This document shows, one piece after another, positions 1 to 64,000 of a DNA stretch of 64,000 nt. Both the position numbers and the translations under genes were made by a program. Source of the DNA: an uncultured delta proteobacterium (GTDB lineage Bacteria > Desulfobacterota > Binatia > UBA9968); NCBI GenBank assembly GCA_963737905.1, contig CAVTUQ010000040.1, forward strand, positions 1 through 64,000. Direction: 5' to 3'. Position 1 is the first letter of the stretch. The number at the start of each line of letters is the position of its first letter. The notes under the pieces were generated by a model, which was not told the origin of the DNA, searched no databases, and saw nothing but the letters and a program-made list of their open reading frames with translations.

Positions 1-603
1 CTCGGGATATTGATCCTTAGGCGTGGCAAGGATGTTGAAGCCTCTCTGCTTGAGATCTTCCGCATCCGCAGACGACAGCGGGGCGCACTCCACTTTTCCG
101 CCCAGCAATGCATCCAAATGACGCTGCCTGGAAGGTCCTATCCTCACCCACTCCACATCGCGCTCCAGGTCCAATCCTGCTTTACGTAGCTGAACCTGCT
201 GCACCCAGTGGCGAATGCTATTGTAGTCGCTGATGCCGACTCGATTGCCCTTTAGATCCTTTAGGGATTTGATGTGAGGCGGGCCAATCATAACGCCCGG
301 TACCTGGTTTCTCCAGCCCGCGATAATGTAGATGTCTGCGCCCCGCGCACGCTGGAAAAAGATCGTTCGGGATTGGACGTCCAGAGCGATATCCACGGAT
401 CTTTCCTTCATTCCCTGCGAAATCCCGAGCTTCTCCAGGCCAAAAGGGACCATGGGATCCCGAAGGATCTCATAAGCCCGAGATCCGTCCGCGGTTTTGA
501 GTCCCTCGTCGGACAAAAGATTCATCTCGTGAGCCGCCATGATGGGGACGATGTGAAGCGTATGATAACAAGTCGGACCTATCCTGAGTTTCCCCTCTCG
601 CAT
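1..603 (-). CDS. NMT1/SsuA-like solute-binding-fold protein, 3'-truncated by window edge; no obvious signal peptide
   Basis: Manually translated from ATG 603 with RBS GGAGG: MREGKLRIGPTCYHTLHIVPIMAAHE...IKSLKDLKGNRVGISD...LRKAGLDLERDVEWVRIG; 'DLKG..VG' and 'GLD.ERDV' are typical of this family; frame open to position 1. Confidence 0.8.
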   Translation of the reverse strand, partial: MREGKLRIGPTCYHTLHIVPIMAAHEMNLLSDEGLKTADGSRAYEILRDPMVPFGLEKLGISQGMKERSVDIALDVQSRTIFFQRARGADIYIIAGWRNQVPGVMIGPPHIKSLKDLKGNRVGISDYNSIRHWVQQVQLRKAGLDLERDVEWVRIGPSRQRHLDALLGGKVECAPLSSADAEDLKQRGFNILATPKDQYPE

Positions 604-1108
604 GATACCTCCCTTGAGAACTGCCATAGGATCATAAAAGACCTATTTCTTTTCATTTCTCTGCGCCCGCGTGTTGCAACGTACTTTGAAGTGTCTATAC
701 ACCCGTGTCGGCAACCTCTGCATGAATTGGCTCGGAAGAACTGCATTCTCTCCCGTGGAAACTTGTTTTCCGGTCCTGAGCGTCACTTTACCGTCGAATT
801 TCCGTGTCCAACGGGGGGAGAGTGCTTCTATCGCGCATAACATCCGCATGCTGGCGGGGTCAATAGAGCGCGGAGCCTAGCGTCGATCAGCGTATCCGTG
901 GACAAACGGTGCTCTTGTCATTCGGAAATTTCTATCGCGAGCAAGCTAAATGTTGGATTGCAAGGCCTGATCAGACCAGACGCGCTCTCACTCGTTGACA
1001 TTCTGGAAGGGAAAGCGTCCCGACTTCTCCGGCGTAAGCCCGGAAGACAGCTCACGCAACTTTGAAGATTGCAAGAGAGATTGAGATCATTCGCTGCGCC
1101 GCTTCCCG

Positions 1109-1885
1109 TCACGTCTCCATTAACAGCAAAGACAGCTCGGAAGGCGCTATGATCATCGCGTCATGTCCGGCTTCAATGGGCGTGAACGACCAACTCCGAT
1201 CGGCTTTGACACGTTCGTGCGTCGCGACGAGTGGAAGATAAGGCGGCCTTACCGCCGCGATATAAGTTCGTCTCAGGCCAGTGCTCCCTTTATTTTTGAG
1301 CGTAATTTTTCCGAGGTAGGACTGCAGCGGCATGGGCCGGAGACGCTGCTCAACCCAGGCAAAGTCCGAGCCTTCAGTGACGGCGAAAGCATCCGGCGGT
1401 GGCGGGGGTAGCCCTACGCCATTGCCCTGTTCGCGCACCGCTTTCAGTCGCGCTTCTCTCAGCTCCGCGCTGTTGGAGTCCGACCAACCGAAGGATGCGC
1501 CGGCCGACATATCGTCCGGAAGGGTGGCATCCAAGTAAACATAGTGAGAGACGCGCTCCCGCAAAATGTCGGCAACACCGGTAATGACCAACCCTCCGTA
1601 GCTGTGGCCCACAAGAACGAAATCCTTCAGTTCTTCCGCTTCGATAAGGGAAAGAATGTCGTCAACATGTGTTTGAAGAGAAATATCCTTCGAAAAGAGA
1701 TGAGCGCGATCCCCCACTCCCGTCAGGCTCGGTGCGAAGACACGGCAACCGTTGGCCGTCAGCCTATCTTGCACCGGACGCCAGCACCAACCGCCATGCC
1801 ACGCCCCATGCACCAGCACGAAGGTACGTGTCGGAGGCAAAGAGGCCATACTAGTCCCGCCTTCAACCGATGAACTCGCCGTCAT
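1109..1885 (-). CDS. Alpha/beta hydrolase (methylesterase/SABP2-like)
   Basis: FVLVHGAWHGGWCW, nucleophile elbow GHSYGG, C-terminal GHDAM. Confidence 0.9.
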   Translation of the reverse strand: MTASSSVEGGTSMASLPPTRTFVLVHGAWHGGWCWRPVQDRLTANGCRVFAPSLTGVGDRAHLFSKDISLQTHVDDILSLIEAEELKDFVLVGHSYGGLVITGVADILRERVSHYVYLDATLPDDMSAGASFGWSDSNSAELREARLKAVREQGNGVGLPPPPPDAFAVTEGSDFAWVEQRLRPMPLQSYLGKITLKNKGSTGLRRTYIAAVRPPYLPLVATHERVKADRSWSFTPIEAGHDAMIIAPSELSLLLMET

Positions 1886-2254
1886 ACGCGTCCAGCTTTA
1901 GATCATAGTCGCTCGGCATTGCGGCTGTGACAGGTAGCCCAAAAAATCTCTGAGGAATTTCCACAGCATAAAGCAGATTCTTGTTCGGCCCTGAAGCTAA
2001 AGTCAATAGCAAGCGGCGACGTCATTTCGCGAATTTTGCGCCGGTTACGTAGAGGTTTTTGTTCGTTGTCTTGCAAAGCGCTAAGGATCTTGCATTTTGA
2101 CATTTCGGATTTTTGTCGGCACCACGCAGCTACGAAAAATCTAAATTGAATAAATCTGCTCACTGACTGGCTTGGTCTCATGGTCAAAAAAATTAATAGC
2201 CGGCGCCGGGATTAATGGTCTTAGGCAGGAAGCCGCCGTTACGGAGACCTTCTC

Positions 2255-3613
2255 TCAGAGGACAACGGGTTTCTTGACGAGGCTTTCGGTAACGAATGGG
2301 AAATTGTACGCTAGCCAGGCGTCGATCCCGCCTTCGAGCGGGCGAACCCTGGTGATTCCTTTGGCTCGCAGCAGCAGCGCCACCCGGGCGCTGGTCGCTT
2401 CGTTGGGTCACGAGCAGTAGAGAACGACGTCGCGATCCCGGGGAATCTCTCCGTGGCGCTCTTCGATCTCTTCCATGGCTATACGAAGCGCGCCCGGGAT
2501 CATCTGAGGAAACGCCTCGATATCCATGGGCTGGCGCAAGTCCACGATTGAAATGGTTTCTCCGCCCGTGAGTTTGTCCATGAGTTCTTTCGGAGTGATG
2601 CGCGCAATGCGCAGCCGACGGAGAAAGCGTCGCCGCTGGATGAACTTCCACAAAACATAAGCTGCCAAACTTCCGGCCAGGACTGCGACTAGCCAACCGC
2701 CCCAGCGCAGTGCGATCCGCTCGAGTTGATCGCTGAAAATTAAGCCCAAGCTCGTGACGGTGACGACCCAGAAGAGTCCGCCCAGGGAATCGAAGATCAG
2801 GAAACGTCGCACGGGCATGCGAAAGACTCCCGCTAGAGACGGTGCCGCGGTATTGAGGCCGGGTATAAATTTGGCAACGAGCAAAGAACGGACGCCATGC
2901 CGGATGAAAAGGTTCTCAGTCCGCCGCACGCATGAGTCCGGTTCGAGGGAAATGCGGCACAGTAGCTTCAGTATGCGGCCGCCGCGGTAACGGCCTAGAG
3001 AGTACCAGAACAGGTCAGCCAAAATAACCGCGATGAATGCCAAGGCCACCGCGAACGTCAAATTCATCTTGCCGGCACGGGCCAGCGCGCCGGCCGCGAT
3101 CAACAGAGGAGCAGCCGGGATAGGCAGACCCATCTGTTCGAGCAGCACCCACCCGAACAGTAGAGCGTAGCCGTGCCTAATCAGGAAGTCGGCCGCTTGT
3201 TCCAGGCTCAAATCCCGGGAGGAACGGGCTGCCTCGGGCAATACGCTCGCAAAAAAGAAACTAAGGACAGTCAATATCAGCGCCGCAATCGCCGATTCGA
3301 GATAGATCCAATGAGCCTGGGAGCGGAGTCGTTTCTCGGCGCCTTCATCTCCGACCGGCTCTTCGGTGCCGTTCATCTTGCGCGCGCCGCGCGCGGCCAG
3401 AGCGACTCAGGTCTTTTTGCGAGCCTGGGAAATAGCGAGAGTTCCCATCCAGAACGGCAGAAATAGCGCCGAATACCACCAGCGGCTTACATCTGCATTC
3501 GTGAAAATGACCGCCAGGACGACGCCCATGGCGAGCATGGCGACACCCATGAGCAGGCGCTTACGGATTTCCTTTGGCCCGATATTGGCGAGCTCTACCT
3601 TTCCGACATTCAT
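2255..3613 (-). CDS. Probable double selenoprotein, 452 aa (U69, U402): small membrane domain + DedA/VTT + rhodanese (CxU)
   Basis: ORF 3407-3613 reads through TGA (3407-3409) via VALAARGARK in frame into ORF 2408-3376; its TGA (2408-2410) falls in VVLYCS*PNEATSARVALLLRAKGITRVRPLEGGIDAW, which completes the rhodanese domain before TGA at 2255-2257; DedA motifs EQMGLPIP and KFIPGL; a hairpin follows each UGA. Confidence 0.85.
2375..2393 (-). promoter_or_regulatory. Putative bacterial SECIS hairpin for UGA 2408-2410
   Basis: Perfect 7-bp stem CAGCGCC/GGCGCTG with loop CGGGU, starting 14 nt after the UGA. Confidence 0.75.
3376..3401 (-). promoter_or_regulatory. Putative bacterial SECIS hairpin for UGA 3407-3409
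   Basis: Stem GCGCGC-GGC-GCGCGC (3380-3394) starts 12 nt after the UGA; possible lower UCU/AGA pairing. Confidence 0.6.
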
Positions 3614-3803
3614 CGAAAACTACCTGTGCTTTTTATTAATTTTTCGATCTCCGCTCGGGTCTCACCCCTTAATAGCCGACATGGTTGCGCGTCAAATCCT
3701 TACTTTTCACTTTTTTAAGAATCGTAAGCTTCTGCAAGCTTGGAACGCGCCGCGACGCCGCGGAATGAGCGGTGCAGTTACTCGATCTATTTCACCGCAC
3801 GCT

Positions 3804-4080
3804 TCATGGCGAAGTTGTGCCCTCTTGCACGCGGAAGTCAGGATCCCAGCCGAGCTCGCGCCGCGCCTTTGCCACTGAAATTAGCGGTGACGGCTCCGCG
3901 ATGTTGTATATTCCCGGCGCCCCTCGGTCGATCGCCAGTGCCGCGGCCAGACGACTCGGGTCGTGAATGAGGGCAAGATCCGTGAGCTGGTGCACCACGA
4001 CGTCTGGCTTAACCTCCAGCATCGCCCGGCTCAATTGCGGCGCGTCGAAGACATCGACAACGATGGGCTGGATCCCCGTG
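3804..4080 (-). pseudogene. Internally deleted NAD-dependent epimerase/dehydratase remnant
   Basis: GIQPIVVDVFDAPQLSRAMLEVKPDVVVHQLTDL joined almost directly to C-terminal AAALAIDRGAPGIYNIAEP...KARRELGWDPDFR; no start, no GxxGxxG, no middle. Confidence 0.7.
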
Positions 4081-4083
4081 CTC

Positions 4084-5087
4084 TCACTTACGATACAGGC
4101 TCTGGATGAAACCGCTTTGATCCAGTTCCCGAACGAAGCTCTGATCGGCGACGTCCTCGAAAGTCAATTTCGTTTTTTCGGCTTTAGAGCCGGCGGTTAC
4201 CTGACTGATCACCGGCTCGATCCCCTCTCGCGTCGGGTAGGGGGTCGAGGCGGTTTTATCGGCATAATAGGCGTAAGTCTCTTCCAGCACCGCAGGCTCA
4301 TTTTCTCTCAAGTATCGCGCCATGATTTTCTTGCTCTCGTCCGGGTGGGTTTTGAAATAGTGAACCCCTTCCACATAAGCGCGGACAAATCTCCTGACCG
4401 CATCGCGATTGCTATTGATGAACGAGCGGGTCGTGGCGATGGAGCCGAAGTCATAATGAAAACCCATATCGACGAGATCCGCCAAGATGCGAAGCCCGAA
4501 TTGCTTGGCCACCAGCAGCGTAGGAGCGCCCAGCAAAGTCGCGTCCACAGCTCCCTGCTTGAGAGCAGCCAGTCTTGTGGATTGGCCGCCGCTCTGTCGA
4601 ACGACACTTTTCCGCTGTCAAGCCCGTCTTCTCGAGAAAATAGCGCGCGGCAAAATCGGTCGTCGACCGAACGTGCTGATCGCCAATTTTTTCCCCCGCA
4701 GGTCCTCGGGCTTTTTAATTTCCGGTCGCGCGACAACCTGAAAAGGAAGCGTAGGCATGACCGAGAGGATAAGCACCGTATCGGCTCCCTTGGCGTGGGC
4801 CTGAATGCTCGGGCCGCTGCCCGTGTTTCCGAGCCTCAAGTCGCCGGCCACCATCGCCTGGGTGATCCGCGAGCCGGACTCGATGTAAATGAAGTCAACG
4901 TCAAGCCCATTTTTCGCCGTGAACCCCGCCTCTTTCGAAATCCCGGGCTGCTATTCATGCTCGTTATGGCATTGTACCCCACCCGCATCTTCTCTAGTTT
5001 CTGAGCGGCAACCGGCTCCCGGAGAATCAACAGTAATAAACCCAAAAGCATCCCGCCCAATACCTTGGAGCCCAATTTTGTAATCAT
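4084..5087 (-). pseudogene. NMT1/SsuA-type ABC substrate-binding protein split by several frameshifts (pseudogene or assembly error)
   Basis: Fragments 4836-5087 (signal peptide, KMRVGY), 4618-4854 (IKKPEDLRGKKLAIS) and 4084-4548 (VRRFVRAYVEG...RELDQSGFIQSLY) lie in different frames. Confidence 0.75.
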
Positions 5088-5135
5088 GCGTGAATCCTCT
5101 TTCTGCGCAGCGCAGAGTCTAATGATGCAGCCGAC

Positions 5136-5454
5136 TCATCCCGCTTTGAGTTCCTGCTCTAATCGTTCCGCAAGCCATATCCGGGCAAGGGTCGTTGCGT
5201 CCGTTGTGCGCTGGCGCGCAAGCTTGCTTAGGACTGCCTTCATGGCCGGCGGTAAGCGCATATTGAGTTGGGCGGTATTGTCCTGGAAAATAGCCTCTCG
5301 AAGCGCTTCGTCCAAATCGCTGTGATCCTCGACGACCTCGGATATGCCTGATTCCAACCGATCGAATACGTCATGGGATTTTGTCCAGTCGGATAATCTC
5401 TTCATCCGTCGACTTGCCGGTCAGGCGAGAAGCTCTTAGTTTGGTCTTTTTCAT
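5136..5454 (-). CDS. Putative antitoxin (CopG/RHH-like C-terminus), apparent frameshift near 5391
   Basis: ATG 5454 overlaps the toxin stop (ATGA); MKKTKLRASRLTGKSTDEEII continues in another frame as DWTKSHDVFD...QLNMRLPPAMKAVLSKLA...LARIWLAERLEQE. Confidence 0.6.
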
Positions 5455-5708
5455 CTTCGGTATCTCCGATAGCGCCGTTTTTGTGCCTCAGTCATGCCGT
5501 TCATATGAAAAACTCTTAGCCGATGATCGGGCAAGACACGATAGACAACGTGAGGATAAGATCCACTGAGATTTCTGCCCAGCAATTCATAAACTTCGTC
5601 AAGACCACGTTGGCTCCGAATTTTTAAATAATCCACTGCCAAAAGTTCATTAAAGTCTTGTTTCGTGTAGCCGTGCCGAAATGCTGAGCTGGCGAACACG
5701 ACCTCCAT
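5451..5708 (-). CDS. Putative BrnT/RelE-fold-like toxin
   Basis: 85 aa basic protein, F..SA..HG...ELLGRNLSG..HVVY...RVFHMNGMTEAQKRRY, directly upstream of an antitoxin-like gene. Confidence 0.6.
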   Translation of the reverse strand: MEVVFASSAFRHGYTKQDFNELLAVDYLKIRSQRGLDEVYELLGRNLSGSYPHVVYRVLPDHRLRVFHMNGMTEAQKRRYRRYRR

Positions 5709-6098
5709 CGGACGGATTCTAGCAAGTTGCTATACGCACCGCAAATCACAGGACGCAGGAGGGCGCTACTCGGGCTGATTGGAAAACGTCGCGACTGACC
5801 AATTCCCTTTCCTCGTCTCGCCGGGCAATACTTTTCTACTCTAGGGATCGGCACGATTACGCTTTTGCCGTCGTCGATCTTGCGTATCGTGCCAGCAGGC
5901 CCCTGTCCACCTCCGTCCTTGACAACTCAACCGCCGGGGAACTAGATGTTAGCCAAACCAGCGCAAATTAAGAAACCCGACACACGGAAGCTCCCGACCA
6001 AAGGGAAGAAGATCTTTCTTAGGTTGCTCCAGTTGCCCGGGTTGACATCTTTGCGCCTTATCGGGAAAGATCTCTACTCTTCATCGTACGGATCGCCG

Positions 6099-7118
6099 AT
6101 GGTAAAAATTGTCGCAACATTCATTTGTCTGTATTTTACTCTTATCGCTCGCGCAGACGTGCGCGCTGCGGTGGCAAAACCGAGGGTGGTCATCGCCCAT
6201 GCGGCGATGAATTTCCGGGTCGCACCGCTGTGGGTTGCGCAGGACCAGGGTTTCTTCAGCAAATACGGTATCGACTCAGAAGTTATCTATATGCGCGGCG
6301 GGCCGACGCTGTTGTCCGGCATGTTGTCCGGTGACATTCAAGTCGGTTGGACCGCGAGCGGCATCATAGCGCCGGTTGCCGAGGGCGCTGACTTCGTTAT
6401 CGTCGCCGGATTCAACAACCGAGTGACCGACGAACTGATCGTCCGACCCGGCATCAGGCGACCCGAAGATTTACGCGGCAAACGCTTCGGCGTACAGAGC
6501 ATCGGCGGCGGCGGTTGGATGGGCGTGATGTTGGGCTTGGAGTCACTGGGACTGGAACCAAAGCGCGACGATATCCGAATGTTGGTCATCGGCGATAATA
6601 CCGTCCGCGGTCAAGCCCTCGAAGCCGGCATCATCGACGCCACGTCCCTCGACGGCGTTTTTAGCCGCAAGGCGAAAGCCAAAGGCTTCATCAGCTTGGC
6701 CGATTTTTCCAATGCGAATATACCGATCATGAACCATTTGATGGCGGTCAAGAAAGGTTATCTGCAGCGGCAGCCGGAGATCGTCGAAAACGTTTTGCGG
6801 GCGCTGGTCGAAGGGCTGGCTTTCACCTGGTCGCCGAAAAGTAAAAGCGCCGTGCTCAAGAGCGTTATGCGCCGGCTGAGAATCACCGATACCGCGCTCG
6901 CCGAAGAAGGCTACCAAGAATTGCTGACGCGCGGCGGCCTCGAAAAGATACCCCATCCCTCCCTGGAGGGAATGCGCAATGTACAACGCTTGATGCAAGT
7001 CAGTAATCCCCGCGTCCGCGAAGTCAAGCTGGAGGAGGTCGTCGACCGTAGCCTCATGCGCAAACTGGAAGACAGCGGCTTCATCGAGCGCATGTATAAT
7101 CTTTATCCGGCAAAGTGA
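6099..7118 (+). CDS. NMT1/SsuA-type ABC substrate-binding protein
   Basis: Signal peptide MVKIVATFICLYF...; APLWVAQDQGFFSKYGID, EDLRGKRFGV; start 6099 preferred over 5946. Confidence 0.85.
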   Translation: MVKIVATFICLYFTLIARADVRAAVAKPRVVIAHAAMNFRVAPLWVAQDQGFFSKYGIDSEVIYMRGGPTLLSGMLSGDIQVGWTASGIIAPVAEGADFVIVAGFNNRVTDELIVRPGIRRPEDLRGKRFGVQSIGGGGWMGVMLGLESLGLEPKRDDIRMLVIGDNTVRGQALEAGIIDATSLDGVFSRKAKAKGFISLADFSNANIPIMNHLMAVKKGYLQRQPEIVENVLRALVEGLAFTWSPKSKSAVLKSVMRRLRITDTALAEEGYQELLTRGGLEKIPHPSLEGMRNVQRLMQVSNPRVREVKLEEVVDRSLMRKLEDSGFIERMYNLYPAK

Positions 7119-7525
7119 TCGTGTTTTGGGCACCCATCGCAGCCCATTGGGATCATGTCTTCTATTTTGAGATTTCGGTTTTTCGTCGGCCTCACCACGT
7201 GATCAACGTGAGAGTGTTGCCCTGTTGTTTCAGTTTGGACGAATTAGTCCCCAGAACCAAAGGTGAAACGGCTGCTATAAGTATTGATACCACTTACTGC
7301 TATAGGGCAGATGATCGAAGAGACTTGCTGCAATCCTTTAACACCCCGATCTGATCGTTTTCCACCAGCACATTTCGAACTATCGGAATCTCAAGGGGAT
7401 TCGAACCTCAAGCGATTGAAAAATGACGTGTCGGTAAAGAGCTTGAAGTAATCGACGCTTTAAAGTTAAAAGGAGTGGAAAATAAAAGCCGCATTCTCGA
7501 ACCTCCCGAGTCAAAGGAGCATAAA

Positions 7526-8578
7526 ATGCCAAACAGAGTTTTTAAGCTGCCGATGAGGTCGCGTTTAGCGATAACATTCGCGGTTCTATTGATTACGCTG
7601 AGTGTGAACGAAGAGCTCGCTCGCAGCGCTGCGTCTTTTTATGAAGGGAAAACAATTCGAATTGTCGTTGGGACCTCGCCAGGAGGTGGTTACGATACGT
7701 ACACGCGCCTGATCGCCCGCCATTGGAGCAAATATATTCCAGGGAATCCTGGCATCATCGTCGACAACATGCCTGGCGCAGGGGGATTGGTTTCTGCGAA
7801 CCATCTCTTCAAAGTCGCCAAGCCCGACGGGCTCACCATCGGCCATTTTGTCGGCGGACAGTTTCTTCAACAGCTTCTCGGCAAGCCGGGCATTGAGTTC
7901 GATGCACTCAAGTTCGAGTACATCGGGGTACCGGCTCAAGATAATTTTGTCTTCAGCGTGGCTAAGACGACGGGTATCACCGGAATAGAGCAATGGTTGG
8001 CATCCAAAACGGCGGTCAAGTTCGGCGCCATCGCAGCCGGGGATGGAACCTATGACACGCCCAAAGTGGCCGAGGTCGCTCTCGGTCTGCCGATCCAGGT
8101 GGTATCGGGCTACAAGGGGACTGCGCCCATTCGGTTGGCATTCAACAGTGGCGAGGTCGGCGGTCTGAGTAATTCGTGGCAATCGCTTCGCTCGACGTGG
8201 AGGAAAGAACTTGAAACCGGTGAAGTGGTAATTGTGCTCCAGCTTAGCGCGAAGCCGCACCCGGACCTCCCCAAGGTGCCTTTGGCGATGGATCTCGCTA
8301 AGACAGACGAGGCGAAAAAACTCATTCAGGCAGTGGCGCAAGCGCACGGCGCCGCGGTGCGTCCGTACGTCCTGCCTCCCGGCACGCCAAAGGATCGGGT
8401 GGAGATCCTGCGCACCTCGTTTATGGCCGTCGTCAAAGATCCGGAACTGCTCAAAGAGGCCGCCAAGGCGAATTTAGAAATCAATCCAGGATCGGGGGAA
8501 GACCTCGAGCGTAACGTCAAAGAACTTCTCCGTCTCGATCCGGCTCTGGTCACCCGCCTCAAGGAAATTTTAAAATAG
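7526..8578 (+). CDS. tctC: Tripartite tricarboxylate transporter substrate-binding protein (Bug/TctC)
   Basis: FYEGKTIRIVVGTSPGGGYDTYTR, VDNMPGAGG, KPDGLTIG; RBS AAGGAG before ATG 7526. Confidence 0.88.
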   Translation: MPNRVFKLPMRSRLAITFAVLLITLSVNEELARSAASFYEGKTIRIVVGTSPGGGYDTYTRLIARHWSKYIPGNPGIIVDNMPGAGGLVSANHLFKVAKPDGLTIGHFVGGQFLQQLLGKPGIEFDALKFEYIGVPAQDNFVFSVAKTTGITGIEQWLASKTAVKFGAIAAGDGTYDTPKVAEVALGLPIQVVSGYKGTAPIRLAFNSGEVGGLSNSWQSLRSTWRKELETGEVVIVLQLSAKPHPDLPKVPLAMDLAKTDEAKKLIQAVAQAHGAAVRPYVLPPGTPKDRVEILRTSFMAVVKDPELLKEAAKANLEINPGSGEDLERNVKELLRLDPALVTRLKEILK

Positions 8579-8620
8579 GCAAGCAAGCTGACGGCTTCAA
8601 ATTTTGCCAGCGGGCGGCTG

Positions 8621-8860
8621 TGGGTCGGACCCAGACAAGTCCTTGATTTGTCCGCATAAGCTAGCATAAAAAGCATCAGTCAAGCGCTTAGACCGGCATT
8701 TTTGATGCGGAGAAGCGACTCCTCATCAGTAGGTTCAAGCCGTTCCAGCCGTTCAATCGCTACCGCTCCGTTCAAACCGTTTTACCGAATGTAAATAGGG
8801 GACGAATAGGTTTTTCAAAAATACTATTTGACAGGAAAAACAAATGCTGGGGTCGGACCC
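8621..8860. repeat. Two GGGTCGGACCC palindromes and a GTTC(A/C)A tandem tract upstream of a RAYT remnant
   Basis: TGGGTCGGACCCA at 8621-8633, GGGGTCGGACCC at 8849-8860; GTTCAAGCC/GTTCCAGCC/GTTCAATCG tract at 8733-8782. Confidence 0.6.
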
Positions 8861-8968
8861 GCGCAACCTATTTAATCGCTCATGTAAATAACGTAATTAG
8901 GGCCGATTTGGAGGCTTAGACGTGTGTTTTTGGCGAGCAAATGCAAATGCACGCTCTAAGATAGACAC

Positions 8969-9165
8969 ATGCCGCGCGCCAATCGCCATTTCTTACCCGG
9001 TTATATCTGGCACGTCACTCACCGCTGCCATCGAAAGAGTTTTCTGCTGAAGTTTCCGCGCGATCGGCATTCTTATCTGCGCTGGGTTTTCGAAGCGAGG
9101 AAGCGCTTCGGTCTTTCGGTACTCAATTACATCGTGACGTGCAACCACGTTCACCTTTTGGTTAG
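8969..9165 (+). mobile_element. Truncated REP-associated tyrosine transposase (RAYT, Y1 HUH family)
   Basis: MPRANRHFLPGYIWHVTHRCH...NYIVTCNHVHLLV; similarity stops right after the HUH motif and the catalytic Tyr region is missing. Confidence 0.8.
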
Positions 9166-9178
9166 GCCGCGGTTCCGG

Positions 9179-10009
9179 TCATTTGTCTCCTGCCTCCTCA
9201 GCCGATGGAGCGGCGGCTGATGGCCCTTCACGCACGGCGTAGGTGACCACGGGCTCGGCGATCCCTTTTACGAATTCGGCGGGCATGGGCATTAACACGA
9301 AGCGCGCGTCGAGCTCGGCGCTTAGGGCCTCGGTCACGAGGATGTCCGCCTGATGGATTCGCGTGAGCGACTGCACGCGCGCGGCCACGTTCACGGTGCG
9401 TCCGACGAAGTCATACTCCATCCGCTCGCGCGAGCCCACCAGGCCGACAAGCCCCAAACCGCGGTCGATGCCGATCCCCAGGGCAAGCAACGGCAGCCCC
9501 TCCCGCCCTAGCTCGACATTGTATTCGCGGATGGCCGCACGCATCGCGAGGGCGGCGTGCACGGCATCGTTGCACTGCCACGGATTGGGTTGCAGCGCGC
9601 CGAAATAGGCGACGATGCCGTCGCCCAGGAAGTGGGCGACATGCCCGCGGTGCTCGTGGATGGCATCGCTCATGCGCTGAAAGTAGCCGTTGAGCACACG
9701 CGCCAGGACGGCCGGCTCGAGCCGGTCGCTCATCGCGGTGGACCCGACGAGATCGGCGAACAGAACGGTCACCACTTTGCGCTCGGGGACCGCCGCCTCG
9801 ATCCCCGACTTCACGCCGTCGGCGATGAGGTGCTGCAACACACCGGCTGGAACCAGCCGCGAGCAGGATTGCTGGAGATGCTGGAGGTCGGTGGCGATCG
9901 CCTCGAGCTGGGCCTTCAGCGTCTGGTTCTGCCGCCGTTGGCGATAGATTGCGACGGCGAGTCCCGCCAGGAGCACCAGCAGAGCAACTACGACGAAGGG
10001 TGCGGTCAT
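9179..10009 (-). CDS. Membrane-anchored class III nucleotide (adenylate/guanylate) cyclase
   Basis: N-terminal TM helix and coiled coil; VLFADLVGST, FLGDG, GIGI..G, YDFVGRTVNVAARVQ. Confidence 0.9.
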   Translation of the reverse strand: MTAPFVVVALLVLLAGLAVAIYRQRRQNQTLKAQLEAIATDLQHLQQSCSRLVPAGVLQHLIADGVKSGIEAAVPERKVVTVLFADLVGSTAMSDRLEPAVLARVLNGYFQRMSDAIHEHRGHVAHFLGDGIVAYFGALQPNPWQCNDAVHAALAMRAAIREYNVELGREGLPLLALGIGIDRGLGLVGLVGSRERMEYDFVGRTVNVAARVQSLTRIHQADILVTEALSAELDARFVLMPMPAEFVKGIAEPVVTYAVREGPSAAAPSAEEAGDK

Positions 10010-11100
10010 ATATTATGGTCCATCACCGTCGCGCCCATCCGGCAGAGCCCATTGGCCAGCGACGCCACACCGATGGCCTCGAGGAGCTGCGGGCCCGAGA
10101 GGCGTTCGCGGAGCATACGGGCGCGGCGCTGTAGCGGCGCGGGCTCGTACCAGATCGTTTCGCGAGCGAACGGCACGAGGAGCCGCTCGATGTCGTCGAG
10201 CTCGGGCGCGTCGAGATGAGTCAGGATCTGGGCGAGCGTCGATTCCTTCAATCCCTCTCTCCGGAGAGCTTCACTTACCTCCGGCGCGCAGACCTCGCAC
10301 CCCAGCCCGCGCGCGATGACGGCGATCATCAGAAGTTTGCAGCGTCGCGTGAGATGGGGAGAGGCCCACATCTCAGCGAGCGTTCGCGCCAATATGGCGC
10401 CGATCGGAGAACCCGCGTAGGTTTCCACGAGCCGGCCGTAGGCATAGGGCGGCACGGGGTCCAGCACGGTGGGCTGCCCGCGATAACGATGTCTTTTAAC
10501 GATCAGACCGAGCAAGGGCCGGAGCAGCCGTACGTAAAGGCGATCGGGCATGCTCTCGATGGGATAGGCTGGGATCGCGGGGATCGTATAGGCGCGGTTG
10601 TTGAAATCCGTCAATGCCGCCGTGAACGCGATTTCCTTCATCTCATCGACCCCCAAGCCCGAACGACGTAGAGTCTCACGGGCAGCCCGCGCTCCTGCAG
10701 GACCCGAGCGCGACTGGCTTCGCCCGAAGGCGACAGCCGCCATGGTCCGCGGCGGCAGATCGGCTCGCGTCAGGTCCTGTTCCATGCGCTGGATACGCGT
10801 CCAGGACATTCCCTGAGCCCACAGCAGCCCCCGGACAGCGGCATAGCAGAAACGGCATGAGTTCTCCTGGCTGACGACCAGCACGACAAGATCCGCTAAG
10901 GTCTGATCGAGGTGCATGAGCAGCCCGTACTCGGGATGCAGATCGATCACCGCCCGTGCCAGCCAGGGAACGGACGCGAAGTAGGTGATCATCGGGTTCG
11001 GAATCCCCCACCTTCGCCGCGCGTAGGACTGTAACGCCGGGTCTGGAAAGGGCTCGACCAGGCACGACTCCCATTCAACCTGTTGCAGGGCACCGTTCAT
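10006..11100 (-). CDS. Two-domain AhpD/carboxymuconolactone decarboxylase-like protein
   Basis: LVVSQENSCRFCY and LTRRCKLLMIAVIARGLGCEVC (two CxxC); ATGA overlap with the cyclase. Confidence 0.75.
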   Translation of the reverse strand: MNGALQQVEWESCLVEPFPDPALQSYARRRWGIPNPMITYFASVPWLARAVIDLHPEYGLLMHLDQTLADLVVLVVSQENSCRFCYAAVRGLLWAQGMSWTRIQRMEQDLTRADLPPRTMAAVAFGRSQSRSGPAGARAARETLRRSGLGVDEMKEIAFTAALTDFNNRAYTIPAIPAYPIESMPDRLYVRLLRPLLGLIVKRHRYRGQPTVLDPVPPYAYGRLVETYAGSPIGAILARTLAEMWASPHLTRRCKLLMIAVIARGLGCEVCAPEVSEALRREGLKESTLAQILTHLDAPELDDIERLLVPFARETIWYEPAPLQRRARMLRERLSGPQLLEAIGVASLANGLCRMGATVMDHNI

Positions 11101-11245
11101 GATCTGACTCGAACTCTCTTCATCGGATAAATATGTTTTAGGGTCTACCGCCGTCGGGCTTGAGGCACTTTGATTTCAAGGGCTAGAACAACTTGACAGG
11201 TTGAAGCCACTGGAGGATACATTTGAAAACTAACCGGAGGCTGGC

Positions 11246-11620
11246 ATGGCAGCTGGAAAAAGCGTTCTTGTAATTGGCTTCGAACCAACTCTTCTCGATT
11301 ATTCCACTATCCCCAATTTGGACGCAGCTAAAGTCCTGGCCCTGCTAAAAGCCGATGAAGCTCATTTACGGGGCTTGGGCTACGAGGTGGAACTGTGCTT
11401 GACCGATCTTGGCAAAACTGCGGAGGCATTCGTTCGAGATCGACTCAGGCAGAAACAATTCGATTGTATTCTTGTTGGCGCGGGCGTGCGAACGATTCCG
11501 AAATATTTCATCTTGTTTGAAAAGTTGATCAACGTGGTGCATGAGCATGCTCCTCAAGCCAAGCTGTGTTTCAACACGAAGCCGGGCGACACGGCTGAGG
11601 CGGTCCAGCGTTGGATCTGA
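11246..11620 (+). CDS. Hypothetical protein
   Basis: RBS GGAGG, 124 aa, globular-looking (DCILVGAGVR...FEKLINVVH...CFNT.P.DT.EAVQRW). Confidence 0.75.
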   Translation: MAAGKSVLVIGFEPTLLDYSTIPNLDAAKVLALLKADEAHLRGLGYEVELCLTDLGKTAEAFVRDRLRQKQFDCILVGAGVRTIPKYFILFEKLINVVHEHAPQAKLCFNTKPGDTAEAVQRWI

Positions 11621-11688
11621 TTTGCCATCATCCTCGCGAAACCCCTTCTGCTTGAGAGCGAAAGCGGCAGCGATTCTCTTCACGTCCC

Positions 11689-12801
11689 CTACTCCTTAAC
11701 GTACTTTGTGACTCCCCTCACTGTGGCTTCTGCCGTGAAGAGATTGCCGGCACTATCGATGGCAATCCCCTCTCCCATGGCTCCCTCGGGCGCATCAGTT
11801 TTGTGCGGCGGCACGAAGATGGTCACCTTGCCGTCCTTCAAGCTCCCGGCGCGAATGCCCTTGAGCCAGCCTGGATGCCTCTTTGGATCCGATTCAGAGT
11901 CTGCCGCATAAATTGTGTCGTTCCCGTTTATCGCCAGCCCGCTCACGCGGCTGAACTCCCGCCATTCAGCGAGATACTTCCCCTCCTTCGTCAGGATTTG
12001 AATTCGGTGGTTGTGGCGGTCGGCGACGATCAGCCGTCCCTGGGAGTCGAACTCGATCGCGTGCGGTGTGCGGAACTCCCCTGGCCCCGTTCCGGTCTTA
12101 CCGATGACCCGCAGGAATTTGCCGCTGCGGTCGAAGACCGAGATACGGCCGACAAGATTCGGGTCCGCGACGTTCGTGTGGCTCTCCGCCACGTAAACAT
12201 CGCCGTTGCTCGGGTCCGTGACGATGTCGTTCGGCTCGGTCAGCGCGTCCGGCGGATCTCCCTTCACGCCAGGTCTGCCCAACGTCATCAGCACCTTGCC
12301 ATCGGGACTAAACTTGATGACAACGCTGCCCTTCTTGTCTTCACCCGGAAACTTGATGCGTTCCTCGGCTGTCGCAACGCGAGCGTCGGTGACCCACACG
12401 TTGCCGTCTCGATCGACGTGGATGCCGTGTGGCCACACGAACATGCCCCCGCCAAAGCTCTTGATCTCTTTCCCTGTCTCGTCGAAGAGATGGACGGGGT
12501 TTGCCTTGCTGCCGAGGCAGCCCGGCGCAGTTCCCGGCGAGCAACGGTCCGTCGCCCAAACGGACTTGCCGTCCCGGTCGATGGCGACGCCGTTGGAACC
12601 GCCCCACGGCCTTTTCTCCAACGTGAGCTGTGCCCAATCGCGGATGACGCGATAGGGGTTGGGTCCGCTGTTGACGGGCTGAACTTTCTCGGTCTCGGCG
12701 GTCCCGCCCCGCTGTTGAGCCTGAACGCTGCCGCGTTGGGTGGTGATGCAGACGACGATCACGACCGCGCACGCGAGTCTCACGACAATTGACTTGGTCA
12801 T
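11689..12801 (-). CDS. Secreted NHL-repeat beta-propeller (peptidyl-alpha-hydroxyglycine alpha-amidating lyase-like)
   Basis: PHGIHVDRDGNVWVTD, GEFRTPHAI.FD..GRLIVADRHNHRIQ; signal peptide; RBS AGGAG before ATG 12801 (ORF track starts at 12819). Confidence 0.85.
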   Translation of the reverse strand: MTKSIVVRLACAVVIVVCITTQRGSVQAQQRGGTAETEKVQPVNSGPNPYRVIRDWAQLTLEKRPWGGSNGVAIDRDGKSVWATDRCSPGTAPGCLGSKANPVHLFDETGKEIKSFGGGMFVWPHGIHVDRDGNVWVTDARVATAEERIKFPGEDKKGSVVIKFSPDGKVLMTLGRPGVKGDPPDALTEPNDIVTDPSNGDVYVAESHTNVADPNLVGRISVFDRSGKFLRVIGKTGTGPGEFRTPHAIEFDSQGRLIVADRHNHRIQILTKEGKYLAEWREFSRVSGLAINGNDTIYAADSESDPKRHPGWLKGIRAGSLKDGKVTIFVPPHKTDAPEGAMGEGIAIDSAGNLFTAEATVRGVTKYVKE

Positions 12802-13167
12802 CTCGGTGCTCCTGCTCATATAGACGGCAAATTTAAAGACCCGTTTCTTCTGAACGAGGCCATACCGCGATCTCGCCGAACCGTCAATCGTTCAAGTGTT
12901 TAGTTTTTTGCTTCGGATGCTCGGGCGAGCTGCTGCCCGGAAGCGCATTTTTTCTTCTTCGTCGTGCGATCGAACTCAGGCCGAGCGGACGGGGCGTAGC
13001 CTTGACAACAGGCTCGCTAAACAACGCCGACTTTACCGCCTCGAACTAGTTACGTTCCTGCAACGATGGTTTTAATGATTCGTAGACGGCCGCAGCCAAA
13101 AAAGTCTGGCATGGAAGGCGTTGAAGGTGGTAGTTTGAAACCGTTTGAAAGGAGACTTTGAACGATC

Positions 13168-13833
13168 ATGGAACAAAAGAAAGACCGGCGCGCGGTGGGG
13201 GTCAAAGTTCTGCCCGAAGGCGTCGAAGAATACTGCGAGCGACATACCACGGCTCTAACCGAGCTGCACGAGCGGCTGCTCAAAGAGACTGAAGATAAAA
13301 CCACCACGGCGAATTTTCTCGTGGGTGAAATCGAAGGCGCTTTTCTCAAGATGCTCGTGCGCATGACTCAGGCCAGAAGAATTCTCGAAGTTGGCATGTT
13401 TACCGGCTATAGCGCGTTGTCTTTTGCCGAGGCGCTCCCGGCGGACGGCCAGATCATTACCTGCGAGATCGATCCGCGCGCCATCGAGATTGCTGAGCGC
13501 TTCTTTTCTCAAAGTCCCCACGGCAAGAAGATCGAGATCAAGAAAGGGCCGGCGGCGGAATCGCTAAAAACCATCGCCGGGCCTTTCGATCTCTGCTTCA
13601 TCGACGCCGACAAACCGAGCTACGACTATTATTACGACCGGTGCGTGGATCTCGTGCGTCAAGGCGGTCTGATCATACTCGACAACATGCTGCGCTACGG
13701 CCGCGTGCTCAATCCAACCGAAGAAGACGCGCGCATTGTCAACGCATTGAATGATCGAATTCATAGTGACCCGAGGGTGGAGAACGTTCTGTTGCCGTTC
13801 CGCGACGGCATCATGTTGGCTTACAAACTCTAG
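13168..13833 (+). CDS. SAM-dependent O-methyltransferase (caffeoyl-CoA OMT family 3)
   Basis: ILEVGMFTGYSAL, FDLCFIDADK, LDNML, LLPFRDGI. Confidence 0.92.
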   Translation: MEQKKDRRAVGVKVLPEGVEEYCERHTTALTELHERLLKETEDKTTTANFLVGEIEGAFLKMLVRMTQARRILEVGMFTGYSALSFAEALPADGQIITCEIDPRAIEIAERFFSQSPHGKKIEIKKGPAAESLKTIAGPFDLCFIDADKPSYDYYYDRCVDLVRQGGLIILDNMLRYGRVLNPTEEDARIVNALNDRIHSDPRVENVLLPFRDGIMLAYKL

Positions 13834-13840
13834 CCAAAGA

Positions 13841-13998
13841 AAATCCGAAATCCGAATATCGAAATCCGAAACAAACTATGAGGCAAACAAATCTCAAATA
13901 TCAAATCATCCAAACGTCGGGCACGGCCCCTTTTTGGAAGTTTTCTCCTTTTGGTCATTTGAATTTGTTTCGAATTTCGGATTTCGAGCTTCGAATTT
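13841..13998. repeat. Heptamer-period inverted repeat (AAATCCG-like units)
   Basis: Left arm AAATCCG AAATCCG AATATCG AAATCCG AAACAAA; right arm TTTGTTT CGAATTT CGGATTT CGAGCTT CGAATTT. Confidence 0.85.
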
Positions 13999-14091
13999 GG
14001 TTTGATTGCGTGCGTGGCGGGAGAAAATTTCTTGAACTCGGTCAAACATTTTGGACTGGAATTCACCTAGAATTAGACAAGGGGGTAAGAC

Positions 14092-15123
14092 ATGAGTCAC
14101 TCAAACGTGATCGATGCCGATGGCCATATTATCGAACGCAGCGACGAGCTGCGTCGTTATTTGAAAGCGCCATTCAATAAACGCGGCGGCCCACTGACCG
14201 CGTCCGAACCGTGGGATAGGGATCTCCAAGAAACCTTGCCCGCGCACCAGAAAGTCTTTCCACGCGCGCCGCAGGCGGAGGACTGGTTGCGCGTCATGGA
14301 TGACTACAACATCGAGCTGGCGTTTCTTTATCCGACATCCATGGGCAACGTGTCGCGCGTCCGCGAGCCTGACTATGCCGTGGCGCTTTGCGAGGCTTAC
14401 AACGATTACGTCTACGATCACTACGTGAAAGTTTCAGAGCGCCTGAAACCCATCGCCATCATCCCGCCCCAAGATCCCGAGCGAGCCTCGGTGGAATTGC
14501 GCCGCGCGGTTAAGCAGCTGGGTTGCCGCGCCGCCGTCGTGCGCACGACGGGGCTCCGCCTGCCGCTGGGACATCGATTCTACGATCCGATTTACCGCCA
14601 AGCGGAGAGTTTGGATTGCGCCATCGCTGTCCACGGTACCAATGGCGGCGATGAGCTGGCTTCGGGCGCCTTCGAGACCTTCACCGAAGTTCACATGGTG
14701 TCGTTCCCGGTCGGAATATTCGTTCAGTTCTCCAACATGATCTTTCAGGGAGTGCCGGAGCGCTTTCCGAAACTCAGGCTCGCGTTTCTGGAGATCGGTT
14801 GCACCTGGCTGCCCTATTGGCTGGATCGCATGGACGAACACTGGGAGAAGCGCGGCAAGATCGAAACGCCGCTTTTGACCCAGCGTCCCAGCGACTGCGT
14901 GCGCCAACGCCCTTTTTTCTTTAGTTTGGAATCCGAAGAGGCTCTCCTGCCGGAAACTTTCCGCTACGTCGGCGACGACCATTTCTTATACGCCACCGAC
15001 ATTCCACACTGGGACTCCGAGTTCCCGGAGAATCTGCACAAGATACAAAAGCGCCAGGACCTGTCCGACGAGACCAAGAACAAGCTTTTGTATCAAAATG
15101 CCAAGACACTTTACGCCATCTAA
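14092..15123 (+). CDS. Amidohydrolase_2 family metal-dependent hydrolase/decarboxylase
   Basis: VIDADGHI, IAVHG, FLEIGCTW, YATDIPHWD. Confidence 0.9.
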   Translation: MSHSNVIDADGHIIERSDELRRYLKAPFNKRGGPLTASEPWDRDLQETLPAHQKVFPRAPQAEDWLRVMDDYNIELAFLYPTSMGNVSRVREPDYAVALCEAYNDYVYDHYVKVSERLKPIAIIPPQDPERASVELRRAVKQLGCRAAVVRTTGLRLPLGHRFYDPIYRQAESLDCAIAVHGTNGGDELASGAFETFTEVHMVSFPVGIFVQFSNMIFQGVPERFPKLRLAFLEIGCTWLPYWLDRMDEHWEKRGKIETPLLTQRPSDCVRQRPFFFSLESEEALLPETFRYVGDDHFLYATDIPHWDSEFPENLHKIQKRQDLSDETKNKLLYQNAKTLYAI

Positions 15124-15226
15124 CGCAGGTCGACGACCCGCGGCCAGACTGCCTGACATTGACTACGAGGAATGGTCAAAAGGCGAGCCCTGCGGGTTCT
15201 AGCGTTGACGATTTTCAGTTAGGCTT

Positions 15227-16330
15227 TTACAAAGCGTAGTAAGCGCGCGCATTATCGCTCAAAATTTTCTCTTTGACGGCGGGCGATAGATCGTCGCGTC
15301 GCCGAAAAATATTGATGGCATCAAGGTCGCTCGAAGAATCGGTGTGACCGTAATCGGTGCCGATAACCAGATTGTCCTCACCGGCCTCGCGCACGATGTA
15401 CGCGATATCATCGCAATTTTCACAGGTGACGAACAAGCCGAACTCCTTGAGCAGATTCTCCGGCCACGGCCGGCCGAGCGTTCGAAAGCGGGTCTTCGCT
15501 TCATGCATGATCCAGGGCACCCACTGGGCGCTCGCTTCGATAAAGCCGAAGCGGAGCTTGGGGAAGACGTCGTGGATCTCGCTCATGACGATGTCGTTAA
15601 ACGCCCCCACTGTCGGTATTCTAAAGCGGTGAAAGGTCGTGGCGATGCGCACCGGATGGTTGCCGTAGAGATCGTTGAGCCAGGCGTTGCCGTTGGCGAT
15701 GTGGATGGCGATCGCCATGTCGAGCTTCTGGGCTTCGTCGTAGATGGGGTAAAAATAGGAGTCGGCGAGCAGACGATTGCCCTCCACGGGGCGCAGGCAG
15801 ACAGCGCAGGCGCCGTTTTCCTTCGACCAGCGAATCTGATCGAGCGCGTCCGGCATGCTGAGCAGCGGCGGCATGCAGGACCAACGCAGGCGCCCTTCGC
15901 TCTGCTTCCAGATGTCGGCAAGCCAGCGATTCCAACTCTTGCAGAGCGCCACGTCGACCGCTGGACGGTCGGTGCACGACTCGATGAACATGGTGTTGTG
16001 CAACACCTGAATATCGACTCTCGTTTGATCCATGTGCTCGAGCCGCAGATCGACGTTGGCCAGCTCACGAGACTCCTGCTGTTCGGCGAACTTCCTACCG
16101 ACCTGTTGTTGGCGCTTGGCCATTAGCTCGTCCGAGAGAACCGCAAAGCGAAAACCGCGGACTTTACCATCGACCAGCCAAAACTGTTGGCGCACGCCGG
16201 CTTCTTCACGTGCTTCCAAGGATATGGGACGATACTTTTCTTCGGACTTGTCCATAAAGTCCCATGTGTGCGCGCACTCCACGACATGAGCGTCGGCGTC
16301 GATGACGGGATTCTTATTTTGGCTGTTCAT
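15227..16330 (-). CDS. Amidohydrolase_2 family protein
   Basis: VIDADAHV, IAIHI, FIEASAQW, IGTDYGHTD. Confidence 0.9.
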   Translation of the reverse strand: MNSQNKNPVIDADAHVVECAHTWDFMDKSEEKYRPISLEAREEAGVRQQFWLVDGKVRGFRFAVLSDELMAKRQQQVGRKFAEQQESRELANVDLRLEHMDQTRVDIQVLHNTMFIESCTDRPAVDVALCKSWNRWLADIWKQSEGRLRWSCMPPLLSMPDALDQIRWSKENGACAVCLRPVEGNRLLADSYFYPIYDEAQKLDMAIAIHIANGNAWLNDLYGNHPVRIATTFHRFRIPTVGAFNDIVMSEIHDVFPKLRFGFIEASAQWVPWIMHEAKTRFRTLGRPWPENLLKEFGLFVTCENCDDIAYIVREAGEDNLVIGTDYGHTDSSSDLDAINIFRRRDDLSPAVKEKILSDNARAYYAL

Positions 16331-16494
16331 GGTAGCCCCCTCTTCGCTTCGATAAGTCCGACACTAGTGGATCGATCCTGGAGCTGTCAATCCGCGCAGG
16401 CTTTGCGGTTCGCTCCAGCGCTGGGAGCGCCGGCAATCCGCCAAGCCGACACGGGCTCGCTTTTGCCTTTGAGGTCAAGCTGGCCCCGCCGCGC

Positions 16495-16659
16495 GTTATG
16501 GATAGGGTTTTTAAACCACCTTTTTCTATGGCCGGAGCCATATCGGGGACCGGGAGAGTTGTCAATTCGTTTTCTGCTTGAGGAAAAACCCGATGTTGTA
16601 CCGGTCAGCTCGGCCGGAGAGCGGTTGGGAGGCGCGCAAGAGGTGCCTTATGGCGCCGC
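16495..16659. repeat. Diverged direct repeat, copy A (contains minus-strand TTGACA-N17-TATGGC)
   Basis: Shares blocks TTTTAAACCACCTTTT, AGCCATATCG, GGACCGG, TGTCAATTC, TTCTGCTTGA, AAACCCG, ACCGGTC and CCTTATG.CGCCGC with 17933-18083. Confidence 0.85.
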
Positions 16660-16804
16660 TCGGTCGAACTCAGAGCGAGCCGCACCGTCGGCTTGCGTTG
16701 GCAGGCGGTTTTCGGCTGTCAGAGCTCTCATTGTGTGAGGCCTGCGATCGATCTGTGCTGCGGTCAATGTCGCACGAGGGCGGACAGTATTCACGCGCGT
16801 GCGC

Positions 16805-17683
16805 CTAAGCGGCATCTTCGACTCTTTTTTTTAGCTGATCCACCAGAAGATGGAACTTTTCCGAGTCGAGGGGAGCTTCGCGGGTTAGATCGACCCACTG
16901 CGCCCTTGTCATGCGTGGAGGGATTTCGCATTCATGCAACTTGATAGGAAAGTATGCGTTCTTTTGCATGCCGTATTCGGCTTCACTGTATACTTCCTCT
17001 GACCGCGTAGACTGCGGAGTCCAAAATACGACTACGCATCGCGAGCTCGTCAGCGCTCTATCGATCGCAAATCCCCAATTCTGTCCGGATGAAATCATCT
17101 GATCCCACCAAACTGAAAACCCGAACCTCCTAAATATCTCCACAAATCTGGCCACGTGCTGGCGGTCTTCACTCTTATAACTCAGGAAAATGTCGTAGCC
17201 GCTGCGCCGTTCGCCAGGGACTTCAAGCCGCGTCGCCCGAAATGCTGTCTTTCCCGTAGAGTCGGTCCAAATGGGGTTGCGGCCTACAATTCTGGATATG
17301 TTTGCTAGGAGATTGTCCAACTTGCGCGGATCGCGCGTCAGACGCCACTCGGAAATATCGACTATTGGTGTGCCTTTTGGAATAGGAGAAGTCGTCTTAA
17401 GATCCAAACGATCCTGAATGGCCACCGGCAATAGATTTCCTATTGCGAGACCATGCTCAATATAGTGTTTGAGGTAGGTCGACTTGAGACTAGACTCAGA
17501 AAGCAAGGCGAGCACGCAGTCTGATTTTCGAAACTGCTGCTCGATTTCACTCTTCCAATCGGCGCCCGGCAGGATGTCTGCGTCGTACCAGATTGAATAG
17601 CCCCAGTTTTTTAGTGCATGTCGGAGGGCCTTCGCCTCCGTCTCGTCGCTTCGAGAGTATGCGAGAAATATGTCCGCCGACAT
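16805..17683 (-). CDS. Tandem TIR-TIR domain protein
   Basis: Two TIR_2 units: DIFLAYSRSD...YSIWYD..I.PG.DW and DIFLSYKSED...FSVWWD..I.SG.NW...VVVFWT..S..SEEVYSE. Confidence 0.9.
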   Translation of the reverse strand: MSADIFLAYSRSDETEAKALRHALKNWGYSIWYDADILPGADWKSEIEQQFRKSDCVLALLSESSLKSTYLKHYIEHGLAIGNLLPVAIQDRLDLKTTSPIPKGTPIVDISEWRLTRDPRKLDNLLANISRIVGRNPIWTDSTGKTAFRATRLEVPGERRSGYDIFLSYKSEDRQHVARFVEIFRRFGFSVWWDQMISSGQNWGFAIDRALTSSRCVVVFWTPQSTRSEEVYSEAEYGMQKNAYFPIKLHECEIPPRMTRAQWVDLTREAPLDSEKFHLLVDQLKKRVEDAA

Positions 17684-17932
17684 TTAAACCTCTCTGCAGC
17701 CGTCTAAACGACCCTCGACGCATGTCAGTAGCAGCTCAAAAGCTTCCGGGCCTCGCGGCTTAAGGCCACGCCTGCGCCCGGTCGGCGGCGGCGATGTCGA
17801 AGCGCTCGAAGTGACGGATCTTGTCATCGTCAAGGGGGCGGGCGCAGCTCCTTGAACCGCACCTTCGCGAGGTCGGTGAATAGAATTTTTAGGCGACTTG
17901 TGCACATTTCCGTGCGGCCCGATCGACCGACA

Positions 17933-18083
17933 GTTGATGGATGGGACTTTTAAACCACCTTTTGACCGAAGCCATATCGCAGGACCGGCAGAGATGTCAA
18001 TTCCTGTTCTGCTTGATGAGAAACCCGCTATGCTACCGGTCGACTCGGTCGGGAGAAGCGCGAAAGGTTCCTTATGCCGCCGC
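17933..18083. repeat. Diverged direct repeat, copy B (minus-strand TTGACA-N18-TATGGC)
   Basis: Aligns by eye to 16495-16659 with a few indels. Confidence 0.85.
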
Positions 18084-18208
18084 AGTTGGCGCAGTGCTCC
18101 ACGCTCAATGGTTTTCCGGCACGCCGACCACCAGCGCAATTCGTCCGACGCCATGTTGTCTCCCCAATCCCAAACGACATGGACGCTATACGAGATGCGA
18201 TCATGACC

Positions 18209-19051
18209 CTAGCCTTTCTTCGGCGACCAGCCGTAAGCCTTCGCGCAGGCATCGCCCATCAGCATCGCGCGCTCACTCTCGCTCAGGCGGTCGGTGAGAC
18301 GGAACGGCTCGACGGCCTGTTCGTAGTTGACGACCGCAAAGGCGCGGGTCCAGTCGGTGCCCCACAAGCAGCGGTCGAAGCCCCAGGCATCGAACACACG
18401 GGCGAGCGGGTCCCAGATGTCTGGGAAGGGATAGGGTTCCTTGGACAGCGTGCAGGCGCCGCTGACCTTGATCACCACGTTCGGGCGCTTAGCCAGCTCC
18501 AGGACCTTCGGCAGGTCGGCCCAGGGCTGCTGCGGCGCAGGGAGCGTGCGCGGCTGCAGGATGGCCAGATGGTCGATGATGAATCGCGTCTCGGGATGGC
18601 GATCGATCAGCGCCGCGCCCGCCTCCACATTTCCCCAACACAGGATGTTGACCGGGAAATCGTGCTGAACGGCTGCGCGCAGGATACGGTCGAACCCCGG
18701 GTCGGTCGGATCGCGCCCTGCTTCCTTCGTCATCATTATACGGGTGCCGACCGTGCCCGGCGTCTTCTTCCAGTCGGCGATGACGTCGGCCACTGCCGGG
18801 TCGTCCGGGTCGACCGGTTTCACGAGGGCAAACCGCCCGGGGTGGGCCCGTTGCACTTCCACCGCATAGCTCGCGTCGTAGCGGTACATGGTAAAAGCGG
18901 AGATGAAGATCGCGCCGTCGACGCCGACCTTGTCCATTGCCGCCACCATCTCGTCACCCGTTACGTGATCCGGCCAGTTCGGCACACTGTGCCAGGGTCG
19001 TTTCGGTGTGTTCGCCTCGTAGACGTGAACCTGGGAATCGATGATCGCCAT
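18209..19051 (-). CDS. Amidohydrolase_2 family protein (lactonase-like)
   Basis: IIDSQVHV, FIIDHLA, VIKVSG, LWGTDW. Confidence 0.88.
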   Translation of the reverse strand: MAIIDSQVHVYEANTPKRPWHSVPNWPDHVTGDEMVAAMDKVGVDGAIFISAFTMYRYDASYAVEVQRAHPGRFALVKPVDPDDPAVADVIADWKKTPGTVGTRIMMTKEAGRDPTDPGFDRILRAAVQHDFPVNILCWGNVEAGAALIDRHPETRFIIDHLAILQPRTLPAPQQPWADLPKVLELAKRPNVVIKVSGACTLSKEPYPFPDIWDPLARVFDAWGFDRCLWGTDWTRAFAVVNYEQAVEPFRLTDRLSESERAMLMGDACAKAYGWSPKKG

Positions 19052-19234
19052 CGAAGAAGCTCCTCTGCGCTAAGTGGTGTTGTGGTATTTCAACAGGTCG
19101 CGACCGCCGTGTCCAGAAGCGCGAGCGCCTTGGTGTCTCCCTTCGACTTCGCTGGCGGGAGGATTACCTGAAATAGATATCTTTTTACCGCGAGAAAAAT
19201 TCACGCCCGGCACCTGAACATCTGCGCCAGCCGC

Positions 19235-20857
19235 CTATTCAGGCATCACTCCTCGCGCGAGAGAATCCTTCAAAACGAAGCGCTGTATTTTGCCGGCGCC
19301 GGTCATGGGCCAGTCGTTTAAAAAAAACACGCGGCGCGGCACTTTGAAGCTGGCGAGGTGCTGGCGGCAGTAGTCCACGATCTCTTGTTCCGTTGCCTGC
19401 TTGCCCGTTCTTAACTCGACAAACACCGCCACGACTTCCACCAGACGATCGTTAGCCATACCGACGGCGACGGCTTGTTTCACAGCGTCGTGTTTCAAGA
19501 GAACGGCCTCGACGTCCGCAGCCGCGACGTTTTCCCCACCGACCCGGATCATGTCTTTGATGCGGCCCACCAGGCTTAGGTAGCCATCGCTGCCGATTAC
19601 ACCGACGTCGCCGGTGCGAAACCAGCCGTCGTCATCGAGTGTTTCGGCGGTTTTTTGCGGATCGTCGAAGTAACCTTTGGTGATGCACCAACCTTTGAAG
19701 CAAACTTCGCCGGATTCCCCAGCCGGTAAGAAATCTTTGCCTTCGGATTGGCGAATGCTCATTTCGACGCCGGGCATGGGCCGTCCTACTGTGGTCATTC
19801 GCAACTCCCAAGGATCATCCATCTCACACACGGTTCCGCCTATGTGAGTTTCCGTAAGCCCGTAAGGGCTGATTAGCTTCCTGATGCCCATCTCATCGTA
19901 AACCCGTTTGTTGATCTCGGGGCTCGCGAAGATCATGCCTTTTTCTAGAACCAGTCTTCTCTTTTTGAGCTCGGGATGGTTGAGATACTCGATGAAGTGG
20001 GGCTGATGCCCCATCAGAACATTACATTGGTGACGCTCCATTAGCTCCAACGCTTCGCCGGCATCAAAGTAAGGCTGGACGATCATCGTACAACCGGAGA
20101 CGATGGGGGCCAGCATGACTTTAATAGAGCCACCGACATGGAAGAAAGGTTGGGGACTGAAGAAACGGTCCGCTTCGGTGAGCTTGAGGACCTGGCTGCC
20201 GTAGTACGCGCCCCTCAACATGGCAACGTGATAAAGCATTGCGCCTTTGGGCATCGCGGTTGTGCCGGAGGTGAATTGGATCATCGCGATATCTTCGCCC
20301 GTTACTTTGCGCGCCGCTTGATTCAATGTTGCTTCGGAAATATCGCCGCCGAAATTCTTTAGATCATCGAACGGTAAGCAACCGCCTAAACTTTGCTGCG
20401 ATGAGACCACGACCTTTCGCAAATGGGGGAGCTTTGCATTGGGTATCGCACCAGGCGCTGAAGTAGCGCCTGGAACAAGTTGGTTGAGCAGACTCAAGTA
20501 GTCTTTGTTCGGTTCTTCCTTGAGAATAAGAATCGACGCCTGGGATTTGTTGAGCACGTATTCGACTTCTTCAGGCCGGTAGCGGGTATTGACGGGCACC
20601 ATAATCGCCCCGATGCGCGCGAGGGCAAAATATGCGTAGGCCCACTCAGCATAGCCCGCCATCCAGATGGCGACTTTGTCGCCTTTACCGATGCCCAAGC
20701 TGAGAAAACCGCGAGCGACGAGATCCGCGGTTTGCTTGAGCTGGTTGTAGGTCACTTCGCCGTTGTGAAAGACCGTCGCAACCTTGTCGCCATAGCACTC
20801 CGCCGCCTCGTCCAGCGCAGCACCGATGGTTTTCCCCGTCCACTTATCGTCCCACAT
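19235..20857 (-). CDS. Acyl-CoA synthetase (AMP-binding enzyme)
   Basis: FTSGTTAMPKG, YGLTET, WFRTGD, GRIKDMIRVGGENV, MTGAGKIQR. Confidence 0.93.
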   Translation of the reverse strand: MWDDKWTGKTIGAALDEAAECYGDKVATVFHNGEVTYNQLKQTADLVARGFLSLGIGKGDKVAIWMAGYAEWAYAYFALARIGAIMVPVNTRYRPEEVEYVLNKSQASILILKEEPNKDYLSLLNQLVPGATSAPGAIPNAKLPHLRKVVVSSQQSLGGCLPFDDLKNFGGDISEATLNQAARKVTGEDIAMIQFTSGTTAMPKGAMLYHVAMLRGAYYGSQVLKLTEADRFFSPQPFFHVGGSIKVMLAPIVSGCTMIVQPYFDAGEALELMERHQCNVLMGHQPHFIEYLNHPELKKRRLVLEKGMIFASPEINKRVYDEMGIRKLISPYGLTETHIGGTVCEMDDPWELRMTTVGRPMPGVEMSIRQSEGKDFLPAGESGEVCFKGWCITKGYFDDPQKTAETLDDDGWFRTGDVGVIGSDGYLSLVGRIKDMIRVGGENVAAADVEAVLLKHDAVKQAVAVGMANDRLVEVVAVFVELRTGKQATEQEIVDYCRQHLASFKVPRRVFFLNDWPMTGAGKIQRFVLKDSLARGVMPE

Positions 20858-20882
20858 GGTGTTTTCCTAATTGCCGCCCGGT

Positions 20883-20938
20883 TGTCATCCCGAGCGAACG
20901 CGAGGGATCTCAGATTTCTCGCTGCGCTCGAAATGACA
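20883..20938. repeat. REP-like palindromic element
   Basis: TGTCATCCCGAGCG...CGAGGGATCT / AGATTTCTCG...CGCTCGAAATGACA inverted arms. Confidence 0.8.
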
Positions 20939-21078
20939 CGTCAGGTTAGGGAACAAAGCGGACAGGCAGCTTTTCTGCCGGTAAGCTTCACCGATCGACG
21001 CGATCCGACAAAAAAAGTAGACTGCCCCTTTTCTCATCCCCTCATCTGTTTGTTCCCAATCCAAAATCGAAAATTGGT

Positions 21079-22068
21079 TCACTTCTTCACTTGATTCGCC
21101 CGTGCGATCACCTCCGGCGGAATTGTCAGGCCAATCTGTTTCGCTGCCTTCAAGTTGATCACAAATTCGAACTTCGTCGCCTGTTGCACCGGCAAATCGG
21201 CTGGCTTGGCACCTTTCAAGATTTTATCCACGTAACCGGCCGCCTGCCGATATTGGTCAGTGGAGTCCTCCCCATAGGACATAAGGCCACCCTCATTGAC
21301 ATACTCCTTGTTTGGGTAAATAGCCGGCAATCGGTATTTGCCCGCAAGTTCGACGATCCGCTTTCTTTCGGCAAAAAATGAGCGAAGGGCGGTCGTCATA
21401 ATCGCGTTGACTTGCTTCTGCTTTGCGGTTTGAAAGGCGTTCTCTAAACCTTTGGCGTCGAGTTGAGTCTCGATCTCCTCCAATTTTAGCTTCAGCGCCA
21501 GAGCCGCAAGCCTGAGCTCTTTCAGTTGGAGGTCTTGCCCAACGTTAACTACCGGCCGCCACAGCAGTCCAACTCGAGCGAGCTTGGGAACTGCGTCCTT
21601 GAGTATCTCCAGCCTTTTGGTGTTTAGCTCGGGCCCTAAAGCCGCGAGCCCGGTGACATTGCCTCCCGGCCGCGCCAGACTGGCAACCAAACCTAAACCC
21701 ACGGGATCGGGAATGTTAATCATCACGATGGGGATGGCAGTAGTCGCATTCTTCGCCGCGAACGCCGGTGGCGTCCCTGAGACCACAATTAGATCAACTT
21801 TAAGACGAGCCAGGTCCGCCGCAAGCTCGGGCAGGCCCCCGGGCTTTTGCTCAGCAAACCGGTACTCGAAGGTGATATTTTTCCCCTCAATCCACCCAAG
21901 CTTACTCAGTTCTTTTCGGAAGGCGTCCACGAGGAGCGCGCTACCGGACGCGGTGCTTGGATCCAGGTAACCGATGCGGAAGACTTTTTCTTTCTGCTGC
22001 GCCGCCGCTGACGAGCAAAGCGCAAAGAGCATGGCGCTAAGGGCAAAGACAGTGATTTTTCTCTTCAT
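21079..22068 (-). CDS. ABC transporter substrate-binding protein (ABC_sub_bind family)
   Basis: LGWIEGKNITFEYR, LVASLARPGGNVTG, GAKPADLPVQQATKFEFVINLKAAK; start 22068 preferred over 22119. Confidence 0.92.
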   Translation of the reverse strand: MKRKITVFALSAMLFALCSSAAAQQKEKVFRIGYLDPSTASGSALLVDAFRKELSKLGWIEGKNITFEYRFAEQKPGGLPELAADLARLKVDLIVVSGTPPAFAAKNATTAIPIVMINIPDPVGLGLVASLARPGGNVTGLAALGPELNTKRLEILKDAVPKLARVGLLWRPVVNVGQDLQLKELRLAALALKLKLEEIETQLDAKGLENAFQTAKQKQVNAIMTTALRSFFAERKRIVELAGKYRLPAIYPNKEYVNEGGLMSYGEDSTDQYRQAAGYVDKILKGAKPADLPVQQATKFEFVINLKAAKQIGLTIPPEVIARANQVKK

Positions 22069-22177
22069 CAGTTTCTCGTTTTCTTCCTCGCCCTGTGGGA
22101 GACGTGAGGGTTCATGCATTCTAGCGTAATGGCCCTGCCCTTGCCCTGAGGAAGAGGATCTGAAAGACGGTACTTCA

Positions 22178-23582
22178 CTATGCGCCAGGTGATAAGTAAC
22201 TCATCAACTCAGCAACGTTCTCAAGTTGTTCCAGACCATCCACCAGCGAGATAATCTTGGCCTGCTGTGCCTCGGACAATACACCGCGGGAGCAGCCGCG
22301 AAATTTTTCCTCGACCTCGGCCGACGACATGCGATTTTTCGGATGTCCTTTGGGATAGAAGAACTTCCACGGTGCGGCTTTCGCCATTCGCCATGGTCAA
22401 TTTGCAGTACACAAGGGAAGCTCCCGGAGTATACTTGTTTAAACTGGCATCGGTCCGAATCGTCATTCGCTCCATCAGCGACTTCACGGCCGGCTGCATC
22501 CAGCGCTCTCCTTCGAATTGCGCTTGCGTCATCTCGCCATCCATCAGCGCTGCCGCTGCCAGGTAGTAAAAACTATGGTCGGCGGTCTCACGGCTCGTCG
22601 GATAGCGGCGTTCTTCGTCCTCCACTTGCCCGCGCACAAAGGGAGTATCCGCCATGCGAATTTCGAGATACTTAACCTCTTTGGCTGGATCAGCGATGTC
22701 TTGCCGCGCTTGGATCACCCCGGCAACCATCGCTTGCGACGTGCCGATGCATGGATAAGCTTTGATGCTGACGTCGCTGATTCTGAAGCGATCCCGGATC
22801 GGTTCCATCAGCAAGTCAAGATCGGCCCCGGCAAGGAATGCCTTATCAAGACCGCCCTTACCTTCAAAGATCGATAGCGGTCCGGTGGCGCCCCGGGATG
22901 CGAGCAAGGTGCAGAGCGTTCCTTGGTAAGCCACAAAGGCATTCGCCATTGCCTTAGCATTCGAAAGTTGTCCCGAACGAACCGCAGAGAGCGTGTTCCC
23001 ATGGGCGGCCGATAGCGCCAACGCGTTGGCCAGTTGGTTGGCATCCAACTTCAGGAGTCGACCGGCAATCGCAGGAGCACCCAAGGCCGACGCGGTAACA
23101 TGATCCCACGGTCCACGCCCGACGATGATGTCCTGAATGCGGCAGTAAAGCTCATAACCCGCGATGACACTCGCCAGCAGGTCGTGACCGGAAGATTGTT
23201 GTTTCTCACCGACGCTGAGCGCCACCGCGATGTTATCGCTCGGATGGCCCATTTGGCCCGGGCCTACATACGCGTCATTCAGGTCCAGCTCGCGTATCAG
23301 AATTCCATTGAGCATCACCGCGCTGGTGACCGGCATACGGTGCTTAAAGCCGATGATCGTGCAATCAGCATTGCCCCCGATCGCTTCAAAGGTATACAAG
23401 GCTCGCTCGAAGGCGTGTTCTCGTCCTGCCGCCAGCGCGCAGCCGATAGAATCCAAGATGAGAGACTTTGCGTGTAGCAAAACATCGGCGGGAATGGACT
23501 GCGGGTCAAACTCGAGAATCCGCTCCGCAATCTGCTTCACCAGCGGTGTTTTGGAACTCTTTGGTCTTTCGCTTGTTGCCAT
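22178..23582 (-). CDS. MmgE/PrpD family protein with apparent C-terminal frameshift(s) near 22360-22430
   Basis: ILDSIGCALA, LDLND, GHPSD, IKAYPCIG, RETADHS; terminal YPKGHPKNRMS..EVEEKF lies in another frame. Confidence 0.85.
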
Positions 23583-23754
23583 AAATCCTCAAGAATTCTT
23601 TGCGCGTGGTTTTCTGATTAAGAAATTTTAAATCGGCGCGAGTATATGCCACGGTTTTCGTCCGCGCAACTTGCAGCGCCTGGACATTCTATTGAACTCT
23701 TGCTAAGGAACGCTTTGATTTTGCCGGAGAGTTTTTGGTCGCCCGGAGGAGCTA

Positions 23755-24856
23755 ATGGCACTTTTCATCGACAAAGTGGAAGTCGTGTTGTTGAGCATGC
23801 CGCGCAAGCGCGGCATGGCGCCCGCGGAGAATTTGCTGGTCCGCATTCATGCCGACGGTGCCAACGGCATCGGCGCATGCCAATATGAATCGCGCTACGG
23901 CGAGACTGCCGCAGAAGCCGGGCTGGTTGTCCAGAAGCACTACACACCGCTTCTGTTGAAAGAAAACCCCCTGAGCATTGAGACCGATCATGGCCAAGCT
24001 CGACTCGTTCATGCCCGAGCATCTCGCATCCAAGGCCGCCATCGACATCGCGCTCCATGATCTCAAAGGAACGTTATTGAATGTGCCGGTTTACGAATTG
24101 CTCGGCGGGCGCGCCCGCGACAAAGTTCAGTTATTAGCGCCCCAGGTGAGCCGCGGCGAACCGCTAGAACAAGCGAAAGAGGCGGCGCGTCTGGTCGGCG
24201 AAGGATTCAAAGCGCTGAAACTTCGCGTTGGCGGCGCCGACGTCGAAAAAGACATCCAGCGGGTCAAAGAAGTCAGGCAGGCAGTGGGTAGTTCAGTTGA
24301 AATACGCATCGACGCCAACGAATATCACACCCCAGCGTCCGCCGTCGGTCTGATCAGCAGACTGGAACCCTTCGATCTCGCCTGGGTGGAAGACCCCATT
24401 CCCGGTGGCGATATCGAAGGCTTCGCCTACTTGCGTAGCAAGATTCATATTCCGCTGGAGGCCGGACAACTCGGCTCGCCCTTCGACGTGTTGCGCTACA
24501 TCCGTATGGGCGCGGCCGACTGTTTCAAGATCAAAGTCGTTCGCGGCGGCGGATTGCTCAAGCTCAAGAAATCTCTCGCCATCGCCGAAGCCGCCCACAT
24601 GTCCGTGGTCTCGGGCTCCGGCGGTGACAACGACATCAACTTCGCCGCCGAAGTCGCCATTAACGGCTCCACAAGGCATATGCGTCACGCATGCGAGAGC
24701 ACCGGGGCATGGTTCATCTATCCGGAAGAAGCAAGGCTAGTGAAAGAACCGATCGTGGTGAAGGAAGGTTACGCCTATCTGCGCGACAAGCCGGGACTAG
24801 GCGTCGAATTGATCGAGGCTGATTTCAAAAGGCTCGCGGAAAAATTTCCGTTCTAG
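23755..24856 (+). CDS. Mandelate racemase/muconate lactonizing enzyme family, frameshift near 23983
   Basis: N-domain in 23755-24060; AAIDIALHDLKG..PVYELLGG, IDANE, VEDP and KPGLGVE in 23978-24856. Confidence 0.85.
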
Positions 24857-24984
24857 CAGGCCGCTGAAAAGGACTCATCTACTTCGTTGCGCTCGATCGA
24901 TCTCGCGTCCAACGTACTGATATGTACGCCTCCGCCCATCGACCTTCGCGCGCCTCGTATCTGAGATCCTTTTGAGCAGCCTGC
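24856..24984. mobile_element. MITE-like element with imperfect terminal inverted repeats between convergent genes
   Basis: GCAGGCCGCTGAAAA ... TTTTGAGCAGCCTGC (13/15 match); partial left-end copy at about 26881-26916. Confidence 0.65.
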
Positions 24985-25022
24985 AAGCAGAGTTTTCCAT
25001 TATACAACCAAAAGACTTTCGG

Positions 25023-25984
25023 CTACCGCGCAGCCTCCGCGAATGACCAGTCGCGGACCTTGGAAATATCTGGAACCGCTTCGGGTGATAGTTTGAGAGC
25101 GCTTTGCGCAAAGTTCATACCGGAGCGGACGACAGCATCCTCTGGCAGCAGGTCCGGAGGCATCTGTTTGACTAAAAAGTCGTAGCTCTTTTCTGCTTCG
25201 TCGTCGGGAACTTTAAGATACTTCTTGATAAAGCTCACCGCATCGCTCTTGTTTTCCCGGGTGAACTTCGCTCCCTCTAGTAACGCTTTTAAAAAAGAAA
25301 CGGCGACCGGCTTGTTGCGGGCTAGAAAATCGGCGGACGCCGCGACTCCCGAGAGCGGATAGTTCACGTAGTCCGACGCCAAGAGCAGCCGTCGATAGCC
25401 TTTGCGTTCGAGCGCATAGTTGTCCGGAGCAACGACCAGCGCGGCGTCGATGGTTCCGCCAAGCAACGCCGCGACCCGGGCTGACGTTCCCCCAATAGCG
25501 AGAAAAGTGACGTCGCGGTCGGGGTTGAGCCCGCTCCGAGCGATGATTTCCCGAACCAGGTAGGCGCTCATTCCGCCCACGGAGCTAACGCCAATTCTCT
25601 TACCTTTTAGCTCTTCCGGCGAGCGCAAGTTGGGTTGCCCGATAAGCACGTAGGGCGCTCTCTTTAGGACCACGGCTATCGTCCTGATCGGGAGTCCTCG
25701 CACCGAGGCTAAAATCGCGGTGGGAATGATGTCCATGAAATTCAGCTCGCCGCTGACGGTTGCGGCAATGATCACGTCGCTTTGCCGAACCGTGATGAGC
25801 TGGACATCGAGTCCCTGCTTTTTGAAGTAGCCTCGATTCACGGCGAACTCGAGGGGAACCATGCCGATGCTGCCGGTGGTGCGCGCCATCGTCACGGTTT
25901 TTAGCGGTTGAGCAAAACCGGGCTGTGAGAAAAATGACGATACCGGCGAATGCGATTAAGTGCGAATGCTCTACGTTTTTTCAT
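25023..25984 (-). CDS. NMT1/SsuA-type ABC substrate-binding protein, frameshift in signal peptide near 25957
   Basis: GYFKKQGLDV, ELKGKRIGVS, GLNPDRDV; ATG 25984 with RBS GAGG gives MKKRRAFAL, and IAFAGIVIFSQPGFAQ continues in the body frame. Confidence 0.82.
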
Positions 25985-26158
25985 TTTCACTTCCTCGACG
26001 CCAAAATAACGCCAAGTTCGGATATCAAATTTTTTTTCTTTGCGACCTTTGCGTCTTTGCGGGAGATATTCCGAGTTTGGTTGCGGCTCGGCCCGCGCTG
26101 GCCATGGGGCGATAGACCAAGACCCTTCGCGTTGGCTCAGGGTGACTCACAAAGTGAG

Positions 26159-26863
26159 TCAGTTTCGCGATTTGGTCCAGCGCACCCGACTTTGCTTTAG
26201 CCCCAGACTAGCGAGCATCGCAGCGAGGCGAATCGGAGCGCCGATGCCTTCAACCACCGGTACGCCGAGCTGTTCTTGCAGCCAATCGGATTTGATGTGC
26301 ACCGGACACTGCGTAACCCCCATCGGAATAATGACTTCCGCCCCTTGCGCAATGAGCTTCTTCGCCTCACTGACAAAGTTTTGCATCACCTTGTCGCGAT
26401 TAGCCGCAATGTCTGGCAAATCAAAACCGCTCACGCCAAACCCGACAATTTTATCCTCCATGCCGTACCGCCGAACGATGGCCCGATTAAACGCTAACAG
26501 TTTCTCGTGATAGATAATAAGGCCGAATCTGTCGCCGAGCAGGGACGCGATGTGCAACGATGCTTCCATCGGCCCGACGACAGGAATATCCACCGCCGAT
26601 TTGCCGCCGTCTACGCCTAGATCGAGCATGCCCAACGGCACCACGGCATCGTAACCTTCCTTTTCCGCCTGCCTGTAGCTCTCGATGTAGGCGGGCGTTA
26701 CGATTTGGATTTCTGCCGGTGTGATCCCGTAAAAATAGGGCGACGCTTTGGTGTCAATGATGCCCACTTCGATTTCCGAAGTAGAATACGACCGCGCGAC
26801 GTCGGCGCGGCGCTTGTATTCTTCCGGCGGGTAACCACCGATCACGAAGGCTACGCGAATCAT
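26159..26863 (-). CDS. Asp/Glu/hydantoin racemase family protein
   Basis: AEKEGYDAVV...D.GV...IPVVGPMEAS...GDRFG; GAEVII.MG; LGVPVVEG. Confidence 0.82.
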   Translation of the reverse strand: MIRVAFVIGGYPPEEYKRRADVARSYSTSEIEVGIIDTKASPYFYGITPAEIQIVTPAYIESYRQAEKEGYDAVVPLGMLDLGVDGGKSAVDIPVVGPMEASLHIASLLGDRFGLIIYHEKLLAFNRAIVRRYGMEDKIVGFGVSGFDLPDIAANRDKVMQNFVSEAKKLIAQGAEVIIPMGVTQCPVHIKSDWLQEQLGVPVVEGIGAPIRLAAMLASLGLKQSRVRWTKSRN

Positions 26864-26928
26864 ATTCGTTCCCCTCTACCGGGCCGCTGAAAACGTCTCA
26901 TTGTCGCACTCGATCGCCTCGCTTCAGT

Positions 26929-27002
26929 TGGCTTATGGCGTATGGCTTATAGCGTATGGTTCGTATGGTCAAACTATATGCCATAAGCTATCAGCCATAT
27001 GC
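26929..27002. repeat. Heptamer-period inverted repeat (TGGCTTA-like units)
   Basis: TGGCTTA TGGCGTA TGGCTTA TAGCGTA TGG ... CTATATG CCATAAG CTATCAG CCATATG; related copy at 58944-59040. Confidence 0.85.
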
Positions 27003-27006
27003 GAAG

Positions 27007-28158
27007 CTATTTCCCCTCCCACAAGCCCGTCGTTTCTCTTAACTTCGAATGATCAATCATGACTCCGAGTCCAGGGACGCTTGGGACGCGAAGCGCGCCG
27101 TTCTTAACGACCAGCCCGGAAGCCGGATCGTCGGTCAGCGACTCAAACTCGCTGATCTCGGCTCCGCCGAAGAGATCGGGAAGCGACGCGCAAAAATGAA
27201 GCTGGATCGCCTCCAACAATTGACTCCCCGCCGTGCTCCCCACGTGAACGCGGACGTTCGCAGCGTTGCACACCGAAGCAATATCGCGCCCCCGGTAGAG
27301 ACCGCCCATTTTCCAGAGCTTGATACTGACCGCATCCATGGCGCCGGCCTCGATGTGGCGCAAAGCATCGGTCGCCGTTTCAATTCCCTCGTCGGCCATG
27401 ATCGGTACGGATACGTTCTGCCGCACAAAAGCCATGCCGCGAATATCATCGCGGTGAACGGGTTGCTCGACCAGTCCAAGATGGGTATTTTCGAGCTGAC
27501 GCAGGACGCGCACCGCTTGCATGGGCGCATAGGCTTGATTGGCATCGGCCGAAAGAAAGACTTCGTCGCCGATGGAGTCCCGCACTCTCCGAACCGTTTC
27601 AACGTCCCGCTTCTCGTCAAGGCCGATTTTCACCTTGACATAATGGTAGCCCCGGTCGACGAAGGCTTTCGCTTCCGCGGCCGTTTCTTGCGGAGGCTTC
27701 AAACCCAGCATGCGCATCACCGGAACATCCAGCCGGCATGCTCCGCCGATCAGGTTGACAAGCGGGGTTTGCAGTTTTTTTGCGAGCAGGTCCCAGAGCG
27801 CCTCCTCCACGGCGAATTTCGTCTGAAAATTAGCGCCGAGAACCTGTTCGACTTCACGAATAACAGGTTGAATTCCGATAAAACTCTGACCCTTCATGAC
27901 CGGAGCCAGCAAAGTTTGAATCAACGACTCCGAGGAAAGCGGCGATTCGCCAACGATGGACATCGACGGCATATATCCATACCCCACGGTGCCGTCGGCG
28001 TCGGTAATTCCGACCACCGTCGCTTCAATATCGCCTTTCGTATAACGCGCGGTTTTCCACGCCACGGCTCTGCGCAGCACCGCGCGCCAGGTTTGAACAG
28101 ACTTAATGGTCAAAAGCGCGCTCTCTTGCGCGAGTATATTTTCTACTTGTTTAGCCAA
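27007..28158 (-). CDS. Muconate cycloisomerase/dipeptide epimerase-like enolase superfamily enzyme
   Basis: KVKIG, ADANQ, VEQP, IMADE, IKLWKMGG, PGLGV. Confidence 0.9.
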   Translation of the reverse strand: MAKQVENILAQESALLTIKSVQTWRAVLRRAVAWKTARYTKGDIEATVVGITDADGTVGYGYMPSMSIVGESPLSSESLIQTLLAPVMKGQSFIGIQPVIREVEQVLGANFQTKFAVEEALWDLLAKKLQTPLVNLIGGACRLDVPVMRMLGLKPPQETAAEAKAFVDRGYHYVKVKIGLDEKRDVETVRRVRDSIGDEVFLSADANQAYAPMQAVRVLRQLENTHLGLVEQPVHRDDIRGMAFVRQNVSVPIMADEGIETATDALRHIEAGAMDAVSIKLWKMGGLYRGRDIASVCNAANVRVHVGSTAGSQLLEAIQLHFCASLPDLFGGAEISEFESLTDDPASGLVVKNGALRVPSVPGLGVMIDHSKLRETTGLWEGK

Positions 28159-28281
28159 TGTTAGATTCTCCCCACGTTAGCAACACGTTCTGTCAGGACC
28201 GTAATTTGTACACCCCTCCTTGTATTACAGTCGGCGTGTGATGAACAAGCGAGCCTTCCCGCTAACTTAGAGAAAACTTCC

Positions 28282-28712
28282 TCACGACTGCTCAAAGGCG
28301 GCGATGCCGGCCTGGGCAATCTCGATATCGTTCTTGGCGGCGCCGCTGGCTCCAACCGCACCGATGCACCGCCGTTCACCATGATTGGAAAGCCGCCGGG
28401 AATGGTCACGAAAGAACCCGGTCCCGCCGCCAAAGTTATCGCGATGGCGTGATGGTCGTCGCGTTCATTTCCGCTCGGACTCTTTTTGCCTGAGGGAAAA
28501 CGCGTCAATGCGGCGCTGCGAGCTTTGGCCTGGGAAATCGCAACTGAATATAGCTCCGCCTCTTCAGACCGTCCAAAAGCGATCAGGTGCCCGCCATCGT
28601 CGACCACGGCGATACTGGCTGGAACACCGAGTTTGTGTGCCTTGTCGAGCGCGCCACGCAAAATGGTCATGGCTCCTTCTTGGGTTAGTTTTACGGTTGC
28701 TACGGTCTTCAT
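28282..28712 (-). CDS. GlcG/HbpS heme-binding protein, frameshift near 28369
   Basis: SIAVVDDGGHLIAF.R, AKARSA, PGGFPI; the expected end CIGAVGASGAAKNDIEIAQAGIAAF lies in another frame and stops at 28282. Confidence 0.85.
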
Positions 28713-28918
28713 GCATCGTTCTCCTTATCCAAGGTTACATATACTTATTCCCAGTAACCTATGGCGTGGAGCCATTCACTGTCAACTGAGACATCCGGCC
28801 TCCAACAATCAAAAAAGAGAACCTTGACTTTGAACACCCATATTATTTAATAAGGTCAATACTCATCAGAAGCTGAATCCGACTATTATCTTCGTTTACC
28901 ACAGAAAGGAGGCAACCC

Positions 28919-29383
28919 ATGGCGCGAATATCACTGAAGGTTAACGGTAAGTCGCAGGTCGTCGACGTTGATCCGGAAACGCCGCTGCTCTATGTATTGC
29001 GCGACGACTTGCAGCTCAACGGTCCCAAATTCGGCTGCGGTCTGGCCCAGTGCGGCGCTTGCACCGTGATCATGAACGGCAACGCGATTCGTTCCTGTGT
29101 GACCCTCGTCTCGGCAGCTCAGAATCAACCGGTGACGACTCTGGAAGGGTTAGGGTCCACCAAAAAGATGCACAAGATCCAGCAGGCTTTCGTCGATGAA
29201 CAGGCGCTGCAGTGCGGTTACTGCATCAACGGCATGATCATGACGAGTAAGGCGTTACTGGATAAGAATCCCAAGCCCAGCGATAGTCAGATCAAGGAAG
29301 CTTTAGCGGGAAACCTTTGTCGCTGCGGCACGCATACGCGCATTTTACGCGCGGTGAAGCGGGCCTCGGGACAGCAGGTTTGA
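28919..29383 (+). CDS. (2Fe-2S)-binding small subunit of a Mo-hydroxylase (CoxS/IorA-like), copy 1
   Basis: KFGCGLAQCGACTV, QCGYC, NLCRCGT; RBS AGGAGG. Confidence 0.95.
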   Translation: MARISLKVNGKSQVVDVDPETPLLYVLRDDLQLNGPKFGCGLAQCGACTVIMNGNAIRSCVTLVSAAQNQPVTTLEGLGSTKKMHKIQQAFVDEQALQCGYCINGMIMTSKALLDKNPKPSDSQIKEALAGNLCRCGTHTRILRAVKRASGQQV

Positions 29384-29397
29384 GGGAGGGAATAGCC

Positions 29398-31662
29398 ATG
29401 AATACTCTGGAACTTTCACGTAGACAGTTTCTCAAAGGCACCGGCGCGCTCATCGTCAGCTTCAATCTCTTTCCCCCGCCAGCCGACCTCTTCGCGCAAG
29501 CGACGGCGAGCGGAGAGCCCGATCCCACCCAGCTCGATTCCTGGCTCGCTATCGCACGAGACGGGAGCGTTACCGTCTTCAGTGGCAAGGTGGACCTTGG
29601 CACTGGGGTAGAAACGGCGCTGGCACAGATTGTGGCCGAGGAGCTAGACGTCCCCTTCAAACAGATCAAAATGATTGGATTGGATACTAGGAAGGCGATT
29701 GACCAGGGTATTACTGCGGGCAGCAGAACGATCGAAAGAGGAGGGCCGCAATTGCGTCAAGCGGCCGCCGCCGCACGCCAAGAACTATTAAAGCTCGCTG
29801 CCACCCGCCTCAGTGTACCCGCGGACGCGTTAACCGTGAAGGACGGCATCGTGAGTGTGGCCGGAAACCCAGCGAAAAAAGTCTCCTACGCCGAGCTCAT
29901 TGGCGGGAAACAATTCAATGTCAAAATTACCGCCACCGGCACAGGCTGGAATATGAAAGTCGCGCCGGAAGTTAAGGCGAAAAATGTGAAGGATTACAAG
30001 ATCGTCGGAACTTCGCAAAAACGTATCGAGCTGCCCGCCAAAGTCACCGGTGAGTTTACCTATGCCCATGACGTCCGCGTCTCCGGCATGTTGCATGGAC
30101 GTGTGGTTCGTCCCCCGACCATAACGTCGAAGCCTGCCAGCGTTGACGAAAGCACCGTTAAAAATATTCCTGGATTGGTAAAGGTCGTGCAAGAAGGGAG
30201 TTTCCTCGGCATCGTCTGTGAGACCGAATGGGCAGCGATTAAAGCCGCAAAGGCTTTGAAAGTTTCTTGGTCACAGCCCGCGACCAAGATGCCCGCCAAC
30301 CCGGAGGAGGTTTTTGCTTATATAAAAAACACCAAGAGTCTGCGCGACCAGGTAACCGTCAATAAAGGCAATCCGGATGCGGTACTGACTCAAGCGAATA
30401 AAACTTACGAAGCAACCTACCGCTGGCCGTTTCAATTGCATGGCATGATGGGTCCATCGTGCGCGGTCGCGGATGTCGGCAAAGACCAAGCGACAATCTA
30501 CACTGGAACCCAAGGTTCCTTTGAGACGCGCAAAGCCGTTGCCGAGTTACTGGGGTTCCCTGAACAGAACGTTCGCGTGCTGTACCGGGAGTCCTCCGGC
30601 AGTTACGGCCGAATGGGTGCCGACGATGTATCGGAAGATGCCGCCCTACTTTCGCGTGCGGTCGGCAAGCCGGTTCGCGTGCAATGGATGCGCGATGACG
30701 AACATGGATGGGAGCCCAAAGGTCCAGCGCAATTGGATATCGTCCGCGCCGGCATCGACGCAGAAGGCAAGATCATCGCCTGGGACTTTGCGGATCGGGG
30801 TTTACCGTTGACTGCTGCCTCGGGCCGAGGATTGCGCCTGCTCGCTTCGCGTCAAATCGGCATGAAACCCACGGCAGACGGCAACCCGAACGGCACCGCG
30901 GGCGGCGGCGAAATGTACGGGTTCGAAAATCAAAAGTGCGCGGCGCCGCTTGTACCATGGGTGCAAGCCGATGAGACGCCGTTGCGTACAGGTTACCTGC
31001 GCGCTCCCGGCGATATGGCTCGCTCCTTTGCTAGCGAATCCTTCATCGATGAAATCGCGGCAGACTTACGCATCGATCCCGTTCAGTTTCGCATGCGCTA
31101 TCTGGGGACCAACAAGCGTGGGGCCGAAGCATTGATTGCGGCGACGAAACAGGCCCGTTGGCAGGAGCGGCCTTCGCCTGGGCCAGGGTCGGGATCAAAG
31201 CTAACGGGACGAGGCGTCGCGATCTCAAATCGGGCGAACACGATTTGCGGCGCCGTCGCGGAAGTGGAAGTTGACAAAGCCACAGGCAATGTAACGGTTA
31301 ACCGCTTTACTCTTTCCCACGACTGTGGACTCATTATCAACCCCGATGGGCTGAAAAACCAAATCGAGGGAAATATCATTCAGGGCGTAAGCCGGGCGCT
31401 TATGGAAGAGGTCAAATTCGATGGATCCGGAATCAAGACTTTGGATTGGAGCACCTATCCGGTCATCAGATTTCCTGACGTTCCCGAAATCGAGATCGTA
31501 TTGATCAACCGCCCGGAGATGCCGGCCCTCGGCGGCGGCGAACCGTCCAGTGCTCCGATAGCAGCGGCCATCGCCAACGCAATCTTCGACGCCACCGGAG
31601 TACGCCTGCGTGAGGCGCCGTTCACGCCGGAGCGGGTGCTGGCGGGATTGAAGAAAGCGTGA
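29398..31662 (+). CDS. Molybdopterin-binding large subunit, xanthine oxidase family (IorB-like), Tat signal, copy 1
   Basis: SRRQFLK, GKVDLGTG, LRAPG, HDCG.IINPDG..NQIEG, GGGEP, ANAIFDATG.RLR. Confidence 0.92.
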   Translation: MNTLELSRRQFLKGTGALIVSFNLFPPPADLFAQATASGEPDPTQLDSWLAIARDGSVTVFSGKVDLGTGVETALAQIVAEELDVPFKQIKMIGLDTRKAIDQGITAGSRTIERGGPQLRQAAAAARQELLKLAATRLSVPADALTVKDGIVSVAGNPAKKVSYAELIGGKQFNVKITATGTGWNMKVAPEVKAKNVKDYKIVGTSQKRIELPAKVTGEFTYAHDVRVSGMLHGRVVRPPTITSKPASVDESTVKNIPGLVKVVQEGSFLGIVCETEWAAIKAAKALKVSWSQPATKMPANPEEVFAYIKNTKSLRDQVTVNKGNPDAVLTQANKTYEATYRWPFQLHGMMGPSCAVADVGKDQATIYTGTQGSFETRKAVAELLGFPEQNVRVLYRESSGSYGRMGADDVSEDAALLSRAVGKPVRVQWMRDDEHGWEPKGPAQLDIVRAGIDAEGKIIAWDFADRGLPLTAASGRGLRLLASRQIGMKPTADGNPNGTAGGGEMYGFENQKCAAPLVPWVQADETPLRTGYLRAPGDMARSFASESFIDEIAADLRIDPVQFRMRYLGTNKRGAEALIAATKQARWQERPSPGPGSGSKLTGRGVAISNRANTICGAVAEVEVDKATGNVTVNRFTLSHDCGLIINPDGLKNQIEGNIIQGVSRALMEEVKFDGSGIKTLDWSTYPVIRFPDVPEIEIVLINRPEMPALGGGEPSSAPIAAAIANAIFDATGVRLREAPFTPERVLAGLKKA

Positions 31663-31752
31663 ACACGGTCCTGGGAAGCGGGTACTTTGTCACGCTCTTC
31701 AAGCGCTTGCGCCGGGAAAAATCTAGCGTGGTCTCGTGCAACACAACGGCCG

Positions 31753-33774
31753 TCACTTGAGCCAGGTGAAAAGCAGCCCTTCAGGGAATGGGATCGACAG
31801 AAACCAGTCGAAGAGGCCATAAAAGAAAATCCATGACACCAAGGTCATAATGATGGTAATCGGCCATTTCTCGCGGCCGCCGAATTTAACGTGAAGAAAT
31901 AGGAGTATTGGTACAGCGAGAGTGAAGCCCAGTAACCATAGGGCTACATAATAGCCGAAAATCCAGCCGAGAATGCTCGCCGTCCGGCTGTGAACTATTG
32001 CTGGCGGCAGCTCTGCTCCTGCATCTTCTCCAACACCAACGGTACTGACCCGGGTTTTGCCAAGACAATCCATTGCGAGTTGCACAATTGCAAGGATGAG
32101 GCATGGGGTACCGATAACCCACGGGAAGAGCCCCGCCCGATATCCGAAGTTTCTACTTTCCCACAATGCCCACGCTATGATCAAAACCAGGAACCCGCTG
32201 AAGAGAATCGCTTTGACCGACCATTCTGCTGTTTTTTCTTCGATGACCGGAACCGGAGCCAAAACTTCTTTGACGGCTTGTCTATCTCTCTTTTGTATTT
32301 TCTTCTTGACGAAGGGATAAAAGATCCCCACCAAAGTTAGTACAAACAAGATCAGCACGCCTGGCCGATAGATCCAATGATAGCCATAGTTATCCGTAGA
32401 CAAGAACAGCCGATTTTCCATTACGGGTCCCAACACGAGCCCGAGAATGAGCGGGGGTCGTTGCCAGTCGAGTTTCTGCATGACCCAACCCAGCATTCCA
32501 AACACCAAAAAAACTCCCAAGTCCTCAAAGGCATTCTTCTCAGCAAAGGTACCCAGATAAACCAAGAGCAAAATAAGCGGCATCAACAAGGTGACCCTAA
32601 TTCTAGTGATCTTCGCGAGTTGCTTTAAGAACAGAAAACAGATCGCTACTGTGATCACATTGGATACGATGTTGATCCATACAAGGGAAAACGTGAGCGA
32701 GAGATGGCCTTTGGGTTCAGGCACTAGCATGTCCGGTCCTGGAACTATGCCTTGAACGATAAAGGCTCCGAGCAGGATCGCCGTACTAACGCTTCCAGGA
32801 ACACCGAAGGCAACCGTGGGTATCAACGCACCACCCAAGGTAGAGTTGTTGGCCGCTCCCGGGCCCAAGACTCCTTCAACGGCGCCCTTTCCGAAACGTT
32901 CCTTGTCCGGGGAGCTTTGAACGGCGTGGGCGTAGGCGATCCACTGGCTAACCGCGCCCCCCATGCCTGGTATCAGACCGATGTAGGTTCCTATGGCGCT
33001 GCAGCGGATCACCATCCAAAAATGTGTGAATGTATCTCTCACGCCCTGCATGACTCCGCCAAATTCGCTCACCTCCTGTTTGGAAATGCTTGTTCCCACA
33101 ATCGCGAGATCAATGATTTCCGGTATGGCGAAAAGGCCGATGGTGACCGGAACCAATCCGATGCCGTCCCAGAGGAATAGTTGTCCGAAAGTGTATCGCT
33201 GAATCCCGGAGATCGGATCGAGACCGATGGTGGCGAGCAAGTACCCGAATCCGCCGGAAATTAGACCCTTAAGTAAATTCTCTCCGCTCAGTGATGCGAC
33301 GAACGCCACGCCAAGAAGAGCCAACATAAAGAACTCCGGAGAACCGAACGTGAGCACAAGTGGGCGCACAATCGGCACAGCTAGTGCTAGCGCGAATGCT
33401 CCGACAGCGGCACCGATGAGTGAACTCATGAGAGCCGCGCCAAGCGCCCGTCCAGCTTCCCCTTTTCTTGCCATGGGGTGACCATCAACAATCGTCGCGG
33501 CGGTCGTGGGTTCGCCGGGCACGCCAAAGAGGATAGAAGTAATATCGCCGGTGGTATTGGTGACCGCAGACATTCCGAGAAGAAAAGCAAATGCTTGAAT
33601 GGCGTTCATCTTGAATATGAACGGGAGCATGAGGGCGAGCGTTGTCGGACCGCCAAGACCGGGGAGAATCCCCACCACAAATCCCGCGGCGATTCCAACG
33701 AGCATTAGCAAAAAGGTCGACCCGATGAAGAGTTGGGTGAGGCCTGCCACAAAAGCATTTGCGATATCGAGCAT
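31753..33774 (-). CDS. tctA: Tripartite tricarboxylate transporter permease TctA with fused TctB-like C-terminus
   Basis: GILPGLG, GVPGEP, DGHPMARKGEAGRAL, GVPGS; about 170 extra C-terminal aa with TM helices (AGLFPW, LLGF, IPFPEG). Confidence 0.88.
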   Translation of the reverse strand: MLDIANAFVAGLTQLFIGSTFLLMLVGIAAGFVVGILPGLGGPTTLALMLPFIFKMNAIQAFAFLLGMSAVTNTTGDITSILFGVPGEPTTAATIVDGHPMARKGEAGRALGAALMSSLIGAAVGAFALALAVPIVRPLVLTFGSPEFFMLALLGVAFVASLSGENLLKGLISGGFGYLLATIGLDPISGIQRYTFGQLFLWDGIGLVPVTIGLFAIPEIIDLAIVGTSISKQEVSEFGGVMQGVRDTFTHFWMVIRCSAIGTYIGLIPGMGGAVSQWIAYAHAVQSSPDKERFGKGAVEGVLGPGAANNSTLGGALIPTVAFGVPGSVSTAILLGAFIVQGIVPGPDMLVPEPKGHLSLTFSLVWINIVSNVITVAICFLFLKQLAKITRIRVTLLMPLILLLVYLGTFAEKNAFEDLGVFLVFGMLGWVMQKLDWQRPPLILGLVLGPVMENRLFLSTDNYGYHWIYRPGVLILFVLTLVGIFYPFVKKKIQKRDRQAVKEVLAPVPVIEEKTAEWSVKAILFSGFLVLIIAWALWESRNFGYRAGLFPWVIGTPCLILAIVQLAMDCLGKTRVSTVGVGEDAGAELPPAIVHSRTASILGWIFGYYVALWLLGFTLAVPILLFLHVKFGGREKWPITIIMTLVSWIFFYGLFDWFLSIPFPEGLLFTWLK

Positions 33775-34378
33775 CGTACTTCCTTTTTTTAGAGCTACCT
33801 CAAAAGTTGCTTGGCTATTCCTTATCAGGCATCCTTAAACTTCTTCCCAAACTGTAGGAATTGTTTACTGGCTGATAGGGATTGGTTTTGAGATTCAGCC
33901 ACTGTGAATCCAGAAATTGTTCGCGCCGACCGTCAGAAGACCCGCGTCCGATAACCAAAAATCCCAGAGCGGAGACCGAGTCGACCTCGCCCACAAATTG
34001 GAGGGGAGATTATTCGATAAGTTGGTCTTATGTCAACGTGAGAATGACTCTCGGTGGTGCAGACATATATAAAAAGAGGCGACAAGAAGCCCGGCAACAT
34101 CTTTGCCACATGCACCTCCATGTTCCTAAATCTAGATGTTCCTAAATAGATAGGAGCCGCGCTTGAGAAGTTTGATTTTAGCGTGTGCTCTCTCGGTGCA
34201 AGCATTGATGGTACGCTGCGTACAGGGATTGAGCAGGATGGGATTCTATCGGACACGCTACTTCTTCTTGTTGCGATCCTAAGCGCGGCCGTGATAAAGC
34301 GTGTCAATATTGAGAATCGTGTACCGCCAACAGGCCCAAGTGTTCGCGTTTCTTTTTCAGATCCACGAGGTTTTGGCG

Positions 34379-35395
34379 ATGAAGAGGAAGACTGATTCTC
34401 CGTGGCGTTTTATCACCGCCCGGATCGGTACGCCCATGCAGCGTAGCGTACCTATACTCCTCGTTTTGACGCTGGCGATCGTGGCGGCCACCGAGACACA
34501 CGCAGCGGCTCCACGGCCTTTGCGGATTGCATACCTGTTCACGTCAGGGACAATGGCGTCCATGTGGATGGCGAAGGAGACGGGAGGTTTCGCCAAAGAA
34601 GGGTTGGACGTCGAAATGATTTCGATGTCCTCGGTTCTCGCCCTGCCGGCGCTCATCGCCAACGAAGTCGATGTGATCCAAATCTCCGCAGTGCCACTGA
34701 TCAACGCGTCGCTGCGAGGCTCCGATGCGGTTTTCGTCGCGGGATTGCTCAACACAATGATCTGGGATTTATACGCCAGGCCGGAAATAAAGACCGCCGA
34801 GCAACTGAAAGGGAAAATCGTCGGCACGGAACGGCCTGGCAGCCCCGTTGCTTACGGCACACTGGTTGCGCTGCGCAAATTGGGACTCACGCCTAAAGAC
34901 GTTCAGCTTCGCATACTGGGCGGCAGTGCGCAGATCACTGCGGCACTACTGACCGGCCAGATTTCTGCCGGCGCCGCCGCGCCGCCAGTGAGTTTCCAGC
35001 TCGACCGGGCAGGATTTCATTCCTTGACTACTACGCTGGATCAGCCCTATCAAAACGTCGGCATCGTCGTCAGACGCGGTCGCATGGATGAATTGGCGGG
35101 CCGCCTGGTTTCTTTGTTGCGCTCGGTTCGCGCCGGGATCGACCGCTACTACAACGACAAAGCTTTCACGATGAAGGTCATCGCTAAATACACCAAGGAA
35201 AGCGATCCCGAGATTATCGACCGGACCTACGAATTTTATCGCAAAGCGGGTTTCAGGCGTGAACTGATGATTTCCGAGCCGGGAGTTCAGGGTATTTTGG
35301 ATTTTCTGTCGGAAGCCACACCAGAAGCAAAGAAAGCCGTGCCGGGACAATTCTTCGACGATCGCTTCGTCCGCCAGCTAAACAGCGGAAGATAG
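34379..35395 (+). CDS. NMT1/SsuA-type ABC substrate-binding protein
   Basis: WMAKETGGFAKEGLDVE, QLKGKIVG, LGLTPKDV; start uncertain (34379 or 34436). Confidence 0.87.
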   Translation: MKRKTDSPWRFITARIGTPMQRSVPILLVLTLAIVAATETHAAAPRPLRIAYLFTSGTMASMWMAKETGGFAKEGLDVEMISMSSVLALPALIANEVDVIQISAVPLINASLRGSDAVFVAGLLNTMIWDLYARPEIKTAEQLKGKIVGTERPGSPVAYGTLVALRKLGLTPKDVQLRILGGSAQITAALLTGQISAGAAAPPVSFQLDRAGFHSLTTTLDQPYQNVGIVVRRGRMDELAGRLVSLLRSVRAGIDRYYNDKAFTMKVIAKYTKESDPEIIDRTYEFYRKAGFRRELMISEPGVQGILDFLSEATPEAKKAVPGQFFDDRFVRQLNSGR

Positions 35396-35419
35396 AAGAG
35401 TTGAGGTAAAGATAAGCGC

Positions 35420-35899
35420 GTGAATCGCGAGTTGACGGTTGTCTTGCACCAACTGATCCACGGCAGGATGATCGCCGCGCTCGGGACGCTGCATCAAGGG
35501 ACACCGTTCGTATCTATGGTGCCCTATGCGGTCGCAAGTGATGGCAGTTTTGTCTTGCATGTGAGCCGGCTTGCCGCTCATACCCAGGACATGCTTGATC
35601 GCTCTGATGTGAGCTTGCTCATCACCGAATCGGAAGCATCGGGAAAAATGCCGCAGGAGCTGGCTCGTGTGACCGTGCAGGGACGAGCGGAAAAGCTCGA
35701 CCGTGACTCCCAAAAACACATCGATGCGCGAGAGATCTATCTCTCGCGGTTCCCGGATGCAGCATCGCTATTTGAATTTTCGGATTTCAACATTTTCATC
35801 ATCAAACCGGTTTCAGCCCGTGTCATCGCCGGATTCGGCCGAGCTGTCACTATAACCGGTGATGATTTAGCGATGTCTCCATCAGGCCAATTGAAATAG
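35420..35899 (+). CDS. Pyridoxamine 5'-phosphate oxidase-like / HugZ-family split-barrel protein
   Basis: GTPFVSMVPYA, HVSRLAAHT, VSLLI, ARVTVQG, FSDF, AGFGRA. Confidence 0.85.
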   Translation: MNRELTVVLHQLIHGRMIAALGTLHQGTPFVSMVPYAVASDGSFVLHVSRLAAHTQDMLDRSDVSLLITESEASGKMPQELARVTVQGRAEKLDRDSQKHIDAREIYLSRFPDAASLFEFSDFNIFIIKPVSARVIAGFGRAVTITGDDLAMSPSGQLK

Positions 35900-36022
35900 G
35901 TCTCTGAAGCGACTTGGGTCTCCGACCTTGTAAACGTTGCTTAATTTCACCAACGGGGATATTTTTGCATCACTCACCGAGGAAATTGGCATAAGCTTCG
36001 AGTCCAAGAAAAGGAGCGAACC

Positions 36023-36487
36023 ATGGCGCGAATTTCGCTCAAGGTTAACGGTAAAACGCAGATCGTGGATGTCGATCCGGAAACGCCGCTGCTCTATGTA
36101 TTGCGCGACGACTTGCAGCTCAACGGCCCCAAATTCGGCTGCGGCCTCGCCCAGTGCGGCGCTTGCACGGTGATCATGAACGGCAACGCGATTCGCTCCT
36201 GCGTGACTCTGGTTTCGGCCGCACAGAATCAGCCGGTGACGACTCTGGAAGGGTTAGGGTCCACCAAAAAGATGCATAAGATCCAGCAGGCTTTCGTCGA
36301 TGAACAGGCGCTGCAGTGCGGTTACTGCATCAACGGCATGATCATGACGAGTAAGGCGTTACTGGATAAGAATCCCAAGCCCACCGATAGTCAGATCAAG
36401 GAAGCTTTAGCCGGAAACCTTTGTCGCTGCGGCACGCATACGCGCATTTTACGCGCGGTGAAGCGGGCATCGGGACAGCAGGTTTGA
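36023..36487 (+). CDS. (2Fe-2S)-binding small subunit, copy 2
   Basis: Differs from 28919-29383 at only 3 of 154 aa. Confidence 0.95.
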   Translation: MARISLKVNGKTQIVDVDPETPLLYVLRDDLQLNGPKFGCGLAQCGACTVIMNGNAIRSCVTLVSAAQNQPVTTLEGLGSTKKMHKIQQAFVDEQALQCGYCINGMIMTSKALLDKNPKPTDSQIKEALAGNLCRCGTHTRILRAVKRASGQQV

Positions 36488-36501
36488 GAGGAGGAACCGA
36501 G

Positions 36502-38793
36502 ATGAAGACGGCGGAACTTTCGCGTAGGCAGTTTCTCAAGTCCACCGGCGCGCTGGTTGTCAGTTTCAATCTCTTTCCCCCGGCAGCCGATCTCTTTGCG
36601 CAAGCGACGGCGAGCGGAGAGCCCGATCCCACCCAGCTCGATTCCTGGATCGCTATACGCGAGGACGGGACGATAACCGTTTTTACCAGCAAAGTAGAAC
36701 TCGGTACCGGCATTGAAACCGCGCTGGCACAGATCGCGGCCGAAGAATTGGATGTTTCTTGGAGAAAAATCAAAGTCGATATGGGTGATACCGAAAAGAC
36801 CATCGACCAAGCGACAACCTCCGGCAGCCGCACCATCGAGCGCGCCGGACCGCAGATACGTCAGGCGGCCGCAGCAGCGCGCAAAGAGCTTTTGCGCCTG
36901 GCGTCGGAAAAGCTCGGCGCTCCTGCCGAGAAGCTCACCGTTCGAGACGGAGTGGTCGGCGTCACCGGCAATCCGTCTAAACGGATATCCTACGCGCAGT
37001 TGGTCGGCGGCAAGCGCTTCAATGTGACCATCCAAGCTCAGGGGAGGGCCGGTGAGCTCAAATTAGCCCAGGACGTCAAGCCTAAGGACCCGAAGGAATA
37101 CACTATTGTCGGGAAACCTGTGCCGCGCTTTGATCTACCGCCTAAAGTGACCGGTGAGGCAGTCTACGTCCACGACGTTCGCATTCCTGGTATGCTGCAC
37201 GGACGGGTGGTTCGGCCCCCGGTCGTAAACACCGAACCGACCACTATCGATCAAGGCTCCGTCCGCGGTATTCCCGGTGTAGTTATGGTCGTTCGCGAGG
37301 GAAAATTCGTTGGGGTCGTGGCAAAAACCGAAGCGGCCGCAATCAAAGCTTCACAGGCTCTCAAGGTAACGTGGTCAACCCCAAAGACCAAGATCCCCGC
37401 GAACACCGAAGAGCTGTATGCTTACTTGAAGAACACGAAGAGCTTTACCACATTGAGGGCGGCCGACAAAGGGAATCCAACGGCTGCACTGGCGAAGGCC
37501 AAGAAACAATACGAAGCCAGTTTCCGCTGGCCGTTCCAGATGCACGGCATGATCGGCCCGTCATGCGCAGTGGCCGACGTGCGTGGAGATAAAGCCACGA
37601 TTTGGTCGGGTTGCCAGGGACCTTTCCGGACCCGCGCATCCATCGCGACGCTCCTGAATATTCCGGAAAGAAACGTCCGCGTGATCTATCACGAAGCCTC
37701 CGGGTCCTATGGTCGTATGAGCAGCGACGATGGAGCCGAAGATGCCGCGCTTCTATCCCGAGCGGTGAGCGCGCCCGTGCGTGTGCAGTGGTCGCGCCAG
37801 GACGAACACGGCTGGGAACCCAAGGGCCCCGCGCAAACACAGATTTTGAAAGCCGGTGTCGATGATAAAGGTAAAATCATCGCCTGGGAGTTCACCGACT
37901 ACAGTTTTCCTTGGACCGTCTCTTCGATCACAACGCTGCTTGCATCAGAGCAAATCGGGATTAAATCAAAGACGCAAGGGTCGGGTAACGGGAACCAGGG
38001 GGGCGGCGAAATCTACGCTTTCGAAAATTCGAAGATCATCGCAGAAGAGATTCCCTGGCTCCAGCCGGAACCGTTTCCCTTGAGAACCAGCAATCTGCGC
38101 GCGCCGGGACAACTATCACGCTGCTTCGCCAGCGAAACACTCCTGAATGAAATCGCGTCGGACTTGGGCGTCGACCCGGTGGAATTCCGCTTGCGGTACC
38201 TGACCGGAGATCAGCGCGGCAGCGATGTCCTTAAGGCGGTGGCCGCAAAAGTTCAGTGGCAGAGGCGCCCCTCCCCTACTGCTACTTCGACCGAAGCGAT
38301 AGCGATCGGCAGAGGAATCGCAATGACACGGCGCACCGGTGGTTATGCTGCGACGGTGGCCGACGTTGAAGTTAACAAGTCCACGGGCAAGGTCACGGTT
38401 CAACGGGTTACCCTTGCTCATGACTGCGGCTTGATTGTTAACCCGGACGGCGTCAAGAACCAGGTCGAAGGAAACATTGTCCAAGGAGTTAGCCGCGCGC
38501 TATTTGAAGAAGTGGACTTTGACGCCTCAGGGGTCAGGAGCCTGGATTGGAACAGTTATCCGATCCTGAAGTTCCCCGATCTTCCAGAGCTCGATATCGT
38601 GCTGATCAATCGACCAGACGTGGCTTCGTTAGGCGCGGGCGAGCTGTCAACCGTTCCAATTCCGGCGGCCATTGCCAACGCAATCTTCGACGCGACCGGG
38701 ATTCGCCTCCGTGAAGTGCCATTCACGCCCAAACGGATTTTAGCGGGGCTTCAGCAGCAACCCATGACTTGTTTGAGTGGAAGTGGCAGCTAA
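36502..38793 (+). CDS. Molybdopterin-binding large subunit (IorB-like), Tat signal, copy 2
   Basis: SRRQFLK, KVELGTG, LRAPG, HDCG, GAGEL; RBS GAGGA. Confidence 0.92.
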   Translation: MKTAELSRRQFLKSTGALVVSFNLFPPAADLFAQATASGEPDPTQLDSWIAIREDGTITVFTSKVELGTGIETALAQIAAEELDVSWRKIKVDMGDTEKTIDQATTSGSRTIERAGPQIRQAAAAARKELLRLASEKLGAPAEKLTVRDGVVGVTGNPSKRISYAQLVGGKRFNVTIQAQGRAGELKLAQDVKPKDPKEYTIVGKPVPRFDLPPKVTGEAVYVHDVRIPGMLHGRVVRPPVVNTEPTTIDQGSVRGIPGVVMVVREGKFVGVVAKTEAAAIKASQALKVTWSTPKTKIPANTEELYAYLKNTKSFTTLRAADKGNPTAALAKAKKQYEASFRWPFQMHGMIGPSCAVADVRGDKATIWSGCQGPFRTRASIATLLNIPERNVRVIYHEASGSYGRMSSDDGAEDAALLSRAVSAPVRVQWSRQDEHGWEPKGPAQTQILKAGVDDKGKIIAWEFTDYSFPWTVSSITTLLASEQIGIKSKTQGSGNGNQGGGEIYAFENSKIIAEEIPWLQPEPFPLRTSNLRAPGQLSRCFASETLLNEIASDLGVDPVEFRLRYLTGDQRGSDVLKAVAAKVQWQRRPSPTATSTEAIAIGRGIAMTRRTGGYAATVADVEVNKSTGKVTVQRVTLAHDCGLIVNPDGVKNQVEGNIVQGVSRALFEEVDFDASGVRSLDWNSYPILKFPDLPELDIVLINRPDVASLGAGELSTVPIPAAIANAIFDATGIRLREVPFTPKRILAGLQQQPMTCLSGSGS

Positions 38794-38813
38794 ATTGCAC
38801 GACCGCGGCGCGC

Positions 38814-39803
38814 TTAAAGATAACCTCTCTCCCGATAGTACCGTTCCGCCCCCGGATGCAGTGGGAAATCGAGCGGCCCCGCTTCGGTGCTCGTGCAGAG
38901 CGATTTCATCGAAGGGATTTCCGCCGCATCGTAAGGAATCTCTTCACGAATCTTCTCCAGCACTCCGGCAATATGATAGGCCAGATCATCGGGAAATTTT
39001 TCGTGCACCACGATGGGCCAGCCGCTAAAGTCCACGACAGTCGTCGGATCGTCGATTCCGGCAACTCTGCCATGATCCAGGCGTGCCCGCTGAAAACCGT
39101 AGTGCTCGAGCTTCTGCAGGACTTTTTCAGAGTACGATAGAAAGACCATTCCGTTTTCCACCGCCACATCGCCCCAGGAATCCATCCCCTCGTCGATAAC
39201 CATGTGAACGTCGCCGGATATGATTCCCTCTCTTCGGTGGGGATTGCTCGGCCGCACGACTTCATCCACGGTTCCGCCCCACTCGATAAAATCCTTCTGC
39301 GAGATGCCATGGGCTTTCAGCAAGAATTTAATGGCGAAATCGACGCAGTCGTTGACCGCGATCGAGACGTTCATCTTCGGGCGTTTCTCGATCAGCTCCT
39401 CCATGGTCCGCACGCCGAGTTTCGGCGAAACCGCGATGACCAGACGATCCCAAGAGGGAAAGACCGCCAGCGCGCGGAGCGGATATTTTCGCCGGAACGG
39501 TCCTTTACCGTTATAAGCCATCGTTGGGATAATCGACGGATTGAGCCATACCAGGTCGAGCTTTCCTGTTCCCACGAGCTTCGCGCCGTTCACTCCGCTG
39601 CACCAGGCGGGGCTCACGCCGATCGTGAACGGATACGGCGGACCCGAATGCGCTGCGCCGCCAGGCAACTCGACCATGAGACGAATGGCACTGGTCAGCA
39701 TAGTGGGGACGTCTTCGTAGAGGCCAGACAGAATCTTCGTTGCAATCCGCGCCCGCATCAAGCTGGCGCTCATCGGCTTCACGCTGCGATCATCGTAGCT
39801 CAC
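38814..39803 (-). CDS. TAXI-type TRAP solute-receptor-fold protein without signal peptide
   Basis: AYNGKGPF...LRALAVFPSWD, PLHPGAERYYRERGYL. Confidence 0.8.
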   Translation of the reverse strand: MSYDDRSVKPMSASLMRARIATKILSGLYEDVPTMLTSAIRLMVELPGGAAHSGPPYPFTIGVSPAWCSGVNGAKLVGTGKLDLVWLNPSIIPTMAYNGKGPFRRKYPLRALAVFPSWDRLVIAVSPKLGVRTMEELIEKRPKMNVSIAVNDCVDFAIKFLLKAHGISQKDFIEWGGTVDEVVRPSNPHRREGIISGDVHMVIDEGMDSWGDVAVENGMVFLSYSEKVLQKLEHYGFQRARLDHGRVAGIDDPTTVVDFSGWPIVVHEKFPDDLAYHIAGVLEKIREEIPYDAAEIPSMKSLCTSTEAGPLDFPLHPGAERYYRERGYL

Positions 39804-39995
39804 GTCAGTTTCTTCCCTTCACAAGATTGTGGTGAGCCCAGAGCTAGTCTGAAAAGTTTCTACTGTCAACCTCTGGCGCCATCCGGCTTCGAGGACTGCT
39901 GCCCTATCAATCTTCAAGTTCGACTTCGTCGCTGCTGTTTCTTGTTTCCTTGCCGATTCCTTTTCTATCGGCGGCGGACAGGCTATAAACTGCGA

Positions 39996-41240
39996 TTGTT
40001 TTATGTAAGCCGTCGGAAGGAGAACCAATCAATTCGTATCTTCGACTCCCTGCGCTACCGAGACTACGCGCTTTTCTGGTCCATGGATTTGTTCGGCTCC
40101 ATAGGTCATTTTGTCCAGGAGGTTGCGCTCTATTGGATCGCTTACGAAATCACCGGATCCGCGATGGCATTGGGAATCCTTGGGCTGTGCGGCGCGCTCC
40201 CCCGTTTGATATTCGGCGCGCTCGGAGGCGTGCTGGTGGACCGTTACGACCGCAAGCGACTGCTGGTCCTGATTCAATTTTTCTCCGCCGTTCCGATGTT
40301 CATTTTCATCGCCGTCTACGCTTTTGGAGTCCTCGAGTTTTGGCACCTCCTCGCTCTGGAGATTCTCTCCGGTTCGATCCGCGCCGTAAACCCCTCCGCC
40401 GCCCAATCGATTATCTCTGAGCTGGTACCGCGTGCGGATTTGCTGAATGCTGTTTCGCTCTACACGGTGGGCTTTAATTTAGCCCGCATCATGGGTCCAT
40501 CTCTGGGAGGCGTTCTGGTTCTGTGGATCGGCATCGGTGGTTGTTACGCCGCCTTTGCAGCAAGCCTCGTTGTTTCCGGAATCGGAATGACGCTTATTCG
40601 GTCGAACAGCCAAAGAGGGGTTAATCTGGAACAGAACTTCTTGCGTGAATTCAAGGAAGGCTTCCAATACGTTTGGGCTTCGCCCGTGATCTTGAGCAGC
40701 ATCATCGCGGCTTACACCTTCGCTGTTTTTATCGTCACTTACCAGGGATTTCTGCCGGTCTTCGCCAAAGAGGTTTTGGAGGTCGGACCTGAAGGGCTGG
40801 GATTGCTGATGGCGGCGCCGGGTATCGGGGGCATCGCATCCTTGACTTTCCTAGCCTCGGCGGGAGAGCGATGGAACCGGGCGAAGCTCTTGTGGATCAC
40901 GACGACAGTTACGCCGATTTTTCTCATCCTCTTTTGCGCGTCGCCGGATTTTTCGCTTTCCGTGGTTCTGCTCGCTGTGGTGGGAGCGGGACAGGTCAGT
41001 TTTCGCACCATCAGCCGCGTGATCATTCAGATCGAGGCGCCGCGGGATCTTCTCGGGCGGGCAATGAGCGTATTCAATATGGATCAGGGAATGCGCTCCC
41101 TGGGTTCCATCGTCATGGGCGCCTTCGCAACGATCTTTGGCGCCTCCCTCGGTATCGCACTCACCGCTGGAATCTCGTTGATCGTCACCACGGTGCTTTT
41201 TTACCGCTTGCTGGGGAAGGGGCGCAGAGGAATCGCTTGA
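39996..41240 (+). CDS. MFS transporter (MFS_3/EntS-like); start uncertain
   Basis: SLRYRDYALFW, GGVLVDRYDRKRLL, ARIMGPSLGG; the ORF-track extension to 39204 is antisense to another gene. Confidence 0.88.
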   Translation: MFYVSRRKENQSIRIFDSLRYRDYALFWSMDLFGSIGHFVQEVALYWIAYEITGSAMALGILGLCGALPRLIFGALGGVLVDRYDRKRLLVLIQFFSAVPMFIFIAVYAFGVLEFWHLLALEILSGSIRAVNPSAAQSIISELVPRADLLNAVSLYTVGFNLARIMGPSLGGVLVLWIGIGGCYAAFAASLVVSGIGMTLIRSNSQRGVNLEQNFLREFKEGFQYVWASPVILSSIIAAYTFAVFIVTYQGFLPVFAKEVLEVGPEGLGLLMAAPGIGGIASLTFLASAGERWNRAKLLWITTTVTPIFLILFCASPDFSLSVVLLAVVGAGQVSFRTISRVIIQIEAPRDLLGRAMSVFNMDQGMRSLGSIVMGAFATIFGASLGIALTAGISLIVTTVLFYRLLGKGRRGIA

Positions 41241-41489
41241 TTGCATCCAAGGTGCCTCACAAGCTCGTACTGTTCGCCTGAAAAAGCGCCAAGAGATATG
41301 GTCTTCGGAACTTTACCGCAGCAGACCAAGGTCCCTTAGACGGGCCTCTCTCTCAATAGTTTCTCCGCCATTATGTGCGGGGTTGTATCAACTGGTTTCT
41401 CCGGTATCGTTAGCTGTGAGTTGCAAGGCGCGGATGGACGTTTCAACTGGTTCCAATTGATCTATGTCGGCGGCAGTCGATGCACCGAG

Positions 41490-41679
41490 CTTTCGAGAGA
41501 TTACCGACAAGCGGATTCGCCGCGGCAGTTTCCACCGCGTCCCGGAATTCATTGCGGCGATCGAAGACTACCTGAAATCTCACAACCAAAACCCTCGCGT
41601 TTTCGTTTGGAAAGCTTCAGCCGATAGCATCATGACCAAAATCGCCAAATGTAAAGAAGCGTTGGGGACACGACACTAG
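41490..41679 (+). mobile_element. IS630-family transposase C-terminal remnant with probable right end
   Basis: FREITDKRIRRGSF..V.E...AIEDYL..HNQNPRVFVWKASADSI; ends ...ACACTAG. Confidence 0.8.
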
Positions 41680-41684
41680 GGAGT

Positions 41685-42866
41685 TTAGCGCTGATGCGCC
41701 CACTTAACCCCCCAGACAACCAACAGAAACACAATCGTTGAGCCCAGAGAGCCAATGACAAAGACGCCGCCGATGCTGGTGGCCTGGGCGATCAGCCCGC
41801 CTATGGAGGGACCCAAGATATTACCCAAATCACCGGCCGCGTTGTAAATCCCGGAGGCCAGACCGCGCGAGACCTTATTTTCATCAACGTCCTGCACCAA
41901 TCCGACGGCATTGGCCACGATAACGATGGCGCGCATTAACCCCGACAAAACATAGACCGCGAGGATCGTACCGAACCCGGTAAAAAGCGGGATGAGCATC
42001 AACAACGCTGATTGAAGCGGAATTCCCGCATAAGACAGACCGCGATGGCCGAACCGGTTAACCACGTGGCCGCTGATCGGACGCGTCACGGCATTGCAAC
42101 CGGCGTAAGCGGCGCGCACCACTCCGATCTGCGTCAGCGTCATGCCCACGGCAAGACCGTAGAGCGAAATAAAAACTCCGCTCATCTGGTGCAGCAAGTT
42201 GAGAAACAGTGCGACGATAACCACAGCGGCCAACTCCGGTTCGACAAGCGCTTTGAACGAATCCTTAACCCTGAGTTTTGCCTTTGGCTTCTCCTGTTCG
42301 GGACGACGGCTCCTTGGCTCGTAGGGTCCCCGCAGTAACCACAGGAGTGCCACCGCCACTAACGACAAGACCGCCGCCGCTTGAAACGTCGCACCGTAAC
42401 CAAACTTGTCTGCCAGAAATCCGCCAAAGAGATTTCCCGTCGAATATCCCAGTGCCAAGGTACCGACGTAGTAACCCATGGCATGGTTGCGGTTTTCATC
42501 CGGTGCCAACGAGTCGACGTAAAACGCCATGTAAAGCGTCGTTACGGCACCGTAAGCCAGACCATTGAGCGCATGAACGACGGCAAACACCAAGCTGTTT
42601 TGCGCGAAGCTGTAAAACCAGTTCGTCAACCCCATGGCCAAGACCGCCATTGAAATGAGCAACCGCGCGCGATGGCGCTGATAGGCCATCCCCACCGGTA
42701 ACCGGGAAGTCAAAGCCAGAATCGGACCGAGGGAAATGAGCGTGCCGATGGCGGCCATCGGAATGCTGAGGTCATGAAGAAAGGGCGGGATGATCGTCGA
42801 TGCGGAATTACTTTGCACGGTGATCGCAACGATGGGCACCAAGAGTTTGAGCGTACTCATTTTCAT
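41685..42866 (-). CDS. MFS transporter
   Basis: About 12 hydrophobic segments, GGFLADKFG, GNILGPSIGG. Confidence 0.88.
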   Translation of the reverse strand: MKMSTLKLLVPIVAITVQSNSASTIIPPFLHDLSIPMAAIGTLISLGPILALTSRLPVGMAYQRHRARLLISMAVLAMGLTNWFYSFAQNSLVFAVVHALNGLAYGAVTTLYMAFYVDSLAPDENRNHAMGYYVGTLALGYSTGNLFGGFLADKFGYGATFQAAAVLSLVAVALLWLLRGPYEPRSRRPEQEKPKAKLRVKDSFKALVEPELAAVVIVALFLNLLHQMSGVFISLYGLAVGMTLTQIGVVRAAYAGCNAVTRPISGHVVNRFGHRGLSYAGIPLQSALLMLIPLFTGFGTILAVYVLSGLMRAIVIVANAVGLVQDVDENKVSRGLASGIYNAAGDLGNILGPSIGGLIAQATSIGGVFVIGSLGSTIVFLLVVWGVKWAHQR

Positions 42867-42971
42867 ATTCGTTCTCTTATTCTCTAAAAATTTTGTACCT
42901 GCAACCGATTCGGCACTGCAATCGTAGACATTTTATCGCGCTTCAGGTAATGAACCAGCGAGGGGAAAAAC

Positions 42972-43859
42972 ATGATGGACTTAAAGCGATCCTGGATGTT
43001 CGTGCCTGGTCACAGGCAAAAAATGATCGATAAGGCTCTGGGGCTCAACTCCGATGCCATCATGCTGGACATCGAGGACGGCGTTGCAGCCAGCGAAAAG
43101 GACACGGCTCGACAGCTGATCGGTAAGGCCTTGGGACGCCCGAAAGCGCCGAACTCGCCGGCGCGCTTTGTGCGCATCAACGCCATCGGCCACGCGCGCA
43201 TGGATGCTGATATTGACGCCGTGGTTCGGCCCGGACTCGAAGGCTTGGTTCTGCCCAAAGTTGAAACGCCAGAGGAAGTTATGAAAGTCGATTCCATTCT
43301 CACCCAGCGTGAACGGCAACAAAGGATGCCGGCGGGCGGGGTCAAGCTACTGATCGCTATCGAAAGCCCCCGAGGCTTGCTGAACGCGCCCGCCATCGCC
43401 GCTCGTTCACAGCGGGTCTGCGGCTTGATGTTTGGCGCGGAAGATTTTGGCCGTGAGCTGGGACTGCCGACTTCCCGCGAGGGCGAAGCGCGCGACATGC
43501 TTTACGCCCGATCCGCCATGGTCATAGCGGCCGCTTCGGCTCACGTTCAGGCGGTGGATGGAGTCTGGGTCGATCTCAAAGACACGGAAGGGCTCGCCGG
43601 TTATGGGCGACAATCGCGCCGTCTCGGCTTCTCGGCCATGTCTTTGATTCATCCGTCGCAGATCGATCCTATCAACCAGATGTTCAGCCCGACATCCGAG
43701 GAAATCGACTACGCGCAGAGTGTCATCCAGGCCTTCGAAGAGGCCAATGCGCGGGGAGATGGTTCCATTGCTTTCGGCGGCCAGCTTATCGATAGACCGA
43801 TCGTCGAGCGCGCGCGGCGCACCCTCGAATTGGCCAAATCCTTGGGTATCACCCCATAA
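42972..43859 (+). CDS. HpcH/HpaI aldolase-citrate lyase beta (CitE-like CoA ester lyase)
   Basis: RSWMFVPG, LDIEDGV, VRIN, LPKVE, IESPRG, FGAED, IHPSQ. Confidence 0.93.
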   Translation: MMDLKRSWMFVPGHRQKMIDKALGLNSDAIMLDIEDGVAASEKDTARQLIGKALGRPKAPNSPARFVRINAIGHARMDADIDAVVRPGLEGLVLPKVETPEEVMKVDSILTQRERQQRMPAGGVKLLIAIESPRGLLNAPAIAARSQRVCGLMFGAEDFGRELGLPTSREGEARDMLYARSAMVIAAASAHVQAVDGVWVDLKDTEGLAGYGRQSRRLGFSAMSLIHPSQIDPINQMFSPTSEEIDYAQSVIQAFEEANARGDGSIAFGGQLIDRPIVERARRTLELAKSLGITP

Positions 43860-43882
43860 ACGCAGATCGACAAGGTTGAAAT

Positions 43883-44824
43883 GTGCCAAAGATGAAATTA
43901 AGATTCGCTTTGCTGCTGGCCCTCGTATGGTGCGTGAGTACCGGCGCTTCCGCGCCGGAAGAAATGAGACCGGTCAAGCTCGCCGACGGCGTGTACATGT
44001 TTGAAAATAGCCGCGGTACAAGCAACGCCACGGTGATCATCACCGAAGAGGGAGTCGTAGTTTTTGATTTCAACATTCTTACCGCAGACCAGGTCTTAGC
44101 CGGCCTGCGCAAGCTCACCGATAAGAAAGTTCGCTATCTGATCTCGTCGCACAGCGCCCTCGACCACGCTTCGGGCGGGTGGTTTTACCGCGATGACAAG
44201 CCCACCTACATTGCTACCAAAAACCAGGTGCACGACCTGCAAATGCAAGAATTGGCTGGCTTTAACGAGCGCAAAGAATCGAAGGATCCGCGCAACGCCG
44301 TATATAAAGGGAAAGAGCTGGTGCAACCCGACATCGGTTTTGACGGGACCATGACCCTCTATTTTGGCGGCCTGACGTTTCAGATCACCGCTGAAGGCAG
44401 GGGCCATAGCACCGGCGATCTCACCGTTTATATTCCGCAGAAGCGTTTGTTTCTGATGGGCGACCTGCTGGATACCGAAGTTCACCCGGGCCAAGGCGAA
44501 TCCGGGGATATTTTCTACTCCAACGTCAAGGGTTGGATCGAGATTCTCGACCGGATTATGGCGCGCCATCTACCCGTGGACACTTACGTTCCAGGCCATG
44601 GGCCCGTCCATGTCGGGCGCGGTGTGAAAGACCTCGAAGAACAAAAGCGCTACTTCATCGTCATGAGAGACGAAGTCGCCAAAATGATCGCCGCCGGCAA
44701 GAGCCTGGAACAAATCGAAAAGGAATTCAAAGTCCCCCAGGAGTTTGCCCATTACAAACGGCCGGAAAGACTGAAACAATTTTACAAACTCTTCTATAAT
44801 CAGCTGCTGGAAACCGGCTACTAA
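43883..44824 (+). CDS. Secreted metallo-beta-lactamase-fold protein
   Basis: Signal peptide; SHSALDH (degenerate HxHxDH), GHSTGD, MGDL, VPGHG. Confidence 0.85.
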   Translation: MPKMKLRFALLLALVWCVSTGASAPEEMRPVKLADGVYMFENSRGTSNATVIITEEGVVVFDFNILTADQVLAGLRKLTDKKVRYLISSHSALDHASGGWFYRDDKPTYIATKNQVHDLQMQELAGFNERKESKDPRNAVYKGKELVQPDIGFDGTMTLYFGGLTFQITAEGRGHSTGDLTVYIPQKRLFLMGDLLDTEVHPGQGESGDIFYSNVKGWIEILDRIMARHLPVDTYVPGHGPVHVGRGVKDLEEQKRYFIVMRDEVAKMIAAGKSLEQIEKEFKVPQEFAHYKRPERLKQFYKLFYNQLLETGY

Positions 44825-44860
44825 CCAACGATTGCACACCCTAGTCCAAGGAGGAACATA

Positions 44861-45917
44861 ATGAAGTGTCTAACTAAAGCATGGATCATTTTGACCGTCG
44901 GTTTGGTTTCACCGTCATGGGCCCAAAGTGGCAAATCCATGCCCATCGATCAACTCGCGGCCTATAACAAGCCGGACCGGGAACAGGTGCTTTATACCGG
45001 CGCGAAAACGGAGGGTAAAATTACCTGGTACACCTCGCTCGCGGGTGGGTCATACAAAGATCTCGCCGCTGCTTTTGAAGCGAAATATCCCGGCGTCAAA
45101 GTGGAAGCGTATCGCGGGACGCGTCAAGAGCTCGGAGCGAGGATCCTGGCGGAAACCCAAGCCAAGCGGTATATCTTCGATACGCTTGAGAGTACTATTC
45201 CACTCTTGAAACTTTTGCGCGACAACAAATTGATAACGCCTTACTATTTTCCAACTCAGGCAAAGTATCCGGATAATGTCAAAGAAAAAGGACCGAAGGG
45301 ACTGTTCTACTGGTCCATCGACCGCGAGTCCCACATTGGTCTCGCCTACAACAAGAACTCTATTCCGGCTAGTTTGGCGCCCAAGAACTATGAAGGACTG
45401 TTGCGTCCCGGAACTCAAAGACAAGATCGGTTTCGCCGGCAGCGACACCGGTGTCACCGTCGTAGGAACGATGCTGAAGCTGAAGGGTGATGAATATATT
45501 AAGAAACTCAAAACGCAGAATCCCGTTGTGCACAACGTTTCCGGCCGAGCTTTGCTTGACATGGTCATTCCCGGGGAGATTGGCGTGTCACCGACGATTT
45601 TTCGCAATCACGTGGCGGTATCGCTGAAAGCCGGTGCCCCGATTGAATGGATCCCGATGGAATTGGTTCCAACTAACTCGGGATCGACGGCTGTTTCCGC
45701 TCAAGCCCCACATCCTCATGCGGCCTTGCTCATGGCAGACTTCATCTTAGGTGAAGGCGGACAAAAGGTTCTCGAGCAATATGAGTACGGAAGTCCGACG
45801 AAGGATTACGGTTTCAAGCGGTGGTACCCGGAACAGGGACTGACAACAGAGCAGTATGAGAAACTCGATGAGCAATGGAATAAGTTATTGCGTGAGCTGG
45901 GCCGTAGGTCTTCCTAA
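44861..45917 (+). CDS. ABC substrate-binding protein (Fe3+/thiamine/polyamine-like), frameshift near 45408
   Basis: AKTEGKITWYTS, FEAKYPG, APHPHAALLMADFILG..GQ, split between two frames. Confidence 0.85.
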
Positions 45918-46000
45918 TCCGGATGGTTCACGGGGTGAAACAACCGAGGAGCAAGCCTCGTCCGAACGCGGGCAATGGGCCTCTTACAGCGGAGTGGAGA

Positions 46001-46073
46001 CCGTTCAATCGTTCAAAAAGTTCCAATCGTTCAACGGTCTTGAAACGAGCTTGAACGTTTTGAACCTGGAACG
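46001..46073. repeat. GTTCAA tandem inverted repeat
   Basis: GTTCAATC GTTCAAAAA GTTCCAATC GTTCAA ... TTGAACGTT TTGAACC TGGAAC. Confidence 0.75.
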
Positions 46074-46156
46074 TATGCACTCCGTTTAACAGTCTGCTCG
46101 TGCTTGGTCCCTCGTACGCTGAATAATCCAGGCTAGTTGTCTCGCCAGGAGGCTTT

Positions 46157-47626
46157 ATGCATACCGGTTCTTATACCCATGGCAAATGGTTTCATCCAAA
46201 GTCTCAGCGGCTTGTCCGCAACATCAATCCAGCAGACCCCGACGACTTGATCGCCGAGTTTCCCGCTGCGACCACGGAAGACGTCCAGCGCGCCATCGAT
46301 GCGGCGCAAGGGTCGTTCAGCGCTTGGAAGAAGACACCGGGCCCGGAACGCGGGCGCGTGCTCTGGCGTGCCGCAGACATCGCGCGCCAGCGGGCCGATG
46401 AGATTGCCCGCATGCTCACGCGCGAGGAGGGCAAAATCCTCAAAGAAGCCAAGGGCGAAGTCATGAAGGGCATCTCTCTTCTGGAGTTTTACGCCGGCGA
46501 GGGTTTTCGGATGCATGGAAAGACGCTCCCTTCCGAGGCTCGCGACACATTTACTTACACGATCCGCCGGCCACTGGGTGTCGTCGGTTTGATCGCGCCG
46601 TGGAATTTTCCCTGGGCCATCCCTGTGTGGAAATCGGCTCCTGCTCTGGTTTCGGGGAATACCGTCATCTTTAAGCCCGCCGAGTTGACCCCGGCGACCG
46701 CGACTTTGCTAACTGAAATCTACGAAGAGGCAGGTTTGCCGCCCGGGGTTTTCAACATGATTGTTGGGTCCGGCTCCGTTGTCGGCGAAGCGCTGGTTAA
46801 CTCCCCGGCGCTCCGGGCCATCTCTTTCACCGGCTCCAACGAAGTCGGCGGCGCGCTCTATGCCAAAGCCGCTCAGCGCGGCGCTAAAGTCACGTGCGAG
46901 ATGGGGGGTAAGAATGCCGTTATTGTTATGGCGGACGCAGATCTCGACAAAGCCGCTATTGCCATTCATGGGGGCGCCTTTGGCTCCACCGGCCAACGAT
47001 GCACGGCAACGTCGCGGGTGATTGCGGCGCCGTCTGTGAAGACTAAGTTATTAGAGCGCTTGGTTGAAGGAGCACAGAAAATCAAGATCGGACCGGGGCT
47101 GGATGAAACCGTCGACATGGGACCGGCGGTGGACGAAAAACAATGGAAGACCGATCTCGATTATCTCAGGATCGGAGGAGAGGAAGGCGCGAGGCTCGTG
47201 ATCGGCGGCAAGAAGCCCGAACATCTCGGAAAAGGCTATTTCGTCGAGCCAACGATTTTTGACAACGTCGGACCCCATATGCGCATCTTCAAAGAAGAGA
47301 TCTTCGGCCCCGTATTATCCGTCACGACGGCCAAGAGTCTTGAGGAAGCGCTTCAATTCGCCAACGGCGTTGAATACGGTCTCACGACGGCCATCTTCAC
47401 TGAGAATGTCGACACGATTATGAATTTCGTCGAAGAGGTCGAGACCGGCATGGTCCACGTTAACGAGCCGACCATCGGCGGCGAAGCACAGCTACCCTTT
47501 GGGGGAACCAAAGCCACAGGCGTCGGCGAGCGCGAAATGGCCGAGGAAGGACTTAACTTCTTCACCGAGCTCAAAACCGTTTTCATCAATTATTCCGGCA
47601 AGGCCGAACGATTGATGATCCGATGA
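46157..47626 (+). CDS. Aldehyde dehydrogenase (alpha-ketoglutarate semialdehyde DH-like)
   Basis: PWNFP, KPAE, FTGS, EMGGKN, GQRCT, EEIFGP. Confidence 0.95.
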
Positions 47627-47630
47627 GAAA

Positions 47631-47715
47631 AAGTTCAAGGTTCAATGTTTAATGTTCAAGGCCGAGTCAAAGTCTACCTGGCCTTCATTGAACTTTGAAC
47701 CTTGAGCATTGAACC
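47631..47715. repeat. Heptamer-period inverted repeat between convergent genes (possible bidirectional terminator)
   Basis: AAGTTCA AGGTTCA ATGTTTA ATGTTCA ... CATTGAA CTTTGAA CCTTGAG CATTGAA. Confidence 0.8.
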
Positions 47716-47719
47716 GAAC

Positions 47720-48103
47720 CTATTTATCTACCGGCGCTGCTCCCTGCCAATGGCCGACATCGATGATGATGTCCTCGGGACCGACGAATTTGTCTTCGTA
47801 ATAAGCAGTGCCCAAATTAATCGCTCCGGCCTTTCTGGCGCCGGCGGCTTCCATCAAACGAAACTGTTCTTGATCGTTGTCCACCGAGAAGCCAATATGG
47901 TCGATGCCCGGCTGCTTGGCCGACTCGCCTTCCCGTGTGCCCGCGCGCAACGGCAGGACGGTAATATTGACCGATCCATCGCTCAGATCGATGGCGTTAT
48001 TCTTGCGTTTCTGGATCATCTTCATACCCATCGCGTCGACGAAAAACTTTGCCATGGCGTCAACATCCGTCGCCCGGTATGCGATATGCCTTATCTTGGC
48101 CAT
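47720..48103 (-). CDS. VOC/glyoxalase family protein
   Basis: KIRHIA...D......F....GM, GIDHIGFSVD, GPEDI.IDV. Confidence 0.85.
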   Translation of the reverse strand: MAKIRHIAYRATDVDAMAKFFVDAMGMKMIQKRKNNAIDLSDGSVNITVLPLRAGTREGESAKQPGIDHIGFSVDNDQEQFRLMEAAGARKAGAINLGTAYYEDKFVGPEDIIIDVGHWQGAAPVDK

Positions 48104-48241
48104 GTGTTTACTCCCCTTTTTTTCTCAAGAATTCTTTCATCAAGTAATTCGCCTGGCAAATCGGAAAGCGGCCAACATCCAACGATTGGAGTTAACTTGA
48201 GACCCGAAACCCGAGACTCGAAACCGCGGCGCATCGCGCCG

Positions 48242-48745
48242 CTATCCGCCGTAGAAAACCTTGTCGCCTAAATCTTTCATCGCCAAAGTCGCGTCGTCAG
48301 GACGGCCCGCGGGTTGCACCGCCACCCCAGCGTCTTTCACTTCACCGACGAAGATCGAATGATCCCCTTTTTCAATCGTATCGACGAGCGCGCACTCGAC
48401 GAAGGCGGGTGTCTTTTCTAAAATCGGCGCCCCCAGGCTGCCCTTACGGAACGCCTCGCCGCCGATACTGTTACCTTCCCGTTCCAAGGGTTTGAAAAAC
48501 GTAAACGCCATCCCCTTCTGATCCTTCCCCAGAATATTTAGCGCAAAGGCTTTGGATTCTTTGATGATTGCGTGGGCACCGGAATCGGCCTTGACGCCGA
48601 CCACAACCAACGGCGGCTGAAAGGCAGTCTGGGTCACCCAGTTGACCGTCGCAGCGGCAACCTTGCCGTCCTTTCCCTCGGCTGTCAGAACGTACAACCC
48701 ATACGGAATCATTCTAAGAGCGGTTTTTTTTGCGTCTGCATCCAT
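48242..48745 (-). CDS. Flavin reductase family protein
   Basis: ALRMIPYGLYVLT, QTAFQPPLV, GDHSIFVGEV. Confidence 0.92.
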   Translation of the reverse strand: MDADAKKTALRMIPYGLYVLTAEGKDGKVAAATVNWVTQTAFQPPLVVVGVKADSGAHAIIKESKAFALNILGKDQKGMAFTFFKPLEREGNSIGGEAFRKGSLGAPILEKTPAFVECALVDTIEKGDHSIFVGEVKDAGVAVQPAGRPDDATLAMKDLGDKVFYGG

Positions 48746-48897
48746 CTTGAATCATCCTTTCATTGGTAGCCTTCCCCTATTGGGTAACCGATTCTATGGG
48801 AGTGAATTCGAATCTGCAAGCCTTGCGGGATAATCGGGTACCGGCGGGTTAAAAACCCGCCTCGACAACTTAAGAGACACTACACTACCGACCTCGG

Positions 48898-49461
48898 TTA
48901 CGCACATGGCGGCACTCGAAAGGCGAGGATCACATAAATGTTACCCTTCAATTCGAAGTCGCCCACCTCGGTCATCCCTAACCCGGTGATATGAGCATTC
49001 AGAGAATGGGGATTGCTGCGCGACACAAACGCCACGCCGGCCTGAAACTGCCCGGCGAGCTCCTGCCTCTGCGCTTCGTAGAGTCCCCGCAGGAGTCCCC
49101 GCCGGCGGTAAGCGCGATCGATGCAGACCGGACCGTAGATATAACTACGATAAGAGCTAAGCGTTTGACCTTCGAATCTTACCAGATCGTAGGCCTCGAG
49201 CATCTTCGCTACGACAGGTGATCCATGATCGAATTCATTCCGAAACGCGCACAAAAACCCGACCAGTTCGCCATCGACAATAGCGATGGTCGTCCCGAGA
49301 TCTTCCGCCATCCGAGCGACCTGCTCGCGCGAAAACTCCGCCGAGAGAAACCCTTCTTTCCGCTCCTCTTCAGAAAGATTTGCAATGAAGTTTTCGGATT
49401 GCAAGCGAAGGACGGCAGGGTAGTCTCCAGCTTCGGCACGTCTGAATGCCAAGGATGCCAT
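48898..49461 (-). CDS. GNAT family N-acetyltransferase
   Basis: YGPVCIDRAYRRRGLLRGLY, NPHSLNAH. Confidence 0.85.
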   Translation of the reverse strand: MASLAFRRAEAGDYPAVLRLQSENFIANLSEEERKEGFLSAEFSREQVARMAEDLGTTIAIVDGELVGFLCAFRNEFDHGSPVVAKMLEAYDLVRFEGQTLSSYRSYIYGPVCIDRAYRRRGLLRGLYEAQRQELAGQFQAGVAFVSRSNPHSLNAHITGLGMTEVGDFELKGNIYVILAFRVPPCA

Positions 49462-49473
49462 TGCTACTGGCGC

Positions 49474-49995
49474 TCAAGTTCCTGGCCAGCCCCCGCCCGG
49501 AGGGTGGTTCCGTCCCCTACCTTTAAATGCTTCCGCCAAAAATCCACCTAACGCCCCCGCCGGAATGATCGCTGCGATGGAGAGAAATCTAAACCATTCG
49601 GGAAGCGGCAGCGACTCTTCCTGCAGCGATTGCTCAATAAAGGACAGGATCAGCGAACAGAATCCCACCAGCGCTCCATGTTTGATTTCCAGTTTGCCGG
49701 CTTTTACAGCGGCAACGAAACCACCCAAAGCTGTGCCCAAAACACCGATGGTGAAACCAACCATCAGCCCTTCAGGAGAAGTCATATAGTCTCTGATTTG
49801 ATCGCCGGTTACCTCGCCCTGTTTCGATAATTCCTTGGCTAAGTAAATGAAAAAATAAGCATATGTGCCGGCGTAAGTCGCAATATAGTCGACCACCACG
49901 CCGACGATAATCGGCCGGACTTGGACGCCAGTGAAAAACCCCGTGGGCGCGATGGGCGATGGAGGCTTTCCAGTTTGTCGTGTGTCGTATTGCAT
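49474..49995 (-). CDS. Small integral membrane protein (about 4 TM)
   Basis: RBS GGGAG before ATG 49995; GGFVAA..AG..EIKHGALVG. Confidence 0.7.
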   Translation of the reverse strand: MQYDTRQTGKPPSPIAPTGFFTGVQVRPIIVGVVVDYIATYAGTYAYFFIYLAKELSKQGEVTGDQIRDYMTSPEGLMVGFTIGVLGTALGGFVAAVKAGKLEIKHGALVGFCSLILSFIEQSLQEESLPLPEWFRFLSIAAIIPAGALGGFLAEAFKGRGRNHPPGGGWPGT

Positions 49996-50167
49996 GCTGC
50001 TCCCTAATTCCCGACTTACTCTCCCCCGGCTATTAAAGTCCCGGCTCCCATGTCCGATTCTACAATTAGGAGCACAGATGTTTGCGTCGCGCAAAATCCT
50101 CAAGCCAGACGTTCCTCCGAAACATTACACCTCAAAGATGCAATTTCTCCGCACCTGGATAGCCCAG

Positions 50168-50575
50168 CTATTTTTTCCAGCGCGGCACCTTCTTCCGGTT
50201 AGGAATGCCATCGCCAAGCAGCGTTCTTCCTCCAAGAGGAAAGCCTTTCGGCGGAATCGCTCCTAGGATCATATAAACGACATCCTTTTTGGAGTCGTTG
50301 CCGAGCGCCCGATCGACCGTCGGCCCGACCCGTATCACCGTCCCCTCGGGCATCGAAATGCGCTTGCCGTCCAAGATAATCGAACCGGTTCCCTTCAACG
50401 TAATAAACACCTCTTCCTGGACTTTGTGGCGGTGCACGTAGGTCGCGCCCTCGCCTGGTTTGTATCGGACGAAGCTGAAGCCCACCGCCTTGCAACCCAT
50501 CGGGCGCGAGAGAAACTCCTTTTCTTTAACCTTGCTGAGGGGCATGAATCCTTTGGTGTATCTTGCTGCGGCCAT
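50168..50575 (-). CDS. Cupin domain protein
   Basis: HRHKVQEEVFITLKG.G; RBS GAGGAGG before ATG 50575. Confidence 0.87.
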   Translation of the reverse strand: MAAARYTKGFMPLSKVKEKEFLSRPMGCKAVGFSFVRYKPGEGATYVHRHKVQEEVFITLKGTGSIILDGKRISMPEGTVIRVGPTVDRALGNDSKKDVVYMILGAIPPKGFPLGGRTLLGDGIPNRKKVPRWKK

Positions 50576-50589
50576 AGGGACCTCCTCGG

Positions 50590-50817
50590 TTCCGCTGCGG
50601 TACTTTTGAATATGACGTACCATCCCTTCGATGTTTAGTGCCAGACATTGTTTGTAGCTTGCCGGGGCCGAGGAGCCATTGCGCGGCATCGGCGGTAAAG
50701 ATCCCCTTTGACCTGGGTGACCTCGCCTGGGGGTTGTTGTTGGGCTGAGATCGCCGGAGAAAACATTTCGAGTAGCGCAACGGGAACTAAAAATGTTAGA
50801 AGCGTCCTTCGAACCAT
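50590..50817 (-). pseudogene. Possible internally deleted secreted MBL-fold gene remnant
   Basis: Signal peptide plus EVTQVKGDLYR, followed within about 30 nt by a C-terminus-like YKQCLALNIEGMVRHIQKYR in another frame; family assigned from recalled similarity. Confidence 0.45.
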
Positions 50818-50901
50818 TGATGCTCTCGAGCTATGGTTGACCTCAAGCGCCACGAATAGGAAAATAACTTTTCACGAGGGCAAAACGCAAACGCCTTATT
50901 T

Positions 50902-51360
50902 ATGTTTCATCGCTATCAGCACGAATCCGACATCTATCCGGCGTTGAGCCGAATTCCTCTCCACGTGCGCATGAAGCTGGACGTGACCGGAATCAAGATA
51001 TCGCTGAGAGACTGGCTGGCGTTCAGCATTGAAGAACGCACTGTTCTTTGCCATCTGCCCGTCGAAACCGAAGAGGAAAAAGAAGCGTTTTCATCCTATC
51101 TCGATTTCCTTTCACGGCGATACCGCGACGCGCCCGTGATGACGACGACCGCGCTGAGGCGCTCCCTCTGGGACAGCGTGCGCCAGGTGCCCGCACCGGT
51201 AACCGGCAAAAGTGCACCACAGATCCCCTCGGTAACCGTCGAAGAGTGGCGGCACTGGAAAACTCATCAGCGCTATGCTTTGTACAAGACGGCACTTTCG
51301 CAAAGTGATCCCGAACAGTTCTTTGCCGTGCTTAAAGAGTTGCGTGCGCCGAAAGACTGA
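50902..51360 (+). CDS. Nitrate reductase-associated protein family (Nitr_red_assoc)
   Basis: IPLHVRMKLDVTGIKISL.DW..FS.EER..L; W......QRYALYK. Confidence 0.8.
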   Translation: MFHRYQHESDIYPALSRIPLHVRMKLDVTGIKISLRDWLAFSIEERTVLCHLPVETEEEKEAFSSYLDFLSRRYRDAPVMTTTALRRSLWDSVRQVPAPVTGKSAPQIPSVTVEEWRHWKTHQRYALYKTALSQSDPEQFFAVLKELRAPKD

Positions 51361-51370
51361 ACGTCCTCCT

Positions 51371-53599
51371 ATGAGTAAGTTGAGATCCAACGATAGCTGG
51401 CTTTCCCGCCTCATCCCTTTCGGCTTGGTCGGCCAAACCAAGCCCCGTCACTATCGCGAGATGCTCGGCGTCGTATGGGAAAACAAAACAGAACTTCCCT
51501 ATGCTTGGAATATTCTCAAGCATGGCGTCTGTGACGGCTGCTCCCTCGGTCCCTATGGCCTCCGCGACAATGTGATGGATGGGGTCCATCTGTGCATGAC
51601 CCGGCTCAAGCTCCTCAAACTAAACAGCATGGGCGCCCTCGATATGTCGCTCACAAGAGACATCAACGCACTCCGGGCGCTGGGACCGGAAAAACTACGG
51701 TCCCTCGGACGGCTATCCTATCCTATGATTCGTCACAAGGGCGACCCGGGATTTTCACGCATCTCGTGGGACGATGCTTTTAACCTCATCACCAAAACGA
51801 TACGCAGGACGCTGCCCCACCAGATGGGATTCTTCACGACATCTCGCGGACTCACCAACGAAGTGTATTACGTCTTCCAAAAACTCGCTCGGGTGCTCGG
51901 CACCAACAACGTGGATCTCTGTTCCCGGCTTTGTCATGCTGCCAGTGTCTCCGGGCTCAAAGCGACACTGGGTATCGGTGCGCCGACCTGTTCTCTGTCG
52001 GACTTTATCGGCACCCAGCTACTGGTTATTTTCGGCTCCGATCTCGCCAATAACCAACCGGTGACTACCAAATACATGCACTATGCCAAAAAAAAAGGCA
52101 CCCGCATCGTCGTCGTAAATCCGATGCGTGAATATGGGCTGGAGCGTTACTGGGTCCCGTCCGTCGCTACCAGCGCGTTATTTGGTACCAAGCTGATGGA
52201 TGACTTCTTTCAAGTGCGGGTCGGAGGAGACATCGCGTTTATCAACGGGGTGATCAAAACGCTGCTTGCGTTGAGCCGAGTAGATCAGGAATTCATCGCC
52301 AAACGCACGACCGGCTACGAAGAACTCAAAGCCGCGCTCGGAGCACAATCCTGGGAGATGCTCGAGGAACGTTCCGGGTTGTCGCGCCAGGAAATGGAGC
52401 GGTTTGCGTTGCTTTACGGTCATGCCCGCAGTGCCGTTTTCGTCTACAGCATGGGGCTAACGCAGCACGAGTTTGGCGTGGACAACGTGAAGGCGATCGT
52501 AAACCTCGCTCTATCCCGTGGCATGCTCGGACGCGACAAGTGCGGCATCATGCCGATCCGTGGTCATAGCGGCGTCCAGGGGGGTGGTGAGTGCGGGGCC
52601 GAGCCGGACAAGTTTCCCGGCGGATTCCCGGTCAATGAAGAAAGCGCCCGCCGCTTCTCCAACCTTTGGCGCCACCCGGTTCCTTCCAAGCCAGGACTCA
52701 GGGTACCGGAGATGATCGAGGCGGCAGGTAAAGGCGAACTCAACTTTCTCTATTCCATAGGCGGCAATTTGCTGGAAACCATGCCGGACCGGAATTTCAT
52801 TGCCAGAGCTCTGGAAGGGGTGGCTGTAAGAGTGCATCAAGATATCGTTCTGAACAGCTCCATGCTTCTCGACGCCGAGGAAGCGGTTCTCATCCTTCCC
52901 GGCCAGACCCGTTACGAGCAACGCGGCGGAGGAACGACTACTAGTACCGAAAGACGCATCCGCTTCACCCCGGAGATTCCCGGACATCAAATTGGCCATT
53001 CACTGCCGGAGTGGGAAATACCCGCCATTATCGGCCGCCATGCCATGCCCAACGGCGATCTCTTATTCCCCTATGAGGACACGCAGGGTATCCGTGATGA
53101 GATGAGCCGCGTCATGCCGATTTATCAAGGCATCGAGCAGCTCAAAAAAGAAGGCGACCATCTCCAATGGGGCGGCCCGTTTCTCTACAGGGCTGGACAA
53201 TTTAACAACATGCCCAACGGTCGCGCGCTCTTCAGCGTTCTAAACCCGCCTGACCGTCGGGCGTCCGCAGGAAAATTTTATCTCGCCACACGTCGCGGTA
53301 AACAGTTCAACAGCATGACCTTCGGAGCTGCGGATCGGCTCATGGGCGCCAAGTCAAGAGACATTATTTTTATCTCGCCCGAAGACGCCGAACGACTGGA
53401 GTTGGAGAATGGCACGCGCGTGGTGGTCCGTTCGGACACCGGAGAAATGAGTGGAGTTATCAAAATCGCTCCCGTCAAGTCCGGAACGCTCCAAGCTTAT
53501 TGGCCCGAGGCCAATGTCCTCATAACCCGTCGCACCGATCCCGTTTCGGGAGAACCGGATTACAACGTTGAGGTTTCTATCGAGAAAACCATTGGTTGA
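51371..53599 (+). CDS. FdhF/YdeP family molybdopterin oxidoreductase
   Basis: CDGCSLG, LGTNNVDLCSRLCH, PIRGHSGVQG, TRRGKQFNSM, SGEPDYN. Confidence 0.92.
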   Translation: MSKLRSNDSWLSRLIPFGLVGQTKPRHYREMLGVVWENKTELPYAWNILKHGVCDGCSLGPYGLRDNVMDGVHLCMTRLKLLKLNSMGALDMSLTRDINALRALGPEKLRSLGRLSYPMIRHKGDPGFSRISWDDAFNLITKTIRRTLPHQMGFFTTSRGLTNEVYYVFQKLARVLGTNNVDLCSRLCHAASVSGLKATLGIGAPTCSLSDFIGTQLLVIFGSDLANNQPVTTKYMHYAKKKGTRIVVVNPMREYGLERYWVPSVATSALFGTKLMDDFFQVRVGGDIAFINGVIKTLLALSRVDQEFIAKRTTGYEELKAALGAQSWEMLEERSGLSRQEMERFALLYGHARSAVFVYSMGLTQHEFGVDNVKAIVNLALSRGMLGRDKCGIMPIRGHSGVQGGGECGAEPDKFPGGFPVNEESARRFSNLWRHPVPSKPGLRVPEMIEAAGKGELNFLYSIGGNLLETMPDRNFIARALEGVAVRVHQDIVLNSSMLLDAEEAVLILPGQTRYEQRGGGTTTSTERRIRFTPEIPGHQIGHSLPEWEIPAIIGRHAMPNGDLLFPYEDTQGIRDEMSRVMPIYQGIEQLKKEGDHLQWGGPFLYRAGQFNNMPNGRALFSVLNPPDRRASAGKFYLATRRGKQFNSMTFGAADRLMGAKSRDIIFISPEDAERLELENGTRVVVRSDTGEMSGVIKIAPVKSGTLQAYWPEANVLITRRTDPVSGEPDYNVEVSIEKTIG

Positions 53600-53648
53600 T
53601 CGCAAAATTGCAGGCTGGTTATGACAGTCATCCATTGAAGAAGTGTTT

Positions 53649-54818
53649 ATGAATGCGGGAACCGGACTCACCGGCAACGAATTGTATCCTCGTTTCTCGG
53701 ACGCGGAATACGATCGGCGTTATCACGCGGTGCGCGAAGCCATGCGGCAAGACAATCTCGACGCCATTCTCATCTCCGGGGCCCGCGGCTCATCTGAGGT
53801 CCACTATCTGTCAAACTATCTCGCGCAGTCCCCCTGCTGGTTACTCTTCCCGCGGGAGGGCGCGCCTGCGGTGTTCATCCATTTTTTCAACCATCAGCCC
53901 TGCGCCAAAGCTCAGTCAACTATAAAAGATGTTCGCTGGTATGGCCCCGCGCCGATTCCAACTTTGGCCGACGCTATGCGCGAGAGAGACCTGGGTAAGA
54001 GTCGAATCGGTTTGGTCAGCATGCGAGGGATGGCTTACGGTCACGTCACGGAACTGCAGCAATTCTTTCCAGAGGCTGACTTCGTCGAGTTTGGCCCGGC
54101 ATTCGGTCGAATTCGGCGTGTCAGAAGCGAGGAAGAGCTGGGTTATCTCCGAAGGAGTGGGTATCTCACGGATTTGGCTTGCGAGGCCTTGGAGGAGCAC
54201 CTACGACCGGGCCTGACGGAACACGATATCTTGTCGATTATTTACAGCTCGTACATCAAGAACGGCGGCGAGCCGGGAATTCATTTTATTGCTACGACCC
54301 GCATGGAGCAACCCGATCGCTTCGTGCCCTGGCAAAAACCAACGCCTCGTGTAATCGAAGCCGGAAGCGTGGTCATTACCGAGCTGACGGTGAGTTACTG
54401 GGGCTATTCGACACAAATTCACCGACCCTTTGCCATCAAACGGGAGCCGCCGCCACTCTATCGGAAGCTCTTCGACACGGCATTGGAGTGTTACGAAAAC
54501 ATACGCAAAATATGCAAACCCGGGATGACCAGCGAAGAAATTATTGCTGCAAGCTCCGTCATCGAAGACAAAGGTTTTACCACCTACGACAGCGTCTTCC
54601 ACGGCGAAGCGGGAAAATCACCCGAGCTAGGCAGCCGCTCTGCAACGCATCCTGGAGAGCCATGGACGTTGATCGAAAACATGGTCCACGTCATCCAACC
54701 CAATCCGATCACTCCCGATTTCAAAGCCGGCCTGCAACTCGGCGCCGCCGTCATCGTTAAACCGGACGGCGGCGAACCACTGCACAATTATCCGTTCAAG
54801 TTTCCCGTGTGCGGTTAA
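53649..54818 (+). CDS. M24 (pita-bread) family protein, creatinase/ectoine-hydrolase-like
   Basis: FSDAEYDRRY..VR..M, RRVRSEEEL, RPGLTE, KPGMT; start 53643 or 53649. Confidence 0.82.
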   Translation: MNAGTGLTGNELYPRFSDAEYDRRYHAVREAMRQDNLDAILISGARGSSEVHYLSNYLAQSPCWLLFPREGAPAVFIHFFNHQPCAKAQSTIKDVRWYGPAPIPTLADAMRERDLGKSRIGLVSMRGMAYGHVTELQQFFPEADFVEFGPAFGRIRRVRSEEELGYLRRSGYLTDLACEALEEHLRPGLTEHDILSIIYSSYIKNGGEPGIHFIATTRMEQPDRFVPWQKPTPRVIEAGSVVITELTVSYWGYSTQIHRPFAIKREPPPLYRKLFDTALECYENIRKICKPGMTSEEIIAASSVIEDKGFTTYDSVFHGEAGKSPELGSRSATHPGEPWTLIENMVHVIQPNPITPDFKAGLQLGAAVIVKPDGGEPLHNYPFKFPVCG

Positions 54819-54842
54819 ATCACAAACCAACAAGGAGCGAAA

Positions 54843-55565
54843 ATGAGCAACCCATCCGCAGCCGCTGTCAAAGTCCTCGCCTTCGATGTTTTCGGCACCG
54901 TAGTCGATTGGCGATCCAGTGTCATCGCCGAAGGCGAGCAACTCGGAAAGATGAAAAAACTCAGCGTGGACTGGACCGCCTTCGCAGACGCGTGGCGAGC
55001 CGTCTACCGGCCATCCCTGGACCGCGTCCAGAAAGGCGAACTCCCGTGGACAAAACTCGATGTTCTGCATCGGATGTCGCTGGAAGAGATCCTAAAGAAA
55101 TTTACGATCGAAGCTCTTAGCGAAGAAGAGAAAGCTCACTTCAACCGCGTCTGGCACCGGCTAAAGCCCTGGCCGGATTCAGTGCCGGGACTCAAGCGTT
55201 TGAAGAGTCGCTTCGTGATAACCACCCTGTCCAACGGCAATATCTCTTTGCTCACCAATATGGCGAAGCATGCCGGTCTGCCCTGGGACTGCATTTTGTC
55301 TGCGGAAAATGTCCAACATTACAAGCCGGACCGCGAAGTTTATTTATTGGTTCCCGGTCTTTTCGATCTGAAGCCCGAGGAAGTTATGATGGTCGCCGCC
55401 CACGACCGCGACCTACAGTCAGCGCAGAAATATGGACTGCGCACAGCCTTTGTCCACCGTCCGTTGGAGCACGCCCCGGGAAAGGCGGCGACAATTCCTC
55501 CCGTAGGTCGGTACGATTTTGTCGCGAAAGATTTTTTGGATCTGGCGGCCCAGATGGGTGCGTAG
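54843..55565 (+). CDS. Haloacid dehalogenase type II
   Basis: FDVFGTVVDWR, LSNGN, YKP, MVAAH..DL. Confidence 0.92.
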   Translation: MSNPSAAAVKVLAFDVFGTVVDWRSSVIAEGEQLGKMKKLSVDWTAFADAWRAVYRPSLDRVQKGELPWTKLDVLHRMSLEEILKKFTIEALSEEEKAHFNRVWHRLKPWPDSVPGLKRLKSRFVITTLSNGNISLLTNMAKHAGLPWDCILSAENVQHYKPDREVYLLVPGLFDLKPEEVMMVAAHDRDLQSAQKYGLRTAFVHRPLEHAPGKAATIPPVGRYDFVAKDFLDLAAQMGA

Positions 55566-55701
55566 ACGGCGTCTTTACAACTCATAATCAATGTTATACA
55601 AGCCGCCCCGGTGGATGAGGTTTCACAGTGGAGCTTATAGAAGCTATGCATCCTATGCAAAAGAACATATCACACTGAGGTGAACTCAAATTCCGGTTAC
55701 A

Positions 55702-56117
55702 ATGAATCGCGGAATTTTTCAGCAGATCTCGGACACGCGGAGACGCGAAGCAGCGACTCTCCTCAAAGCTCGTCATTATTCCGGCGCCTATTACATTATG
55801 GGCTACGCGGTTGAGTGCGCGCTAAAGGCCTGCGTGGCCAAACAGGTTCGACGATATGATTTTCCTGACAAGACTCTCGCAAATAAAGCTTTCACCCACC
55901 ATCTCGGAAACCTAATGAGCCTTTGCGGGTTGGATTTCGAACTGAAGAAAGAAATGGAAGCCAACAAACTCTTGAACTCAACTGGGCAGTCGTGAAGGAC
56001 TGGTCCCAATCTTCCCGCTACGAAATGGACATAAGTGAAGCCGAAGCCCGTGACCTTTACTCGGCGTGTACCGCTCGGAGAGATGGTGTGCTAAGCTGGA
56101 TTAAACGAAGATGGTAG
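55702..56117 (+). CDS. HEPN domain protein, frameshift near 55967
   Basis: GAYYIMGYAVECALKA, FTHHL; continues as LELNWAVVKDWSQSSRY...WIKRRW if one A is added at AACAAAC. Confidence 0.78.
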
Positions 56118-56497
56118 AAACAAATCTGACAAAAGAACTCATCGATGCTGGTGCCCAACTGGTCGAAAAACTAGACAAACGTGGCTTGCCGCCTAACGCG
56201 GCATTCTGGCTTTACTTCCCAGAAGAACAAACATGGAAACTCGTCTTGGTGGAGGTCAAACTCGTGAAAAAGGGTCCTAAAGCAGCTTATGCTGAGATTC
56301 AGAAGGTCCTGACAACCGAGAAGGAGCTCGAGAGCCTGAAATTGGATGATTTAGTTCTGGAAAAACCGGACGCTCGCATAGTAGAACTTATTCGAAAAGC
56401 AATGCGAACAGGATCTGGCATCACTGGGATTCGTTTCAAAAATAATGTTATTGACGGGACACTAATCGACGACGCCTATATCTATCGTGCGGCTTGA
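56111..56497 (+). CDS. Hypothetical partner of the HEPN protein (possible nucleotidyltransferase-like antitoxin)
   Basis: Overlaps the HEPN stop; G..LV..LD..G....AAFWLY..E...WKLV; IDDAYIYR. Confidence 0.7.
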   Translation: MVETNLTKELIDAGAQLVEKLDKRGLPPNAAFWLYFPEEQTWKLVLVEVKLVKKGPKAAYAEIQKVLTTEKELESLKLDDLVLEKPDARIVELIRKAMRTGSGITGIRFKNNVIDGTLIDDAYIYRAA

Positions 56498-56648
56498 TTC
56501 CTGGATTACGAATCAACCCCTTTTAAGTACGACGGTTCACTGCGGTGGCTGAGCTGTAGCTATACGAACCGCTTTCGCCTCGTTCATTACATCACTCAAC
56601 ACCGTGATCGAATTTTTCGTTTCCTGTCTAGTCCATGCTAATTAAGTA

Positions 56649-57053
56649 GTGAAACTTTTAGTAAACATCGATGTCGATGATCTCGAGAAGGCCATAGCTT
56701 TCTATCAAAGTGCGTTTGATCTCCGTCTCGGCCGGCGTCTTTTCGGCAGTACCGTGGCTGAGATGACCGGGGCGTCTTCGATTGTATATCTCTTGACCAA
56801 GCCGTCGGGCAGCTCCGCTTCGTCTCATTTTTCTCTGCCGCGCGATTACCGTCGCCACTGGACACCAGTACATCTCGATTTTGAGGTCGAAGATATTGAA
56901 GCTTCAGTCCAACGCGCGTTGGCGGCTGGCGCGAAGCTTGAAGATGAAATTCAAACTTTCCCTTGGGGTCGCATCGCTAAAATGAGCGATCCCTTCGGTA
57001 ACGGGTTCTGCATCTTGCAGTTCACCGGCGGCGGATATGATGAGGTCGTTTGA
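56649..57053 (+). CDS. VOC family protein
   Basis: NIDVDDLEKAIAFY, VHLDFEV.D, WGRIA..SDPFGNGFC. Confidence 0.9.
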   Translation: MKLLVNIDVDDLEKAIAFYQSAFDLRLGRRLFGSTVAEMTGASSIVYLLTKPSGSSASSHFSLPRDYRRHWTPVHLDFEVEDIEASVQRALAAGAKLEDEIQTFPWGRIAKMSDPFGNGFCILQFTGGGYDEVV

Positions 57054-57116
57054 CCGCCCAAAATCCATGGGTCGCTCTCTCTGATCAACGCGAAACCCGG
57101 AACCCGTCAGCACTCC

Positions 57117-58895
57117 TCACCGCATCTGACAGACCACATCCACCAGCGCCGGCTTACCCTCCTTTACAACCTTTACCGCCTCGCGCAAGGTCTTGATGAG
57201 GTCTTTCGGTTCCGTGATCGGTCCCGCACCCCAGCAGCCATACGTGCGCGCCATGGCGCCGAAGTCGACGTTCGGGTCTTCGATTCGAATGCCGATGGTC
57301 TTATTTTCCACGGGGCGATTGCGCACGACAGCGATGCGCTCTTGATGCTCTTCATCGTTGAAATAGGAGCGGTTACTGCAAACGACGATCAACAACGGAA
57401 TTTTATGATGCACCGCGGTCCAGAGAGCGCTCACGGTGAACAACAGGCAGCCGTCCGGCTGGATGTCAACGCAAAACTTGCCGGAGCCCTTGAGGGCCAG
57501 CGCCGCGCCGAGAGAAGCAGGCAGGCCATATCCCAGACCTCCACCTTTGTATTTTCCTAGAATCTGGTTGAATTTACTGGCCGGAAGGCAATGATTTTCT
57601 TTACCTTGGGAACTACCATTGGTCAGCACCCAATCTTCACCCTTGAGCGCCTCGGTCATCTCGGAATAGAGCCGTGTCATGGCGATGGGCTTCTCGTCCC
57701 ATTTGGTTTTGGTCTCCTTTTCGAGAGCCGCTCTTTTCTCCTGATAAATATTGCCCCAATCCGCGCGCCGCCTGTCGATGTCACCGCTCAACTGGCTCAA
57801 CTTTTTCTCGGCTTTGAGGCGGCGCACCAACTCAGGCAAGAAGACTGACGTGTCCGCCATTATCATGAGATCCGCTTCTCGCAATTTGTTGAAATCCGTC
57901 GCCCAAGCCCGCAACAACAGGTCGTCGAGAGCGACGTTGATGATTTTAGCATTAGACGGAAGCAACGGCGTGGCTCGACGATTCCCTCGCTCCTGTGCTC
58001 TCCTGGTGGTCGCGCCTTCGAGATCTGGAACGTCTAAGGCCAAGACAAGATCCGCCTGCGGAATGACCTTGTCATTTTGGCCCGTAAGATTAAGCGGATT
58101 CAGCACCGGAAAATTGAACCGCCCGAACTGATCGAGTACCGGCGCGGCGAGCAGTTGCGCCAATTCGCCCACCGCTTTGAATCCAGCTTCCTTTCTTCCC
58201 ACCTGGTCCGCGATTATCACCGGCTTCTTCGATTCGAGGAGCCAACGAATCGTCTTTTCGAATCCCTCTTCCGGCGCTTGCAGCGGCAGCGGCGCCGGGT
58301 AGCGGTCCAGCGACGGAACGGTAATTTCGCCGTCCAGCTGCTTTTCCTGCACATCACCATCGTAGCAAATATAGACCGGCCCCATGGGGTCCGTTGTCGC
58401 CAGCCGATATGCGCGGATGAAAGAGTCCGGCACAGCCTCGACGCTGGCGGGTTGATCGTCCCACTTGACGAAGTCACGCACTAAATTTCCTTGCACCAGT
58501 GCTGTGTGCACCCAGTCGATCCACGGCCGCCGGTTCGCCGTGTCCATCGGGCCTGTGCCGCCCATAACGATGACCGGCAGCCGATCCGCCCACGCGTTGT
58601 AAATCGCCATGGACGCGTGCTGCAGTCCCACCACGTTATGCACGGCAGCGCCCATGGGCTTGCCTTTGGCTCGCGCGTAGCCGTGCGCCAACGCGACGGC
58701 GATCTCCTCGTGCGTGCAAAGAACGATCTCCGGCGCATGATTGCCGCCGTAATTCACCAGTGAGTCATGCAGCCCGCGGAACGTGGCTCCGGGATTGATC
58801 GCCACGTATTCGATTTCAAACGCCTTCAATAGATCGACGACGACGTCCGATCCCCATTCCGCCCGCGGCTTTTCAATTTTTTGTGCTTTTGCCAT
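57117..58895 (-). CDS. Thiamine pyrophosphate-binding enzyme (acetolactate synthase/benzoylformate decarboxylase-like)
   Basis: NPGATFRGLHDS, HEEIAVALAHGY, GGLGYG, variant TPP motif PDG...N. Confidence 0.92.
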   Translation of the reverse strand: MAKAQKIEKPRAEWGSDVVVDLLKAFEIEYVAINPGATFRGLHDSLVNYGGNHAPEIVLCTHEEIAVALAHGYARAKGKPMGAAVHNVVGLQHASMAIYNAWADRLPVIVMGGTGPMDTANRRPWIDWVHTALVQGNLVRDFVKWDDQPASVEAVPDSFIRAYRLATTDPMGPVYICYDGDVQEKQLDGEITVPSLDRYPAPLPLQAPEEGFEKTIRWLLESKKPVIIADQVGRKEAGFKAVGELAQLLAAPVLDQFGRFNFPVLNPLNLTGQNDKVIPQADLVLALDVPDLEGATTRRAQERGNRRATPLLPSNAKIINVALDDLLLRAWATDFNKLREADLMIMADTSVFLPELVRRLKAEKKLSQLSGDIDRRRADWGNIYQEKRAALEKETKTKWDEKPIAMTRLYSEMTEALKGEDWVLTNGSSQGKENHCLPASKFNQILGKYKGGGLGYGLPASLGAALALKGSGKFCVDIQPDGCLLFTVSALWTAVHHKIPLLIVVCSNRSYFNDEEHQERIAVVRNRPVENKTIGIRIEDPNVDFGAMARTYGCWGAGPITEPKDLIKTLREAVKVVKEGKPALVDVVCQMR

Positions 58896-58943
58896 AAGAG
58901 AATTCCTCTACTCCAATCTTTGCCTCATTGGCGCGCGCCCGAA

Positions 58944-59040
58944 ATGGCCTATAGCTGATATACTAGCCTATAGCATATGGCTTATAGCGCATGGTTCGCA
59001 TATCCCAAACTATATGCCATCAGCTATATGCCATATGCCA
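58944..59040. repeat. Heptamer-period inverted repeat, same family as 26929-27002
   Basis: TAGCCTA TAGCATA TGGCTTA TAGCGCA TGG ... CTATATG CCATCAG CTATATG CCATATG. Confidence 0.85.
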
Positions 59041-59056
59041 GCGTTTCAACCACCGC

Positions 59057-59674
59057 CTAGACTTTGGGGATCTGCATCCCGCGCTGGACTGCAGGGCGCG
59101 CCGAGATCGCGTCGTACCAGCGCTTTACGCTCGAAAACTCCTCCAATTTCACCTGATGCATCTCGTGGCGCCAGACCCATGGGTACGTGGCGATGTCGGC
59201 GATGGAGTATTCACCGGCGAGATATTCTTTCTTCCCGAGTTGCTGATCCAAAACTTTGTAAAGCCGTAGTGCTTCTTTGTGGTAACGTTCGATGGCGTAG
59301 GGAACCTTTTCCGCCAGACGGAAGAAAAAATTGGCCTGGCCGAATATCGGCCCCACCCCGCCCATCTGAAACATCAGCCACTGGACAATCTCGTAGCGCT
59401 TGCGCATGTCCTGTGGAAGGAGCTTGGCCGTTTTTTCCGCCAGGTACATGAGAATCGCGCCCGACTCGAACAACGTCAACGGTTGTCCCCCCGGGCCATC
59501 GGTATCGATGATGGAAGGGATCTTATTATTTGGATTGATGGCAAGATATTCTGGGGTGAACTGGTCCCCTTTTTGGAGACTAATCGGATGGACTTCATAA
59601 GGAAGCCCCACCTCTTCCAGCATGACCGAGACTTTTTTTCCGTTGGGCGTCCCCCAAGTATAGAGTTGAATCAT
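59057..59674 (-). CDS. yfcG: Glutathione S-transferase family disulfide oxidoreductase (YfcG/YghU-like)
   Basis: MIQLYTWGTPNG, INPNNKIP, FESGAIL, YSIADIA; RBS AAGGA. Confidence 0.9.
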   Translation of the reverse strand: MIQLYTWGTPNGKKVSVMLEEVGLPYEVHPISLQKGDQFTPEYLAINPNNKIPSIIDTDGPGGQPLTLFESGAILMYLAEKTAKLLPQDMRKRYEIVQWLMFQMGGVGPIFGQANFFFRLAEKVPYAIERYHKEALRLYKVLDQQLGKKEYLAGEYSIADIATYPWVWRHEMHQVKLEEFSSVKRWYDAISARPAVQRGMQIPKV

Positions 59675-59688
59675 GGTTCGATTCCTTT

Positions 59689-60927
59689 CTATTGCTTTTG
59701 CGCCTTGACGATTCGACTGCTCGCCAAAACGATAAACACGGAAACGACTAAACATGCAAGCGACACCCCAAAGGGCACCACATAACTATGGGTGACATCA
59801 AACAGGAACCCGCCGAGCCAAGCTCCGACGGCGCCGCCGAGACCGATACTGAAGGTGAAATATCCGAAGATCGCGCCGAAGTGCTTGCCGTGAAAAATAT
59901 CTGCCGAGATGGCCGACAGCACCAAAGCGCGGGAGCCCTGCCCGAGCCCGTAACAAACCGCGTAAAGATAGAGCAGCCACGGGAGGGAGTTGTCCCGCAT
60001 GACGAGCAAGGCAAAAATGCCCACCGCGGAGATGATTTGTACCCAGGTGAAGACCAGTTCTCGCCTCATAACGTCGGCGAGATAGCCGAATAGGATCCGG
60101 CCACCGATGCTGATCACGCCCATGAGACCGAAGATCGAGGCAGCGAAGACTTTGGCAAAGCCGATATCGACGACATGAGCGATTTGATGGGTAACGATGA
60201 CTTGATTGCCCATACTCGCCAAGGTGCGAGCGATAAAGAGTAACCAGAAAGCCGGATTGGTCAGCGCCCGCTTGACCGTCCAGTCTATCCCTGCGGGTTC
60301 TTCAGCCGGCTTGTGCGCCGGCGCCGCGTCCTTCACGGGCATAGAAGAACGGGCCGGCAAAAAGAAGTGTACCGGAGGGATTACAAGCAAAGCCGTTATA
60401 AACGCAAGACCGATATAAGCGCTGGACCAGCCCCAGTTACTAATCATCAGCTGGGTCACCGGCACCAACATAACAATGCCGACACCGCCGCCTGCCCACG
60501 CAATACCAAGCGCCGTGCCGCGACGCTGAGGAAACTCGCGCGAGATAATCGCCACGTGAGGCACCATACCGATCAAGGCGATGCCCGCCGCGCTGACGAT
60601 CCCGACCCAGAAATAAAACTGCCAGATCGACGAAATCGTCGAGCTCAAGCTCAAGCCGGCTGCCAGGATCAATCCACCCAAGGTCAGCGTCTTGCGCGCG
60701 CCGATGCGATCGATCAAGCCCCCGGCAAAAGGCAAACACGCCCCTTCGAAAATTATTGCCAGCGAGATCGCCCCTGCAGTCGCAGCCCGTGACCAACCGA
60801 AAGCATCGAGCATCGCCACAAAAAACACGCCGAAGGTGCCGTGCAGCCCGCGACCGACGCCGATGTGAAGAAACGCCAGGGCGACAAGCCCGTATCGCCT
60901 TACCGTATCAAGAGAAGCTCTAATCAT
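59689..60927 (-). CDS. MFS transporter (OFA/MCT-like)
   Basis: FGWSRA, GGLIDRIG, GGFLFDVTHSY; start overlaps the upstream stop. Confidence 0.88.
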   Translation of the reverse strand: MIRASLDTVRRYGLVALAFLHIGVGRGLHGTFGVFFVAMLDAFGWSRAATAGAISLAIIFEGACLPFAGGLIDRIGARKTLTLGGLILAAGLSLSSTISSIWQFYFWVGIVSAAGIALIGMVPHVAIISREFPQRRGTALGIAWAGGGVGIVMLVPVTQLMISNWGWSSAYIGLAFITALLVIPPVHFFLPARSSMPVKDAAPAHKPAEEPAGIDWTVKRALTNPAFWLLFIARTLASMGNQVIVTHQIAHVVDIGFAKVFAASIFGLMGVISIGGRILFGYLADVMRRELVFTWVQIISAVGIFALLVMRDNSLPWLLYLYAVCYGLGQGSRALVLSAISADIFHGKHFGAIFGYFTFSIGLGGAVGAWLGGFLFDVTHSYVVPFGVSLACLVVSVFIVLASSRIVKAQKQ

Positions 60928-62389
60928 TTTCGCCTTTCGATCCCCTTGTTTGTAATCCAATCGATGAGTCATCCTTCCTGCTTCCCCGCATGGCCGAGCA
61001 CGACATCGCCACCAGCCCCATGATTGCAGCCACAAAGAAGGTGAAATTCATCGCGCTCACAAACACCGCAGGATTCGCCGGGGTCGCTGTCGCTGATGTA
61101 TCGCCGCTGTAGTAGCGAAAGGCCGCGGTGAGTAATAACGTGCCCATCGATATCCCAAATGTGGTCCCAAGACCGAACATGACGTATACAGCCCCCGTGG
61201 CAACGCCGCGATGTTGCGCGGGAACCGAACCGATCATGGCCGCGTGGTTGGGTGGATAGAAAAGCGCGGTTGCCAATCCCCACAGCGCCAAGACAACCAC
61301 CGCAGAGGTCCAATGGGAATCCACGTGCAGGAACCCGCCGAGAAAGGCGGCGAGCACCAGGAAAAGAATGCCCGCGGTCGAAGGAAGTCGTGGTCCGACC
61401 TTGTCCGCAACCCACCCGGCAACAGGAGACAACGTCACCGTGAAAACCGGCGCGCTGATAAACAATAAACCCATAAACGACGGGGACAGATGCAGGATAT
61501 CCTGGAGGTAGAACGGCAGCACAAAACCAACCATCACTTGAGCGACACCCACCAGAAGGAGACTGAGACCGCTCAGAGTAAACATACGAATCCGAAATAG
61601 CGATAGATCGAGAATCGGGCTGGCAGCCGTCCACTCACGATAGAGGAACCCGAGAAATGAGCCGGCGAAAAGCACGACGATAACGATCCGCAACTCAAAG
61701 CCCACGATTTCCATAATCCTGTGGTCGATGATCGCGATCAGCGCAACCGTCGTTAACACGAGCAGCACGGCTCCGAGATAATCGATAGCGGTGTGCGTGC
61801 CCGCAGGCGTGAAAACACTGGACCTATTTCCTCGTTTCAGGTTGAGTAAGGTGAGCGTCATTCCCACCAATGCGATGGGCAGGAGAAAGAAAAAAACCGC
61901 TCTCCAGTGAACGTAGTCGATGATCAATCCGCCGACGCTCGGCCCCACGAGGACTCCCGAGTGAAAAGCCGTCGTCATAAACCCCTGCGCTTTGCCGGCA
62001 GACTCTTTCGGCATCGAATCCATCGCCAGCGCCCGTGCTTGAGATTGGGTCATCGAGGCGCCGATCCCCTGGAAAAATCGAAACCCGATGAGTTGGAAGA
62101 CATTCTGAGAGAGGCCACAGAGACATGCACCGATCGCGGAGACCACGAACCCTAGCCCGAATATCTTCTGCCGGCCATAGATATCCCCGATCCGGCCGAA
62201 CACCAGCGACAAACTGATCGTGGAGATCTGAAACGAGATCACTGCCCAGGAGATGCCGACGATGGTCGTGTCCAGACTACTCGCCACCGTTGGCATCGAT
62301 ACGGCAAAGATTCGGCTCGCCGTTCCCGCTAGAAAACTACCCAGCGCGGCGTTGATCAGGAGCAACCAGTTGGTGCGCGAGTCCAACAT
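60920..62389 (-). CDS. MFS transporter, DHA2 (EmrB/QacA-like)
   Basis: GRIGDIYGRQK, GPSVGG, WRAVFF, LDLSLFR, PFYLQ. Confidence 0.9.
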   Translation of the reverse strand: MLDSRTNWLLLINAALGSFLAGTASRIFAVSMPTVASSLDTTIVGISWAVISFQISTISLSLVFGRIGDIYGRQKIFGLGFVVSAIGACLCGLSQNVFQLIGFRFFQGIGASMTQSQARALAMDSMPKESAGKAQGFMTTAFHSGVLVGPSVGGLIIDYVHWRAVFFFLLPIALVGMTLTLLNLKRGNRSSVFTPAGTHTAIDYLGAVLLVLTTVALIAIIDHRIMEIVGFELRIVIVVLFAGSFLGFLYREWTAASPILDLSLFRIRMFTLSGLSLLLVGVAQVMVGFVLPFYLQDILHLSPSFMGLLFISAPVFTVTLSPVAGWVADKVGPRLPSTAGILFLVLAAFLGGFLHVDSHWTSAVVVLALWGLATALFYPPNHAAMIGSVPAQHRGVATGAVYVMFGLGTTFGISMGTLLLTAAFRYYSGDTSATATPANPAVFVSAMNFTFFVAAIMGLVAMSCSAMRGSRKDDSSIGLQTRGSKGEND

Positions 62390-62469
62390 TGAGTTTTTGG
62401 GATTTGTACGAGAGGTTAGTTAGCAAACCCAAACAGGAGAGCCCAAACCACCCCACCCCAGCCTTCGTT

Positions 62470-62871
62470 CTACCAATACTTTTCCACGAGCTGGATGCAA
62501 AACTCCAAAGCCGCCTCCACTTCATGCGCGGTGGCAGCACCGCCCTCGCCACGCGCGCCGGACCGAGCGTTGTGAAGCTTTTGTAAACGCACGGCCTCCA
62601 TCCGCGCAATCAATCCCGCACCGAGGGCCTTTTCTAAGAGCGCCGGGAAATCTTGCATTGACCAACCAGACAGCTTCAAACGCGCCTTTAGCCAATCCTC
62701 GAGGGATTGATCGCAAAGCACTAAGACATCGAGGGCGGAGAGATTTCCGGAGGACCATCCGTTCATGGCTCGACTTAGAGTCCGGATCGCTCTTCCCTCC
62801 GCCGAATGGTGACCTTTCAACCGCTCTTTTTCGGCTAAATTCGCAAAGATCGCATGGGGATCAAAAGTCAT
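62470..62871 (-). CDS. Hypothetical helical protein, possibly HEPN/DUF4145-like
   Basis: CDQSLEDWLKARL...LQKLHNAR...EAALEFC pattern. Confidence 0.6.
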   Translation of the reverse strand: MTFDPHAIFANLAEKERLKGHHSAEGRAIRTLSRAMNGWSSGNLSALDVLVLCDQSLEDWLKARLKLSGWSMQDFPALLEKALGAGLIARMEAVRLQKLHNARSGARGEGGAATAHEVEAALEFCIQLVEKYW

Positions 62872-63021
62872 TGCGTATGTCGTCCATTCGATGATCTAAC
62901 TTTTATATCATGGATTTGTCACCAGTCGTAACTTGGATGTTCGCACTGACGAAAGATATTCTCGCCACGAAGTGATTCATGATCTTACGCTCGCCCACAA
63001 AGCATGAAAATGGAGAGCCTC

Positions 63022-63352
63022 GTCATGCCGGCATGGATGGCCGGCATCCAGGTGCGCAGGATGCGTCCGGAAACATCCATGTCGGCCTGGATTCCAGCAC
63101 TCCATGCTGGAATGACGCAATCGAGGAGTCGTACTAAGACTGACCCAGGCCCTCCACCCCGCGTATTTTCAAAGGAGCGCACGAAGGATACGAAGGATTC
63201 CGAAATTATCACGTTTCAATTTCTTACTTCGTGCTCCCTTCGGCTTTGCTCAGGGCATGCTTCGCGTCCTTGATCGCTAAATCTGTAGCTCAATGCGCTA
63301 TCTCTCCTTGACCTGTTTTTCGCCATCCTCGATCCTCCATTCTCGATCCTCG
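63022..63352. repeat. Stack of several different REP/MITE-like repeats
   Basis: GTCATGCCGGCATGGATGGCCGGCATCCAGG...CCTGGATTCCAGCACTCCATGCTGGAATGAC; ACGAAGGAT-ACGAAGGAT...CTTCGTG; CCCTTCGGCTTTGCTCAGGG (cf. 26121-26146); C(C/G)AT(C/T)CT heptamers. Confidence 0.75.
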
Positions 63353-63406
63353 CTCTCTGTGGTTTTGGCTCCGCCTCGCTGGCTTCTAAATCTCGCTTGT
63401 CAGCTA

Positions 63407-63436
63407 TTGACATGAGCCTGCTCGGATCAATAAATT
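63407..63436 (+). promoter_or_regulatory. Putative sigma70 promoter
   Basis: TTGACA-N18-TAAATT, about 30 nt upstream of ATG 63468. Confidence 0.5.
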
Positions 63437-63467
63437 AGCCACTAAGACTTGCTACTGGAGGTAACTC

Positions 63468-64000
63468 ATGGAACCCCTTCCCCGCGGCGCAAATTTTCAA
63501 AGAGCGAAACTGCTTTGGGAAATCGGCTTACACATCGCCGGTGATCCCAATACGCCTTACTTCGGTCCTCGCGACATGTGCATCTCCGTCGGGAGCGGCT
63601 CGGCGGAAAACTTCAAACCAAAGCTGCGCATGTCCACCGGTTCACCGATTTTGGCCCATGCGGTCTGCCGCGGCGACTTGGAAATGTCGATGGTCAATCC
63701 CTCGGGCTTCCTCACGCAGGCTTATCGCGGCACGGGGTTATTTCCCCAGCCTTTGCCGGTTCGCATTCTCGCCACTTACCCGTCCTGGGACCGCTATGTT
63801 CATCTGATTCACCCGCGTACTGGACTGAAATCGTTGGCCGAGATCAAAGACAAGAAGTATCCGTTGCGGCTATCCATCCGCGAAGATGCAACCCATTCTA
63901 CCCGAGTATTGCTGGACCAGACGCTGGCGTTATATGGCTTCACCCTTGCCGATCTCGAATCCTGGGGCGGCAGTCTCCAGCTCAACGGCGGACCGGGAGA
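63468..64000 (+). CDS. TAXI-type receptor-fold protein without signal peptide, truncated by window edge
   Basis: RBS GGAGG; MEPLPRGANFQRAKLLWEIG...VNPSGFLTQAYRGTGLF.QPLPVRILATYPSWDR; paralog of 38814-39803. Confidence 0.8.
   Translation, partial: MEPLPRGANFQRAKLLWEIGLHIAGDPNTPYFGPRDMCISVGSGSAENFKPKLRMSTGSPILAHAVCRGDLEMSMVNPSGFLTQAYRGTGLFPQPLPVRILATYPSWDRYVHLIHPRTGLKSLAEIKDKKYPLRLSIREDATHSTRVLLDQTLALYGFTLADLESWGGSLQLNGGPG

Follow-up and report, generated by a model that had tools for sequence, protein, structure and literature searches.

The minus strand of the window, a stretch of 64,000 nucleotides from an uncultured soil bacterium of the class Binatia, carries a gene whose product is very likely a genuine protein with two selenocysteine (Sec) residues. 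The best explanation overall, which we consider probable, is that one gene encodes a 452-residue inner-membrane selenoprotein in which two separable units would be fused: an N-terminal module of about 125 residues, bearing U69, and a DedA(VTT)-rhodanese unit, bearing C219, C228, C400 and U402. The module and the fusion appear to be undescribed. The C-x-U type of rhodanese is already catalogued, so the view, formed earlier from the DNA alone, that a three-part, two-Sec fusion of this kind lacks a description seems to hold for the module and the fusion and fails for the rhodanese active site. The features of the gene are as follows.

2255..3613, minus strand: whole gene, with ATG at 3611-3613, 452 sense codons including two UGA (read as Sec) and the true stop TGA at 2255-2257
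3230..3613, minus strand: N-terminal membrane module, residues 1 to about 128 (alignment, standalone homologs, AF2)
3407..3409, minus strand: UGA codon 69, read as Sec (Cys/TGA alternation among homologs)
3370..3404, minus strand: candidate SECIS 1, a GC core stem of 5-6 bp with a G-rich loop (3380-3394) and a possible lower stem, 3400-3404 with 3370-3374 (12-sequence comparison)
3374..3376, minus strand: internal ATG, codon 80, the gene callers' start of a 322-residue 'VTT/DedA' protein (ORF 2408..3376)
2744..3121, minus strand: DedA/VTT domain, residues 165-290 (Pfam PF09335, 60.6 bits against a cut-off of 33.9)
2930..2959, minus strand: C219-x8-C228 (LLCRISLEPDSC), in the basic loop of the DedA domain (alignment)
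2309..2596, minus strand: rhodanese domain, residues 340-435 (Pfam PF00581, 48.7 bits against a cut-off of 22.2)
2408..2416, minus strand: active site C400-S-U402, TGC TCG TGA (Cys/TGA alternation; NF041203)
2376..2392, minus strand: candidate SECIS 2, AGCGCC-CGGGU-GGCGCU, 15-16 nt after UGA 402

Reading frame and public annotation

A single frame of 452 codons runs from 3613 to 2258 on the minus strand, and its only internal stops are two TGA codons: codon 69 (3407-3409, in the context QARKKT(TGA)VALAARG) and codon 402 (2408-2410, in the context VVLYCS(TGA)PNEATSA). An open reading frame listing under translation table 11 yields three pieces of 68, 322 and 42 residues. Sequence is conserved on either side of both TGAs, and conservation stops at the third UGA (2255-2257), which was not seen to have a hairpin and would terminate the protein. 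The AF2 model of the entire protein has a pLDDT of 87.7 and a pTM of 0.73.

Two in-frame TGAs also occur in the full-length relatives (81-91% identity), and 16 of the 21 fused loci in public genomes are intact, with exactly two TGAs each. That a Cys gene acquired the TGAs by mutation, as a pseudogene, or by miscalling, as an assembly error, has a next to negligible probability. Damaged copies do exist in some relatives, with an extra TAG (G023) or frameshifts (G014, L084), and partial duplicate 3' ends lie near some loci; however, the identical two TGAs recur in dozens of independent assemblies, the remaining frame is intact and conserved, and among the matches listed neither site has Cys in any fused form. 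Longer Cys-Cys fused forms in particular were absent from the 120 listed; P0285 is missing the region around U69, and P0299 contains a frameshift.

In public annotation the gene is split into pieces of 68 and 322 residues. The 68-residue public call (P0081) ends exactly at the first TGA, the calls of 322 to 330 residues all cover 83-84% of the query, and each of the best 120 public calls listed ends at the second TGA. The expectation that standard gene callers would split and truncate the gene is thus borne out.

The rhodanese domain and U402

The Pfam Rhodanese match spans profile positions 1-101 of 102 with UGA 402 read through, and only with this read-through is the domain complete; the missing C-terminus of the rhodanese is supplied as the sequence-only reading had anticipated. 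In a Foldseek search with the full model, rhodanese domains alone were recovered, with a probability of 1.00 to solved rhodanese domains. The best NCBIfam match, over residues 336-440, is NF041203 ('rhodanese-related (seleno)protein'), at 79.4 bits and below its cut-off of 115; the LYC-x-U motif of this model is present as VVLYCSU.

At the U402 column, 22 of 27 DedA-rhodanese loci have TGA and five have TGY. This is the Cys/TGA alternation proposed for the site, and the related statement that DedA-rhodanese fusions carry Cys at this position is likewise correct, since the Cys forms have the sequence YC(T/D)CPNE.

The N-terminal membrane module and U69

The N-terminal module comprises about 125 residues and three helices. 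It opens with a NIGPxExRKRL motif and continues with two transmembrane helices, a KT-U-V(A/V)LAARGxR loop with a short beta-hairpin, and a third transmembrane helix. U69, the single conserved Cys/Sec position, lies in the middle of the module, just after helix 2. The small first domain of 68 residues ending at U, as it had originally been drawn, is therefore to be replaced by this three-helix unit. The AF2 model of residues 1-130 has a pLDDT of 95.3 and a pTM of 0.87. Standalone homologs of about 120 residues, in TGA or Cys form, occur in several phyla, and in these standalone genes conservation of the module extends to either side of the TGA.

The alternation predicted for the U69 column is evident in two data sets: Cys occupies the column in 145 of the 150 best homologs, and across 80 genome loci the codon is TGA in 50 versus TGY in 30 (27 TGC and three TGT). 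Among the matches to the module family, 49 of 50 have TGA at this column and the remaining one ends before it. Cys-form modules often contain a second Cys nine residues further (C-x8-C).

The module is matched by no Pfam or NCBIfam model. Its N-x-G...R start is one that we take to resemble DUF2892, for which no Pfam match was obtained with residues 1-89 of the module at E <= 10 (although beyond roughly 0.1 most matches are discarded by the HMMER filters) or in eight Cys homologs of the module at E <= 1. In a fold search human TMEM45A ranked first (Z 7.2, with an rmsd of 4.9 across 103 residues), ahead of generic helical bundles, and no clear solved relative was apparent. The ESM Atlas returned unnamed hypothetical clusters only, and a cluster look-up returned only the name 'hypothetical protein'. 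A homolog search from the module Cys homolog P0007 gave five matches, none of them named or with Pfam domains, and a related-locus search from P0006 gave no matches. In the available portion of a 2026 review, the module family is absent from the catalogue of 119 selenoprotein families (PMC13188914).

An alternative that divides the locus into two or three genes, with UGA 69 as an ordinary stop ending a 68-residue membrane peptide, the DedA-rhodanese starting at the ATG at 3374-3376, and only UGA 402 or neither UGA encoding Sec, is in our estimation very improbable. Public pipelines do call the pieces in this way, two neighbouring genes would share a frame by chance in one case out of three, and the hairpin at the first site is weakly defined. 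Soil metatranscriptome contigs (X17 record 21 and X16 record 13) bridge UGA 402 unchanged, whereas UGA 69 is bridged by no RNA contig among the metatranscriptome contigs; contigs from other genes share only the segment 2376-2422. Against separate genes, conservation at the protein level in the standalone homologs of several phyla covers the ten codons that separate UGA 69 from the ATG and the 40 codons beyond it; Cys and TGA alternate at the U69 column in the proportions given above; and the third helix of the module, which belongs to a part modelled with a pLDDT of 95, would be missing if UGA 69 were not read through.

Candidate SECIS hairpins

Under the one-gene explanation, both internal UGAs would be recoded to Sec by the SelB/SECIS route, with one hairpin each. 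Each TGA had been reported to be followed, after 12-14 nt, by a hairpin that is rich in GC and has G in its loop. The first one indeed starts about 12 nt past UGA 69; the second exists at the greater distance listed above, outside that range. Folded alone, neither is more stable than shuffled sequences (z -0.77 and -1.51, with 47 and 15 of 200 shuffles as stable), so that evidence for the hairpins comes only through comparison of homologs.

Such comparison supports the view that TGA forms retain a hairpin downstream and that it decays in Cys forms, a pattern that appears clear at site 2 and weaker at site 1. At site 2, five pairs are kept in all 22 Sec forms, four of which show a compensatory change from C-G to U-A, and the hairpin is degraded, as judged by eye, in the five Cys forms. 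At site 1, 26 of 28 standalone TGA forms, versus six of 29 Cys forms, have a hairpin with a stem of 5 bp or more and a G at the first or second loop position, by a criterion that was set after inspection of the data and in counts that ignore relatedness. A wide alignment of 37 sequences (RNAalifold) retained only three invariant pairs at this site, with no covariation, and most of the hairpin follows from the encoding of the conserved peptide AARGxR by GC-rich DNA.

Selenium machinery

The genes selA, selB and selD are adjacent on contig C29, all scoring above curated cut-offs, and selD itself contains one in-frame TGA. The gene for tRNA-Sec (selC) was not found in the assembly by Rfam, by ARAGORN or by blastn with the gene of relatives. 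The assembly is 87% complete, and the absence is therefore to be read as missing data and not as disproof; the full selA/selB/selC/selD set that had been sought is accounted for except for selC. In five of five relatives tRNA-Sec is present (73-77 bits). The two-Sec gene adjoins tRNA-Sec in one relative only.

Genomes from other phyla that carry TGA-form modules contain selA in five of five cases. A link between the module and the selenium trait was also considered and set aside: selA occurs in ten of ten module genomes, yet it also occurs in 144 of the 151 sampled genomes of the class, which makes the association uninformative. The module itself is present in eight of these 151.

The Cys/TGA alternation at both columns, the hairpins of the TGA forms and the presence of selA, selB and selD together uphold the original proposal of one 452-residue membrane protein with U69 and U402.

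Distribution of the two units and their neighbours

The standalone module occurs in genomes without a listed DedA-rhodanese match (e.g., G005 and G025), and DedA-rhodanese proteins are widespread without the module; each unit thus occurs alone, and neither depends on the other. No neighbour of the standalone modules is conserved across lineages. In the Pyrinomonadaceae, the standalone module gene follows outer-membrane-efflux and HlyD-like genes. The fused gene likewise has no conserved neighbours, save a common substrate-binding-protein paralog in six of 17 loci, and the neighbouring genes give no pointer to a substrate.

The DedA domain, topology and proposed mode of action

Neither C219 nor C228 varies among the 22 DedA-rhodanese fusions compared. 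The C-x8-C segment constitutes a three-residue insertion relative to E. coli YghB, which is without both cysteines. Four YghB residues, E39, D51, R130 and R136, are named as essential for the flipping of undecaprenyl phosphate (PMC10127716). In YghB numbering, E39 is kept in five of six aligned fusions, D51 is replaced by A, I, G, F or T in all six, R130 by Lys in all six, and R136 by N or S in all six.

From the positions of the helices in the AF2 model and the distribution of Lys and Arg, we infer that all five Cys/Sec residues lie on the cytoplasmic face. This predicted placement does not favour the redox relay across the membrane that was suggested earlier. A cytoplasmic relay of sulfur or selenium, coupled to transport, is a possibility that we advance tentatively. 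Its three stations would be U69, C219/C228 and C400/U402. The rhodanese (C400/U402) would serve as the carrier of a sulfur or selenium atom, or would form a selenylsulfide, and would exchange sulfur or selenium with the DedA loop cysteines and with U69; a thiol/selenol hand-off or a redox step may then be coupled to the cargo of the diverged DedA domain. More doubtful is the wider proposition that the module represents an undescribed family of small membrane seleno/cysteine proteins across phyla, fused here into a three-station chalcogen relay on a DedA transporter. DedA proteins have been linked to selenite uptake or resistance (PMC11422209; reference 18 of PMC10127716).

Two other functions could be served by a genuine two-Sec protein. 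In the first, the DedA domain would flip a lipid or undecaprenyl phosphate in the manner of other COG0586 proteins, regulated by a redox switch that the Sec and Cys residues form. DedA-rhodanese fusions do belong to the COG0586 subfamily, of which the studied members flip undecaprenyl phosphate (PMC10127716); E39 is kept, the change of R130 to Lys is conservative, and there are weak matches to the NCBIfam UptA and DedA models. We nevertheless regard this function as unlikely: D51 and R136 are lost in all six aligned fusions, the scores of 60.3 and 44.4 bits for UptA (cut-offs 250 and 300) and 62.7 bits for PRK10847 (cut-off 236) leave even the better matches, at 60-63 bits, far under the equivalog cut-offs of 236-300, and the connection between rhodanese and undecaprenyl phosphate is termed 'unclear' by the authors of the same study (PMC10127716, in the portion available).

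In the second, which we deem less probable still, the Sec and Cys residues would act as ligands for a soft metal or metalloid (Hg, As, Cu or Cd) that the protein binds or exports. A part in resistance to metals or metalloids has been implied for most transporter proteins that contain Sec (PMC13188914), the five soft ligands are clustered, and the second Cys of many Cys-form modules (C-x8-C) would fit such a role. On the other hand, no mer, ars or cop genes were found among the scanned neighbours, those of the fused gene having been clustered only, and rhodanese domains are sulfur carriers, not metal sites.

Comparison with known systems

The closest counterpart of the rhodanese domain is the rhodanese-like selenoprotein 'form 3' (NF041203, rhodanese_LYCAU), which has the same C-x-U placement within the strand and loop of the active site; 'form 3' is listed as a predicted selenoprotein type (PMC13188914, Table 1). 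The NF041203 model has 126 positions and no membrane part, whereas here the domain forms the C-terminus of a DedA membrane protein. The same domain order is found in Cys-form DedA-rhodanese fusions (COG0586 and PF00581), e.g., P. aeruginosa PA1209 (PMC10127716, PMC12893004), and those of the phylum studied here have both the YC(T/D)CPNE sequence and the same C-x8-C. In the available portions of these two papers, the fusions described, including PA1209, which we compared by description only, are without Sec and without the N-terminal module.

TsoB (rhodanese/DsbD-like, NF045694) is also a membrane-bound rhodanese fusion with two Sec residues (PMC13188914, Table 1). By its description there, it differs in its UxxxxU motif, its DsbD-like membrane part and its location in an operon of three selenoproteins. 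The NF045694 model gave no match to the 452-residue protein at E <= 0.1.

E. coli YgaP is a membrane-anchored rhodanese, and its rhodanese domain is among the Foldseek matches (ranks 44-45); its domain order is the opposite, with a C-terminal two-helix anchor (DUF2892), and it is without Sec. The YeeE/YedE thiosulfate transporter pairs with a TusA-like partner. The likeness to the present protein, that of a sulfur-compound transporter with a cytoplasmic sulfur carrier, is one of concept only, as the fold and family (PF04143) are unrelated and there is no sequence match here. Sec-containing YeeE/YedE proteins have been listed (PMC13188914, Table 1).

Implications

A widespread soil gene appears to be systematically mis-annotated as two truncated proteins, and small membrane proteins are a class often missed by truncation-based searches. 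The module represents a candidate new selenoprotein family, one that has Cys homologs and is without a match in Pfam or NCBIfam. The gene would also provide a natural example of three in-frame UGAs on one mRNA, of which two are recoded and one terminates. Active research on DedA proteins treats them as lipid-carrier flippases; the two Sec residues, the invariant C-x8-C and the lost phosphate-binding residues in a DedA-rhodanese protein point to chalcogen chemistry and offer concrete residues to mutate. If the proposed relay is correct, this would be the first DedA-family protein with a sulfur or selenium cargo (e.g., selenite, thiosulfate or a persulfide), and the DedA-rhodanese fusions would gain a testable function.

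The gene and its reading frame

The gene occupies a single minus-strand frame of 452 codons, in which two TGA codons are the only internal stops, as the sequence-only reading had claimed. Its features are:

3613 to 2258, minus strand: whole gene, single frame, 452 codons
3611-3613, minus strand: start codon ATG
3407-3409, minus strand: internal TGA, codon 69 (U69)
2408-2410, minus strand: internal TGA, codon 402 (U402)
2255-2257, minus strand: terminal TGA
residues 165-290: VTT/DedA domain (Pfam)
residues 340-435: rhodanese domain (Pfam), complete only with read-through

Reading with table 11 splits the gene into ORFs of 68, 322 and 42 aa, and the proposal that read-through restores the rhodanese C-terminus is borne out by the Pfam match. 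The top NCBIfam match is NF041203, "rhodanese-related (seleno)protein", at 79.4 bits, under its cut-off of 115. Directly upstream (3804-5087, minus strand) are short ORFs (3804-4034, 4084-4548, 4618-4854 and 4836-5087) resembling pieces of larger genes, possibly broken.

Assembly error was rejected as an explanation of the TGAs: both recur in relatives at 81-91% identity, and 16 of 21 loci from public genomes that carry the fused gene (N-terminal membrane module plus DedA-rhodanese) are intact, the other five showing a contig-end cut, a frameshift or a TAG. The expected truncation by gene callers is evident in the best 120 public proteins for the DedA-rhodanese part (267-333 aa, 83-84% coverage), which end at U402 and bear the name "VTT domain-containing protein" or "membrane protein DedA". 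One public call of a fused gene (P0285, 280 aa) omits everything from helix 1 to a point shortly after U69, probably an annotation artefact, as though the caller had skipped the TGA.

Soil metatranscriptome contigs from three studies span the greater part of the gene. UGA 402 is crossed by two of them, neither with a listed change at that site, and UGA 69 is crossed by none. Since DNA can occur in such libraries, these contigs are weak evidence that the gene is transcribed.

The second UGA

A DedA-rhodanese match at E <= 1e-25 occurs in 25 of 401 evenly sampled genomes of the phylum, the window's own genome counted. We compared 27 DedA-rhodanese loci: the window's own, six from relatives and 20 from this sample (one being the same gene again). 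Codon 402 is TGA in 22 and TGT or TGC in five, and the motif reads YC-x-U-PNE or YC-x-C-PNE; Cys and TGA thus alternate, and a Cys motif of the kind given for such fusions is seen among these loci. After U402, a 5-bp hairpin (AGCGCC-CGGGY-GGCGCU) is kept in all 22 Sec forms, with a compensatory C-G to U-A change in four and a wobble in one, and is broken in all five Cys forms (sequences judged by eye).

A 47-nt segment containing the YC-x-UGA and hairpin (window 2376-2422), where depth peaks, is all that matches within soil metatranscriptome contigs that diverge on both sides, which suggests that other rhodanese selenoprotein genes may share a near-identical UGA-SECIS cassette. Several relatives carry partial extra 3' ends of the gene (rhodanese C-terminus, some with TGA) 1-3.5 kb downstream of the intact gene; none is found among the own genome's matches listed. 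These copies, by locus (L) or genome and contig (G, C), are:

L084 7298-7447: partial 3'-end copy
L087 8737-8841: partial 3'-end copy
L091 7915-8067: partial 3'-end copy
L093 8203-8741: partial 3'-end copy
G023:C315:9864-10109: partial 3'-end copy

The first UGA and its module

The small N-terminal domain proposed earlier does contain U69, but its 68-aa extent did not hold: the module spans residues about 10-125, and relatives encode it as a standalone gene of ~120 aa with the TGA mid-gene. It is present in 45 of 90 genomes of the window's taxonomic family (43 of 88 without the unpublished G012 and G465) and, among the 401 phylum genomes, in the own genome only. The TGA is carried by 49 of the 50 family matches, the 50th reaching a contig edge before the column; at least 18, the window's included, run on in an open frame of at least 400 aa, and we take these to be putative fusions of the same kind as the window's gene.

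Searched with a profile, 1.84 billion representative proteins yielded 1572 module relatives at E <= 0.001 (433 at E <= 1e-10). In the best 150, the Sec column holds Cys in 145, Gly in two, Asp in one and Trp in one, and one 68-aa fragment ends there. Named species genomes yielded 206 relatives, of which 80 were kept, with TGA in 50, TGC in 27 and TGT in three; Cys/TGA alternation is therefore seen at this site too. Fused forms are labelled as MAGs of Candidatus Binatia or "Deltaproteobacteria bacterium", with a few other labels, and standalone forms as Methylomirabilota/NC10, Pyrinomonadaceae, Gemmatimonadales, Zixibacteria, Ignavibacteria, Gemmatales and Polyangiaceae, the cultured Pyrinomonas methylaliphatogenes K22 (Pyrinomonadaceae) having a standalone Cys form. 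Four fused loci (L086, L090, L092 and L098; 74-86% identity) bear labels of unrelated phyla (Chloroflexota, Verrucomicrobiia, Udaeobacter, Acidiferrales), likely through mislabelling or mis-binning.

In Cys forms, a second Cys often stands nine residues past the column (C-IALAARGx-C; 23 of the best 150 homologs), a pattern seen in the Cys-form loci L112-L162. At that position Arg is almost universal among Sec forms, its CGC codon being the 3' arm of the hairpin; in L117, exceptionally, U and C occur together.

This hairpin is less clean than that of the second site, and its GCGCG...CGCGC stem is all but fixed once the conserved peptide AARGxR is encoded in GC-rich DNA. Twelve related sequences share a 5-bp core and a lower stem in which some double changes occur. 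When the set is widened to 37, just three pairs stay invariant, since the register moves by one base from lineage to lineage. Scored per sequence, a correctly placed hairpin with a stem of 5 bp or more and a G at loop position 1 or 2 occurs in 26 of the 28 distinct standalone TGA forms versus 6 of 29 Cys forms; the local folding energies are -9.6 versus -5.8 kcal/mol, and fixed-register counts are 36/48 versus 7/29. Framed after the data were seen and ignoring relatedness, these comparisons are supportive, not decisive, of a SECIS role. The hairpins claimed after both TGAs draw their support from comparison with the Cys forms; neither, folded alone, beats shuffles.

Selenocysteine machinery

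The window's contig belongs to a 6.7-Mb assembly of 87% completeness. As anticipated for a Sec-encoding genome, selA, selB and selD are present, adjoining on another contig (G000:C29:71024-75669) and all exceeding curated cut-offs; selD has one in-frame TGA and is itself a selenoprotein. In this assembly, tRNA-Sec was found neither by Rfam (best matches Leu and Ser tRNAs), nor by ARAGORN, nor by blastn with the tRNA-Sec of relatives; it is clear in all five relatives examined (73-77 bits), and we read its absence as missing assembly, though still a gap. In five of five genomes with a TGA-form module from other groups, selA is present.

The own genome has another rhodanese-like match containing an in-frame TGA, at G000:C5:100722-101030. 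At L185 (1501-1976; contig C2 of relative G032), tRNA-Sec and the stop codon of a convergent standalone module gene are 10 nt apart, with an integrase-like ORF just upstream of the tRNA; among five tRNA-Sec loci and module loci L023-L162 scanned, this adjacency is seen only there.

Relation to described families

The sequence-only reading knew of no description of the three-part two-Sec fusion. We found no matching description, although the C-x-U rhodanese type is already catalogued as "form 3" of predicted selenoproteins (PMC13188914 Table 1). The 119-family catalogue of that 2026 review names no DedA protein, and we recognised in it no small membrane family of the module's kind. Full-text search found no paper joining selenoprotein, DedA and rhodanese, and among the 12 listed of 29 papers matching selenocysteine and DedA, no title or abstract describes a Sec-containing DedA; a prior listing in Haft and Tolstoy 2025 or in supplementary tables may exist. 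No Pfam or NCBIfam model matches the module.

Structure and topology

AF2 modelled the whole protein (90-row alignment) with pLDDT 87.7 and pTM 0.73, and the module alone with 95.3 and 0.87. In the module it places:

residues 13-39 and 44-66: helices
residues 70-75: short helix
residues 77-86: beta-hairpin
residues 90-124: third helix

Fold searches returned rhodanese domains only for the whole model and, for the module, nothing above generic helical bundles (best Z 7.2). From predicted helix positions and Lys/Arg clustering, the N-terminus and U69 loop would be cytoplasmic, helix 3 would run outward to the periplasmic side, the first short helix pair of the DedA part would come in from the outside, the basic loop that holds C219-x8-C228 would be cytoplasmic, and the rhodanese domain would come after a very basic cytoplasmic helix. 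On this path, all five Cys/Sec residues would face the cytoplasm.

Possible function

Ledgham in 2005 reportedly linked DedA to selenite. Such a link is mentioned in PMC11422209, and DedA-rhodanese fusions appear as Cys proteins in passages of PMC10127716 and PMC12893004, which term the rhodanese connection to undecaprenyl phosphate unclear. In alignment with E. coli YghB, six fusions keep E39 in five cases, have Lys in place of R130, lose D51 and R136 in all, and contain a three-residue insertion carrying the C219/C228 pair; all 22 fusions compared have both C-x8-C cysteines. The loss of D51/R136 and the Cys insertion argue that something other than undecaprenyl phosphate is carried.

No neighbour gene is conserved around either standalone modules or the fused gene. 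In 36 Pyrinomonadaceae loci (L112-L162), a HlyD/biotin-lipoyl-like lipoprotein gene precedes the standalone module gene by ~25 nt and is itself preceded, on the same strand, by a gene for an outer-membrane efflux protein (OEP), a synteny limited to that lineage. The module and the DedA-rhodanese unit each occur without the other, and the fusion itself is the sole functional clue. Rival readings make the protein a redox-regulated lipid flippase or a soft-metal binder. Our best guess, a tentative one, is a sulfur/selenium hand-off or redox chain at the cytoplasmic face that would serve a DedA-type transporter.
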